A stretch of DNA of 63,115 bases, counting the filler, from Olpidium bornovanus S191 (Eukaryota; Fungi; Olpidiomycota), in NCBI GenBank assembly GCA_017911155.1. It is 31 parts of 31 records of this genome, joined end to end, with 100 filler letters (N's around TTAATTAATTAA, not from the genome) between each part and the next. Parts side by side here need not be neighbours in the genome. Positions count along the whole stretch, not along the records: positions 8,270 to 9,743 come from JAEFCI010012502.1; 30 more parts are not named here. One strand, given 5' to 3'. Shown piece after piece: positions 1 to 63,115 of the stretch (its first letter is position 1; the number at the start of each line of letters is the position of its first letter). The notes below the pieces were generated by a model. The model was not told the DNA's origin. It saw nothing but the letters and a program-made list of their open reading frames with translations, and ran no database searches. Made by a program: the position numbers and the translations under genes.

Positions 1-849
1 CATGACAAAGGAGTTATCCGCGGGAAATTTTACATCGTTGCACGAGTCAAAAAAACCAGCGCCAAAGGTCGGCGAAACCAGATGGTCAACCGAGTTCACG
101 ACGAGTTTCCCGGTGTCGCGCGCGACGGCCGTGGAGGTCACGTTCAGGAACGTCGACTGGTCTGGCGAGCAGGTGAATTCGCAGAAGAAGCGCAAGAAGT
201 TGTTCCAGCACGCAGAGCACGCGGCTGTTAGGACGTAGGCAACCCTTACGCTCTCCCGCAAGGAGTTCAGCTGTTCTTCGTCGCAGCAGACGTCCGTTTC
301 TGCGAAGTCCTGGCCGCAAACTTCGACAACAAGATCGCGGTGAGATCCAAGCGGCTATGAGTCGAGTAACAGCAGCATCAGGGAAAATAGGGTCGCAGGA
401 ATTTCAGATATCGTGTTACACGAGCATAGCGAACATATAAATCTGTCAAAGCTTAAACGCCCGGAAAAGCGGTGCAACCGTACCTGGGTAGCTCTCTGAC
501 TTGTTGGACACGGCAGAGATCGTGCCAGGAAGCTCGACGACAGCTTTCCACACTGACCGTACATTGCACAGTGATTTTTCTGATGCCGAGCCGGAGGCAG
601 CGTCTGCACGATGTCTTCATCGCCTACTTCAGTAGCACCTGATGACGGCGGATGTGGCAGCCCCGCGACGCGCGCCGGATAACGATCCAGGACGTAGTCT
701 AGCGGGTGGTCCGTCCAACCTGCACCTTCTATAACAGACTGCGTTGCCTCTGTCGTCCATGTTCTAAGGGGGCGCAGGAAGACACACGCCGTCGCCGAAA
801 ACAACAGCGCCAGGCGCGCGGACGCCGGGGCAAACCTTCCTTGCCGCAT
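1..849 (-). CDS. NPC1: Niemann-Pick C1 / Ncr1 sterol transporter, N-terminal domain (3'-truncated)
   Basis: Exon 849-484 has a hydrophobic signal-like N-terminus and HCAMYGQCG...LPCP. After a GT-AG intron (483-355), exon 354-1 reads LVVEVCGQDFAETDVCCDEEQLNSLRES...ACSACWNNFLRFFCEFTCSPDQSTFLNVT...FFDSCNDVKF, the NPC1 NTD cysteine pattern. Confidence 0.93.
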
Positions 850-1749
850 GACCCAGGAACCGGCCTTTTTCGTTTCTGGCAGGCGCAGACGCGCCCCGCG
901 GCCGTTTCCGTTGCGCGCGGGGCAGCTCGTCGCCCGAAGCTTTCCTGTCGGGGTATGCTCGTTCCTGGAGAAGAGACACCTGTACGTGTCGGGCCGCGGG
1001 GGGGCTGTGCGTCGCGAGACAGGCGGCGTCGGTAACGGCGGGCCGAGGCGACGCGGGGGTGCTGGTCCGACTTTTAAGAGAGAAACTTCACCGTCAATGT
1101 TGAACAGGTTTCGTGGAATGGAAATTTTGAACTGCTTTCTTTCATGCCTTTCTTAATGGGAGTTGCACACTGTGAAATCGACTACTGTGGATGGTGCGGA
1201 TCGTGAATGAGCAGGTTTTGCACGATTTTTTTTTTCGGATACGACGCTTGGAGGACTTGCATGGGCTAATGCCGCAGAGCTTTAAAATCAAACCGCAATC
1301 ACATAATTTGGAAGCCAATGCCGGGGGCATCAAAACCTTTCAAACTGCATATATCGCTACATGCAGTTGACGACATGCGCAAAATACTCTGGAAATTCGG
1401 TGTGCATGCTCTGCATCGTCTTTTGCTGCGTTTTTCCAACCGCCAGATGCCGGACCGCGATGTTGCAGTAACCATACAAAGAAGGATTTGTCGTATGAAA
1501 TATTCCGTGGACGGTGTGTTGGCANNNNNNNNNNNNNNNNNNNNNNNNNNNNNNNNNNNNNNNNNNNNTTAATTAATTAANNNNNNNNNNNNNNNNNNNN
1601 NNNNNNNNNNNNNNNNNNNNNNNNCCAGGAGACCCATTTTGGTCTGGATTTGGAGATTCTCACTAAATGTTTTGCCTGACCAAAAACAGCCTGTTTCCGA
1701 CTCGCCTAAACAATCGATGAAAATCTCGAAAACAGATATGACATGGGAG

Positions 1750-1832
1750 GCCGGCTTCCTTCCCTTTGGCGGCGGCAAACAAAGGAAAAGACGGAAGAAG
1801 AGAGCAGAAATCGCAACACGTTATCAGCACCA
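1750..1832 (+). mobile_element. 3' end of an LTR (...CAACA, 1814-1818) plus primer-binding site CGTTATCAGCACCA (1819-1832); same family as 62523-62703
   Basis: 23-nt exact match CGCAACACGTTATCAGCACCATT with 62683-62705. A shared upstream GACGGAAGA purine-rich block and a downstream GC-rich repetitive leader occur in both copies. Confidence 0.7.
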
Positions 1833-1989
1833 TTGCCGGCGCCTGCCCCTTTGCCCGGGCGCCCGTAGTTTTGCCCTCTCTCCCGTCGTTCGTCCGCCGT
1901 GCGCGCCTGCGTTCTGCCGTCACCGCCGCGCGCCGCCGGACGCCATCTTCGCGCCTTCACTTCCCTTCGCGCACACCCGACGTCTTCGC

Positions 1990-2240
1990 TTTGCTTCGCG
2001 TTGAGAAGCTCCTGCACGCCGCTTTTGGTTGCCGCGCGCCGTCCTCCGAAGCCGCCGAACTCGCCGCTCGCCGCAGCGCGCCTTCGTCGTTGCGCCTCCC
2101 CGCCGAACTCGCCCGTTTGCCGTCGCTTTTTCCGCCGGCCTCGCCGTCGCCATCGCGCCTCCCCGCCAAGCTCCCCCGCTTGCCGTCGCGCCTTCCCCAC
2201 AGAGCTCCCCTCGCCGTCGCCGTTTCATCTCCCCACCAAG
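1990..2240 (+). repeat. GC-rich modular repeat in the leader downstream of the PBS
   Basis: Recurring CTCCCCGCCGAACTCGCC / CTCCCCGCCAAGCTCCCC / TTCCCCACAGAGCTCCCC / CTCCCCACCAAGCC modules. Confidence 0.6.
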
Positions 2241-3203
2241 CCGGCTGTGAAACACCTGCGGGTTTTTTGCTGCCAGGCGCTCCGCTGCACACAAGCCTGG
2301 AAAACTGCGTGTCCAATGAGTTTTTTTTCCCACATTGCGTGCTGAAGGAAAATCTGATAATGCCGATTTTTTTGAATTTCGCGGCTCCTGAGTCACTCAC
2401 GATGAATTCTAATCCGCACACTGCGTTAACTGAGGTTGAGGCCTTCAAACTTTTACACCTCAATCGCCTAGCAATTGAGCTGTTGGATGGCTTTGCGAAC
2501 TCGGCCCAAATCACTCGATCACCAATCAATGAGGCAAGGAACGCGCCAGCCAGGGTTGCAGTGGAAACTATCAGGTCTGAGTAATCCTCCACGGCTTGCA
2601 GGGAAGCCTGCTCCCGTTGTGAGGAACCTCACTCCAACAAGCCCATTTTTGCCAGCCAGTGCTACAGGTTCTGACCAGACCGCCCAGAAGCCGGTCAGTG
2701 GTTTGGATCTACAACCCTGGAAGTGCTGTACCCGGGCTGAGATAACCACAGACAAAGCAGCGGCCGCGGCGGTGCAAGCCGCGGCCGCGGCGCAGCACCG
2801 GCAACCTCAGGAGAGGCGTCTCTGTCCACACCGCAGGTCATCCTCCCTGGCCTTGCCATGGAGCCGACACCCAGTGCGGACCATCCATATGCTCGTCCTT
2901 CTGTGGATTTAGGACTTCCACCTTCTGCCACGTGCGTCCTGAAAAGGGCTCTACAAGGACAAAGCCGACCCTCGCCCTGCACCCATGGTCGTAACAGAAT
3001 TGTGAACGCCAACGAGGTGGGTGGTGGGGGAAGGGGCTCAAGTCGAGCGACGGTCAAACGGAAAGTGTACAGTAAACGGGTCTCCCTTTTCGCCGTCAAC
3101 GTCNNNNNNNNNNNNNNNNNNNNNNNNNNNNNNNNNNNNNNNNNNNNTTAATTAATTAANNNNNNNNNNNNNNNNNNNNNNNNNNNNNNNNNNNNNNNNN
3201 NNN

Positions 3204-3996
3204 CATGCGCGGCGCACAATGCGCCTGGGTGGTTTCCACGTCCGGGCCGCAGACAACTCCAGGATTCGTCCGGAGATCGGGGACCCCGGGCAAATTGGGA
3301 GCCCGGAGAACAACACCCCGGGCGACGAGCGGTGTCGCGACATCGGTGTCGTCGTCGCGGAGGGCGACCCCTTCAACAGCGACCGGCGGCCAAACCGCGG
3401 CCGCCACGTCGAGGCTATTCCTGGCCATTTACACCCCGAAACGCGGAATTCTGGAAGTCTGGCGCGTGCGCCACGGCTGCCGCGTGGCTTCCCGAGCCGT
3501 TGGTCCCGGTTGCATTTTGACCAACGTCGTGGGTGGCCGTGTCGGAGCGGGGATGATTCTTGGTTCCGACGGAGGAGATTCGCAGGGAGACGGAGGCGCG
3601 AGAGGGGCTCCGGACGTCGGGTGCTTCCTCGTTGATCCTGCCGGGGAAGTCTGGGCCGTCGAGGTTGCCGCGAATCTAGCTGCGCCATCGCCCACAGCCG
3701 CACCGTCGAAACCTGCCGGTCGTCTCGGCGCGGTAAGGAAGACGCCCGCGGCTTTCCCGGCTGCTGCGGTATCGACGACCGCGGCGGGGGGGCCGACGAA
3801 GGAGGAGGTAGCGTGCGAGGTCGCCCGCGATACCTCGAAAGGGGACGACGCAGAGGAGGCGTGTGAGACCGCTCCATCAACCTCGAGAGAGGACAATACG
3901 GAAGCGGAGGCGGCAGGAGTCGCAGGAGTGGCAGTCGAGGCGGCTGGAGGCGAACGGGTTGGCGTTGGTCACAGCCGCAATGCCGCCGTTCTTTGA
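3204..3996 (+). CDS. RAB3GAP2: Rab3 GTPase-activating protein non-catalytic subunit N-terminal-domain protein, last exon (5'-truncated)
   Basis: (R)GAQCAWV...LFLAIYTPKRGILEVWRVRHGCRVASRAVGPGCIL matches the RAB3GAP2_N signature RDAQCGW...LFLVIYAPRRGILEVW...GPRV. Confidence 0.8.
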
Positions 3997-4409
3997 TTTG
4001 TGTTAGGAAGATTATTGCTCCGCATTATTAGTGGTTGGGTGCGTTGAATCCAGCAAGGACCCTGAAACGGGCGTCCGGGTTCGACCCTTGGCACTTCCAA
4101 AAACGCCACGAAAAAACCAGATTATTTCGAAGAGCACCGTCAGATATCGTCCCGTCGCGGTCCCACGGTGTTGAGCACCTCAAGCCACGTTTGGCGGTTG
4201 ACTGTGCACATTGTAGTGCACACTTGACAATCCGGCTGCTGCAGCGGCAGCTCCGTGACCAAAAATTTTAAGTTACTTTTAACGGGGGTTTGATCGAAAC
4301 CCTCCCCCGGAGTACCCACTAGAAGAACACGGGAGGAGATCTTAAAAGGCTTGGGGTCGATCTTTACCGGCTTTTTTTTTTATTCAATCAGCAATTCTCA
4401 TCCCCGCTC

Positions 4410-5760
4410 CGTTCGCACATGTCCATCATTGGAATAACTTCACTCTCAATCCGGAATATGGTGTTCATGCTCAACATACACGTGCACTTCTGGTATGACA
4501 CTCGTGATGACGTACGGTCCAAACCATCTTGGCGCAAGCTTGCGGTCGGTGCTGAACTCATTGCAGATGCAGTTGTTTCGGACTTGCACTCAATCCCTGC
4601 AGCTGATCGGTCGGTGCCGTAAATCTCACCCTTCATCTACTGTTTCCTTGGCCTTCTGGTTTTTCTGCCATTTGCCCCACTGCCGCATCCAGGCCCATTT
4701 GACGCTTCTTAACTCCCCAACTGGCGCATTCGCAACGCTAGGAGTTTGTCCGTCGTAACGCCTTCCTTCCACGCCAACGCCGCCCACAATTTCCTTTGTG
4801 CTCAATCGGGAAGACCGGCCGCGTTCCAGTGAGTAATTCCACCGGCGGCGGGTTTCCAATTTTTCACCTCCCTGCCCGCCTCGACGAATCGGCTTCTTGC
4901 TCATGGCACACTCGCCTCTCAGCCTTGGGCTCTCAAGGGCCTAGGGTCCTCTTCCCAATTCAGGCGAACCTTCGCCACAGCGACCTCCGTTGCATATGCC
5001 GGCGGGCCCCTCTTCCACAACGTATGCTTTAACTGATGCAAGCAACTTAATCTCGAATCTTCACATATGTTGCCCAGACCCCTTGATGCCCCGCTTCACG
5101 GCTGTCATGCAAATCCCGCATTGCACACAAGTTGTCTTCTTCAAAGCAATGGCCCGAAGCGGATACCCGTCAAGCCTTGCTTTTTCCCATAGCCACTTTT
5201 GTTCCAAGAAATATCCAAAAGTTTTTCGTCAAATATCCGGAGTTAATCCTAAAAACCCTTCGACCCTGTAGCTTGCCACTCGAGAATTTTCTCAATATTA
5301 AAGTAGTTGCCGTCATATAGCTCTTCTGGAAACCTTCGCAGAGTGGTCAAATTACTTCTGTTGTCAGCCATGGCTTTTGGAAAAGTAGTTGGTTGCAGAT
5401 TAACAGTATTTTGCTCGAGACATTATGTCAGCAACGTTGTTGTCCTTTCCTGGTACGTGGCAAAATTCTACGTCGTATGGTTTCACCACACTGAGCCGCC
5501 GCTGTATTGCAAGTCTGGCGTCGTCAACTTTTCAACCATCCCGAGAAGCGTTTTGCAGCCTGTCTTGACAAAAACTCGTCATCCTACAATTTAGACTTGT
5601 CTTCTGTCAGCGCCGTTTTCACCGCAAAAACATCTCTCGTAGTCTGCCCGTGTTCCCTTGGGCTGGCCCAAACGTTTTCGTTCCAAATCAAGCCGGATGT
5701 CATAATCCATCGTGCTCCGGGGCCAACACCCATCCCGCCGCGACCGGGCTCGTATCGGCA
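4410..5760 (-). mobile_element. Degenerate Ty3/gypsy pol (RNase H - integrase) with frameshifts and stops
   Basis: Minus-strand pieces in gypsy order: RNase H GQTTRDVFAVKTAL, CKTLLGMVEKLTTPD and EFCHVPGKDNNVADIMSRAKY; integrase zinc-finger region WEKARLDGYPLRAI...MRDLHDSREAGH / VWATYVKIRD; LLALRMRQL; and C-terminal VQVRN...FSTDRKLAPRWFGPYVI (GPY/F module). Confidence 0.85.
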
Positions 5761-5934
5761 GGCCGCGCATGGGCAAATCATTAAGCTTAGATGAATTTCA
5801 ACTCCCCGTTCTTCTTTGGAACTGTGAACCATCGATTTGCGTATAGTCTGGCACATGGCTCCAAAACACGCTCCTTCAGTCGACTTTACAGCAATGCCAA
5901 CAACTTGTCCGCTTCATTTTCAAATCTGTTCCCA

Positions 5935-6236
5935 CTCCGTGATGTTGCAACCGTTTATCTGCAGGCCCTGCCTTACCATGCCGTTTATCTGGAACAGCCA
6001 AACGAGACGGTAGACCAAGACTACCCGGATCACATCTGGCGCTTGCACAAAGCTCTTTACAGACGTTGCCAATCGGCACACGATTGGCATTACCAGCTGA
6101 TTCCGAGCCCTTTAGCATGGGTTTGCACCTGCAACTCACGAGCATTGCCTCTGGCAATCTGGTCGATGCAACGAACTTTCGCGAACTTGTCAGGGGCCTT
6201 TTGTTTATTGCTATGTGTTCTAGTCCGGACATCGTC
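5935..6236 (+). mobile_element. Ty1/copia reverse transcriptase remnant
   Basis: RDVATVYLQA...AVYLEQP...VDQDYPDHIWRLHKALY...QSAHDWHYQL corresponds to the copia RT motif DV.TAYLN...IYMEQP...V.RL.KALYGLKQSAR.W. Confidence 0.85.
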
Positions 6237-6437
6237 NNNNNNNNNNNNNNNNNNNNNNNNNNNNNNNNNNNNNNNNNNNNTTAATTAATTAANNNNNNNN
6301 NNNNNNNNNNNNNNNNNNNNNNNNNNNNNNNNNNNNCATGAACGACGGGCCCGAAGTGATGAGCCCGGACAGACGGTTGAGAATGAGCGTCGCCATTGGC
6401 CGCGGAGGTATGCCTGGCGCGGGGAAAGCCGTTTTTG

Positions 6438-6488
<51 letters not shown>

Positions 6489-8299
6489 AAAAAAAGAATG
6501 GAATGAGACTCGGGTTCCGCCCTTCGCCCCTCAGTAGAGCGCATTCAAGGGACCGCAGGGGCGCACGTGGATGCTTCGGGGGTTCGTCTGATGGGCGCCT
6601 ATGCAATATATGTTTGGGCGAGGTAGAATGCGTCAGGAACGGGTCTCTGGTTAGGACGGGGAACGGGCGTTCTGGGCAGGAAACCGGCGATGCCTCGGGG
6701 TGCAGCGCAGCCAACATAACAATTAAACTCGAACCATCCTACTTCTGCCCGCGCAGTAGATTGCTCGCGGCAGGTGACCGGGGAGGGGGGGGGTGAAGGG
6801 GAGGCAAAGGGTCGAGGAGGGGAGCGGGGGGGATGGAGACGGAGTTCTTAAAAATGCGACGGCGCGGGATCACGGCCAACACGTCTTCCATAATTTTTTT
6901 TTTGTTTTTTTTTGCCCGACCGCCGATTATTTCCCCGGTGGGAAAATCTCCGCGGCAGCCGCCATGGAGACGACGAAGCGGCGCGCGTGCGCTCTCGTCG
7001 CTTCCCGGGCGTGGGAACGTATCGCCGCAGCGCGCGGGCTGGCGGACACGTTTCCGTATGACGTCACCATTCATCCAGCCCCCGGAGCGCATTATATAGC
7101 CCCGTCCGTTCCTCTCTCTCTCGTTCTCTCTTTAACTTTTTTTTTTTTTTTTTTTTTTGTGCGAGACGAGATCCTCTCCTGGTAGCAGCAGCCCGTCAGC
7201 GGGACGGAAAAAAAAAAAAAAAAGTGTCCCTCCTCGCAAGACAAACCCGTGCGGGAATCGTCTTCACCCCGAGGCACAGCACACCGGCGCACACACCGGC
7301 GCTCCGCAAGGTTTGCCCGACCGGATCTGCTTGGCGACCAGGCAAAAAAAATACTTGGGGCGTAACGCTTTCGGCAAGGTCCCGGCGGCGCGGCCCTCCG
7401 CAGCCCGTCCATGGAACGGAATGTGTGAAGTCACGCTTTTCTGCCTCCCACCCCCCCACCCCGCCCTACGCTTTGCCGGCGAGCTTGAGAGGCTGGATTT
7501 TTTTTTTTTTTTCGAGGATGTAAAGTTCGGTTGGCCTGTTGTCCCTTCCTCGCGTGACGGAGACAATAGGACCAGACTTCGCGTGCGGATCCGAACCACA
7601 AAAGCGTGGTGGTGGCGCGCGGGGCGGTAACTGTGGGGGGACGGGAAACGGAGTGGGCGGCCCCGCTTTCCGCCACTTCGCTCCCCCTGTGAGAACCAAA
7701 ATCCCAGCGGGTTCGGGTAAATTTGCACGGCGTCCCGGAACGACCCCGATCCACAGAAACCAACAGGCAAAATCGTCGGATTTCAAAAAAAAAAAAAAAA
7801 TAAAATAAAAAATAAAAAATAAAAGTAAAAATAAAAATAAAAATAAAAAACCAGGGTTTATGTTTTTCTCGCGCAGGCGGCGGCGGGACTCCGCCGTCTG
7901 CCGGGTGACTCCCGCTCGGAGAGCGAGCGGCGCCTCTTCCGGCACGTTCTAGACCTGCTGACGTCCAATTTCCTTTTTTTTTTTTTTTTGTTCAAGAATT
8001 TCGATTCTCTTCCTCTCTGGTTCGGACCCCGCCTTCGCCCGTGGACACTGTGCCGCAGGAGAAAAAAAAATGATCGAGCGGCGAACCCTGACCCCGCTTT
8101 GTACTCGGGCAGCGAAATGGCCTGCGTTCGGCGCCCGGGAATCGCGATCCCGGAGGCAGCAGGCGCATGNNNNNNNNNNNNNNNNNNNNNNNNNNNNNNN
8201 NNNNNNNNNNNNNTTAATTAATTAANNNNNNNNNNNNNNNNNNNNNNNNNNNNNNNNNNNNNNNNNNNNCATGCATTTTCACGAGGATCGATTTGTGAC

Positions 8300-8527
8300 G
8301 GTGAGCCCACTCATCGTGACGAAGGTTTTTCGGAGTCCGGTGCTAATGGCTCATAATCTGGGTTATCCTGTGTACCCGTTTGCTAAAGTGGGGTCCGGAC
8401 ATTCGCGACAATTACCTTCTCAAAGGTTTCGCCGGTGAAGGCGATGTGACAGGTTGCTTTCTCAGCGCGAAGGGTCTCCATCTCGTGCTGGCGGACGAGG
8501 AGCAACAAATTCCAGTAATGGTTCTAA
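8300..8527 (-). CDS. Possible exons of an unidentified protein
   Basis: Open segment NHYWNLLLLVRQHEMETLRAEKATCHIAFTGETFEK bounded by AG and GTAATT; a possible next exon reads DNPDYEPLAPD. No family recognised. Confidence 0.3.
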
Positions 8528-9001
8528 TTCGGGCAAGTTCTGAGCGTTTCGCAGGGTGTCGAGCTGCTCGAAGCACGAGGACGGCCCCCGCGGTCACGAC
8601 GGGCTCTCTCGGCTCCGACGCGTCAAAAGGTTGTGACCTGACGGCGGACGCGCAGAGGGAAACGGCCGTTCAGTGTGGCGTGTGGTTTCGAAATGTTCCC
8701 GGCGGGGGAGAAAACGAAGCCGGGGGAGGCTCTTCGCGCAACTACGGGCGCGCGAAACCGTCGTATTCTGTCGGAGGGAGCCTTTTCTGCGGAGGTTGCG
8801 CTCGCGCGGACAGTATCTGGTGGGGCGAAACCGCGAAAAAGTTGGAAACGCCGAGTTCCCGCGCCTTGCATCGCAGACCACCGTCACCGGCGCTCGCTTG
8901 TTTGCCGCTCGTCCCACGCGACCTCGCCCGTCACAGCTCATCAGAACCGGTGCCTCGTTCAATCCCCCGCTTTTCGTGAACTAGTACAGCCCGCCAAAGC
9001 C

Positions 9002-9743
9002 ATGGAGTCTCAAACGGCACACAAGTCTGACGACATCGAGGACCTGAAGCCCTGCGTGCCGATGGTATCTGCCACGCCTCATTTGGTGGACCGCAATCCG
9101 GAAATTCCAGGATCTGCCCTCTGGCCCGTCCTTACATTGTTGAACATGCTCGTTTCGTGTCGCACAGTACAACGCCTGCACGATCCGCGGCCTGGAAGCC
9201 GGCGCTACGATGCTCTGGTGCCGATGCGGTTTGTCGAAGAAGCGGGACGGCCTGTGGTGTGACAACAGTTGCGACGGCACAGGGTTCACTCCGCTAAAAT
9301 GGATCGTGCCGCGGACAATCAACTTCACCGACGAAAGCTGCGGCGCTGGCCGTGGCGGCCGGTGGTCAATGTGCAACTGCAAATATACGAAGACACCGCC
9401 GATATGCGACGGGACGCGTGAGTTAACTCCTTTGCTTAAAGCTGTCTGGTAAACCGGCGCTATGTTTCTGCTCATAATAAGTCGCTATCATCGTGGCCAA
9501 ATAACCAGCCCGAGCCCGCTTTGTTTCATAGACACGACGCTTCCGCTTAAATATCTCAAGCAGAGAGAGGATTGCGCGGAGGATCACAAGCTCGTGGAGA
9601 AGCTGTGCGTGAAATGCGGCTACGTGCCGTGCCGGCCGCAGGAGGAGATTCGAAACCATTCAGACGAGAAGAATGAGTTACCAGGGACTGCCCCTACGAA
9701 GCCGCCCTCTTCCGGCGCAGCGGCAGCCGAAAACGCAAACATG
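9002..9743 (+). CDS. Two-CDGSH iron-sulfur domain protein (CISD3/MiNT-like)
   Basis: Exons 9002-9064, 9168-9417 and 9532 onward. Motif 1 is WCRCGLSKKRDGLWCDNSCDGTGFTPLKW; motif 2 is CNCKYTKTPPICDGTH (H split by the intron). The C-terminus has C..DH...LCVKCGY. Confidence 0.88.
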
Positions 9744-9843
9744 NNNNNNNNNNNNNNNNNNNNNNNNNNNNNNNNNNNNNNNNNNNNTTAATTAATTAAN
9801 NNNNNNNNNNNNNNNNNNNNNNNNNNNNNNNNNNNNNNNNNNN

Positions 9844-12661
9844 CATGCACCAAAGATAGAAGAGTCTAAAGACACAGCCATCTGCGCACTCGGCCTTTAA
9901 ATTCCTTCCCTAAATGCATCAGGACGGGAGTCAGCAGAGCAAAGCGGTATGCTTGAAGTGGACGGCGATGTAAAGGAAGCACGTGGAAAGCGCTAGACTT
10001 AACCATTGAACCAGCAAATAGCCGCGTCGGAAGAAGGCGGGTCATCGTACGTAATGGTTGCTGGATTGAGGAACAGGTTCAGCACGTCCACGTCTCAACT
10101 ACGCATTCGAAACGGAAAAAATCCCGTACCGTCGCCCTTTGGCAACCCGGTGGTCCGGTCTTGGTATAGCCACACTGGATTGTAGAATCCGACATTGCAA
10201 GTTATGCATTTTTCATACAAGTAATATTAAGGGTTCCATTATATAGGACCCACCTTTAGGCTTGTTATTGTTCTTCTTGTCGAGCTTTATTACTCCGATA
10301 GACCCGAAAAACTGGACAATATCGTCAACCGTCACATCATGGCTCAGGTTTTCGACGTAAATCGTGTCTGCACTCTTCTCGCCTGCGTCGTCTTCTGCAA
10401 TGGTGCGCGGCAAAAGTGGTGCACCAAACGACGGCGGCATAAAACCAGGAGCGGGGCCCGTGAGTCCTCTGATGTGCTGACTCGCCACTTTTCCTTCACC
10501 CCGCGGATCGGGCGCCAGTGCCAAAGGCCAAATCGGATCGGCACCTTTCGGAGCGTCGTCGTAGGCAGCAGACGACAAGTCCTGAGCACCTCCGCCGTAT
10601 GGCGGGCCGCCACGGCCGCCTCCTTGAGCTTGCTCGTCGCCTTCCCCGTAATAGCTGTTGACTTCAGCATACGAGGATCCGGCGTTCCCGTATCGTGGGC
10701 CTGCACCGCTTCTGTAGCCAGCTACAGCTTGCCCGGGACTGTGGCTAGTGCCGGTTGAATAGTTCGCCGCCGCATTCGCCGCCGGCGCGGCGTTGTAATT
10801 GTACGGGGCCGCATTGGTCGACGAAGGGGCAGCGTAAGAGCTGGAGTCGTAGCTGCCTGGTTGCGAGGAGTCCCTGTAAACGGATAATCCTGCTCCGCAG
10901 TAACCGGACGATACATCACTCAACACCAAGTTGTTCGTATCCAGAGGACGCACCGCCGTATCCGCCACCAGTGGAACGGGTCAGAGACACGCCGGCCGCA
11001 GAAGCACCACGGTATTCACCACTGGGAGCAGCATTTATCTCCGGTGGCCGGGGAGCACGGCATCTGTTGCACTCAACGCGACGGGCGAAGTTCAGGTTTT
11101 GGCAACTTTCACATCCAAACAAGGACGGCTTCGTATCAGCAACGCAATGCGGATCCAGACGCATTACCCAGCTGAAAGACACCTCGGTGCTCTGCAAATC
11201 CTCGTACCCTTGGCACGTCCAGTCCCCGGGATTTCTTGGGGGCCCTCCGCGACCAACGGCGCCGGCCACACCCGCACCGCCAGGAGCGGCGGCAGCAGCA
11301 CGCGGGGCGCGACACCTGTTGCACTCCATCCGGCGTGCAAAGTTGAAGTTGTTGCAGCTATTGACGCAGAAGTGCGAGATGAGGGGAAGAGCACCGGAGC
11401 CCAGCAGCCATATTCTCCCGAAAGAGTTTGCACTGCCGCAACACTTCGCCGGTCCGGCAGTGCGGATCACCAGCAGGAGTCAAGGCCCGCCGACATACCT
11501 CTCGCAGTACCAATCACCCTCACGGATCTGCCTGTCGTTGGGCGGCTCAGTGCGGCCAGATTTATTGTGGTACACACCAGAATACGACCCAGACGCATCC
11601 GCTTTGCCGCCTTCTTGCCCGTAACCGTGGGCGGACCTCCGCTGGTCGTACGAGCCGTACGAACTAGTACCCTCGAGGCCATCTTTCAGCGGAACACCGG
11701 CCCCACCATCGTGTCCGACAGAACCACCGTAACTGCCATAGGCGTTGTTTACGGGGTTCTGTCGACAATAAGACGTGTCGTAAGCGGCTTGGCCGTCTGG
11801 GTGAACGGAAACGGCGACGCAAACGTTTGCGGAATCCCAGCGAACAAGTTGAATGCAGTCGTTGATGGCAGTAGGACCCATAACGAACATAAGTTCAACC
11901 GCAAAGAAAACCTGTTAAGTTCCGTAGCACGGATACAGCTTCCGCCACTACGTTTCGTCTAGCGCGTTCCCGCGCAGCTCGCACAGGCGGATTTCGAGCC
12001 CCTGCTGCGACGTGAACCACCACAGGTAGGCGATCGACTCTGACCAGCATCTCTTCAGTTTAAGTACTCGCCGCATAGCGCACCGCCATTCCGCTTTTGA
12101 CAAGCGCCTCCGCGCTGGTGCACCCGCCTAGGTCCGAACCGTCTCCGGGCGAAGTAAACCGTGAGTTGCTCCCGCCGCCACCGACCATCATGAGGCATCG
12201 CCGGGGGAAAACCGGTAATTGCTCGGTTTGAATTCCACGGCTTTCACTGCGCTGGCTGACACAAAGCTTTCGCAAAGTCCGCCCAACCCTCCGGACATAA
12301 CAACAAGGGAGTGAGGTCCCCAAGTCCGAGTTCCGACGGCGGCGAAATAACAAAAGAAAAAAAAGCTCCCGCGACAGTTCCTTTTCCCCCTCCCCTTTTC
12401 CCCACCTCCCGAGGCACGCCCGGTACGCTGCGTTGCTCAGACGTCGCTGCGTCCGCCGGCGAGAGGAAAGGGGAGGGGGGAGTGCACCGGGAGGGAAAAC
12501 GCCGCCAAGCCGAGAGGGAAGAGGGGAAGGGTGTTCTCACAATAAGCGGCCTGCCCGTGATCCAACTGGTGCGCTCCCTGATGCGAGTGGTCGCGTTCCG
12601 AGTAGGGGTTCCCGTAGCTTGCGTTCGCGGCAGCCTCCCTGTAGTCTCCTGCGCTCATCAT
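9844..12661 (-). CDS. FET-family (FUS/EWS/TAF15-like) RNA-binding protein: SYG-rich low-complexity region, two RanBP2-type zinc fingers, C-terminal RRM (3'-truncated)
   Basis: REGDWYCE..CNNFNFARRMECNRCRAPR and NPGDWTC..CQNLNFARRVECNRCRAPR. The RRM spans short exons: TIYVENLSHDVTVDDIVQFFGSIGVIKLDKKNNNKPK / WLYQDRTTGLPKGD / ATITYDDPPSSDAAICWFNG / GKEFKG, including the FET-specific KK loop. Confidence 0.88.
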
Positions 12662-13383
12662 CCGCACGTACGTCGGACAGCGTAACTTGGCGGCAGCGGC
12701 GGCTTTCGACGCTTGACGGGCGGGGAGCGTCGAGCTGGGGAGCGGGGCGGGGCGGGGTGGGGGGGAAGTCGGCGAGGGGAGGGACGGAAAGGGGCGGGAG
12801 AAGGAGGGGTGGGAGGAGGGGGGAAAGGGGCAGGGGCGGGGGCGGGGAGGGGAGGGGGAGGGGAGAGCGGCGCGCAACGCCGCGCCGTGAATGCAAGCCA
12901 TGTCCCAAGCGCATGCGACAATTCGACACGACAGCAGGGAAGTCGCTTCAGAGCCGACTCCTTGTTTCTTTTTCTCTCTCTCTCAAGACTACCCACCAGC
13001 CCGATTCACATTTGCGTACGAAATCTTCTCTAGCAAAAGAAATCGGCGCCGCTAGGGATCCTCGCAGATTAATTTGCAAAGAATGTCGCCAGGTCTCCGC
13101 AGAGAGTGGGAGGTTGACAATTTTTGTGTTGCCGTGCTGCTTAAAGGAACCGTTTCGAGGGGCTGCGGCACGACTGCGGGCGCACCACCGCCCCACGGGC
13201 GGAGCTGAGACCCACCCCTACCATCGACGCAAAGAACAAAAGTTGGCAACTCCCGAACTCCACTATTGGCTTGCAGGCTCGGGNNNNNNNNNNNNNNNNN
13301 NNNNNNNNNNNNNNNNNNNNNNNNNNNTTAATTAATTAANNNNNNNNNNNNNNNNNNNNNNNNNNNNNNNNNNNNNNNNNNNN

Positions 13384-14035
13384 CCAATTCAGCAGGACGT
13401 CCGCCTACAACCCTCAGTCAAACGGAGCTGCCGAGCGCTCCGTCCAGGAGGTCGGGAAGGTTCTCTCCCGCCTGATGCTTACCTATGGCGCCGGCTGGGC
13501 AAAGGTATTCGACGACGCAGTGTGGTGTGTGAATACTAGCCGTCGCCTGCAGCACTCCGGAGGCAGCGCGTTCTTCTGGAAATACGGGTCCGAGCCCCGG
13601 TTGCCGATCAACGATCGCCCCGACTTCGCCGTCGGCACCGCGCCCCACGACGCGCAGGTCGACTACTACGCGAACCGCCTCCGCGCGCTGGACGAATTGC
13701 GTCACCGCCATCAGACGATTCTGGCGACGCTACTCCAACAAGATCACGAGCGCTGGCTCGAACGACAACGCCAACGTGCGCGTATGGCTCCTCTCCGCGT
13801 TGGGGACTTATTCTTGCGGTACGAATCATGGAAGGAGACCACGTGGACCGGGAAACTCAAGTCGGACTGGACTGGGCCCTTCGTGGTTGCGGCCCTGAAC
13901 GACAATGGATCAGTGGCACTCCGTCGCCCGGACGAGAAGGTGCCGTTCGAAACAGCAGTGGCGGGACGACGCCTGAAATTCTACTATGCGCGCGCGACCT
14001 CGACATCACTGCCCGTCGACGACGAGACCTGCTAG
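13384..14035 (+). mobile_element. Ty3/gypsy integrase C-terminal half, uninterrupted frame, no chromodomain
   Basis: RTSAYNPQSNGAAERSVQ...WAKVFDDAVWCVNT...SAFFWKYGSEPRLP...VGDLFL...GKLKSDWTGPFVV...VAGRRLKFYY. Confidence 0.92.
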
Positions 14036-14157
14036 TTTTTGTTCTTCCCTTTTTTCTTTTTTGTCCTGTTTTCGTTTGTCTCGCTTTCGTTCTCCTTTTT
14101 CTTTTGTTTTCCTTCCTCGTCGACATGGCCGACGCCTGCGCAACGTACGCAGGCCTC

Positions 14158-14240
14158 GGGGAGGGGGATGTCGGGGGTCGATTTCGAGTCTCAGGGGTTG
14201 ACGGGGGCTTGACGTTTAGCTGCTCCACCTCCACGTTGTA
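14158..14240 (+). mobile_element. Polypurine tract and start of the 3' LTR of the gypsy element
   Basis: GGGGAGGGGGA (14158-14168) is directly followed by TG (14169), about 120 bp after the integrase stop. Confidence 0.65.
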
Positions 14241-14269
14241 GCCCCCTTTTCTCTCTGGTACAAAAACGT

Positions 14270-14980
14270 TGTTAAGGAATAAACTCGGAAACCCGCAGCG
14301 CGATCGACGTCTCCGTGGTCGCGTGTGTCACAACGGTACGTCACCAAAGGGTATAGTCAACGTGCTGGCATCGACTATGATGATACGTACACCCCTGTTG
14401 TCAGTCATGCCACCCTGCGTTTCCTTTTATCCCTCGCGGCAGCCCAATGTTGGACCATCCGAAATGCCGACTTTATTACAGCTTACCTTAACAGCTCTTC
14501 AGACAGTCCTATCTATATACATAATATACATATTTATACAGATATATACAGATAAAAGGCTTCGCAGACCAGGACATTCCTGATTCCGTCTTCCTGCTGC
14601 TTATGGCCCTCTATGGCCTCAAGTAATCCGCACGCTCTTGGTACAGGACCATCAACAAGAAGCTGCGCACTCTTGGCTTTGTTCACGCCCCCGGCGATTC
14701 CTGCTTCTACACTCTACGCGCCCACCCGCAAGGGGCGGAAGCGTCTTCCACTGAGACTACGAAGTTGCGAACAACCGCAAATGAGAAGGGGATATTATTT
14801 GAAAAAGAAAACGAAAATGAGAGCACCAATTTTTCCAATTTTTCGACGCCGCTCTATGTTGATAATCATGGAGCAATTGAGATCGCCAAAGACATCAGAC
14901 AAATCGGGAAACGCTCAAAACACATCAAGCTCTGACACCTTTACGTCGGCGAATGCGTCGCCATAAAAAGGGTCACGCTG
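14270..14980 (+). mobile_element. Ty1/copia RT - RNase H remnant with an internal deletion and stops
   Basis: RYVTKGYSQRAGIDYDDTYTPVVSHATLRFLLSLAA...ADFITAYLNS; LYGLK*SARSWYRTINKKLRTLGF; then LYVDNHGAIEIAKD...RSKHIKL*HLYVGECV. Confidence 0.9.
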
Positions 14981-15100
14981 CGCCTTGTGGAATGGGTAGA
15001 GACCGAGCGGGACGGTGCAGACCCTGAAGCAGTTCTCCGGGAGTTTGATAGAAAGTTCGAGCAACTTGACCAACGTGAGCGTGCTCGATTCTTTGCCAAG
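14981..15100 (+). mobile_element. Probable Ty3/gypsy gag fragment, in frame with the preceding copia RNase H
   Basis: EWVETERDGADPEAVLREFDRKFEQLDQRERARFFAK resembles the gag segment WV...ELLREFE..F.QL...E of non-chromoviral gypsy elements (from memory). Confidence 0.5.
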
Positions 15101-15200
15101 NNNNNNNNNNNNNNNNNNNNNNNNNNNNNNNNNNNNNNNNNNNNTTAATTAATTAANNNNNNNNNNNNNNNNNNNNNNNNNNNNNNNNNNNNNNNNNNNN

Positions 15201-16328
15201 GTCAACTGGTGCAATTTCCAGTTTGACCGCCGGTTCCGTGACAAAAACTCGGCGACGGGCACGGGAGCGAAGGCGAGGAGCACGCGGAAGGGGAGGGTCG
15301 TTGTTGAGACGAAGATCATGGCACTGTTTGAGGGCGTTATCAAGGTAAGTGATGGCTTTATTCGGAAGGGGAGGAACATGGCGAATAGTGAGCGATAACC
15401 GTTTTTTTTACCTCGTTTTGATGTGGTATTTCCAGATCCTGTCACAGCTAAAAATTGTTCGAAAAGGGAGCAACCGCGTCAACATTAACGGGTCCGGACC
15501 TGCCACCCATCACCCCCACCATCACCCTCATCTCCATCGCCATCATAATTACAACTACCGTCATAATCATCATCACGTCCTCAATCGTCGCCAGGGCCGG
15601 CCCTTGCCCCAGCAGGACTTCACATTCGGGTTGGCTCAGAAGCCGCCGCCGCCGCCGCCGACATTAGCCGCCCCGGAATCCTCCTTAGCGCTATTTCCTC
15701 TGTCTGGTGACGCACTGGAGTACATGACTGTCGAGTACCCGGTCGAAACGGAACAAGAAACGGAGAGGAGCGCCGAGGTCGTGCGTGCGGAGGACGGCCT
15801 CGCTGGGGCGTTGGTTGAGGCGGGGCTGAGGATGTGCGAGCAGGCCGCTTCTGCGAAGCTCAGGTGGGCAAACGGCACGGGTCCCGGAGGAGTCGGAGCC
15901 GGGTTCGGTGGGGCAGACTGGGATCGCGTTGCGGTACCGGTGACGGAAAGGCCTGCTCGAGGTATGACGGGATTTGTTGTCATTTTCTTGGAGTTCGTCG
16001 TCCGTTTCGCGCGGAAGGTGAGGACGAGCGCTTCTGAACAGATTCTCGCACTCGGTTGGTGCATTCGATCCTTATGCGTTTGGCTGGACTAACGCGCGGG
16101 TGTCTTCGTCCATCCCGGGGGCAGGTTTTGGAGTACGGCGAGATGGAGGAGGACAAGGAAGGAAGGATGACGGTAAGTTTTTTTTTCTCCTCGCGCCCTT
16201 TGTCGCCGCGAACCCGCGTCTTTTAGGTTATTTCCGAGCGCTTTCGCTTGCTCACGGAGTGTATTGCTCTTCTTCCTCCTTGCCAGAGGATATATGGCAG
16301 CCTCGAGTCGCTGGAATCTGCTGTGTGA
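15201..16328 (+). CDS. Hypothetical multi-exon protein with a histidine-rich tract (5'-truncated)
   Basis: Consistent GT-AG exon chain: ...MALFEGVIK / ILSQLKI...HHPHHHPHLHRHHNYNYRHNHHH...PVTERPAR / VLEYGEMEEDKEGRMT / VISERFRLLTECIALLPPCQRIYGSLESLESAV*. Confidence 0.6.
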
Positions 16329-16964
16329 GGACCCTTGCTGCCAGACATCCGGATCCCCGCAAGGCTGTTCGTATCCTTCGTCTGTCGCGACGTCTCTAGC
16401 GCCGCCCGAATTTCGCGGTTTACGAACGGTACAGGCGGTTTCCCCCTCCCCTTCTGAACTGCACGGCAGGGGGACCAACGCGCGCGATTTTGTTTTTTGT
16501 GCCGTCCGTGCGGCCAAGGCACGCACGGTTAAATTTCGGGGGGCCGTTTCTTCTTTCCCTCATAATTTTTCCTCTCTTGAATTTTTTTGGCTCTCTTGTG
16601 TTCCGGCATATTTTACAATTAATGGACGGGAGGCTCCGAAGTTTACCCAGCGGCAAAGCCGGGATACAGAGCATGTCGTGAGGGTGGCAAAATGTGTGGA
16701 TTTTCTACGAGAATGACAGGAGTACGTGGCTTGCGTGGCTGAGGGTCCGAGGTGGGGTGGGGTGGGGGCGAGGGAAGTGGATTTCGATCAAGCGCCACGT
16801 CGATGATTCCCCGTTGTCGCTGCTGGGCCATCCGCGTTCGCCAGAGAGGATCATGGGGCGGCGGGCAGATCGGTGTTGTCCAGAGTTGATGCGCTTTACG
16901 GGTCACGTGATCAACGAAGATACCCGTCTGCTCTGGAGGGCCTGCCTCCCGCAGCTTCAGACAC

Positions 16965-17250
16965 GCAAAATACAAACAGTTAAAAAAAAAAGCCATCCAC
17001 AACACGTAATATCAGTAGCATTGCCGCTGCCCTCCTACCGCCTTGCTGTACTCGCTTGCAGCATCTGCCCTCGCTGCCTGTCGCTTCGGCCGTTTCTCTG
17101 CTGGTCATTGTGAGAAGACAAACAGATAAAACAAAAAAAAAATCCTTCCGCAGCACGTGTTATCAAACATTGCCGCTGCCCTCTTACAGCCTTACTGTGC
17201 TCGCTGGGCAGCCTCTTTGCCCGCGCTGCGCGCCGCTTCGGCCCGGAAAC
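16965..17250 (+). repeat. Diverged tandem pair (about 150-bp period) resembling the LTR-end/PBS junction
   Basis: CAACACGTAATATCAGTAGCATTGCCGCTGCCC (from 17000) and CAGCACGTGTTATCAAACATTGCCGCTGCCC (from 17151), versus CAACACGTTATCAGCACCATTGCCGGCGCCTGCCC (from 1814). Both are preceded by ACAAACAG plus an A-run. Confidence 0.6.
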
Positions 17251-17398
17251 GAAAATTGACGCAACAAGAAATTAAGGACACAAAAGTTCGGACGACGACG
17301 ACAAGACATTTGGCGGCCCGCAAGAGCACCGAGGGGCACCGACCGAGAAATCGAGAGGAATGATTTTGCGCGGGGGGGGGGGGGTAACTCGACATTTC

Positions 17399-17528
17399 AG
17401 GCGCTTTCATGCAGGTCGCGGCGAATGTGGACGACGCGGCCGCCCGACCTGGCCACGTAGGCGACGAGCGCGTCCCTGGCTTCGGTCGTCTCGACGATCC
17501 CGCCGCCGCACGCGATGACCGCGCCCGA
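17399..17528 (-). CDS. ARO1: Shikimate kinase domain exon, probably of pentafunctional AROM (fragment)
   Basis: SGAVIACGGGIVETTEARDALVAYVARSGGRVVHIRRD matches the fungal AROM shikimate kinase motif ACGGGIVE..EAR..L..Y...GG.V....RD. The downstream splice site is unclear. Confidence 0.7.
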
Positions 17529-17661
17529 NNNNNNNNNNNNNNNNNNNNNNNNNNNNNNNNNNNNNNNNNNNNTTAATTAATTAANNNNNNNNNNNNNNNN
17601 NNNNNNNNNNNNNNNNNNNNNNNNNNNNAAAAAAAAAAAAAAAAAAAACAGTCGACTCAAC

Positions 17662-17882
17662 TCGGCGTAGAAATCCACCAGCACCAGCCTCCCCTCTTTC
17701 CCGACTTTGGTCATGATCCGGTCGAAATCGTGCTCGCCGGCCTCGTGCAGATTGTCGGACCCGGCGTCCTCGTCGCTCTTCCTCGCCGCCCGCGCGCCGT
17801 GGAACGAGCGGCGCGCCGGAAAGCCCGCCGGGTCGGTACACGTCGCGTTCGACCCCGGCGTCCGCAGGTTTTGCGCCGTCAC
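17662..17882 (-). CDS. Thioredoxin-like protein exon (ends just before the CxxC)
   Basis: NLHEAGEHDFDRIMTKVGKEGRLVLVDFYA followed by GA|GTTGAG, typical of the lead-in to the thioredoxin WCxxC site. Confidence 0.65.
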
Positions 17883-17912
17883 ATTTCCGAGAAAGGCGCC
17901 GGCGGTCGGTTT

Positions 17913-17953
<41 letters not shown>

Positions 17954-18111
17954 GCGGCCCCCCCCCCCTTTCCCTGTAGAATATGAGTTTTTGAAGAGGA
18001 GCTCAAAGAGCTTCTGTCTTCCGCCGATCTGCCGAGTTTTACGTAGAAGGAAAAGGGGAAAAATCTCCGGGCGGGTGCGCGCAGTGCTGCGGTAGCTCGG
18101 TTCTTTATTCC

Positions 18112-18142
<31 letters not shown>

Positions 18143-18439
18143 GGGGAACCGAACCGTCCGCTCCTCTCGCGAACAACGCGAGCCCGCTTTCTGCGCACAA
18201 ACCCTCGGCGTCGGTCCGGCCGTATCGTGTATTCCCGGAACTTTTCTCAAAAGGGGCGTCGCCAGCCCGCCAAAGCCCCGTTTTTTTTTTCCCGTCAATA
18301 TCGCCCACGCCGCGGACTATATCGAGGGATTTGCTGGCCGATTGATTCATTCTACGGCGGACCTCTGCGGCAGCTGTGACCAGTTCCAAGTAGAGACAGC
18401 GAGTCGCGATTTGATGGCTACGCAGACGCCATCGGGCCT

Positions 18440-18642
18440 CCCGTAGAACGGCAGTGGTCTTAATGGGCGCAACAAATCACGCAGGACACGTGGTCGCTGC
18501 GACGAATGATATCCTGCGTGATTTCATAACTCCAGTAACAGTTCCATTTATTGACGATATTCCGATGAAAGGAGTTCTTCAAGAGCAAAAAAGTTTTGGA
18601 AAACTCCTGCCAAGAATACGGAGATTCGTTCTGGATGCATGT
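18440..18642 (+). mobile_element. Ty3/gypsy reverse transcriptase fragment
   Basis: VLMGATNHAGHVVAATNDILRDFITPVTVPFIDDIPMKG...IRRFVLD corresponds to the RT motif LPMG.TN...Q...IL....PFIDD. Confidence 0.8.
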
Positions 18643-19765
18643 NNNNNNNNNNNNNNNNNNNNNNNNNNNNNNNNNNNNNNNNNNNNTTAATTAATTAANN
18701 NNNNNNNNNNNNNNNNNNNNNNNNNNNNNNNNNNNNNNNNNNCATGACGCCAAAGTCTTTGCAGAGTCGAACGGGGCCAACGGCTTGCTCGGCGACGGAA
18801 GATGGAATCCCACGTACTGCCGACGGGGCCCCGCCCCTCCGTGGGGGCGCGCCTGAAAGCGTCTCTGATCTTCCTGTACGATCGGAAAAGGCCGAGGGAG
18901 AACGTTTTTCTGGCCGGATTTTCCTTCGGCGCCTGCGCTCCACCCGTCGATTTTTTCCTTTTTTGTTGGCCGGCAAGCGCTATTTTCTTTCGGCGCTGCT
19001 TCCTGCCTCCCCGTGCTAAATCTGACGACGTCTCTACTTCAATGCTCGGTGTTTCCGTGTTCCCGTGTTTCCAGGTTTCCGTATGGAATAACATCATACC
19101 CCCAAAAATGGGACCGGAATGTGTGTCGAAGGCAAGAATATTTTTTTTTTGCATAGACAAGACAGGAACAGAGATCCATTTTCGCCTTTGTTTTTTGCAA
19201 AAACCAAAACGAAATTCAAACGCTTTGAATTCTTTGAATCCTTGAATCCTTTGACTTTCGCGGTCTTCCAGCCTCCCCGCCCCCTTCTCCCCCTTCCTTA
19301 CCCTCGGTTCCCCCCCCCCCCGGCGGAACGGTGGCCGCGCGAAACGTCGTAAAGAACGCGGGCAGCGTCGTGCCCGGGCGGACCCGGGTCGCCCGCGGCC
19401 GGTCGCGCGCGCGAAAGCTTCCGTGTTCGGTGCCGCGCGGGGCGCCGGCGGCCCCGCCAGCGGGGGCTGATCAACGATCTCGCTTTCGGGTCGCCGGCAG
19501 CGGAAGCCGGCGAGACAGAGCGCCGGCCGACCCGCGCGCGGCCGGGACTCCCGCCCGCTGTCGGCAACAGCGTTTCCCGCTCCCGGACCGGGGCCTTCGT
19601 CTGCCCGGCTGATCGCGATCAAAAGGTCTCTCCCGGCACACCGCCGAGTTGCCTGCGGCGACCGCGTGAACCGTTTGGCGGGGCAACAAAACGTGGGCGC
19701 AAGGCGGCGGCTTAAACGTCTTTGCGGCGCAGGACCACCTCCGGGCGGGGTGAGGCGGGGTTAGG

Positions 19766-19839
<74 letters not shown>

Positions 19840-20287
19840 GGGGGGAGGGGGGGGAGAAAGGTTCGACGCGTTCCCCCGTCGTTTTGGCGCCCGTCAGACG
19901 CATCGTTTTTTTTTTTTTTTTTTTTTTGCGGTCCGCCCGGTGCACATTTTATTTTTGGCGCCCCCCCAGCCAATCGCAGACGCTGCCCCCAGCCCCGCCC
20001 CACCCCGCCCACCCCGCCCGATTCTTTGCGAACCCAGCGGCAAACGGCAGCCGGTTTAAAACCGCGACGTTCTCCATGATAAAACAGGCAAGTCAGGGAT
20101 TTGACCCCGTAGCGTAGAGGGAGCATATTCGGGAATGATGTGGGGCGCGTGAATACCACAGACCCATTATAAACCCTAAGACGCGCNNNNNNNNNNNNNN
20201 NNNNNNNNNNNNNNNNNNNNNNNNNNNNNNTTAATTAATTAANNNNNNNNNNNNNNNNNNNNNNNNNNNNNNNNNNNNNNNNNNNNC

Positions 20288-21904
20288 ATGAAACCCTGCG
20301 TCTCCAGTCACGGCGGCGATCAGTATCTCTCGATGCAGAGCTTGCTCTTGACAAGATTCTACGCGCTCTTCTACGCCTCCATCAACATCGGAGCCATCAC
20401 GTACGTTCCAAGGAAACGATGTGGTGCCGCCCGCGCCCGACTTCCGTCTGACGTTCGTTCCGTACCGCGTATGCTGCGTGTAGCGGAGGCTACCTCGCCC
20501 CTGCGCTTATGCAGGTTGGGTGCTTCGGGGCCAATGCTTGCTACCCGTTGGCGTTTATGGTTCCTTCTGTCTTCTTTCTGGTTGCCTTGGTCGTTTTTGT
20601 TGTCGGCAAAAAGCATTACCGCATCGTGCCGCCTGCCGGTACCTTTCTTCCCTGGGTCGGCTTGAAAGCCGTTGCCAAGGCTTCGTTCCGGTTTCTGAAA
20701 GCTCCTCCCGCCGAAAGGAAGTCGACTGACGGTTGGCTGAACTTCGTCTCTGCCGACTACGGTAAGGAAACCACGCTATCCTGCTACGTAATGGCAAACT
20801 GCGGGCTAGGACTCTGACATGCCGTTTGGGCAGGCGCCGCATTCGTTTATGAACTCCGTTTGCTCGGAACGGTCATCTTTATGATTATTCCGTACATTTT
20901 CTTCTTTGTGTAAGTCCCACGTCAATGGCTGGGTCTCTTAAGGGATCAACACGATTACTGCTACATTTTACATTGTTTGACCTCTCGCAGCATCTACGAC
21001 CAAGGATTGACCGAGTGGCAACTGCAGTACGAGCATATGGACCCCTACTACATTTTCAACTGGAAGATCACTGGCGAGCTGTCAACGAACATCAATTCCG
21101 TGCTTCTCATTACTTTCCTCCTTCTGATGTCAACTTTCGTCTACCCCTTTTTGGAGAAGCGCGGCCTAATGCCGCGACCTCTGAAGCGGATGCAGATAGG
21201 TTTCTTCGTTGTCCTCCTGGCCTTCGGTCTCAGTGCCGTCCTCCAATGGCACGTCGACCGCGCATTCGAAGATGCGCTTGCGGCAGGTGGCGTCGTGCTT
21301 AATGGGGAGGAGGTGGTGCAGTGCGTGGGATGCGTCAACGGCATTTGGCAGATTCCCCAGTGGGCTATTTTGACGTTCGGCGAATGCTTCTCCACTCCCG
21401 TCGCTTTCGAGTTTGGTACGCGCGCCCGGTCTTTTTTTTTTTTTCGTCCGCCCAGGGCGCCCGTTTTTGCCGCTCTCTCTGTCGCTGACGTCCTCTTCCT
21501 TCCGTTTGCGCTGTAACACAGTCTACTCCGAAGTCGGTCCCCGTTTCCGCGCCACGGCGTCCGGTTTGTGGCTCATGACGATCTCGTTCGGGAACATGAT
21601 CATCGCCGGCTTGGAGGCCGCCATGCACGGCAGCGGCCTCACCACCCCCCAGCGCCAGGGGATTTGGTGCGCCATCGGCGCCTTCGGCCTGCTCGCGTCC
21701 GTCCTCCAGAGCCGTTTCTGGTTCGTCTACAAGGCCGACCGGACCGACCTCGGCGCCTTGACGATCCAGCGCGCGGCGCTCAAAAACAGCGACGACTCTC
21801 GCGGACACGCGCACGCCAGCGTCGTCGTCCACGATACTGCCGGCGCGCGCGAGCTCACACGAGAAAAAACTCGCGAGAGGCAAATGCTCCCCGAGAAGAA
21901 CTAG
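20288..21904 (+). CDS. PTR2: POT/PTR-family peptide transporter (5'-truncated)
   Basis: KPCVSSHGGDQY, FYALFYASINIGAI, CFGANACYPLAFMVP...KKHYRIVPPAG, IYDQGLTEWQLQYEHM, PLKRMQIG, WQIPQWAILTFGECFSTPVAFEF, WLMTISFGN. Confidence 0.95.
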
Positions 21905-22653
21905 AAATCCGGCACCTCCGCCTTTCAGCCCCCGTCGGCTCTGCGGGACGTTCACAAAAGCGATTACGAAGCCGTTTCTCGCGCCCCTTCCTTTTTGCAG
22001 CTTTTGTGGATTCCGTTCATGTTTTCGCCCTTTCCCATCAACACCCGGCCGCATTATACAGAATAGAGTAGGCGCAGAGAATTTTTTGCTTCCATTATTA
22101 GACTCATCAACGCTGCCTCTCCCTTTCGCACGCCGCACGCCCTTTTTTTTCTACAATGTAAACTGGCATTAGGGATTACGGCGCCCGCTCCCTGTGGGCT
22201 GTTGTATGTCGGGGTTTCTCGAAAGACGGCGTGTTTCTCGGTGGTCAGCAGGCCGCTCGTCCCCAACTCGAAGTTGAGCCAACGTCGTTGCCAAAAGGGT
22301 GTGGCAGATGCCGTTCGCATGGCGTAGTCGAGGTTCCCACCGAGCACATTTGATGCGAGCGGCGGAAGTTGAGCAAGCGGACGTCGGTGCCTCAAAGGGG
22401 ATTTCCGCACCGCTGCCGGATGGGCCCTACGGTTGCACGGGGCGCGACACCGTAGGCTCCTGCTTATTGGCAACCAACACCTGAAAATTTCCTGCACCTA
22501 CAGTTTTGCTCCAAATTGTATCAACCATAGAGGGTATATAGAGTTACTCCATGNNNNNNNNNNNNNNNNNNNNNNNNNNNNNNNNNNNNNNNNNNNNTTA
22601 ATTAATTAANNNNNNNNNNNNNNNNNNNNNNNNNNNNNNNNNNNNNNNNNNNN

Positions 22654-22790
22654 CATGAGCTCCTTGGGACTGAGATGAAGGTCGAGCAGGTTGCCTCGTA
22701 AGACAACTGTGCAGACCTGTTCACCAAAGCGCTGCCCGCGTCGACCCACAGGAGGTTGACTGCGATGATCGGTATGCGAAGCCTCACCCA
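22654..22790 (+). mobile_element. Ty1/copia RNase H C-terminal remnant
   Basis: MKVEQVAS*DNCADLFTKALPASTHRRLTAMIGM matches V..V.S.DN.AD.FTK.L. Confidence 0.85.
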
Positions 22791-23590
22791 ATTCAACGCA
22801 CAGGGTTAACACCTCCCAAGTGAGGACGAGTCTCTCGCCAACTGGGCAGATATGTTGGTTCGCATCGTCCGAATGCAGACGGCGCTCGAGCACTTGACTG
22901 GGTTTTCTTCCCACCTGGTTTTCCCCGCAAGGCCGAGCGCAGGCTGCACTCTTTTACCTTTGTCCGTGGTTTTTGTCCCACAGGGAGATCCCGGCAAGGG
23001 TTTGATGAGGCAGCACCGGTCTCTCAGCGGAAGCACCGGCGAGTTGCTTATTTTCCATCCTCCTTCACCTTAAACAGAAGCACTGGCAGTTGCTTTATTT
23101 CTTTCTCCTTCACCTTCCTCCAATAAACGTAGACCGCCAGTCGAGCGAGGAGGAATGTTGTAAAAGGTCTCAAACGCTCTCCTGTCTTAGAACCCACCCG
23201 AATAAACACAAAACACACCAACGGACAGAAACTCCGTTCGCAACAATTTCGACAACAAAACACGGAGGGACGGCGGCGCGCGTCGTTGGGCAAAGGGCGA
23301 AACTCAAACCAAAAACAAAACGCTCGAAAACAAGAACAAACAACTCAAAACGAACGCGGGAGGTTTCAAGGTTCACTTTTGGTGTGAGAAGGAGAGAGAG
23401 AGAGAGAACTGCGTGCGACTGCACTCCGTCGCTCGTTTTTCCCCAATTTGTTTCGCCGGCAGTTTTCTCCCGCACGTGAGAGGTGGCGTAGAAGCAGGCC
23501 GGACCCCAAATGTTTTTCTTCCACCCTCACGCGACTGCCCCCGGTTTTTGTGCCGGGAGAAAAGAACAGGAGGACGGAACGCTCCTCGCC

Positions 23591-23684
23591 ATGGCGTTGG
23601 TGCAGTGGCTGAAAGCCAAGAACTACCAGTACGAGCTCACTTTCGGCCTCTACATGCTTGATCCCTGGGAGAAAGCCTTTTTCA
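23591..23684 (+). CDS. Serine palmitoyltransferase small regulatory subunit (ssSPT/Tsc3-like), exon 1
   Basis: MALVQWLKAKNYQYELTFGLYMLDPWEKAFF followed by a GTGCGT donor; matches Y.QYEVTFGLYML.PWEK..FN. Confidence 0.85.
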
Positions 23685-23756
23685 GTGCGTGGTACCCTTT
23701 TCCCCATCTCCCGCGCCCCAAACGCCAGAGCGCTTGTTGGTTGACAGGAACTTGGC

Positions 23757-23863
<107 letters not shown>

Positions 23864-24509
23864 NNNNNNNNNNNNNNNNNNNNNNNNNNNNNNNNNNNNN
23901 NNNNNNNTTAATTAATTAANNNNNNNNNNNNNNNNNNNNNNNNNNNNNNNNNNNNNNNNNNNNCATGCCTGGAAGCTTCCGATATCAGTTGATTCAAGCG
24001 ACGATCAGCAGTATGTAACGCCATCCCAGCTGGGTGCCACGCCGCAGGCCCCGCCAAAGGGACTTCGCGACCCATCGAACATCTCACTTTGAGACGATCC
24101 CCCCTTATCCCAAGGAAGGGTGCAGCGCTCACGCGGATGGCTGCACAGACTGGAGGAATCCGCTGACCACTAGCGCCAGAGTGCCAATACAAAGGCGTTT
24201 ATAAATAGATTATTGACATACCGATATAGGTTTTACTGTTAGATTATTTTGTTAATCCCTTTTCTTTCAGTTCGCTTCTTGGCCTCGGACATTCGATCGC
24301 CCATCTCACTGAGTCTCGGGGTTTCGCTTCTCGGGCTCGGACACTCGCTCACCCACCTCACTGAGTCTCGGGTTTCGGCTTGGTCACCTCGACCACCGTA
24401 TGTTTACCAACGGTCCTCTGCAGGTGCGACTTCTGGTGACATTGTCTTTGTCGGAATTGGCCCTTCGGTACACAATTCCTCGTAATCGCCCCGGCGTCAC
24501 CTTTTACCA

Positions 24510-25522
24510 TTAGCTTGGAACGGTTTCCGCGCCGGCTTCCTGTGACCCCGGAGTCGTCGCCGAAGCGACACTCGTCGTTCCTGAAGCGCGCTGGTCGTTT
24601 ACGCGGCCGCCGCCACCTTCGGACTCCTGAGGACTCCTCACTTCGCGGGCACCGCCCGCGTCTTCGTCCTGCCGATCTTCGCCCTGGGGCGCCCTCGCTG
24701 CGGGCTCATCAGGCAGATCGTCGTCTTCGCCGCCGCTCCGCTGTCCGCTTCCTCGTGCGACGGCCGCCGTCGGCGCCGCTTTCTCGGGCGCCTGCGTTTG
24801 CAGGCCAACCCCAGAAAGCGGCCCCGCGGCCTCGTCCGCGTCTTCGTCGGCCCAGTCCGTGTTGAGCAGGTCCGCCGCGGCCTCGGGGATCCCTTTGCCG
24901 AAGCCTTTCTTGAATATTTCCGGATCTTTGGCTCTTGCGTACCGCGGGGAGGCGTATGCGTCGAAGCTCACGTCGAACTGCCGGAGCTCGGTCGGCATGG
25001 CAGAGGCATCCGCTTTGACGTCGCCCGCTCTCTTGTGCAGCGACGGGTCAAGCTGGCCTTTTTTCAATTTTTGGTTACGTCTGCGAGCGAAAGAAGAAGA
25101 AAACTTTAGTTTTTTTTTCTCCCTCTTCTTGCAGTGAGGCCACTCAGCGCGGAGGCCGCGGCGTACTTAAAGTTTGCCAGCTCTTGCTCATAGCGCTTCT
25201 CGACATTCTGCTGCGTGGCAATAGCAAATTTATTCCCTGACAGCGATCCGTCCGTCTTAACCAACTCGAATGGCAAATACAGATCTTTCGCCGAGGTCTT
25301 CTTGGCAGGCTGCAGCAGAAGTTTGGTTGGCTGAATTCGAATGAACACCGTTCCAGGCGAGAATCACAGTGCAATCAGGCTCGCCTGTTTGACATCCTGC
25401 TCTTCCTGCGCGGCACTACGGGCGACGGCCGCTGTCCGTCCGTGTTCGTCAACACCCCGCACCGGTTCGGCCGCCGGGATCTCAACGCTGGGTGCAGTAC
25501 GTTATACTCGTGTGTCAACATG
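24510..25522 (-). CDS. Hypothetical multi-exon protein (5'-truncated)
   Basis: Exon chain ...SAAQEEQDVKQ / PTKLLLQPAKKTSAKDLYLPFEL / QNVEKRYEQELANFK / RNQKLKKGQLDPSLH...AAADLLNTDWADED...AETVPS*. Family not recognised. Confidence 0.6.
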
Positions 25523-25739
25523 NNNNNNNNNNNNNNNNNNNNNNNNNNNNNNNNNNNNNNNNNNNNTTAATTAATTAANNNNNNNNNNNNNNNNNNNNNN
25601 NNNNNNNNNNNNNNNNNNNNNNGAGCCGCCGTCTCAGAAGAGGCCGGGCGCGGCAATCGAACCGTGAAAAATGAAACAAAGGGGGGGCGTCGCTGGGACA
25701 TAAAAAAACGAGGAAAAAAAAAAAAAAAAAAAAAAAAGT

Positions 25740-26950
25740 ACCGTCCGGGCGCGAGTATGGCGTTGTCTTCGTCCCCGCCGAGGAGACGCCGGTGGCGAAC
25801 ACGCTGGAGTCTGCCCAGATGATTTTGGTGCGGGAGGGCCTCGCCCGCGTTCGGGAGGATAACAGGAGGGGGGCGAAGGGCGAAGACTCCGACGCCGGTC
25901 TTGGCAGGTAATGTCGACCTTTCCGAGTTGCCCTGCGGTTCCACCTGCGGCTCTGACGTGGGCGGTCATACCGCTGCGCAGCGACATCGATTCGTTGGCG
26001 GTTCTGGAAACGAACGCGAAAGACGCGGGGAAGGGCATATGGGCGGACCCGGCGGACGTGGTACGCGTCTCCGTTTCGTTCCGGAGGGGCTTACGCACCG
26101 GCGCGATCTTCGCGCTGACCCTTACTGCGGCTTTTGCGCCGGCAGCCGAACGTCGAAACCCGGTATCAGCTGCAGGGAGACCCGCGCGAGCTGGTGGAAA
26201 AATACGGCCGATCGAACCTGCCCGGTATTTTCCGCGGTCGTCTCCCTCCCGTTTCCTCCTTGAGCCGCGCGTCTCGGGACGCACTGACAGTTGTCATGTC
26301 CCAGCTGTGGTGGAACAAGTTCGCGAAGGCTCTTCGTTCCGCTTGGTGCTGTTCCTGGAGGGCGGTCAACTACGGCAGCACGTCAACTTGCTGCTGTCGG
26401 GAGTCAAGTGCCCGGCAATTCGGATTGGCGTCCCGAACCAGCCGGACCTGGTGGAGCCGTTTGCCGAAGAGGTGCGTGCGCCGCGAGCCGCGGGGCGCGC
26501 ACGTCGGCTTCGCCGTGCGCTCACACCGGGGGCCGCCGGCGTTCCTGGTAGGCCAAGTACTTCGTGGAGAGCCGCCTTCTGCAAATGGACGTGGAGGTTG
26601 TGCTCGAGGGAACGTCCGGCGCTTCCAGCCTTGTGGGCAGCGTCATCCACCCGAAGGGCAACATTGCCGAGCACCTTCTGGCCGCCGGCCTCGCGCGCGT
26701 CCAGGAGTGGTCCTGCCCCCTGGTCACCGGAGGGGCGGCCGCGCTGCGGGCGGCCGAGAAGCGCGCAAGAGACCAGTACTTGAGGCTCTGGAAGGATTAC
26801 GACCCCAAGGCGAATGCGGATACGGGGTTCAAGGCCAAGTCTTTTGAGGCGACGGTCAGCCGGATAATCAGCGGCGACACCATCACCCTTCGGGACGACA
26901 AGAGCGGCGAAACTAGGAAGGTGCAACTGTCGAGCGTCAGGCAGCCGAAG
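25740..26950 (+). CDS. SND1: Staphylococcal nuclease domain-containing protein (Tudor-SN), internal part
   Basis: REYGVVFV...LVREGLARVRE, AKDAGKGIW, AVVEQVREGSSFRL, LSGVKCP...EPFAEEAKYFVESRLLQMDVEVVLEG...GSVIHPKGNIAEHLLAAGLARV...LRAAEKRA...RLWKDY, VSRIISGDTI...LSSVRQPK. Confidence 0.95.
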
Positions 26951-27816
26951 TGAGCGGTCCGACCGTCAGCTTTCTCCCGGGGAAGGGGGGGGGGGGGGGG
27001 GGGGGGGAATTTTGCCCCCCGCCTTCTTTTTTCCCCTCTAACGCCCCTATTCCCCCTTCCCCCCCTTCCCCCNNNNNNNNNNNNNNNNNNNNNNNNNNNN
27101 NNNNNNNNNNNNNNNNTTAATTAATTAANNNNNNNNNNNNNNNNNNNNNNNNNNNNNNNNNNNNNNNNNNNNCGCCCGTCAAAGAAGCAACGGAGGGAGC
27201 TGGAAACTGGAGGACTGGCTGCTGTATATATTTGCATCAGCTTCCTGGAGTTTCTTCTGAGTACGTTTGTCTGAGCGTCGGGTGGTCATCATGGGTGGTT
27301 TCGTGATTCACCTTGATGAAGCAGTGGCCGCCGTGGCCGCCGATCGGTTCATCATGGAAGGAAGGGAAGGGGAGCGCGCTCTCTCCGTCTTTCTCTCTAT
27401 CTCTCTCTCGCTCTCTCTAGGCGCGGCGACAGCAGGCACACATATGCACGTCGGCTCGGGCTGCAAGCTGGACCCTGTTAGGGTTAGGGTGCGCGGTGAA
27501 AGCCGACGGCTGAAAGCGCTACTCCGTGACTCTGCAAAAAACGAAGGGAACCAAACGCCATCGACCCTCCTGCCATCCTCTGCCTCCGTTCACCGGACAC
27601 CAATGCTAATGATTTTTTTGAGCCCCGCACCATTGATGAAACCCCCGCTCTGCTAAACGCGCCTCTTTTGCTAAACCTTGCTCTTTTCTTTCTCCATTGC
27701 AGCGGTTCGGGTCCGCCGCGAAGTCAGTCGGCTTTATACTCCAATTCATTTGGCTTTTTTGAGGTGAGCGGGGAGGACTGGTGTTCCGAGGCACCGCAAA
27801 CGGAAAACCGAACCGC

Positions 27817-27853
<37 letters not shown>

Positions 27854-28476
27854 GAAAGTTCGGGCACCGCGGAAATCCCCACCTGCCGACCACCGCGCCA
27901 CGCCACGCCACTCGGGAAAAAAAAAAGAGGAAAAAAAAGCCGGCTTTGTCCGGCGCCTCCCCCTGCTTCCGAAATGCCGCCTTGCTCTGCGCCCCGCTGC
28001 CGCGCCGCCGCCGCCACCGCCTGCGTGCGAGCGGCTGTTGCCGCCGCGGTCGGGAGCCGCTGCCGCCGCTGCTGCGTGCTGGGCGTCGCGGGGGTCCGCC
28101 GGGCGTCGCTCCCCGCGTCTGCGTCCCCCGCGGCAGCGCGGACGCGGCCGACGAGGGCCGCGCGGCTTGGCGAGGGTCCGCGGCGCCGACCCGTCTCGAC
28201 TTCAGAAGGGCCCGGCGGACCCGACGACGGCCCGCGGGTTCCGGCGCCGGACGGCGGTTCTCCGCGGCCGAGGGAAGAGGTGGAGTCGGCGGTACTGGAG
28301 GGCGTCCGCGGCCCGAAGCCAGGCGACCGAGGTGGGCGAAGGACCGGGGGGGGGGGGGGGGGGGGGGTGGACGTGCNNNNNNNNNNNNNNNNNNNNNNNN
28401 NNNNNNNNNNNNNNNNNNNNTTAATTAATTAANNNNNNNNNNNNNNNNNNNNNNNNNNNNNNNNNNNNNNNNNNNN

Positions 28477-30432
28477 CATGGGCTTGTCCTTGGACGCTTT
28501 GTCGCCGTCCCGCGGCTGCCACGTCTGCGGGCCGGCGACGTAGCAGAAGCGCAAGTTCACCATTTCTTAGAGGAAGAGGTCGGGGAACTCGGCGTCCTGC
28601 CTCCCGGGGCAGCCGGGGTTTTCTGATGGATCGAAAGACGGACCAGGCGGCCGTATCGATGGCGAGCTAACCGCCAAATTTATTTTTCTGTTTGGGTTTT
28701 GTGGTTTCGCGAGAGCGGACGGGAACGATGGTGCTTTACCGGCTTCGGTTTCCCACTTTTAAATGCAACCGGGGGCTTCAATTCATTACCAGTTCCTAAA
28801 CTAACAATTGGCGGTTCCATAGCGTTTGGATTTCAATCTCAACGTGATCCCGAACACGGCGGGGACCGCATCAATCCTCACGCAGGCGACCGATCTATCG
28901 TCGACAACGCGCGCAAACAATTGCGGTTGGCCTCAAAGTCCCAGCCCGGCAGCGCCATTCTGATGACTCTGGTCTGGTTTCCCAGTCTGGTTTCCCAATT
29001 TCCCAGTCTGGTTTCCCGGCCGGGCTGCCGATCGACAAGGACAGAGCCCGGCGCTTTATCGGCTCTTATCCGAGCGTTGTCCTTCGCGCTGTTTATGCGA
29101 GAAACAGTGAGGATTCATAATCATTGTTCATGTTTTTGAAAGCTTTTGTTTACTTTTCCGTCCTGAAGCCTGGCCTGAAAACGGAAAAAGAAACAAAAGG
29201 TCATGGGGAAAAAAAATGCTTCCTGTTTTTCGTTAAGGTTGTTCGTGAATTAGGCTCACCGCCGGTCTGGCCGTGAAGTTAAGAGCACTGTCTTCTGTGC
29301 TGTCCTTTGCCCTCGTGTCCAGTCCTCCGCATAGTCCCCTGGACTGTTCCCCGCGCTTGTCCGGACGCATGCGCTGCTCTGTCATCTCCTCAAGCTGTAC
29401 TTCGCACGGTCTGCCGCGTTGTCCGCCGCCCGCTGTTCGCGCTGTCTGCTCCGCACTCCACTGCTCCATCAATCGTTCCATCCATCCATCCATACATCCA
29501 TCCCTCCATCCATCCATCAATACATCCATCCCTCCATCCCTCCATCCTTTATTCCTTCGTTCCCTCCTTCCCTCCTTTTATCCTTCGGGGGGCAGCGCGC
29601 GCTGCCCGCACTGTAAGAACTGTCCTCCATTGCTCCACCAATCCTTTCATCCATCCATCCGTCCATCCTTCCTTCGTTCCATCCTTCCTTCCTTCCAACC
29701 TTCCAACCTTCCAACCGCACTGCCCTCCACTGCTCCATCCATCCTTGCACCCGTTATCCATGGTACGTTGCGGCTTGTCAGCGACGTTGTCTCGAGTTTC
29801 CTCGCGCGCCTCGCGAGTATTGGGCGTGTCCATCTCTCTCCAGAAAGCCCGCGCGGACCACGTGCTGCCAGATGGCCTTAAAGGGTCCCGAGAATGTGGT
29901 CCCGCCGGGGGGCGCCGTGCCGTCCCTGAAATCGACAACCGCGACCTTGAATGCTGCGTTGGTTGCAAAAAGGTGAGCGCACAGGATGATCTTTGACCCG
30001 GCCCCGCCATCCGCTCAAGCGCCGCGCGCTTACCCCACGCAAGGCGGGTCCTTCGCATTCGAGCCGGCGCTCCTTTGTCGCATCGTAGTCGACGACGGCC
30101 AAAATTATTTATGGCCATGAACATCTACGTACTTCCCGGCCCGGAAGCCATCAAGTAAGTCCAAATAGTCTCAATCGGCCTTCATCGATTTGCGGTGAAG
30201 GCGAGTGAATAATGGTCACTATCCGTTGAGCGAAATACGAGAAGCAAGTTGTGTTAGGGGCGGCTTCGTGCCACCAATACAAGTTTCTAAAGGGGTTCCA
30301 ACCGACCACCCTTGTATGTCTGCCGTTCAGCGGAACATTCCCGGCGCACTGACAGAAGCCACGAATATAAGCAAGCTTTCTTGAAAGAAAAGTGGGGATC
30401 AAAATGTCCGTCGTCTTCTACCAAACCCATGC
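28477..30432 (-). CDS. Probable multi-exon hypothetical protein (both ends truncated)
   Basis: Protein-like segments with splice signals: [53 protein letters not shown]...[18 protein letters not shown] and [17 protein letters not shown]. The exon chain was not fully resolved. Confidence 0.4.
29455..29745. repeat. Compound (CCAT)n/(CCTT)n microsatellite in duplicated blocks
   Basis: Runs of CCAT and CCTT, each block led by CCACTGCTCCA-like sequence at about 29457, 29626 and 29727. Confidence 0.9.
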
Positions 30433-30532
30433 NNNNNNNNNNNNNNNNNNNNNNNNNNNNNNNNNNNNNNNNNNNNTTAATTAATTAANNNNNNNNNNNN
30501 NNNNNNNNNNNNNNNNNNNNNNNNNNNNNNNN

Positions 30533-31443
30533 CATGTTAGGCTGGTTCATCAAGGTCGACCGCATAGCTAGTTCCGACGGAAACGGCAGTTCCGCCTCGA
30601 CGAACTGCTCGGCCGAGGACGGGTCGTACCTCGGCGGCGCGGAAGTGTAATTCGTTAGTTTGCTCGCGTAGTTGAGAATTTCGCTTACGCTGAGCGGCCG
30701 ACCTGGGAAAGACAAACGGCAAAAATGAAAAGGCGTTTCAGGGCTTCGCCGCCCGGAAACTTCACGAGTAGTCAAAATGCCGGAAAGTCGAAACAGGGTA
30801 GCCCCCCCCCCCGCCTCCCGGGCGCACCGTCCGGCCCCGATCTTTGGACTAGTCCGGCCTTGGCCTTCCTCAGCGCTCGTTCGAGAGTCACCTTTGCCGA
30901 ATGAAGGCGCATCACAAGGTTCACCCGAGCAGCGTCCTGTTCGGCGATCTGGTCGCGCACGTGCGCGATCCGCGCCTGAAAGGCTTGGTGCTCCTCGACT
31001 GAGTTTCACAAGGCCGCCGCACCCCGGCGCCACCGCGAAAACGAAACACGCGAGTCGGAGAAGAAACGAAGCGAAACTCGGCCCAAGTTAGCTTTTAAGG
31101 GCGGCATTCGTTTCTGTTACCCGCGCGCGTTCACGGGGACGGGCAAAAAAAATAAGAGGGGGAAAAGGGGAAGCTGGGGGGAATGCCGGGCCTTTCGCGC
31201 ACTTTTCTCCGCGTCCGCTTTCAGCAATGCCTGCAGCCGGAGGGCGCGTCTGACCAGTGAGACGGGATCGTACAACAGGTCCGCGTCCGCGAGGTCCTCG
31301 GCGACGGAATAGGGCGGTTTTGCCGGGGCTGGTCCCACCGCTGCAGGTGCTCCGAAACCGTCGGCAGCCCTCTCGATGGCATTGAGCAGGCGGGCGAGGC
31401 AGTCGTCCAGCGCGTCGAGGTGTGCTCTGGCCGAGGCGGCCAT
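30533..31443 (-). CDS. MED4: Mediator subunit 4 (3'-truncated)
   Basis: N-terminal coiled coil, then QHQAFQARIAH...LHSAKVTL, and VSEILNYASKLTNYTSAPP...ELPFPSELAMRSTL, which matches the Med4 motif LLSYA.RIS.FT..PP...P.P.E..MR.G.L. Confidence 0.85.
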
Positions 31444-31699
31444 GGCCGGCGGGCAGGCGGGGGGAAACGGAGGCAGGGGGAGGTTGAATTTGCGGGCGGA
31501 GGTCCCGTTTCGCGCGCCGCGCTTTGGGTTTTTCGTCTGCTGCCGGAGAGGCGCTGGCGGCGGGGCGAACAGGGAAAAATCCTTTAAAAGTCCGCGCCCG
31601 GCCTGGTCCCCCGACCGACGACGACGCCGCAGGACGACCGCGGCGCCGCGCGCGAGACCCCGCCCGCGCGAGACCCCGCCCGCGCGAGCCGCCGACGCC
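31444..31699. promoter_or_regulatory. Short bidirectional promoter between MED4 and CARNMT1, with a 16-bp direct repeat
   Basis: Divergent ATGs at 31443 (-) and 31700 (+). CGCGCGAGACCCCGCC occurs at 31649-31664 and 31665-31680, with a partial third copy at 31681-31688. Confidence 0.6.
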
Positions 31700-33647
31700 A
31701 TGGCAGCGGGACCGGGCGAACCGGCCGTCGACGCGAGAGGCGCCGGCCGCGCCGGCCCGGCTTCGGTCCTCGAGGGCGGGCGCTCCCCTCCCCAAACGGC
31801 ACCCGGCGGCGGCCCCCACCTCGGCCCGCATCAGCTGCACGACTGCGGCGGCGGCCCATCGAGCGACCCTGACGACCAGTCGGACGAGGAGGGCGGCGGC
31901 GGCGGTGCGCCGAGCGAGGCCGAGAAGGAGCGCCGCCATTTCGAGAGGGTCGTGCTTGCGTTCAAGAACTACGCCCAGGGAGCCCAGATCTCAAACATCC
32001 GGCGCAGGAGGGACCTGCAGTCGCTACCGGCTCGCCACCGGAATCTCGTTCCGCTGCAGGCCGTCGAGAAGCGGCTCGACGACGCGGACGAGGCCATTCG
32101 CCTTAACCAGACATTCCTCAGCCTCGTTGTCGAGGGTTCCGACGACGTGTTCGGGCTGGAGGTCAGTTGCCGTCCAGGACGCCACCAAAGTGGCGAACGC
32201 ACATCGCTTCCCTCCCCCCCCTCTTTTTGGCTGTCTTTTGCTTTCACGATGAATTTATTGCCAGCTGCGGAATGGCCAACCTGTTGTCCAGGGCCTTCGA
32301 ATTTAAAAAAGGAAACGCCTCGGTCGCCCTACCCTTCACAATCTGCAGGCGAAGTCGGCCAAGTCCGGTTCTTCGACTCGCAGGCGGTCCGGTCGCCTGC
32401 CAAAGGTGCGAGCAGCCGACTTCGACAAGGTTCGCAGCACTCTCAAACAATTTGTCCGGGATTGGTCCGACGTGGGAAAGCCGGAACGCCTGGCCGCGTA
32501 CGGACCCATACTACGTGAGTTGGAGGAATGGTTCAAAGACACCACGATGGAACAAAGGTAGTTCGTGGAAATTGCGGTTCTTGTTTCCGATGCCGAGGAA
32601 CAGAAAGGTCTGATGATGCGCTTTCTTTTTTGGTTGCCGATTTCACTTTTAGATTGATTTTGAGAGTCCTAGTTCCGGGAGCTGGACTCGGCAGATTGGC
32701 TTTCGACATCGCCAAGCTAGGTTAGATTTTTTTTCTTTTGCGTGCTCGTTGTTTAGCTCGCCTTGGTCCATACGCAAGATCTCGAAGACTGAAATCAACT
32801 CATCTTCATTCTAAATGTAGGATTTGCTGCTCAGGTGAACCAGCTGCCAAACAATTTGTCATTGACGTGATTAACTTTAGTGCGTTAGCGCAACGTCGCG
32901 TGACACTAACGCCCTCGGTAACACCTTCGTGTTGCTAGGGCAACGAGATTTCGTTTCACATGGTTGGTGATCGAGTAGAATTCTCCAGTGGTTTAATCGG
33001 GGCGCATCGTTCTCTTTTGCCTGACTGGCTTTCGCTTAGCTTCTGTCATCCTTTTTCATTTTGAACCGTCGAGCCGAGATAGGCGCCTACACCATTTGCC
33101 CCTGGGTTCACAGCCACTCGAACGTCTTGTCTGCACAGCAGCAGCTGCAACGCGTGTGCTTGCCGGACGTGGTCCTCGACTTGCCGGAGGGCAGCGACTT
33201 CTCGATGGTCGCGGGTGACTTCCTAGAGGTCTACGGAAAACCGGACATGCACGGTGGGTTGAAGGGCATCTTCCCGAAGCGTTGGCTTGACTTTTTTTGG
33301 CTTACCGGGCGGTCAACTTCTTCTCGACGATTACAGAGGCATGGGACGCGATAGTAACCTGCTTCTTCCTCGACACGGCGCGAAACGTTGCGCATTACTT
33401 GGAAATCATGTACAATGCCCTGAAGCCCGGGGGAGTTTGGATCAATCTTGGTATGAGATATCGCCGGGAGGAGCCGGTATTTAGGCTGTCGACACAAAAT
33501 TTAAAACTGTTCAACGCGCGTCACCACATTTTTGGGAACGAAGGTCCGCTTTTGTATCACTTCGAAGACATGCCGGGTGAATCCTCGATCGAGCTGACCC
33601 TCGAAGAGCTTCTCGAAGCCGTGCAGCTGATTGGGTTCCGGATCCTG
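31700..33647 (+). CDS. CARNMT1: Carnosine N-methyltransferase (N2227-family SAM methyltransferase; 3'-truncated)
   Basis: ERRHFERVVLAFKNY, DFDKVRSTLKQFVRDWS, RVLVPGAGLGRLAFDIAKLG, QGNEISFHM, FSMVAGDFLEVY, WDAIVTCFFLDTARNV...LKPGGVWINLGPLLYHF...SIELTLEE. Confidence 0.95.
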
Positions 33648-33813
33648 GTGCGTTTCGCGGATGCTTTACCAGCCCGCGTTTTTGCCCCCNNNNNNNNNNN
33701 NNNNNNNNNNNNNNNNNNNNNNNNNNNNNNNNNTTAATTAATTAANNNNNNNNNNNNNNNNNNNNNNNNNNNNNNNNNNNNNNNNNNNNCATGAATTTTG
33801 GTTGGCCGTCCAG

Positions 33814-34352
33814 TTGCGAGAGGTTATTACGTGGCCGGGCGAAGCGGATCTGCAGCTGGTAACCCAGACCAGAGCCGTGCATCGCGGTATATCCTTAAAG
33901 ATTATGTCAACGTATGGGCGGGTTCCTGGCAACTTCAACCTAACGGTATAAAAATATCAGCTAACCGCCACCTCGATGTCTTTGCACCTGATCAGGGAAA
34001 ATTGCTGTACGCGCATCCGCCGCCCGGAGGGGACGAGGCGGAATACAATGCGGAGCTGTATGATATTCAGCGTTGGGCCAGGCCACCACAGCTGAGAGAC
34101 GCCAAAGCGTTGCCGCCGCCTCCCCCCTCCGCAGCTCCCTCCACTACGGATAAGCTTGACTCGGGCTTTTTCCAGTCCGCTTCCCTCGGCGTCAGCACGA
34201 CCGGGAAGTTTGCGCGCGCCGGGGACTTTAGCCGGGTAAAGCTGTTTCCGCATCAGGGCGTCGCAATCGCCGCGGCGGAGGGCGGAAGGATGTCAAAAAG
34301 GCACAAGAAGCCCAAGAAGCACGTCAAACACCGCAGCGGCGAGGGGTACTAA
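33814..34352 (+). CDS. LSG1: Large-subunit GTPase 1, C-terminal exons
   Basis: ARGYY...GNPDQSRASRYILKDYVN / GKLLYAHPPP...YNAE...DSGFF...KRHKKPKK. Confidence 0.9.
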
Positions 34353-34912
34353 AGCGCCCTAGGAATGGGGGGCATTGAGAGGGACCGTTTTTTTCTTCCT
34401 TCTTTTTTTTTTTTTTTTTTTCTTCTTCACTCCTGGCGTCACAAAACCAAATGCACATTGAATATTGTACATTCCTGCATAATCATAATCACGTGTGCGC
34501 TCGTGCTTTGGCTCATCGAAGTCTGGCGGTTGTGTGGTTGCAACGATTAATCGCCATCAAAAACGGCCTTGGGCGCGCCAGTTGCAGGAAAATGCCTTAA
34601 GTTTTTCTCAACCATAGTGAGGGAGTAAGCCAACGGCGCGGCGGACCCGAGCCCGCGATGCGGCGGGCTTCGCGGACGGCCTGGGAATTATTACGCTGCG
34701 TTTACGGAGAGAGCAGGAGAGAGGGGGAGGGAGAGAGAAAAAAGCCGTCTGACGGCTGCGCACGCGAGGGGCAAAGCGCGCTGGTGCTGATAACGAGAGA
34801 TGTGCTTATCTATCCTACTACTATGGACTGTGCCTCTTTTTATCTGTTCTGCTGGGAAGCCGTGTGTGTGTGTGTGGGGAGGGGGGGGGTGGTAGGGTTT
34901 CGGCCTCAAAAC

Positions 34913-34945
<33 letters not shown>

Positions 34946-35680
34946 AAAAAGGGGGGGGGGGGGAAGGGGGGGAGGGGCCCCNNNNNNNNNNNNNNNNNNN
35001 NNNNNNNNNNNNNNNNNNNNNNNNNTTAATTAATTAANNNNNNNNNNNNNNNNNNNNNNNNNNNNNNNNNNNNNNNNNNNNAAGCAAAAGAAAACTAGGC
35101 GCCGCCCGGTTGTCTAGAAGTCAGGGGGGGATTATTTTGGTTGTGGCTCGATGTCGTGGGAAAAATGACCGGGATCCAGAAGAACGCCTTCGCCGGCGGC
35201 GGTTGCAGCGGTGATCATTCCTGACCGGTACACATGGAACGAATGCAGAGGGATATCGACAGCATGCATGTACCGTTGAACATCTTCGGCGGTTGCTGCG
35301 CGTGTGCGGACGCTTCTTAAGCAGCAAAAACTGAAAACAAGAGCCACACCCGTCCGCCCAATCAGCACCGGTTCAGCCATTCTAATCCCGCGCCGTGCAA
35401 TTCGTGTCGCGTCGAATTTGTGGTGTGATGCACGGTCCTTGTAAACGTTTCGCCTTATCGCGCGCACCGCCGTAAAGCATCATGAAACGGTGGCATTCGT
35501 TCGTGGGCACCATTGAACGCGGCGGACATTTTTTTTCGCGGCCGACCTATTTTTTCGCGGCCGACCTTTTTTTCGAGATGCGTCGCGAAATAAAATACTT
35601 CAACAAACTCGTCTTCTGTCCAGTCTGCAGAAAAGGCTGGTGAAATCATGGCGAAAGGCCGCAGACGCGAAGAGGCAACG

Positions 35681-36660
35681 TCACCGGTACTTCCGCATCA
35701 GCCTCCTCTCCTCCGCCCTGGTCAACGCCGTTGCTTGGAGGATCTTTTCGGCCACGCGGGCGCCGGCGTCGACCTTCTCGCCGCCGTACTTGCTGGTAAC
35801 TTCCCGCTCCCAGTAAGCCTCTTCCTCCCTCGCGGCGTCTGTCCACTTGTTGCGTATTCCGCCCCGCGTCCGCCAGTAGGCCTTCCCATAAGACACCGTC
35901 AGTTCCTCACCGCTCCGGACGGGACGCGTGGTGAACACGCCGATACGTAGCGACGGCGGGTCAGTCCCTCGTACGGACAAGTAATTGAGAAAGTGGCAGT
36001 TGGGTGCGTCGGAGATGCCGCGAAAGTCGTTGATGAACCTGCAGAAGCAAAGGCCCCAAGGCAATCGATTCAGAGAATTTGCTGGGGGGTAGGGGAAGAA
36101 GCACGCACGGGGGGTCAAGGATTACAGACGCGAAGCGGCGAGCACCATTGCGTACCTCGCCTCGTTACCGCCCTCGGCCGCGTCGATGTCGAGGTCGTCG
36201 GTGAAGCGGAGGACGTAGTCGCTTTCGCGATGCTTTCGCATTTCACCTTCGTGCCGCCGCGCCACCTCGCCGTCGGCGGCGTCGGCGTCGTCAACTGATC
36301 GCGCGTCTTGTCGCCCGGCTGCCGCTTCGCGGTACACGACTCCGCGGTAGTCCACCAGCAGGGAGTTGGCGGGCACGTCGGCGGCTGCGAACAGGCCGGA
36401 CCCTTGGGCAGCGTAGCAGGGGTGGGCGGGGTCGGCAATCCTCCGGACGCGGACGAGGTCGCACACGGCCGGCGGCGCAGTTCGGCGGGGCGGCTCCGGA
36501 GCGCCCGGGAAAAAGGTGGCGTCGAAGCGGCACGCCGCGCCGAGGACGTCCGGCGGCACGGTCGGCGACCATTCGCAGTCTGCAAGGAAGCGCACCCCGG
36601 ACGGCCAGTTTTCAGGCGATCGCGGCGGCGGCGGCGGCGGCGGCGGCGACCGGCGCCGCT
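35681..36660 (-). CDS. Stand-alone SET-domain protein (start codon not resolved)
   Basis: PENWPSGVRFL...VRVRRIADPAHPCY..GSGLFAAADVP...LVDYRGVV...SDYVL...IDAAEGGNEAR / FINDFRGISDAPNC.F...RIGVFTTRPVRSGEELTVSYGKAYW; intron at 36155-36039. Confidence 0.88.
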
Positions 36661-36884
36661 CGGCACGCCGGCCGGCCCTTCGGGTTCTGGGGTTCGTTGG
36701 CTGCGGTATTTTTCTGTTGTTTGTCGGCCTCGGAGAGGGTCCGGACAGGCCCCGCTCGGGCGTGTTTTTTCCCCTTTTTGCCCGCCGGGGAAAACCGCCG
36801 CGCGCCCGCTCCGCCCGCCCGCTTCCGCCCCGACCAGCCGCGCCTTCCCTTCTTTCCCGGCCGCAGAAGCCGCGCGACTCGGAC

Positions 36885-38323
36885 ATGGCCGACGTGTATC
36901 CGGGAGAGCCGCAGCAGGAGCAGCAGCAGTACGCTCCGGACCAGCTGATAGAGGAGGACGAAGGTACGGGAAGCTTGAACGTTGGCGGGGAAGCACGCGC
37001 CTCCACCGCGGCGAAGGGGACGCTCGAGAGCGGGAAAGGGTTTGCGGAGCCGAACTCGGGCGCCCTTTCAGGCGCACAGTCAAGGAGAGGAAGGCGGACG
37101 TGGTGATAGAGAAAAAAAAAAAGGCGGAGTGGGCGCTCGCGGAGACTACGGCCGGGTGAGAGGGGGGAACGTAAGGTGCATCAGCATGCACGAGCCGGCG
37201 GAGACATCCCGAGAGGACTCTATTAGAATGAGGTTCACCTTCTCCGCCGGAGGAGCTTGCGATGTGAAGAGGTGTTTTCACGCGCTTGGCTACCGGGTTC
37301 TGGCTTGCCGAGCCACCTTATCATTTTGGAAACCATAACCCTTGTTCGGTGGCGTCCCTCATGAAGCGACCCGGTGGAACGGTCGGGGCCCGGGAGAGCT
37401 GAAACGTACCCCCGAGCCTGGCAGGGCCGCAGAGACGGTTCTTCACAAACAGAAGTTTTGGGCTGAAGGACTCGCCGTGCATTCTTCTCGTAGTTCGCTG
37501 CTGACAAAGCGCTCGTTGCGCCCCCGTTTCCCAACGAACCGGCAGAATACATCCTCTTGCAGCAGCAACAGCAGCTTCTCCAGCAGTACGCTGTTGCCGC
37601 GGCCGAGTTGCCTGACGTCGTCCGGAACTTCATACAGTTCTTCCACCGCAATGTGCTCGAGAACTCGGTATCCGAGTTGCACAACGTCTACGAGGTCACC
37701 TTCAACAAAATAACGGAGATGTTTTACCAGAGGGCGCCGTGGCCTGAGCCAGAGGTCATCGCAGTGTTGGTCGACCACGGTACGAACGGCCGCAACAAGA
37801 ATTGCACGCTGTCACGGCCGCGTGCAAAGCGTGAACTGACGTGACCTGTTTGTTCGTGCACGCGGCAGACCACGTCTTCCTGACGCTGTACCGTGAACTC
37901 TACTACCGCCACATCTATTCAAAACTGCAACCAACGCTGGAGCACCGCCTGCGATCCTATGAGAATTACTGCGATTTATTCAACTATATCCTGAGTGAGC
38001 AGAGAAAGCGCGCGCCGTCTTACAGCTGAACACATCCACGGACGATAACTAATTGGCTTCATAACGCCAGACTCCGACGGTCCTGTTCCCCTCGAGTTGC
38101 CAAACCAGTGGCTTTGGGACATTATCGACGAGTTCATTTACCAGTTTCAATCATACTGCCAGTATCGAAGCCGCGTGAAGAACAAAACCGAAGACGAGAT
38201 CGCTCTCCTGCGCGACAACCAAATCTGGAGTGCGTACTCTGTCCTCAACGTCCTGTATTCCCTTATTGCCAAGAGCAGAATCACGGAGCAGCTCACTGCG
38301 GCGAAGCAGGATGGGGACCTGGT
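36885..38323 (+). CDS. EIF3L: Translation initiation factor eIF3 subunit L (3'-truncated)
   Basis: [12 protein letters not shown]...[72 protein letters not shown]...[18 protein letters not shown]. Confidence 0.96.
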
Positions 38324-38990
38324 GTAAGAACCATGNNNNNNNNNNNNNNNNNNNNNNNNNNNNNNNNNNNNNNNNNNNNTTAATTAATTAANNNNNNNNN
38401 NNNNNNNNNNNNNNNNNNNNNNNNNNNNNNNNNNNGCGGGTCGTGTGTTTGCCAGCAATTTTTTTTTGCGACATTTGAGATGGCGTTCTCTCGCTTACGC
38501 GCGGCATCTGTATGAGGAGAGGAGTGGAAAGAAGACATTGTCATGGTAGCGCGGCTCGGTGTCGGCCGGCCGCGCTTCGGAGTCCGCCCTCTTCCTCCTT
38601 CCGGAAAACAAAAATTGGGTGGGGGTCGGTTCCCCGCCCGAGGAAGCCTGCCCGTGTGCTCTGGAACCGGAATTGGACGCGTAGCCTCCCTGTTGGGCTT
38701 ATGCCAGGTTGGGGGTCTGCCGCGCTCTGAACGAAAAGTCCCTCCTCTCTCCTCACAGCAGGCGGGCGTCTCTCTTTTCTTTTTTTCGCCCACTCGCGGA
38801 CTTTCTGGAAAAGCCCCGCGGTTGCTGATCGTGCCCGGGGGGTGGTTCAGGCCGCTTCTTCCCGCCCCTCCTCCGTCACCTCCGCTCGCACGGTTTCCGG
38901 CGACGGGCCGTCGTTCGCTCGCAGCCGGCGTCAACGGCCCGAAGGAGCCCGCCCGCGAAAGCCGAAGAAACTTCGCGTCCGCCGGAAGCG

Positions 38991-39668
38991 ATGACTTCCG
39001 AATCACAGAAATCCGCAGCAGACGCCGCGCGCCCGGGGCAGGGGCCGGACCCGAACTCCGCGGCGGACGCGCCGATCGACCCCGGAAGCGACGTGGACAA
39101 CTACAGTGTCCACTCCTCGCACGTCGAACAGGTAACGTTTTCGCTCGCAAACCTGAATTTTTTTTTTCTTCGTTCAGGGCGTGTCCAACAGCCGTCCGTC
39201 TTGGCCCGCCCCGTCCCCCCGTCCGCTCACCTCGTCCCGCCGCCGCCGCCGGCCCTGCGAGTTTATCAGGTCTACGATATCCCGATGGCTGCAATTCAAA
39301 GGCCTATCCCTAGCGTGTTGGACAACGAGAAAGTGGACAGCTTTGTGAAGGTCCTTCAGGACCCGGAAAAGAGGGCGAAATTTACTCCTATCGACGTCGC
39401 GTGGGTGGAGCACGAGGGCAAGGATTATTACTACGCGTTCGGCGGTTGTCACCGGTGCGTTTTCTCGACCGGCGGGCCCCTCGCCCTCTCCTTGTGCATC
39501 CGGCCACCGTTTCGGGGGCTGTTGGGTAATTTGAATTTGGATGAATTTTCCCCGCAGGTGGGCGGCGCACGAAAAAGTTGGCTGCGAGACCATACGGGGC
39601 AAGCTCGTGAAGGTGTCGCCGCAGACGATCAACACCTACCTCGGAGCTTCCAGCCCGTTTTTCGGTAA
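38991..39668 (+). CDS. SRX1: Sulfiredoxin (3 exons, apparently complete)
   Basis: YSVHSSHVEQ / VYDIPMAAIQRPIPSVLDNEKVDSF...PIDVAWV...YYYAFGGCHR / WAAHEK...KLVKVSPQTINTYLGAS; contains the FGGCHR active site. Confidence 0.96.
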   Translation: MTSESQKSAADAARPGQGPDPNSAADAPIDPGSDVDNYSVHSSHVEQVTFSLANLNFFFLRSGRVQQPSVLARPVPPSAHLVPPPPPALRVYQVYDIPMAAIQRPIPSVLDNEKVDSFVKVLQDPEKRAKFTPIDVAWVEHEGKDYYYAFGGCHRCVFSTGGPLALSLCIRPPFRGLLGNLNLDEFSPQVGGARKSWLRDHTGQAREGVAADDQHLPRSFQPVFR

Positions 39669-40699
39669 AACTTAGCTCCTGCTTGCGGAGCGGCGACCGG
39701 CGTTTGGCAGCCGCCTCGCCCGTCGTTGTCTACGGGGAAAAAGGCGTTTGCAGCTCGGCCAGCGGTGGCTTTTGTGCATAGAATCCGCGAAATGATTTTG
39801 TTACGGACTTGCGATTTCTCTAACGGCAAATGGGGAGCACCAGTGTGCTTGGCGGCATCTGCACGCTACGGAAATTTACGCTCCCCCGTCGCGATCGCTT
39901 TTTGCTTTCGACATGTAAAGGGCCCTTTGCGGGCTCGAGCCAGGTAAAATAGCGGAGTGTCCTTTGCCGGGTCGCCGCCGGGCGAAGCTGTAAGGCGTTC
40001 GGTGCAGGGAAGGTCTGCAACCGAGGATCCGTCAGGTGATTGAAATTTCGGTCGGCGTCTTTTACGCGGACGCCGCGGGCACGGATCCCGCATCACAAAA
40101 CGGCACGCGTAAGGGCCCTCCGCAATTCGAGGGTTTGACGGCGACCGAAAAGTCTTCGTCCAACGTTCCGACGCCGGGGCGCGGGATGGCAGATCCCGGA
40201 TTTGGCGTGATTCCCTGCCATTCGGGACGGACAGAGTCGCCCGGGGTTGCGTCTGCGCAGCAAAACGGTGCGCCACGAGAATTGGCGAAGGCGGACGCCT
40301 GGGGCGCCATCTCAGAAGGAACGCGGAGCTCACCGGGGCGTCAAGCAGAGCGTTTCTGCATGTGCGCGCGTGCAACTTCCCCCCCACCCGCCGCCACCTC
40401 CCCCCCTTCCCCCCGTTCGTTATCGCGCCATGCAAAGAAATAGTAGGCGCAATCCAAATAACAGAAAAAAAAAGCAATCGCCGTGTCATATGTGTTCTTG
40501 CGCGCGAGCTGGCAAAAGCGGTCGCACGGATTCTGAAGTGCAGACAACCNNNNNNNNNNNNNNNNNNNNNNNNNNNNNNNNNNNNNNNNNNNNTTAATTA
40601 ATTAANNNNNNNNNNNNNNNNNNNNNNNNNNNNNNNNNNNNNNNNNNNNCATGCTGCGGGAAATTAATTCCCGTCACACCGCGCAAAACATCATACAGC

Positions 40700-43600
40700 G
40701 ATGGAGGTCAACGTTCCCGTCGTTCCGGGTACTCCGGGGCCCGTCTCAACGCTCGAGGAAGGGCTCGACTTTATCACGGAGAATGGCTTCCCTGTGATTA
40801 TCAAGGCGGCTAAGGGCGGCGGTGGCCGCGGAATGCGCGTCGTGCGGAGAATGGAAAGCTTTGCTGACAGTTTCCGCGCAGCACAGTCGGAGGCTCTTGC
40901 AGCCTTTGGGGACAGCACCGTCTTTCTTGAACGATTCCTAGACCGACCCAAGCATATAGAGGTCCAGCTGTTGGGCGACTCACAGGGAAACGTCGTGCAC
41001 TTCTGGGAACGTGATTGTTCGGTCCAGCGGAGGCACCAGAAAGTCGTTGAAATCGCGCCGGCGGTCACGTTGGACGTGAGTGTGAGATGTTGTTTTGTGC
41101 CGTGCCACGACCGTAGGACATAAAGGCCGCAGGTCATTTCAGGGATATTGATGTCTGCTCGATTTTCCTTGTTGTTTGAGAAAATCGCAGCCCCAGGTAA
41201 GAATGGCCATCCTCGAGGACGCACTCAAAATCGCACGGCAAGTTAAGTTCCGGAATGCAGGCACGGCAGAGTTCCTGGTAGATAACCAGAACCGGCATTA
41301 TTTCATTGAGATTAATCCCCGCATCCAGTGCGTTATTTTGCGCGGAAATAATCACGTTTTGTGCGGTGGCGTCGTGATTACGGACATACGAGTGTCTAAC
41401 CACCGGCCTTTTTATAGAGTGGAACACACGATCACTGGTACGCATCACTTTCCACTCCGACTCGCCTGTCCCACTTGTTCTTACACGACTAACCGACACG
41501 CCGTCTATAGAGGAGGTGACAGGCATTGACCTGGTGGCAGCGCAAATCGAGATTGCTGCGGGCAAGTCCCTAAGTTCCCTCGGCCTCGACCAGCACAAAA
41601 TTATCCGGCGAGGCTATGCGATCCAGTGCCGGGTGACTACTGAGGACCCCGCTGCGAACTTTTCCCCGGATTCGGGCCGCATCGACGTATACCGCTCCGC
41701 GGGCGGCAACGGCATCCGTCTCGACGGCGGGCCGGGCTATACTGGTGCGGTTATCACACCATTTTACGATTCGCTGCTTGTCAAGGTCACTGCCCATGGC
41801 CACACATTCGATATGGCCCGCCGGAAAATTTTACGAGCCCTCGTCGAGTTCAGGATCAGGGGCGTTAAGACGAACATCCCTTTTCTGGAGAGGCTAATGG
41901 TTGACCCAACCTTCGCCAAGGGTGAATGCTGGACGACATTTCTCGATGATACCCCTGACCTCTTCAGGCTCGTCGCCAGCAAAAACAGAGCGCAGAAGCT
42001 GCTGCAGTATTTGGCTGAGATGGTTGTCAACGGCAGCAGCGTCAAAGGCCAGCAGGTTGCGGACACGTCTGATTACATTTCGTACAACCGTCGTTTTGTC
42101 TTGGCCGAATTTCGCAATTCTCGAGTCAACCAAATATTATCTCTTATTTCGCACAGGGTCCACCAGGCCTCACAGTCCCGCTCAGCATACCAAAGCTGTT
42201 CGGCGCAGATGTTTCCCAGGGGCTACCGGCCGACAATGGTTGGCGCGGCATCCTGCTGCTCCAGGGGCCCGAGGCCTTCGCGCGAGCCGTCCGCCAACAA
42301 AGGGGTACTCTCGTTACGGACACCACCTGGCGCGACGCACACCAGAGTCTGCTGGCCACACGGATCAGGACATATGGTGGGGCGAGAATCGTTTGATTCT
42401 TATGATTAGGTTTGCAACGGTTAATCAGAACAATACTGAGTTCTTAGTTGGGGCTTTTCCGCAGATATTGCGGCTATCGCACCCACGACGTCTCATGCTT
42501 TTGCGCAGGCCTTTTCGCTCGAGATGTGGGGAGGCGCCACATTTGATGTCGCTCTGCGGTTTCTGCATGAAGACCCTTGGGAAAGACTGGTAACGTTTGG
42601 TTCTTTGTGTGGACCCTTCCAATTCACCCTGGCTACGGGAACGACTAGCCCAGTGGCTCATCGCGTTTTTGAATTCCGCCCGGTGCAGGACAAGCTTCGT
42701 GCCCTTGTCCCTAACATACCCTTCCAGATGCTCCTCCGAGGCGCTAACGCTGTGGGATACGCCTCCTACCCCGATAATGTCATTTACGACTTCTGCGCCA
42801 AGGCCCGCCGCCACGGAATTGATGTGTTCCGTGTATTTGACTCGCTAAACTACGTGGAGAACATGCGACTGGGCATTGACGCCGCGAAGCGTGCGGGCGG
42901 AGTGGTTGAGGCTGCCGTGTGCTACTCCGGAGACGTCGCCGACAAGAGCCGGAAGAAGTACGACCTGCGTTACTACCTGGATCTCATCGCGGAGCTTGTC
43001 AAAGAGGGGATCCATATCTTAGGGATCAAGGATATGGCTGGATTGTTGAAGCCGAAGGCAGCCAAAATGCTCGTCGCCGCCATCAGGGAGCGGTGGCCGG
43101 ACCTTCCGATTCATGTCCACACGCACGATACGGCAGGAACGGGAGTCGCAAGCATGATTGCCGCTGCGGAGGCGGGAGCAGACGTGGTGGACGTTGCTGT
43201 TGATAGTGAGTACTGGTGTCTGAATCTACCCGTCGTATATTGCTTGTGAGTCGTTTCCGGTTTTCTGTAGATGACCTGACGCATTATCACTGTTTAAAGG
43301 CATGTCTGGCCTCACGTCGCAGCCTTGCATGGGTGCCGTTTGTGCTGCCCTCGAGCAGGCAGGTCTGCCCACTGGCATCTCTCTTGAAGCGGTTTCGGCG
43401 ATAAATGAGTATTGGGAACAGGTCCGGCTCATGTACAGCTGCTTTGATGCTGGCCTGAAGAGCGGCGACACCAGCGTCTACGAGCATGAGATGCCTGGTG
43501 AGCGTCCTATCTAATTCGGAATTCCTCCGCCGTCGTAATACGGCTGCCGCCGAATCTCGCTTCGTGACCCGCTGATAAGGTCTGTCGTCTCTACTATTAC

Positions 43601-44294
43601 CAGGCGGCCAGTATACGAACCTCCAGTTCCAGGCACATTCGCTGGGACTTGGATCCCAATGGCATGGTATGCAAGGGATAGCCACCTACAAACGTCGATT
43701 ATGTCGGATGTTCTTCCCTCGTACCCACATGAACTCACAATCCTGCAGAGGTTAAGAAGGCGTACACAGAAGCGAACCGGTTGTGCGGCGACATCATTAA
43801 GGTGACGCCTACGTCCAAGGTGATTGGCGACCTCGCACAGTTCATGGTGTCAAACAAGCTTTCAGCGGAGGACGTCCGCCGGCAGGCTAGCTCCCTCTCG
43901 TTCCCGAAGTCGGTCGTCGAATTTTTCAGGGGCTACTTGGGTCAACCTTACGGAGGCTTCCCCGAACCCCTGCGCTCCCACGTGAGTCTCAAAAACGCGT
44001 CAATATCTCCCGTCGGCGGTTAGTGTGCGACGTCACCGTACGCCATTGAACTCAACATGTGCCGACGCTCCAACCGGAAAACGATAGATCATCAAAAACC
44101 ATTCCCGCGTGGACGGCCGGCCCGGCGCCACGATGCCGCCCGTGGACCTGGAAGCGCTCCAGGCCGAACTGGAGGACCAGTGGGGAAAGAAAGAGATCCG
44201 GGACGTGGACGTCTCGTCGGCGGCGCTCTATCCCGAGGTGTTTGATGAGTACATGGAGAAAATTGAGACGTACGGCCCGCTCGCCGCGCTCCCG
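40700..44294 (+). CDS. PYC: Pyruvate carboxylase, biotin carboxylase to carboxyltransferase region (both ends truncated, many introns)
   Basis: [47 protein letters not shown]...[107 protein letters not shown]. Confidence 0.98.
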
Positions 44295-44394
44295 NNNNNN
44301 NNNNNNNNNNNNNNNNNNNNNNNNNNNNNNNNNNNNNNTTAATTAATTAANNNNNNNNNNNNNNNNNNNNNNNNNNNNNNNNNNNNNNNNNNNN

Positions 44395-45414
44395 CATGGC
44401 CCTGGTGCGCCGCGGCCGCCCTTTCCCGATGTCATTGGAAGGCGTTTTGGACGGCTCGACCTCGTGGCTGGAAAATGATCTCCTGCGTTTGTTGTTGACA
44501 CCCTGCGGAGGCCGAACGAGTACGACAGGCTTTTGATCGGAGACCGACGTCACAAACATCCCAAGTCCGTAATCTTCAACGGAGTGTCGAATAAGTCCGC
44601 TGCCCAGGGAAGGATTAGAGGTGTTGGAAGACGGCTCAAGCGATGTGAAGAACTCCCCGCTCCGCAGCTCTGTTAGTGAAGTTTTGGCCAGCACGCCCGA
44701 CAATGACGTGGACGATCCATACTGGCGTTTCGGCTCGAGTGGTGCCATCGATAGGGAATCGCCGAGACCGTCGCCGTTTATCGAGCTCTCGGCACTGGAT
44801 ATATCCCTAGGAGCAGAATACGTGCTGGCGGACGAGGTCGTCGAGATCGTCGTTCCGGAATTGCGTTTCGCCTGGACCTCGGGTTTTGAGAACGACGAAA
44901 TGGAACTTTCGGAGTTCGCGCTCGCCTCTCCGTTGAAAGGCAAATTACCGGGGAGCACCGGCGTGCTGCTGACGCCCGGCATCCTCGTCCGCCGGTGGGC
45001 GATCTTCTCGTCCGTAAGTTTCGGTTGAACCGCGATCGGGACCCGGCCCGCCGGCACGGAGTTCAAATCCTCCGCGTCGTCCAGAGCCTTGGAGGCAACG
45101 ATCAACTGCCCGCTTGCGCTGCGCTTGAGCTGCTCCGGGTTGCTCGTGACGCCCCTCCCGTCGGTCGTGCGCGACCGCCTCCTGCGACCAACGCTCTTCG
45201 CGAGATCGTTCGGCACCACCAGCTTCGCATAGCCGGTCGGACTTTGGGCGGAGCATGTCGGATCTTCCCGTTCTGATGCCCGAAGCACCTTCGGGAGAGC
45301 GGCGGCTTCGGCGGGATGATCCAAGTCGGCCCCCGGGCTCTTTTTCTTCGGGCTCCTGAACTGGGAGAGCAGGCTGAAAAAAGCCCAGCTCCGAGAGTCG
45401 GACGCGAGCGCCAT
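44395..45414 (-). CDS. Hypothetical Ser-rich protein (3'-truncated)
   Basis: Single open frame of about 340 codons running off the contig; low complexity, family not recognised. Confidence 0.55.
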
Positions 45415-45727
45415 GTGGCCCCGCGTGCCCTGCAAAAAGAAGCGGAGCGACGGACCTTGCCGCGGATCGGGGCCCGATCCACCGGCACAGCAGTCGGGGG
45501 GTGAGTGGGAGAAAGCGGGGGTTGGGCGGGGCGGGGGGGCCAGGGGCGGGATGGTTGGTTAAAGTTCCCTGTTCCTGCCGCGCTGGAGGGGGGGGGGGGG
45601 GGGGGGGGGGGGAGGAGGGGGGGAAAANNNNNNNNNNNNNNNNNNNNNNNNNNNNNNNNNNNNNNNNNNNNTTAATTAATTAANNNNNNNNNNNNNNNNN
45701 NNNNNNNNNNNNNNNNNNNNNNNNNNN

Positions 45728-46287
45728 CATGTCAGCGGCATCAATACTGTTCGTGTTTCGTGGCACAAGGACGACACGGGCAAGTGGACGATGAAGGAGG
45801 TCCCTGGCACCGAGCAGTTCTTCCAGGCCGACCTGATCTTGCTGGCGATGGGTACGTACGCCGGCAGTTTCGGGGGATTGCGAACTCGAGCTCGGGATTG
45901 GCACCTGCTGACGGAAACTGGGACACCACGCGAATTTCCAGGTTTCCTCGGCCCCGAAAAACGATTGCTTGAGCGGCTCGGCGTAAAGCAGGACTGCCGG
46001 AGCAACATTCAGACTGCCAAGGGCTCGTACGCGACGAGCATGGACGGCGTGTTTGCTGCTGGTGACTGCCGGAGGGGCCAGTCGCTGATCGTGTGGGGGA
46101 TCGACGAGGGCCGGCAGGCTGCCCGAGCCATAGACACGTACCTCATGGGCGATACGGTGAGCAGACAGTCCTGAACGTCTTTGGAGCGAGCGATAGGGTT
46201 TGATCGCTGACGTTATTCGTGTACGGCAGTACCTCCCCGTCACCGGAGGCGTGAAGAAGAGGAGCATCGAGAGTCTCCAGTCCAAGG
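45728..46287 (+). CDS. GLT1: NADH-dependent glutamate synthase, C-terminal exons
   Basis: [11 protein letters not shown]...[20 protein letters not shown] / GFLGPE...[34 protein letters not shown] / YLPVTGG. Confidence 0.95.
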
Positions 46288-47693
46288 TAAACCCGGGGCT
46301 GGCCACGAAGGTATGGGCCGCCGCAAGCTAAATGGCCTCCAAAAGCCATAATGGGATTGCGAATCCCCTATCTCGGCGGCGCACCAAAACCAGGCGGCTT
46401 CGAACTCCTTGGAACACGTCACCACGCTTTCTTCATTCCGGTGTCTTCACCTCCCTGGGTCTTCTTAACAAGGACCACCTGTACTTAGTAAAAAAAAAAA
46501 AAAAAAAAAAAAAAAACCCCCAATTTCTTCCCCTGTCCGTTTCTTTCTCCTTTGCGCAAAGCCTACTGGTAAGTAGGGCATAGAAGAGATGGCCAGTGCA
46601 GCCGGGAGAAGGAAGGAAAACAAAAAACGGGAGAAGATCTTTCATAATTGGCGACGTGTCTATCTTGTCCCGCGGCGCGGCCCGGACGCTTGTGAACGAG
46701 GACGAGGGTTACCAGGGAGGCGGAGGAAGAAGACCAACCACTGCACAATCCGCACACGTCGGCTAGCTGGCACATGAGGCTGGCCCGCGGATTTGCGACG
46801 AGCAGCAGAAGCAACGAACAAGCGGCCGCCAGCGCGGAAAAAAAAAAAAAAAAGAAATGCAGGGGCTTGCTGCGGCGGCGTGCGGGTCGGCCGCAGAGAA
46901 GATGGTGGCTGCGGATACACGGCAAGGCGGGAGGGGGGCCAAAGGTGCGGGAGGACACAGGCAGAGAGTTAAGCTGTTGTCGCCGTTTTATTTTTATTTT
47001 ACTTTTATTTTTTTATTTTTTTTATTTTTTTTTTTTGACGCACGGGCGCCACTACGCACGCCAGCGCAAGCTGCAGTCAAGAAAGGGAAACGGAGCGGTT
47101 CGGAGGCGTCTTTCTCTCTCCCCTTACCGCCCGCCCNNNNNNNNNNNNNNNNNNNNNNNNNNNNNNNNNNNNNNNNNNNNTTAATTAATTAANNNNNNNN
47201 NNNNNNNNNNNNNNNNNNNNNNNNNNNNNNNNNNNNCATGGAGATTGCGCTGCGGCGCTCTTCGATCCGTAACATTGACGTATCTGCCGTGCCGAGCTCC
47301 TCCAAAAAAAAAATCCGCATCCGCGACCGGATTGTGTTCCAATTGTTGTTGACACCGGCATATCAATCGATGGCGTGGTAAGTGGCAGTTGGTTCGTATG
47401 GACTTTCAGAAACCATACCTGAAGACTTCAGTAGCTTTGCGAAATGACCAGCAGTTCCAATCGTCACCGGAGACGCGCCATACAGCAAAAGCTGCAACAC
47501 CGCGAAAACACTCCAAACATCCCCACACGCAGCCCCCTTTTTTTTTCTTTCCCCGCGTCGCGTAAAAAAAACCCCCCGGCTTGAAACCGTACAACCCCGA
47601 ACCGACGTTGGGACGCCCGGGCTTGCTTCGAGAATGATTTTTCCTGCGGAGGGCGAGTGGAGGGAGGAGGGGGGGGGGGGGGGAACCGGCCTC

Positions 47694-48120
47694 TTATTTC
47701 CGCCGCTCCTCCCGGTCCGGCAGTGCTTCTGCCGCCGACATGAACCTGACAAGCGGGTTTTCCACCGCGCGGTTCGGCCCCGTTTTGGCGCGCGCGTGTG
47801 TTGGGGGGAGGAGTTGGGTCGTGGTTCAAAAACAGAGAGACGGACGCGGTGGTCAGAAGGCTGCCCTGACACACGCGCGCGCGGGAGGGTGGGTCGGGCG
47901 CCAGCTCTCACATGGCCCCGTGCGACACGGCCAGCTTGCGGACGGCCTCCGCCGTTTTGGCGACGCCCACGGTCCGGGCGTCCAGGTCGCGGAGGTTCTG
48001 CCGGAGCTTGAAGACCGCGTCGGCGAGGTCGGCGTACTGGTCTTTTTCGATTATTTTATTTTTTTTTTCGACGACGAAGAGGGGGGAGGGGCCGCACGGG
48101 GCGGTCGCCGGGGGCGACAT
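47694..48120 (-). CDS. HSK3: DASH/Dam1 kinetochore complex subunit Hsk3
   Basis: KDQYADLADAVFKLRQNLRDLDARTVGVAKTAEAVRKLAVSHGAM, then intron 47911-47746, then FMSAAEAL...*; matches Hsk3 RQY..L...L..L..NL......A...R.L...HGA.FM.A. Confidence 0.75.
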
Positions 48121-48134
48121 CGGAGGCAGAGAGA

Positions 48135-48159
48135 GCGAGAGAGAAGAAGGGGGGTAGAA

Positions 48160-48192
<33 letters not shown>

Positions 48193-48235
48193 GAGAGGGG
48201 GGGAGAGAGAGAGAGAGAGAGTGTGTGTGTGCGTG
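48135..48235. repeat. (GA)n/(GT)n microsatellite upstream of HSK3
   Basis: Directly visible AG/GACA/GT runs. Confidence 0.85.
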
Positions 48236-49306
48236 TGATTTCGAGAAACTTTTTCCTGCTGCTGCTCCGCGCTGCTGTTTGGCGCCTCCACGTTTCCCAG
48301 GAAGGGCGGGGCGCCTGCTTACCTTTCCGCGTCCGCCGGTGCTGGTGGTCGCGGTGCGACCCGGTCGCCATGGGACAAGGTTGCGTCCGTTTTTTTTTTT
48401 TTTTTTTTTTTTCGTTTCGTTTCGTTCGGTTTCGGGTCAGGAATGGGGGGGGGGGGAAGGCTCCTTGTCAACACCCGCAGTGACTAAGGCCCCCCCCCCA
48501 TTCCCTCCCCCTTCCTCTGAAACTCCCTCTCTCTCTTTCTGGAATCAAAAAGCACATGGGCAGAACGCAGAGACGAGGCAGAGAGAGAGTGTGTGTGAGA
48601 GAGAGAGAGGGAAATGTATGGAGAAAGAGCGCGGCCCCCGCTCTCTTTCCTCGGGAGCTCCTCGAGAGAGAGAGAGAGAAAGAAGTTCGGCTTCGAACAC
48701 ACCCTTCCCCGCCCCCCCCCCACCCCCGCCGCCGCCGAGACGGGAACGAAACGAAACAAATAAAAAAAACGAGTTACAGATTCAAGTTTGACATAACGAA
48801 AAATGGCGGCGGGTTTGAAAAACAAAAAAACAAATTTAAAAGCGATCCTGCGGGGTAGAAGAGAATGTATGCTATAATAGCCCCGCGGGGGAGGGGGGAG
48901 GAATGGAACGGGGAAAGGGGGGGGGGGCGAGGACCCGGCAAGTGTACCAAGACGCGTGCGTGCCTCGAAAAAAAACGGAAACCGGTTTTAAAAAAAGGGG
49001 GTTTTCGTTTTGAGTTAAAGTACTCGTAGAGTCTAGGAACGGGATAAAAATCGATGCCGGAGCGATGCGGGGGAAAAAACGAAGAAAAAGAAACAAAATG
49101 CGGGGTTCGGGCGGACGAGAACATTTAAAAAAAAAACNNNNNNNNNNNNNNNNNNNNNNNNNNNNNNNNNNNNNNNNNNNNTTAATTAATTAANNNNNNN
49201 NNNNNNNNNNNNNNNNNNNNNNNNNNNNNNNNNNNNNCATGCAAAAGAAAAAAAAATTAATAACCAAATGGGCATAGAAAACCCAACGCGGCGGGCCGCC
49301 CCGATT

Positions 49307-51187
49307 TCAGTTTTGGATGCTCGGGAACACGGGCAGGCGCCTGACGCCGCTTTCAGGAAAGGATGCCCTGCGCGGATCCCAGGTCTGTTCCAGCTGCTGC
49401 TGGGTCTGGCTGGCAACTTGAACAGCACCGCCTTGCTCGTGGGCGCCGCCAGCACCAACATCGCAGGCCCGGCGGACAGCGGGAACCGCGAAGGAACAAG
49501 CGGCGAAGAGGTCTCGCGGACCGTCCGTTCCACACGAGCCAGCGAATCCCGCAGCGTTTGGCGACGAGGGTGCCGAGGCGGTGCTGACGTCGGTTCCCGT
49601 ATGAGTCGCGCGCCGAACCCGCCCGAGCTTGTTGACGGCTCCGGTCGACGCGATCGGATTCGCCTTCGTTGGCGAAACTGGATTCGACCGTGCAACCGGC
49701 TTTCTCCTCGGGTCGACGATCGCATTTATCGTGACGTTCACGGCATCGTTCTCCTGAGCGTAGAGGCCGGACAGCGGCAAACTAAATTCCCGCTTTTTGC
49801 CTGCGCGATTTGGGAGGAGCATATTCCGCGAAGACAATGCCAGTCAGAGCCGGCCCTAACGTGCATGACCTTACACGCAACTAGTAATAGGTGTAGCACA
49901 AACCAGCGTCTTTCGGCGTCGCGGGGCTTTTGACTGACACCGTACTCCCCGCAACGGAAACCGAGCTTACGGCGCATTGCAGTGCGCGAGACGGGATAAA
50001 AACCGAGCCGTGCTCAGACGGTATCGCGGTGTGGATGAACTAGGCGCACGTCAGGGGGAACCGCGCTGTCAGGAACGGCCAAATACTGAGCCTCTTATAC
50101 GGACTTTCAGCGAAAGTCTTACACAACATCGCTGGCCGTAAGGGCAGGATCCTTTTTCCCAGAAAGTCTTGCACATCTGTTCCAATTGGTCGAAATTCCG
50201 CCAGCAGTTATTCCGCCAATCTACCAACCGCAAAATAAGCGCGTCCGCCGTCGTACGTACCACGCTCTTGTGTTTTGGATGGCGTTCGATCATGCGTAAT
50301 TCTTCGGGTCCGTGCGCAAATTGGCATTTGGCGCTGTAACTACATATTGACCCGACATTAGCGAGATAATAACGCGAGCGGGATAAGTCAGCGGGACAAT
50401 ACGTGCCGGCATGTTCCGGTCTCCTCGAACGATCTACAAAGCTCGGTTTTGTACAGGGATAGCTTCTTGGGATCCTTCCCTGTGGGGCTGGCGCTCACAG
50501 AGGCTGTGACGGGGCTAGTTAGCGGGGTCACCGTCCGGCCATTGGAAGTGATGGACGACCAGGAACACTGGCGTTGGTGTGCATGGGCTTCCTGAACCGT
50601 AACAATTGCGGCCGGGACGGTGCCTAGTGGCGTGCCAAATGCGAGAGGGGGGGTAGGGAGGTGAGGATACCTCCGCGCAGCGGTCGTGTTGATCCGCAGA
50701 TTCTCCAACCCACGCCCGCGGCAAAGGGAAGACGTCCGCGACTGCTGCTTCATTCCGGACAGCTGCAATACGTGCAACTGCTGCTGCAAGGGCACGCTGG
50801 GACAAATGTCCGCAAGCCGCCCAGATACACTGGCGTCCGGAGCGGCTACGGCGGTAGTGATGCCCACGGGATTTTTCGATCCTTGGGGGCACGCGAAGGG
50901 AACCGCGGCGCCGCCGCGTTGGGCGACAAGTGAGCCTGCAAGATCTCGCTGCGTAGCCGAAAACTCCTCGGCGATCCGGAATGGCAATCCAACCAGAGAG
51001 TCAGCGAGCTGCACTTTTTGGTCGTCTATACAGCCACTCTGCCCAGATACCGCGAATGAGAACGTTGGGCGGCTGCACGGATGGCCGAAGTAATCCGGCG
51101 CGATGATTGCGCTCGAGGATGTGGTAGACCCGGAAGACAAAGTGGACGCCGACAGATGCCCTCGGGATTGTGTAAAGTGAGCCCATG
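49307..51187 (-). CDS. Tandem CCCH zinc-finger mRNA-binding protein (TIS11/ZFP36/Cth-like; 5'-truncated)
   Basis: LYKTELCRSFEETGTCR / YSAKCQFAHGPEELRMIERHPKHKS / MCKTFWEKGSCPYGQRCC. Confidence 0.92.
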
Positions 51188-51628
51188 NNNNNNNNNNNNN
51201 NNNNNNNNNNNNNNNNNNNNNNNNNNNNNNNTTAATTAATTAANNNNNNNNNNNNNNNNNNNNNNNNNNNNNNNNNNNNNNNNNNNNGGGGGGGAACTTT
51301 TCTAGCGAGCACAAAGGGCTGTTCAGACATCACTGGATACATGGCTGACTAAAAATACAGAGACCTCTAAAACTAATGATTCCTTGAGACTACTTCAGTT
51401 GTTAGATATTGGAAGATATTCGTTATTGCTCTAGGAACAGCATTGGTGGACAAAAACATTACTATGTGGATATTAAATTGGCAAAGTACAAAGTTGAGGA
51501 GGTCTGACTGTAAATGGAGAATTTGCACACACACAAGATCTTCGTTTTCCTGCACCAAAAAAAACCCCCCTCGTTCCGCTCGAAAACCAAGGCGAGGGCC
51601 GTCAACGACGAGAGACCTCGGTGCCGCA

Positions 51629-53255
51629 ATGGTCCATCGCTTCTCGGCGACCGCCATTCGTTGGAACCCCTGCCGAACCCGCTTCTGCTCCTGCTCACTC
51701 GCGGAAGCTGCCTCCTGCACGCTGAGACGCCTCCTGTTGCCCGCTGTCCCCTTCTTTGCCAGCGCCGCTGCCGCGCCCCAGTGCGCCAGGCCAAAACCAG
51801 CAACCGTGCCGACGGTTCCGCTGCGTTCGACAGCGCATGCAAGAAGCAGCTCCGGGCCTGCTTCACCCTCGCTCGCGGCGTTGTGTTCTTTTTCAACTAG
51901 TGCGAGCGTCCAGCTGCCCGACATGCAGCGCTGCGAGTCCGGCGGCTGCCGCACAGCGCGGAGAGCGCGGTCCCACCCGAAGACGGCGAGCAAGGCGTGT
52001 TCCACGTGGAGCGTGGAGTGTGACAAGATACCGTTCCTCCCGGCGACGCGGCTTAAGCCTACGGACTTTTTGCCGGTGGGTGCACATTGGCACCGGAACT
52101 TCTCTGCGCAGTTCCGACAGGCAGGCGGGGCCAACGCAACGAAGCGTCGGATGGCAGATCGTTACTTCACGGCGCGGTCGGAACCCCTCGCTGTAAGCGC
52201 CGTGAAACCTTCGCCAAATACCCCGTTGCACGTCTCTCGTGCACTCCACCTCTCTGCTACGCTCTCGAGCAAGCGCTTCCCGCAACAGCCGGAGAGGACA
52301 GCGGTGGCCCAGGCCAGGAGAGCCGATGAAAATGTTTGTTCAACTGAGTTTCTCGTTCTACCGTCTAGTTGTATGGTAGAGCTAACTGATATAGCTGACT
52401 TGTAGGATAACGATCCGGAGTTGAAGCTCGAACGGGACTTACTGGACGGTTGGCGACGTGCCGGATTCGTCGACCCTGCGAAATTTGCGAAGCTGGTATT
52501 TCGTTTTGGGAGTGGCGAAGAGGGAGACATTCCTTGTCATACGTTTGCAAAGGCGATAATAACGCGTCCTTCCGACAGCTGGCTCTCACCGAGGCGCGGT
52601 CGTTGTGGCAGCGGCTAGACGACCTCTGGCAGCTCGTCCGTGCGGGGGATGGGACGCATACTGTGGAGAATTTCAATACAATGGTTTGTGATTGCACCGC
52701 CTCGAAGCCGCCATCAAGGGAGATATTACGCGCTTATCCGGCTGTTGCCTTGTTGCAGTTACGGAGCTATGTTACGCGGCGGTCGTGGAAACACTTCACT
52801 GACCTCACGGAACGGATGGAGATGGAAAACGTACAATACAATGCGGAGACCTATCGACTAGCGGTGAGTTCCGGCCTTTGTCGTAATCATGCTTGCTTGC
52901 TCGCCTGGCTGGCCGTTCCTGTTATTGACACCAACGCTACTTCTCATAAGCTGCTGGCATGCGTCAAGCTGGAGAACCGACGGAACCTTCACTTCCTCTG
53001 GCACAAAGCGGCGGTGGAGGAGGTGCCACTAACAACGGAACATTACAACGTTATGGTGCGTGGGTTTTTAATTCCCCATCCCCTCCCCCCATAACCCTGA
53101 TTGTACACACAGGGGTGATCTGTCTTGACAATGGTGTTTGGCCTGACAGCTTGAAGGCTGTTTGGAAGCTGGGCACATGGAGATGGTCGAGAAATTGTTT
53201 AGAACGATGGAAGAGAAGGCCGTGCCCTTTGACGCGATGACATACACGTGGAAGG
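51629..53255 (+). CDS. Pentatricopeptide-repeat protein, probably mitochondrial (3'-truncated)
   Basis: Arg/Ser-rich presequence-like N-terminus MVHRFSATAIRW. The spliced motif EHYNVM/LEGCLEAGHMEMVEKLFRTMEEKAVPFDAMTYT fits a 35-aa PPR repeat, with a further YNAETYRLAV repeat start. Confidence 0.7.
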
Positions 53256-53554
53256 TAGGTCTACGCGTCTCCTATAGGCCGACTGACGGGGATACCNNNN
53301 NNNNNNNNNNNNNNNNNNNNNNNNNNNNNNNNNNNNNNNNTTAATTAATTAANNNNNNNNNNNNNNNNNNNNNNNNNNNNNNNNNNNNNNNNNNNNACGA
53401 AATGAGCAGTTTGACCACACGCGCGAGTACCTCACGCTCGTAGTTGACTTGTAAAGTCCTAACGTGAAGCGCTTGAGCACACTTACAAAAAACCTAACGT
53501 AAAGTGTCAAAAACATGTACGGCGGTAAAACCTTTAAAAGGTTCGGGTTGAACG

Positions 53555-54135
53555 ACCGTGGAGGCTATGCCATGGTTTCATCGTCCTCTACGATTCCTAA
53601 ACAAACATGACTGAAATCCAACAAGTTCGCAAACAGAAAGTATAGTAAGACAAAGCAAATTATTGGCCGTTTTGCGAATCGCGGTACCGCTGAATTCTGT
53701 GGCGTCAAAAACCAAGAAAACAAAGAAAATAAGGTACGCCGGCAGATGTCGAAATAAAGAAAAAGCACGCCGCGAACTGTCAAAAAAAGAACAAAAAAAG
53801 GTACGCAGCGAATTGTCTAAAAAAGGGAAGGTACGCCGCGAATTGTCAGAAAGAAGCATACGCGGCGAATTGTCGAAATAAAAAGCCTGTACCGACACCC
53901 GTTAACCAAAAAGACACGGCCGTGGAAGTTATGCCATGGCTTCGGTGTCCCGAGCAATTACGGTCACAGCTTATTCTACTATTTATTAATTAAACTCCAT
54001 TTATACAGGACTGAGATCCTGCGAATTCGCAAACAGAATGTATAGGGAGTGAACAAAGCAGATTTTCGAATCGCGTGTACCGCCAATTCTGCGGCGTCAC
54101 GAAAAACAAAAAAAAGTACGCCGGCAGTAAAAAAA
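53555..54135. repeat. Diverged tandem duplication (about 365-bp period) containing an array of five 17-bp motifs
   Basis: CCGTGGA.G.TATGCCATGG.TTC at about 53557 and 53921; TTCGCAAACAGAA.GTATAG and GAATCGCG..TACCGC..AATTCTG.GGCGTCA occur in both units. GTACGCCGCGAATTGTC-like motifs at 53734, 53765, 53801, 53831 and 53858. Confidence 0.85.
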
Positions 54136-54558
54136 AAAAAAAAACATCCCCTCCTTCCTTCCTTCCATGTTTTCGTTCCTAGGCGTCGGGGCGGGCGGCC
54201 GTTTTGCATTGAAGGTGGCGTTACGGTTCAGAGCTTCGCACCACCCTTTTCCGTCTTTCGTATCTTTTGCAATTTCCGCACGCACACTCGCAAACACACG
54301 CACATAACCACACACACAGGCGACCTTTAATTTTTTTTTTTTTTTTTTTTTTACTCGCATGCCTTCTGGCAGTCTGAAAGGTCGGCCGTGGAATTGCGGC
54401 CCGGGCTGTTGCTGCGGCGGACGGCGGCGGGCTTGGGTAGCGCCGGGGTTGGGGGCGGCGGCGGCGAACGAAAGGGGGAGGCGAACGAAAGGGGGAGGGG
54501 TGCCGTGGTGCGGAGCGCGCGAGAGGAATCCGCGCTGTAAAAGGCAACGGCCGCCGGA

Positions 54559-55715
54559 ATGTCGCTGGTCACGCCGCCGGACGCGTTCGGGCTTGTGAAC
54601 GACGGGGTGTACCGCTCAGACCTGCTCCGCCCGGCGCACTTCGGGTTCATGCGGACGCTGAACTTGCGCACCGTCGTGGTCCTCACCCCGGAGGTGCCCG
54701 CGCGAGCCGTCCTAAACTTCTTGGAGGAGAACGGGATCAAGCTGGTGAGGAGAGGATGGATAACCACTCGTCCGGAAACAAGGGCTTTTCACACCCCACT
54801 CCGTCCGCACCCCCACCCTTCGTCGTCCTTTGACAACAATCGGGTTTTGCTGGCGCAAGGGAAGCGGGAACCGGGAAGGGTGAGGGAGATGCGCTCAAGC
54901 TGACACCGGCGATCCCGGTTTGGGCGCCCACCTCCCGTCACAAAATAAATAAATAAAATAAAAAGGTTCACCTCGGCCTCCAGGCCTGGAAACGGAACGT
55001 GACGTGGCGGCCGGTCAGCGACGAGCTCATCAAGGAGGGCCTTGAGCTCATCCTCAACGAGGAGAACCACCCTGTGCTGATACAGTGCACGTGAGTTTTT
55101 TTTTTCGCTCGCGGCCGCGAAGGGGAATGCGTCGTCACCCCACATCGAGGGTTTTTCTTTTGTTTTTTTGGCGAGCGCAGCTTGGAAAACTCCGTTGCGT
55201 CGCGAATCTTAACTTTCCTGTGGTCCATTGAATCTCCCCCCCCCTCCCCCCCACCCCTTCACCCCCGCCCTCCCCCGCCTTTCACAGGGCTGGGATCCAC
55301 GAAACCGGCACGTTCGTCGGCTGCCTCCGAAAGCTGCAGGGCTGGAACTTCAGTTCCATCGTCGGCGAGGTGAGAATGTGCCTCGATCGTGGCGGGTTGG
55401 AAAATTTGAAGACCCGAGAACGGAGCGCACTGCGGGTCTTATTCCCCTGTGATAACACAAGATTACACTCGAAAGTATCGCAGCTACGCGGGCAGCAAGG
55501 CACGGTACGTAAACGAGCAGTACATCGAGTTGTTCGACGTTGACCTCGTCACACTGCCAAAGATGCTTCCGGAGTGGTTCGCATCGAATTTGGCCATGCT
55601 GGCAAGTGACCGTCGCTGGATTAGAAAAAAGAATAAAAGAACAGCAAATAAGAAGAGGGAGAAGGAGAGGAATCAACGCAGCTGACGACGTGCCTTTTTT
55701 CGTTTCGCAGAAGGA
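54559..55715 (+). CDS. Siw14/OCA-family phosphatase-like protein, Oca4-like (3'-truncated)
   Basis: MSLVTPPDAFGLVNDGVYRS...FMRTLNLRTVVVLTPE / WRPVSDELIKEGLELIL...HPVLIQCT / AGIHETGTFVGCLRKLQGWNFSSIVGE / YRSYAGSKARYVNEQYIELFDVDLV. Confidence 0.9.
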
Positions 55716-55828
55716 NNNNNNNNNNNNNNNNNNNNNNNNNNNNNNNNNNNNNNNNNNNNTTAATTAATTAANNNNNNNNNNNNNNNNNNNNNNNNNNNNN
55801 NNNNNNNNNNNNNNNAAAAAAAAAGGAG

Positions 55829-55894
<66 letters not shown>

Positions 55895-55948
55895 GTGTGA
55901 ACAGGACGGCACACGAAGGAACCAAAAAAAAAGGAGGACAACGGGTCT

Positions 55949-57236
55949 TTACACGGGGGCCTTCCAGAGAACCCTCTCTGGTTTGCCGGCGTTCCGTCCG
56001 CTTTTGAGGGGCTTGCGGACGACAGTCACAGCGCTTGCGCCGCTCTTGCCTGCCTTACCGAGACCACCCGCCCCTTCTCCGGAACCAAAGGAAAGCACGA
56101 CGCTCTCCTCCCCGCCGCTCTCGATCTCGCCCTCGGCAATCCTCCGACGCCTGACCTTCTCGCGGCGGGAGATGACGGTCTGCGCGAACTGGTAGCGGCG
56201 CATGTCTCCATCCGGGCCGAGGAAGGAGGGCGACTGGATGGCCGCCTTAAGCCAGGGAAAGGGCAGGTCCACAAACATGTCTATCACGTCTTCCGGGAAA
56301 GGCACCGCGGCGGCGGCGGAGGAAAGCGAACCAGCCAAGGGCAGGGCCTTAAAAGATTGACCACGCCGCGCGGCCGGTCCCGTACCTGACGCAGGCGCCT
56401 TCTGCTGCTGGCCGTGGTTGCTCTCCGGTCTGGCGCCAGGAGACGAGCTTGAAGAGAGGCCGGCAGCAGCCTCGAGAAGCTGCATCTCCTCCGGAAGCTC
56501 CAATGGAAGCCATTTCGTCAGGTATTCGAAGCAGCACGCCTGGATCTGCGCCGAATACTCGCCGAACCGGCCGGACGGTACCAAGCCGGGCGTTGCAGAC
56601 GACGCGGACGAAGACGAGGACGAGGACGAGGACGACGGCGTGCCGTTGCACTCGCCTAGGAACTTGACGTACCGCAGGACGGTCTCGCGCCCGACGTCGG
56701 CCATTATGCGTTCTGTTGCGATCGCGGCCAGGTCTTTCAGCTCGAGCAGGTAGGCTGCCGCGAGAACTGCAGTCGCATTCGCAGGGTGGACAAGGTGCTG
56801 CGAGTATCCCGCGTACAAGTGCCCGATGGAGATAGCAAGGCCGTCCTCAGTGATTTGGTCATTGTCGAAAGCCAGCGTTATCTCGGATTGCGTCGGAGAT
56901 TCCAACAACAGCCGATAGAGGTACGGAGACCGAGCAAGAATCAGAGAATGAAGGTTGTAGGCCTTTCCACCTGTAGGACGCAAGATGCGAAAGCCGAGAT
57001 AAGCGCCCGTTCAGGTGGAAGAAAAACAAAAAAGTCAGGTAACCCGTCACGGCCAACTCACCTCCCACAAGGTTCGGCACGTTTACCGTGACGTCCGAGA
57101 AGAGGCCGTTCAGGAAGCCCGTGTGGTACAGGTGGTCACACACCGCGCCGTGGTGGCGGTCCCTCTGGGCCCTTGTGAGAGCCGGGGGCGGGGTGCCAGT
57201 CGTGCTGTGCTCACCGTCCGCCACGAACCCGTCCAT
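55949..57236 (-). CDS. BTB/POZ-domain protein
   Basis: AVCDHLYHTGFLNGLFSDVTVNV / GKAYNLHSLILARSPYLYRLL...ITEDGLAISIGHLY...NATAVLAAAYLLELKDL; later LPFPWLKAAIQS...RRYQFA...EESVVLSFG. Confidence 0.88.
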
Positions 57237-57909
57237 TGCTTCGCGCGGGGATCCTTTCCTTCCCAGCAACTTCCGTTCCGTTCTTCGTCTTGGAAAGTCT
57301 GCAGCCCGGAATCCGGAAGCCAGTTGTAAAAAGAGGGCATGAAATCAAACTCAGTTGGCCGCCTGACGTAAGAAACGGAGAGTGGCCAAGAGCACGCAAA
57401 CGCGACGGAAACCTGCACGCAACCCGGTGGTCGCGTCCTCTCTCCCCACTTGAAACCCCCCTCCTAGAAAAGAAAGGCTCACATGCGGGGGTTCCGCGAA
57501 CGTTACCCCCGCCACCCTCCGCCTCGCCGCCTGCGGCAAGCTTCTGTCCCCGGGGTCGACGAATCTCTTTTCTCTAGTTCTTCCTCGCCGTGGAGTCCTG
57601 CCGCAAACGTCCACGCGGTCCGGGAAACAAGGCAGCGGGTGTCGCCCGGCTCACACGGGGAAGACACACCGAGAGGAAGCGGGCGCTCGCTGCTGGACGG
57701 GCCGACAGGAAGGAACTGAGGCAGAGCGCGGGAAGCGCGGGAGGGGACGCGGGCGCGAGACGGGGGGGGGGGGGGGGGGGGGGGGGNNNNNNNNNNNNNN
57801 NNNNNNNNNNNNNNNNNNNNNNNNNNNNNNTTAATTAATTAANNNNNNNNNNNNNNNNNNNNNNNNNNNNNNNNNNNNNNNNNNNNGCGACAGCGGAACG
57901 CTGACAGTT

Positions 57910-59058
57910 TTGGAGCTCGCGGCAGTATCAAATAGCGCAACTCTCGTGTCTTCCTCCGTTGTGGATCGGGCGCGCGATCGCCAGGGGCGTCCGCTCACTG
58001 GTTCATGGCATAATTCGCCCGACGACCTGGGCTGCCGACCCTGGACGTCACCGCATATCCTGCGGGTTATTCCGCCGACGCCGCCAAAGCATCGCAGAAC
58101 AAAAAGCGATGTTTCCCTTCATTCTGCTTCCAAACTTTCACCAGGTACCTTCGACTCGCCAAAACTTCCACCACGCACCGTGGACTCGCCAACGAGTTAC
58201 TACACTCCTTCACCGATCTCCACCATCTGCGCCGCAATTGCGGGCTGCTCGATCAACGCAGCGGTCGGAATCGCCAGCGGCTACGTAAAAGGCGAAACGT
58301 GGGGTTTAAGGATTGGCCGCGCGCCTACCCGCCTACTGCACAACGGAGGAGGCCCCAATGGCAATCAGGCAACGTTCCCGCCGGCAACGATAGTCGGGGC
58401 GGGCGACGAGACAGAGCAGGTTATCGCTTCCTCGGCCAGCGGACGCCGTTTTACGGTCATCAGGAAAGGCAACCTCACTCCCATGTTCGAAGGCATTAAC
58501 CCCACCCCTATATTTCCTTCTCCGCAACCAACGGATCTCGGACTCGAAACAGGAACCCCGCCGGGCGTGCTTCCGACGCACCGAATTTCTGTCGAAACTG
58601 TCTCGTCGTCAGCTTCGGCGCCCGAGACTGGCGCCGCCCCAGCGCAGTCGTGCAAGACCGCCAGCTCCAGGGCCGTCGGCAGCAACCACGGTCAGCATGT
58701 CGCGGCTCCCGCCTCGCCCGCTGCGGATGTCGGCCGCCGCGTCTCTGGGCTTGCGACGCGCGATCCGGGACCGGCTGCCGCGCCGTCTCTGCCCGTCGAC
58801 GCGGGAAGTCGGCGGGTGGCGGCGGCGCCGACCCCACCGCCCGTTCCTGCCGACAACAGCGGCCCTCCGGGGGCGGCCAGCGGCCGCCCGGCCTCTAGAG
58901 CATCCTCGTGCGATTCGAGTCCGGTGGCGGCGGAGTCGACAGTGTGCGGCCGGAAAGGTCGCAAGTTCGTGATTACGCGGCACGAAGTGCCCGCGACGAC
59001 GGCCAAGACGGCGACGACGGCCACCAGCGCAACGACGGCAGCTCCGCCGTCTCTCTGA
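57910..59058 (+). CDS. Hypothetical Ser/Pro/Thr-rich protein, probably a last exon (5'-truncated)
   Basis: 382-codon open frame; disordered composition with KHRRTKSD, GRRFTVIR and GRKFVIT short motifs. Confidence 0.55.
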   Translation: MELAAVSNSATLVSSSVVDRARDRQGRPLTGSWHNSPDDLGCRPWTSPHILRVIPPTPPKHRRTKSDVSLHSASKLSPGTFDSPKLPPRTVDSPTSYYTPSPISTICAAIAGCSINAAVGIASGYVKGETWGLRIGRAPTRLLHNGGGPNGNQATFPPATIVGAGDETEQVIASSASGRRFTVIRKGNLTPMFEGINPTPIFPSPQPTDLGLETGTPPGVLPTHRISVETVSSSASAPETGAAPAQSCKTASSRAVGSNHGQHVAAPASPAADVGRRVSGLATRDPGPAAAPSLPVDAGSRRVAAAPTPPPVPADNSGPPGAASGRPASRASSCDSSPVAAESTVCGRKGRKFVITRHEVPATTAKTATTATSATTAAPPSL

Positions 59059-59169
59059 GGAGGACAGAGAGAGAGCGAGCAGGCCTTGCCGATCTGCGCG
59101 ACTCTCAACCTGAACTGCGCAGGTATAACATGTGCGCCCAAAGTACACACGCAGCGCTAGATAGTTTGG

Positions 59170-59346
59170 GCCGTTTTCCGCTTAGCATTTATTAGTATTT
59201 ATTTTGCACTACCGCCGAGTTATAGAGTCGGCCGCCACAGACGCAAAAGACTTGCCATGCCGTTTTCCGCTTAGCATTTATTAGTATTTATTTAGCACTA
59301 CCGCCGAGTTATAGAGTCGGCCGCCAGAGACGCAAAGACCTGCCAT
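59170..59346. repeat. Near-perfect tandem duplication (89 + 88 bp) upstream of GAL7
   Basis: GCCGTTTTCCGCTTAGCATTTATTAGTATTTATTT.GCACTACCGCCGAGTTATAGAGTCGGCCGCCA.AGACGCAAA.GAC.TGCCAT occurs at 59170 and 59259 with only a few differences. Confidence 0.95.
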
Positions 59347-59659
59347 TAATCTAAAAAGTTTTTGCAGCGAGAAACTGTTTTCCCCGTTAAGCGACAGAGC
59401 ACGTTGGGTTCATCACACCGCTTTGCCCGGCGTGGAGCGGAAGCTGCGTGCGGGGGAGAGAAGGGCGGGGAAGGACATGAAGGCGGCGGGCGAGGGAAAG
59501 AAGGCCGGGAAAGGCTCCGGAAGGCGCCGTGTGAGAGTGGCTCGAAGGTGGGAGGGGAGGTTTCGACCCAAAAACGGCAAAACCCGCCGCCAGAAGAAGA
59601 AAAACACCCTTAAACATTATTTGCCCCCGACCACCCCACACACATCGCCCACAGCGGAA

Positions 59660-59960
59660 ATGACGATGACAGCCTCCTTCGACCGGTCGCGAGACCCCCA
59701 TCGGAGGTACAACCCGCTCACTGATTCCTGGGTTCTGTGCTCGCCGCACCGCGCCAGCAGGCCCTGGCAGGGGCAGCGGGAGAGCGAGGAGCAGCGCGAC
59801 AAGCTTCCCCTTCACGACCCAGCCTGCTACCTGTGCCCGGGGAACCTGAGGGCGGGCGGCTCCCTGCGCAACCCGGACTACGCGACTACGTTCGTCTTCC
59901 CGAACGACTTCCCCGCCGTGAAGGAGGAGCAGCAGCAGCAGCCCGAAGTCGACGGCCGAG
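59660..59960 (+). CDS. GAL7: Galactose-1-phosphate uridylyltransferase, exon 1
   Basis: PHRRYNPLTDSWVLCSPHRASRPWQGQRE...HDPACYLCPGNLRAGG..NPDYATTFVFPNDFPAV. Confidence 0.97.
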
Positions 59961-60126
59961 GTGAGGGTGCAAGTTTCCTTACGAACCTCCATCCTCTCTT
60001 TCCCCNNNNNNNNNNNNNNNNNNNNNNNNNNNNNNNNNNNNNNNNNNNNTTAATTAATTAANNNNNNNNNNNNNNNNNNNNNNNNNNNNNNNNNNNNNNN
60101 NNNNNACCGAACCAGACGCCGTCCGG

Positions 60127-61400
60127 CTAGCCGAATCCAAACGAGAATTCATACTTCTGGCCCTGCAGGGCGTCCCAGATGGCAATCCATCCGCCACTAC
60201 CGGCGACCGCCATCTCCGCTTTCATGTATGGGTTGGGCACTAGGTCCAATGGCGGCTCGCGCAACGGGAGGGTTGCCATGGAAGCGATCGCCCCTGTTGC
60301 GGACGGACCTTCCATTCCTAGGTCCACGTTTGGCCACATGACGCTTACACCGCCACTAGTACGGACAGCAATGCTCCCTAACGGTGGACACCCAGGCTTC
60401 AATCAGAAATCGACTTTTGCTTCACTCGGTCCGAACGCTTGTTTGGCTTACTTGTATGCCCTTCGAAAGCCGGGCCGACCTCTACTTGTCGGACAGGCGT
60501 TCGGAACGCCGTAAGTCGCACTGTCTCTGGTGCAAAGTCCTCCGTTCCACTCCGCCGGAGCCAGACCAGCTCATTTCCGGTTTCTCCAGCGGGGAACACT
60601 AAACCGCCAACCGTGCCCTCTAATGGCGGTAGGTTAACCAGCAGGTTTCCTGGAACGCCGGACGCGTATTCGCCCGCGCCCCTTCTCCGTTCCTTCCTGG
60701 CGCCCGCAACGCTCTCAGCCATCAAGGTCCAAAGGAGATCCGCGGGGACGTAACAATCCCGAAACTCAGTCTGAAAAAAGCTGACCTGAGGAGATTTGCC
60801 GGCTCCGCGATCAACGACCGCACGATGCGAGAATCACCGGCCAAAGGAAGCAAGCTGGGAAACGGCAGGCGCGGTGGACCGGGCATACCGCGGACTCAAC
60901 CTCTTGCTCCAGCGGGAGGTCAGCAGACCTCTCGTCCTCCAAGTTACGGACGCGGCGCAGACGCGGGGCCAGCTGACGGAAGCGCGCTGCCTTTGGCGCG
61001 AAGACATCGCCTGTAATCTCGCCCGCGGAACAGGGCAACGGGGAAAAGCGGCGTCCGGCGTCAGTCGCGAGTGGTCGGTTCCTCTCGAAACGGGGGCGGC
61101 AGCGCCCCGACGAAGTAGATTTTTGCTCACCCCCGCCCCCGAGCTGCCGGATCCACCTGCGGTCTGCTCTCCTCGCGTCGACGTCGTAATACACCCCGCC
61201 CGTGCGGCCGACGTCGACAATTTCTTCCGCGGGCCAGGTCAGGCGGGGGTACCCGGTCGACTCCGGCAGCACGCCGCGGCCACCTCTGCAGGGCGCGCTG
61301 CAGTTTCCCAAGGCTCCTCCTCCCGCGGGCGGCCCCGCGCCGCCGGCGGTGTCCATTTCGTCGTCGCGCCGGAGGCCCTGCCGCGCGAAGTCGGAGAACG
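60127..61400 (-). CDS. RNA polymerase I core factor subunit Rrn6/TAF1C-like beta-propeller (3'-truncated)
   Basis: LVFPAGETGNEL...FRTPVRQVEVGP / GSIAVRTSGGVSVM...PLDLVPNPYMKAEMAVAGSGGWIAIWD resembles Rrn6 PIRQI...LAVR...DV.FNP....A.VD..G.W.IW (from memory). Confidence 0.5.
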
Positions 61401-62156
61401 CTAACAGCCGGCGAGGCGGCCGCAAATTCCATTACAAAACATCGGAACCGCACGGGCCGGGGAGAGGAGCCCCGTTGTGTTGCTTTATGCGCTTTGAGCA
61501 ATCACGTGATCGGCGCAGACCCACACGCCCGCGCCCACCCCGCCTCACGCGGAGATGGCTGGCGGCAAAAGCAGACGGACCCCCTTTAATGTAACAAATC
61601 GCGGCGCGGCATCGCCTCCCCGCCGAGCGGACGGACGCCGCCGCCCCTCATCAACCTCAAAGCTATCGCTCGTCTTCTCGCCCCACGCCCACCGCCCAGG
61701 AATGCCACGGGCTTCATTAGCTTTGCGGGAACCATTTCCCTTTTTTGCTTTGAGGCGGTCGATTTCCAGTTTGAGTTTTCTACTCGTTTTCATGGNNNNN
61801 NNNNNNNNNNNNNNNNNNNNNNNNNNNNNNNNNNNNNNNTTAATTAATTAANNNNNNNNNNNNNNNNNNNNNNNNNNNNNNNNNNNNNNNNNNNNCCCCC
61901 CCCCGGGAAAAACCCCGCCCCGCCCCAAAAACCCCCCCCCCCCCCCCCCCCCCCCCGCCCACACCCGGCAGAAAACGCCCGGCGTGCCCGAATTATCCCC
62001 ACAACCGCGACCGGGTCCTAAAAATGGCGGCGGGCAGAAACACCCCCAGACATCTCGAACGAGACGAGACCGCCAACCCGCGCGCGCTTTGCAAATTGCA
62101 CACCGCTGCCGCCGGAGTCCCCCGGAGGGCGCGGGAAGGCAGAGGCGTGAAAGGAA

Positions 62157-62189
<33 letters not shown>

Positions 62190-62522
62190 AAGTTCCCCGC
62201 CGGGAAGAAACGCGTCCTGCCCCAAAAACCCCCCCCCCCCCCCCCCCCCCCCCCGGGGTACCTCGCGGAACCCCTGATTCAAAAGCGAGGCCGCGAACTG
62301 GGGCCAAAAAAAAAAAAAAAATTGCCGACCGCGATACCCTGGTTCAGTCCGTGAAAGAGTCAAATGTTTTCGGCGTCCCCGTCCAGGAAATCAGACGTTT
62401 GGGCGAGATCGTCAACGTCTCGGAAAGCAGCCTTCACTTGACTGCAGCACTCAACTAGAACTCTGCCCGCCGGGTGGTAGAGTCAGGACCGCTAAGTCAC
62501 CCTTGGGAGCTGGGATTCAAAC

Positions 62523-62703
62523 TGTTGTGAACCGAAAGAGTACGCTCTACGGTCACGTGATCAAAGATGCCAAGACCGGGAGGGGAACTCCCCCTGGAGC
62601 TCTTCCTCCCGCCGTCAAACGCAAACAACGAAAGGGAAAAGGAGAGAGGAAGGAAGACGGAAGAGAGAGAACCCCTTTTTACCGCAACACGTTATCAGCA
62701 CCA
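62523..62703 (+). mobile_element. 167-bp 5' LTR (TGTTG...CAACA) followed directly by PBS CGTTATCAGCACCA
   Basis: TGTTG at 62523-62527 and CAACA at 62685-62689 form a perfect 5-bp terminal inverted repeat. The PBS (62690-62703) is shared with 1819-1832, and a GC-rich repetitive leader follows to the window end. Confidence 0.75.
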
Positions 62704-63115
62704 TTAGCTCCCGCTCTCCCGCCGCCGCCCATTTTCGCCGCGCGCCGCCGCCCATTTCCGCCGCGCGCGCCGCCCATTTCCGCCAGCTGCGCCATCCGCG
62801 CCGCCCTCGCCGCTTCACCGCCGCCGCTGCGCACCACGACACCGCCGCTCCGCCTTCGCCGCCACCGCTGCTGCCGCTTCGCCGTCGTCGCCGCCGCCGC
62901 CGCCGCTTTGCCGTAGTCGCCGCCGCCGCCGCCGCCGTCGCCGCTGCGCACTACGCCTTCGCCGCCGTTCGCTGCCACCGCTTCGCCGCCGTTCGTTCCG
63001 TTCGCGTCGCCCGCGCCCACCGTCTCACCCGCCAAGAAGAGAAGCCCTCCCGGCGCAGCCCATGGACAACAAGAAGGTTTCGCTCGAATTCGAGCCCCTT
63101 GCGGCTGACGGGGAG

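What the first reader, a model, noticed from the sequence alone, without database searches (positions are those of the whole stretch)
9216..9290. CDGSH protein with a natural His-to-Cys swap at the first [2Fe-2S] site
Seen: site 1 reads C-R-C-G-L-S-K-K-R-D-G-L-W-C-D-N-S-C-D-G-T-G-F (TGC at 9270-9272), while site 2 is canonical, ending PPICDGTH. Known: CDGSH (NEET) clusters are 3Cys-1His, and the His gives pH- and redox-labile cluster release; the engineered mitoNEET H87C mutant has a more stable cluster, a lower potential and poor transfer. Aligning with PxCDGSHxGTGF places Cys at the His position, with loss of the Pro and a short insertion. Inference: an asymmetric protein with one stable 4Cys cluster and one labile 3Cys-1His cluster, plus a third C-terminal Cys/His group (C..DH...LCVKC).
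Basis: partly seen in the sequence, partly recalled or inferred. Interest (0 to 1): 0.7.

Follow-up and report, generated by a model that had tools for sequence, protein, structure and literature searches.

The report
Tandem CDGSH protein, natural four-cysteine site
This is a real three-exon gene for a two-site CDGSH (NEET/CISD3-like) iron-sulfur protein in which the usual histidine ligand of the first site is a cysteine; this kind of natural variant was described in 2011 and recurs in related fungi, so it is a good but fairly ordinary example.

Summary
Bases 9216-9290 encode WCRCGLSKKRDGLWCDNSCDGTGFT, and TGC at 9270-9272 is Cys56 of a three-exon gene (9002-9064, 9168-9417, 9532 to the piece edge). 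Site 2 is canonical once intron 2 is removed, because its His codon is split as C|AC.

In relatives from early-diverging fungi and other opisthokonts this position is His in about 90% of sequences, Cys in the rest, and never any other residue. It is therefore the ligand position. His to Cys needs two base changes, so a single miscall cannot explain it.

The swap is not unique:
- At least six other lineages in the same subfamily carry it (Terramyces/Boothiomyces, Gorgonomyces and four unnamed metagenome or read-archive sequences).
- Lin et al. 2011 reported His-to-Cys in one motif of tandem CDGSH proteins.
- Tetrahymena complex IV subunit COXFS, a solved structure, has the same 4Cys plus 3Cys-1His layout.

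What this gene adds is a two-residue insertion with loss of the motif's proline. Several Cys-type relatives also have an altered loop here; no His-type relative does.

One stable 4Cys cluster plus one labile cluster is the most likely reading, but it is untested. I rate it a new member of a known kind, of modest interest.

The parts
9002..9064 (+). Exon 1 (Met1-Met21, MESQTAHKSDDIEDLKPCVPM). It carries the subfamily's N-terminal DIEDL..KPCVP motif at 9032-9061.
   Evidence: for the translation. The motif aligns with 27 homologues. The Basidiobolus gene has an intron at the same place, after KPCVPM.
9065..9167 (+). Intron 1 (GTATCT...CACAG, 103 nt, phase 0).
   Evidence: Removing it restores the conserved ...KPCVPM|YNACTIRGLEAG... 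sequence seen in orthologues.
9168..9417 (+). Exon 2. It encodes both CDGSH-type sites up to the first base of the site 2 His codon.
   Evidence: The exon 2 peptide alone gives Foldseek top hits 3tbn and 6avj at probability 1.00.
9219..9272 (+). Site 1, a four-cysteine variant of the CDGSH motif: Cys39 (9219-9221), Cys41 (9225-9227), Cys52 (9258-9260) and Cys56 (9270-9272, TGC, at the His ligand position). The spacing is C-x-C-x10-C-x3-C.
9243..9254 (+). The loop segment R-D-G-L, which replaces the orthologues' Q-P. It is a two-residue insertion and loses the motif proline.
   Evidence: In one search, none of the 27 homologues has an insertion here. In one search, 110 of 110 His-type relatives keep both the loop length and the Pro.
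9372..9417 (+). Site 2, a canonical CDGSH motif CNCKYTKTPPICDGT(H): Cys90, Cys92, Cys101 and His105. The His codon is C at 9417 plus AC at 9532-9533.
   Evidence: This column is His in 50 of 50 subfamily sequences.
9418..9531 (+). Intron 2 (GTGAGT...TTCATAG, 114 nt, phase 1). It splits the His105 codon.
   Evidence: Read without splicing, the frame gives CDGTR and then a stop at 9450-9452. The Basidiobolus gene also has an intron in or next to its CDAAH motif.
9532..9743 (+). Exon 3, still open at the edge of the piece. It holds the linker helix, the C-terminal Cys/His group and a low-complexity tail (…PGTAPTKPPSSGAAAAENANM).
   Evidence: The orthologues end 4-20 residues after the C-x2-CG motif.
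9573..9620 (+). The third Cys/His group, C119-x3-H123-x6-C130-x2-C133-G. It is a candidate extra metal site.
   Evidence: These columns are at least 90% conserved in alignments that were not selected for the motif. In the AlphaFold model of the Basidiobolus orthologue the region has pLDDT of about 86-93. No Pfam family matches the tail.

Best explanation
The piece carries an intact three-exon gene for a small soluble protein with two CDGSH-type [2Fe-2S] sites in tandem. This is the fold of bacterial type 6 CISD proteins and human MiNT/CISD3. The protein belongs to an opisthokont subfamily marked by an acidic N-terminal DIEDL..KPCVP motif and a C-terminal C-x3-H-x6/7-C-x2-CG tail. In this organism the His ligand of site 1 has been replaced by Cys (CAY to TGC, two base changes), and the loop before the third Cys has gained two residues and lost its proline.

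Most likely mechanism (inferred, not shown): site 1 still holds a [2Fe-2S] cluster, now bound by four cysteines. As in engineered His-to-Cys NEET mutants, that cluster would be acid-stable, of much lower potential, and a poor cluster donor. Site 2 would keep the labile, proton-coupled 3Cys-1His cluster. The protein would then act as a one-sided donor or sensor with a fixed second cluster.

Shown here: the gene model, the position of the Cys on the ligand column, the restriction of that column to His or Cys, and the recurrence of the swap in relatives. Inferred: cluster occupancy, stability, potential and cellular role.
For: Gene model and codon. The position of intron 1 is shared with Basidiobolus.

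Family and fold: phmmer gives 3tbn_A at 2e-10 and 6avj at 5e-07. Foldseek on the exon 2 model gives 3tbn and 6avj at probability 1.00. The Basidiobolus orthologue model has pLDDT 86.2 and matches 3tbn at TM 0.80.

Ligand column: all 27 first-round homologues have His. The subfamily alignment has His 36, Cys 6 and nothing else, and site 2 is His in 50 of 50.

Cysteines are retained: all four site 1 Cys are kept in every Cys-type relative, although these share only 41-53% identity with the window outside site 1. That argues for continued metal binding. TGC or TGT was confirmed in three other assemblies.

Precedents: engineered His-to-Cys NEET proteins keep and stabilise the cluster (PMC6006223; TgApiCox13 H49C/H85C in PMC10263302). 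Tetrahymena COXFS has WCDGLC at site 1 and is described with two Fe-S clusters.
Against: No cluster occupancy, stability or potential was measured or can be computed here. Site 1 departs from the motif in more than the ligand: it has x10 spacing instead of x8, has lost the Pro, and reads CDNS rather than CDGS. The AlphaFold model of the exon 2 peptide is only moderately confident over the loop (pLDDT 66 for residues 21-30). Loop length and Pro are invariant in His-type relatives but variable in Cys-type ones. That could mean relaxed constraint on a site that no longer does the ancestral job. The source organism was not identified, so neither a canonical paralogue in the same genome nor expression of this gene could be checked.
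Confidence: 0.6

Rival explanations
1. Site 1 is a degenerating or repurposed site that no longer holds a [2Fe-2S] cluster. It is empty, or it holds a structural Zn bound by four cysteines. The protein works with the site 2 cluster only.
For: Lin et al. 2011 describe degenerate motifs in 17% of tandem CISDs. The window has lost the motif Pro, has two extra loop residues and has N for the motif's G. Among seven Cys-type lineages, four have lost the Pro or changed the loop length (to 3, 4, 5 or 7 residues), against none of 110 His-type sequences. Four-Cys knuckles commonly bind Zn (general knowledge).
Against: When the His is replaced in this subfamily, the replacement is always Cys. Cys is the one other residue known to keep the cluster, and it is two mutations away from His. 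All four cysteines survive in every Cys-type lineage despite roughly 50% overall divergence. Engineered and natural 4Cys CDGSH sites do hold [2Fe-2S].
Confidence: 0.27
2. The Cys is an artefact (sequencing or assembly error), or the locus is a pseudogene or decaying paralogue.
For: Only one assembly of this locus is available. No closely related sequence was found in the protein collections or in JGI metagenomes. The insertion beside the swap is unique to this sequence.
Against: His (CAY) to Cys (TGC) needs two adjacent base changes, and the in-frame 6-nt insertion is a separate event. The reading frame is intact over three exons with canonical GT..AG splice sites. Every other conserved motif is retained (N-terminal DIEDLKPCVP, site 2 and the CHCC tail). 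The same swap is encoded in independent assemblies of other species.
Confidence: 0.05
3. A different register applies: the true motif is C56-D-G-T-G (CDGTH with His changed to Gly) and WCDNS is an insertion. Site 1 would then have only three ligands and bind nothing.
For: By eye, CDGTG resembles CDGTH. His-to-Gly degenerate motifs do exist (PMC3174974).
Against: Every alignment places W-C-D-N-S on the orthologues' W-C-D-N-S, followed by His. The G-T-G-F after it matches the orthologues' x-G-T-G-F. The Asp after Cys56 falls on a variable column (I, K, V, R, T, S, A, E, D). Relatives with CDDSCSGT, CDESCAGT and CDNSCDGTAF show the same register without a CDG after the Cys.
Confidence: 0.03

Closest known systems
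Type 6 tandem CDGSH iron-sulfur proteins, including human MiNT/CISD3 (PDB 3TBN; 6AVJ)
   Same: Both are single chains with two CDGSH-type motifs forming a pseudo-dimeric fold. They are the best sequence hits (3tbn_A at 2e-10, 6avj at 5e-07) and the best fold hits. Site 2 matches the consensus motif exactly.
   Different: Site 1 is 4Cys with a longer, Pro-less loop. The protein has an acidic N-terminus with no obvious mitochondrial presequence (read by eye, not tested). It also has an extra C-terminal C-x3-H-x6-C-x2-CG module that 3TBN and MiNT lack. The Foldseek alignments cover only 84-87 of 145 residues.
Natural His-to-Cys variants of tandem CISDs (Lin et al. 2011, PMC3174974)
   Same: One of the two motifs has Cys in place of the His ligand while the other stays canonical. 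That is exactly the class described in that paper: 17% of type 5/6 proteins have a degenerate motif, and about half of those have His changed to Cys. My own count among 173 nearest representatives was about 11 with Cys at a His position.
   Different: That paper surveyed mostly bacteria and found no CISD in 99 fungal genomes. The present case is eukaryotic, from an early-fungal-type subfamily, and combines the swap with a loop insertion.
Tetrahymena thermophila complex IV subunit COXFS (PDB 7W5Z chain FS) and ApiCox13 of apicomplexans
   Same: The layout is the same. Site 1 is WCSCGISQSGPWCDGLC, with Cys at the His position, and site 2 is CNCKFSANAPFCNNTH. COXFS is described as carrying two Fe-S clusters, and TgApiCox13 H49C/H85C mutants keep their clusters (PMC10263302).
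   Different: COXFS is anchored in complex IV by a C-terminal transmembrane helix and keeps the canonical x8 spacing and the Pro. The window protein has no such helix in the part seen, and it is only distantly related (E=7.6e-06).
Engineered His-to-Cys NEET mutants (mitoNEET H87C 3LPQ, NAF-1 H114C 4OOA, At-NEET H89C 3S2R, MiNT H75C/H113C 6AVJ)
   Same: They have the same ligand exchange, and they are the basis for predicting a stable, low-potential, poorly transferable cluster (PMC6006223).
   Different: They are laboratory point mutants in an otherwise unchanged loop. Here the exchange is natural and comes with a loop indel.
Cys-type orthologues in the same subfamily (Terramyces sp. JEL0728, Boothiomyces sp. 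JEL0866, Gorgonomyces haynaldii, and four unnamed sequences: P0037 from a JGI metagenome, P0064/P0182 from Logan and JGI, P0189 from ENA, P0185 from an unnamed NCBI record)
   Same: They share the subfamily architecture and have Cys at the site 1 His column. Several also lack the Pro or have a changed loop length, for example CGLSKLWCTGDC, CGLSSSFECDNSCDGTAF and KERIWCDDSC.
   Different: The window is the only one with a longer loop (x10). Outside site 1 it is no closer to them (41-53% identity) than to His-type fungi (up to 59%). It does not group with them in trees: 7 of 200 bootstraps gave it a Cys-type-only sister group.

Membership tests
CDGSH iron-sulfur domain family (Pfam PF09360, zf-CDGSH) | Significant match to the family profile or to solved members | tested here: met
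   Pfam gives 28.7 bits, E=1.7e-06, just under the curated cut-off of 29.5. phmmer against PDB gives 3tbn_A at 2e-10, 6avj at 5e-07 and 7w5z_FS at 7.6e-06. Orthologues annotated with PF09360 match at E down to 3e-38.
CDGSH iron-sulfur domain family | Consensus motif C-X-C-X2-(S/T)-X3-P-X-C-D-G-(S/A/T)-H, as quoted in PMC5311916 | tested here: met
   Site 2, CNCKYTKTPPICDGTH, fits at every position after splicing.
CDGSH iron-sulfur domain family | The same consensus motif at the first site | tested here: not met
   Site 1 is C-R-C-GL-S-KKRDGLW-C-D-N-S-C. It has x10 spacing instead of x8, no Pro, N for G, and Cys for His. It is a derived variant of the motif, not the motif itself.
Tandem-motif CISD (type 5/6; MiNT/CISD3 class) | Two CDGSH-type modules in one chain forming the monomeric pseudo-dimer fold | tested here: met
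   Two modules lie at residues 39-56 and 90-105. The exon 2 model hits 3tbn and 6avj, but at low confidence (pLDDT 66.6, TM about 0.58). The orthologue P0002 gives pLDDT 86.2 and TM 0.80 to 3tbn.
Tandem-motif CISD (MiNT/CISD3 class) | Binds two [2Fe-2S] clusters | not testable with these tools
   This needs expression and spectroscopy. It is only inferred from ligand conservation and from mutant precedents.
Human-type CISD3/MiNT orthologue | Mitochondrial matrix protein with an N-terminal presequence and no extra C-terminal module | tested here: inconclusive
   The N-terminus MESQTAHKSDDIEDL is acidic, and a conserved CHCC tail is present. No targeting predictor was available. The architecture differs from MiNT, so I do not file it as a strict CISD3 orthologue.
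Natural 4Cys variants of tandem CISDs (Lin et al. 2011) | Cys at the His ligand column of one motif, with the other motif canonical | tested here: met
   for the window. The class is described in PMC3174974.
Opisthokont CHCC-tailed CISD3-like subfamily (defined here) | N-terminal (D/E)-I-E-D-L..(K/R)-P-x-V-P and C-terminal C-x3-4-H-x6-7-C-x2-C-G after site 2 | tested here: met
   The window has DIEDLKPCVP at 9032-9061 and C119/H123/C130/C133-G at 9573-9620. These columns are at least 90% conserved in alignments A1 and A4.

The most novel reading that the evidence does not exclude
The His-to-Cys swap at site 1 has arisen several times independently in early-diverging fungi. Each time it frees the cluster-binding loop from its otherwise absolute constraint on Pro and length. 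This would mark an adaptive shift in which site 1 becomes a fixed, low-potential redox or structural centre, or changes its metal or cluster type in the enlarged loop, while site 2 alone does cluster transfer or sensing. If so, these proteins are natural experiments that separate the two roles of NEET clusters.
Probability: 0.15. Interest if true: 0.5.

Novelty: new member of a known kind. Interest (0 to 1): 0.3.

Why it matters
NEET/CDGSH proteins are studied because the single His ligand makes their [2Fe-2S] cluster labile and pH- and redox-sensitive. A 2018 review still states that all known NEET clusters are 3Cys:1His (PMC6006223). Natural proteins that pair one 4Cys site with one 3Cys-1His site are ready-made controls for asking which cluster does the transfer or sensing. 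This gene is one more such case, from a little-studied opisthokont subfamily with an extra conserved Cys/His tail. It also shows that loop constraints relax once His is replaced. It does not reveal a new principle, because the variant class and a solved example already exist.

Tried and rejected
I used the exon 2 peptide (window:9168-9416) instead. Its AlphaFold model is only moderately confident (pLDDT 66.6), and no coordinates are returned, so ligand geometry could not be measured.

2. I tried to identify the source organism and failed. No protein above 56% identity turned up in two word-indexed searches and one full profile search, and the JGI metagenome scan found nothing. The best guess is an early-diverging fungus, with nearest relatives Basidiobolus, Endogone and Rhizoclosmatium. 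The piece is 58% GC with introns of about 100 nt.

3. Upstream region 8270-9001: Pfam found nothing in the longer ORFs on either strand. The long ORFs there look like GC-driven noise.

4. Neighbour-joining trees with bootstraps are poorly resolved for a protein of about 120 columns. They argue against a single origin of the Cys types (0 of 200 bootstraps monophyletic) but cannot count the events.

5. I considered the alternative register, CDGTG as a His-to-Gly motif, and rejected it on the alignments.

6. The 13 'SH' cases from the regex count are not His-to-Ser. Checked members such as P0009 and P0034 read CDGKSH, a one-residue insertion before the His.

7. The 100% conservation of the CHCC motif is circular, because that set was selected for the motif. 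I rely on A1 and A4 instead.

Full report
**1. What is in the sequence**

The piece (8270-9743, 58% GC) carries a split gene on the + strand.
- Exon 1 is 9002-9064 and encodes MESQTAHKSDDIEDLKPCVPM.
- Intron 1 is 9065-9167 (GTATCT..CACAG).
- Exon 2 is 9168-9417.
- Intron 2 is 9418-9531 (GTGAGT..TTCATAG).
- Exon 3 runs from 9532 to the edge of the piece and is still open there.

The spliced product seen so far has 175 residues.

Site 2 is CNCKYTKTPPICDGTH. Its His105 codon is split by intron 2 as C|AC. Read without splicing, the frame gives CDGTR and soon stops, so the canonical site 2 depends on the splice.

The model is supported by the conserved peptide it restores across both junctions. The Basidiobolus orthologue also has an intron at the same place after KPCVPM, and another in or next to its CDAAH motif.

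**2. Family**

- Pfam zf-CDGSH scores 28.7 bits (E=1.7e-06), just under the 29.5 cut-off.
- Against solved structures the best matches are the type 6 tandem CDGSH protein 3TBN (2e-10), human MiNT/CISD3 6AVJ (5e-07), Tetrahymena complex IV subunit COXFS 7W5Z_FS (7.6e-06) and a Tetrahymena mitoribosomal CDGSH protein.
- An AlphaFold model of the exon 2 peptide is modest (pLDDT 66.6), but it retrieves the same four structures.
- A model of the full-length Basidiobolus orthologue is confident (pLDDT 86.2) and superposes on 3TBN at TM 0.80.

**3. Is Cys56 at the ligand position?**

Yes. The 27 first-round homologues come from Endogone, Basidiobolus, many chytrids, Blastocladiella, Conidiobolus and sea urchins, with at most 56% identity to the window. 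All read WC.CGLSKxQPWCDxSHxGTGF. The window reads WCRCGLSKKRDGLWCDNSCDGTGF.

So W-C-D-N-S aligns residue for residue, Cys56 falls on the His column, and RDGL replaces QP. That is two extra residues and a lost Pro.

The other conceivable register, CDGTG as a His-to-Gly motif, is not supported by any alignment. Relatives that read CDDSCSGT, CDESCAGT and CDNSCDGTAF contradict it.

**4. How unusual is it?**

A profile search of 1.84 billion representatives found 3354 relatives, 36 of them at E<=1e-30. The close subfamily is opisthokont-wide. It includes early-diverging fungi, Fonticula, Pigoraptor, Amoebidium, cnidarians, molluscs, annelids and echinoderms.

Within the subfamily the site 1 fourth-ligand column is His in 36 sequences, Cys in 6 and nothing else. 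Site 2 is His in 50 of 50.

Cys-type relatives are:
- Terramyces sp. JEL0728 and Boothiomyces sp. JEL0866 (WCDESC)
- Gorgonomyces haynaldii (CGLSKLWCTGDC)
- P0064/P0182, from a Logan read-archive assembly and a JGI metagenome (CGLSSSFECDNSCDGTAF)
- P0037, from a JGI metagenome (WCDDSC)
- P0189, from an ENA metagenome (KERIWCDDSC)
- P0185, from an unnamed NCBI record (QPFCDNQC)

I read the codon in three of their assemblies: TGC in Terramyces, TGC in the Logan contig and TGT in the JGI contig. The chytrids B. salamandrivorans and Entophlyctis helioformis keep His.

Among the 173 nearest representatives, about 11 have Cys at one of the His positions. This agrees with the literature. Lin et al. 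2011 state that one motif is degenerate in 17% of type 5/6 CISDs, and that in about half of those the His is replaced by Cys (PMC3174974).

Tetrahymena COXFS has the same asymmetric layout: WCDGLC at site 1 and a His at site 2. It is described as carrying two Fe-S clusters in the 7W5Z structure (PMC10263302). Fungal CISD3 homologues were reported in 2017 (PMC5311916).

**5. Real or artefact?**

His (CAY) to Cys (TGY) needs two adjacent substitutions, through Tyr or Arg. The 6-nt in-frame insertion is a further, separate event. Everything else that is conserved in the family is intact in the window, and the same swap is encoded in other genomes. An error or a pseudogene is therefore unlikely, at about 5%. 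Reads from the source organism could not be consulted.

**6. What the pattern says about function**

Three points argue that site 1 still binds a metal centre.
- When the His is lost in this subfamily, it is always replaced by Cys. Cys is the one residue known from mutants to keep the cluster, and it is not a single-step neighbour of His.
- All four cysteines are retained in every Cys-type lineage, although these share only 41-53% identity with the window outside site 1.
- Engineered His-to-Cys proteins (mitoNEET H87C, NAF-1 H114C, At-NEET H89C, MiNT H75C/H113C, TgApiCox13 H49C/H85C) keep a [2Fe-2S] cluster. That cluster is stabilised, also at acid pH, and the potential drops towards ferredoxin values (PMC6006223; PMC10263302; structures listed).

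By extrapolation, the window protein should have one stable, low-potential 4Cys cluster and one labile 3Cys-1His cluster. I give this 0.6.

The main rival, at 0.27, is that site 1 has lost its cluster or binds Zn. The evidence for that is the altered loop. 110 of 110 His-type relatives keep the loop length and the Pro. Four of seven Cys-type lineages have lost the Pro or changed the length to 3, 4, 5 or, in the window, 7 residues after CGLS. That covariation is a small new observation. It fits either a relaxed constraint once the proton-coupled His is gone, or slow decay of the site.

**7. One origin or several?**

Neighbour-joining trees without the site 1 columns never recover all Cys types as a clade (0 of 200 bootstraps). 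They give the window a Cys-type-only sister group in only 7 of 200. Outside site 1 the window is closest to His-type Basidiobolus, Rhizoclosmatium and Endogone, at 55-59% identity. The trees are weak because there are only about 100 columns, but the data favour recurrence over a single inherited swap.

**8. The third Cys/His group**

The group C119-x3-H123-x6-C130-x2-C133-G (9573-9620) is conserved in at least 90% of homologues in alignments that were not selected for it. It lies in a confidently modelled region of the orthologue, with pLDDT of about 86-93, and has no Pfam match. MiNT and 3TBN lack it, and the Foldseek alignments stop at 84-87 columns. It is a candidate extra metal site of unknown metal. 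This feature belongs to the whole subfamily, not to this gene alone.

**9. Verdict**

The gene is a new member of a known kind, a natural 4Cys variant of a tandem CDGSH protein. Its one twist is an enlarged, Pro-less loop. Interest is 0.3.

Noticed in passing
window 9573-9620 (C119, H123, C130, C133-G); same columns in alignments A1 and A4: A C-x3-H-x6/7-C-x2-C-G module follows site 2 in nearly all members of this opisthokont subfamily and is confidently ordered in the AlphaFold model of the Basidiobolus orthologue. It has no Pfam match and no counterpart in 3TBN or MiNT. It is a candidate third metal site, with the metal unknown.
   Followed up: partly
C-termini of subfamily proteins (e.g. 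P0036 Crassostrea, P0029 Pigoraptor, P0021 Lytechinus); the window tail is cut at 9743: 33 of 90 members, mostly animals and other holozoans, end exactly five residues after C-x2-CG with ...[V/I/K]-[P/V]-[D/E]-[F/W]-COOH, for example CGWVPDF, CGWVPEW and CGIKVDF. This resembles the CIA targeting-complex recognition tripeptide [LIM]-[DES]-[WF] (PMC10245660), but position -3 does not match it. It hints at cytosolic maturation. Most fungal members have other tails, and the window's C-terminus is not seen.
   Followed up: partly
window 9032-9061 (DIEDLKPCVP) and the N-termini of homologues: The subfamily has a conserved acidic N-terminal motif, (D/E)-I-E-D-L followed by K-P-C-V-P, and no obvious mitochondrial presequence, unlike matrix-located MiNT. 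In three divergent members (P0024, P0025 and P0027) a DIEDL-like motif sits at the C-terminal end instead.
   Followed up: no
site 1 loop, window 9243-9254; relatives P0063, P0064/P0182, P0189: Loss of the motif Pro and changes in loop length occur only in sequences that also have Cys at the His position: 0 of 110 His-type sequences against 4 of 7 Cys-type lineages. This covariation has not been corrected for phylogeny.
   Followed up: partly
L003 2501-2888 (Terramyces sp. JEL0728, KAJ3275707.1); also the Boothiomyces model P0174: The deposited gene models appear mis-spliced, because their products lack the C-x-C of site 2. The genomic DNA reads ...RYSICA then TG|GTAATTG...GTAG|C AAA TAT..., which would restore CACKYTKDPPICDAFH.
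   Followed up: partly
window 8416-8481, minus strand: A possible short first exon of a divergently transcribed gene: ATG at 8481-8479, METLRAEKATCHIAFTGETFEK, followed by a GTAATT donor at 8415-8410. It has no Pfam match and is too short to search. The rest of 8270-9001 shows no recognisable coding sequence.
   Followed up: no
P0010 (Chytriomyces hyalinus, 284 aa): The CDGSH orthologue is annotated as a fusion with a Roadblock/LC7 (LAMTOR2) domain, PF03259. This is probably a merge of two neighbouring genes rather than a real fusion.
   Followed up: no
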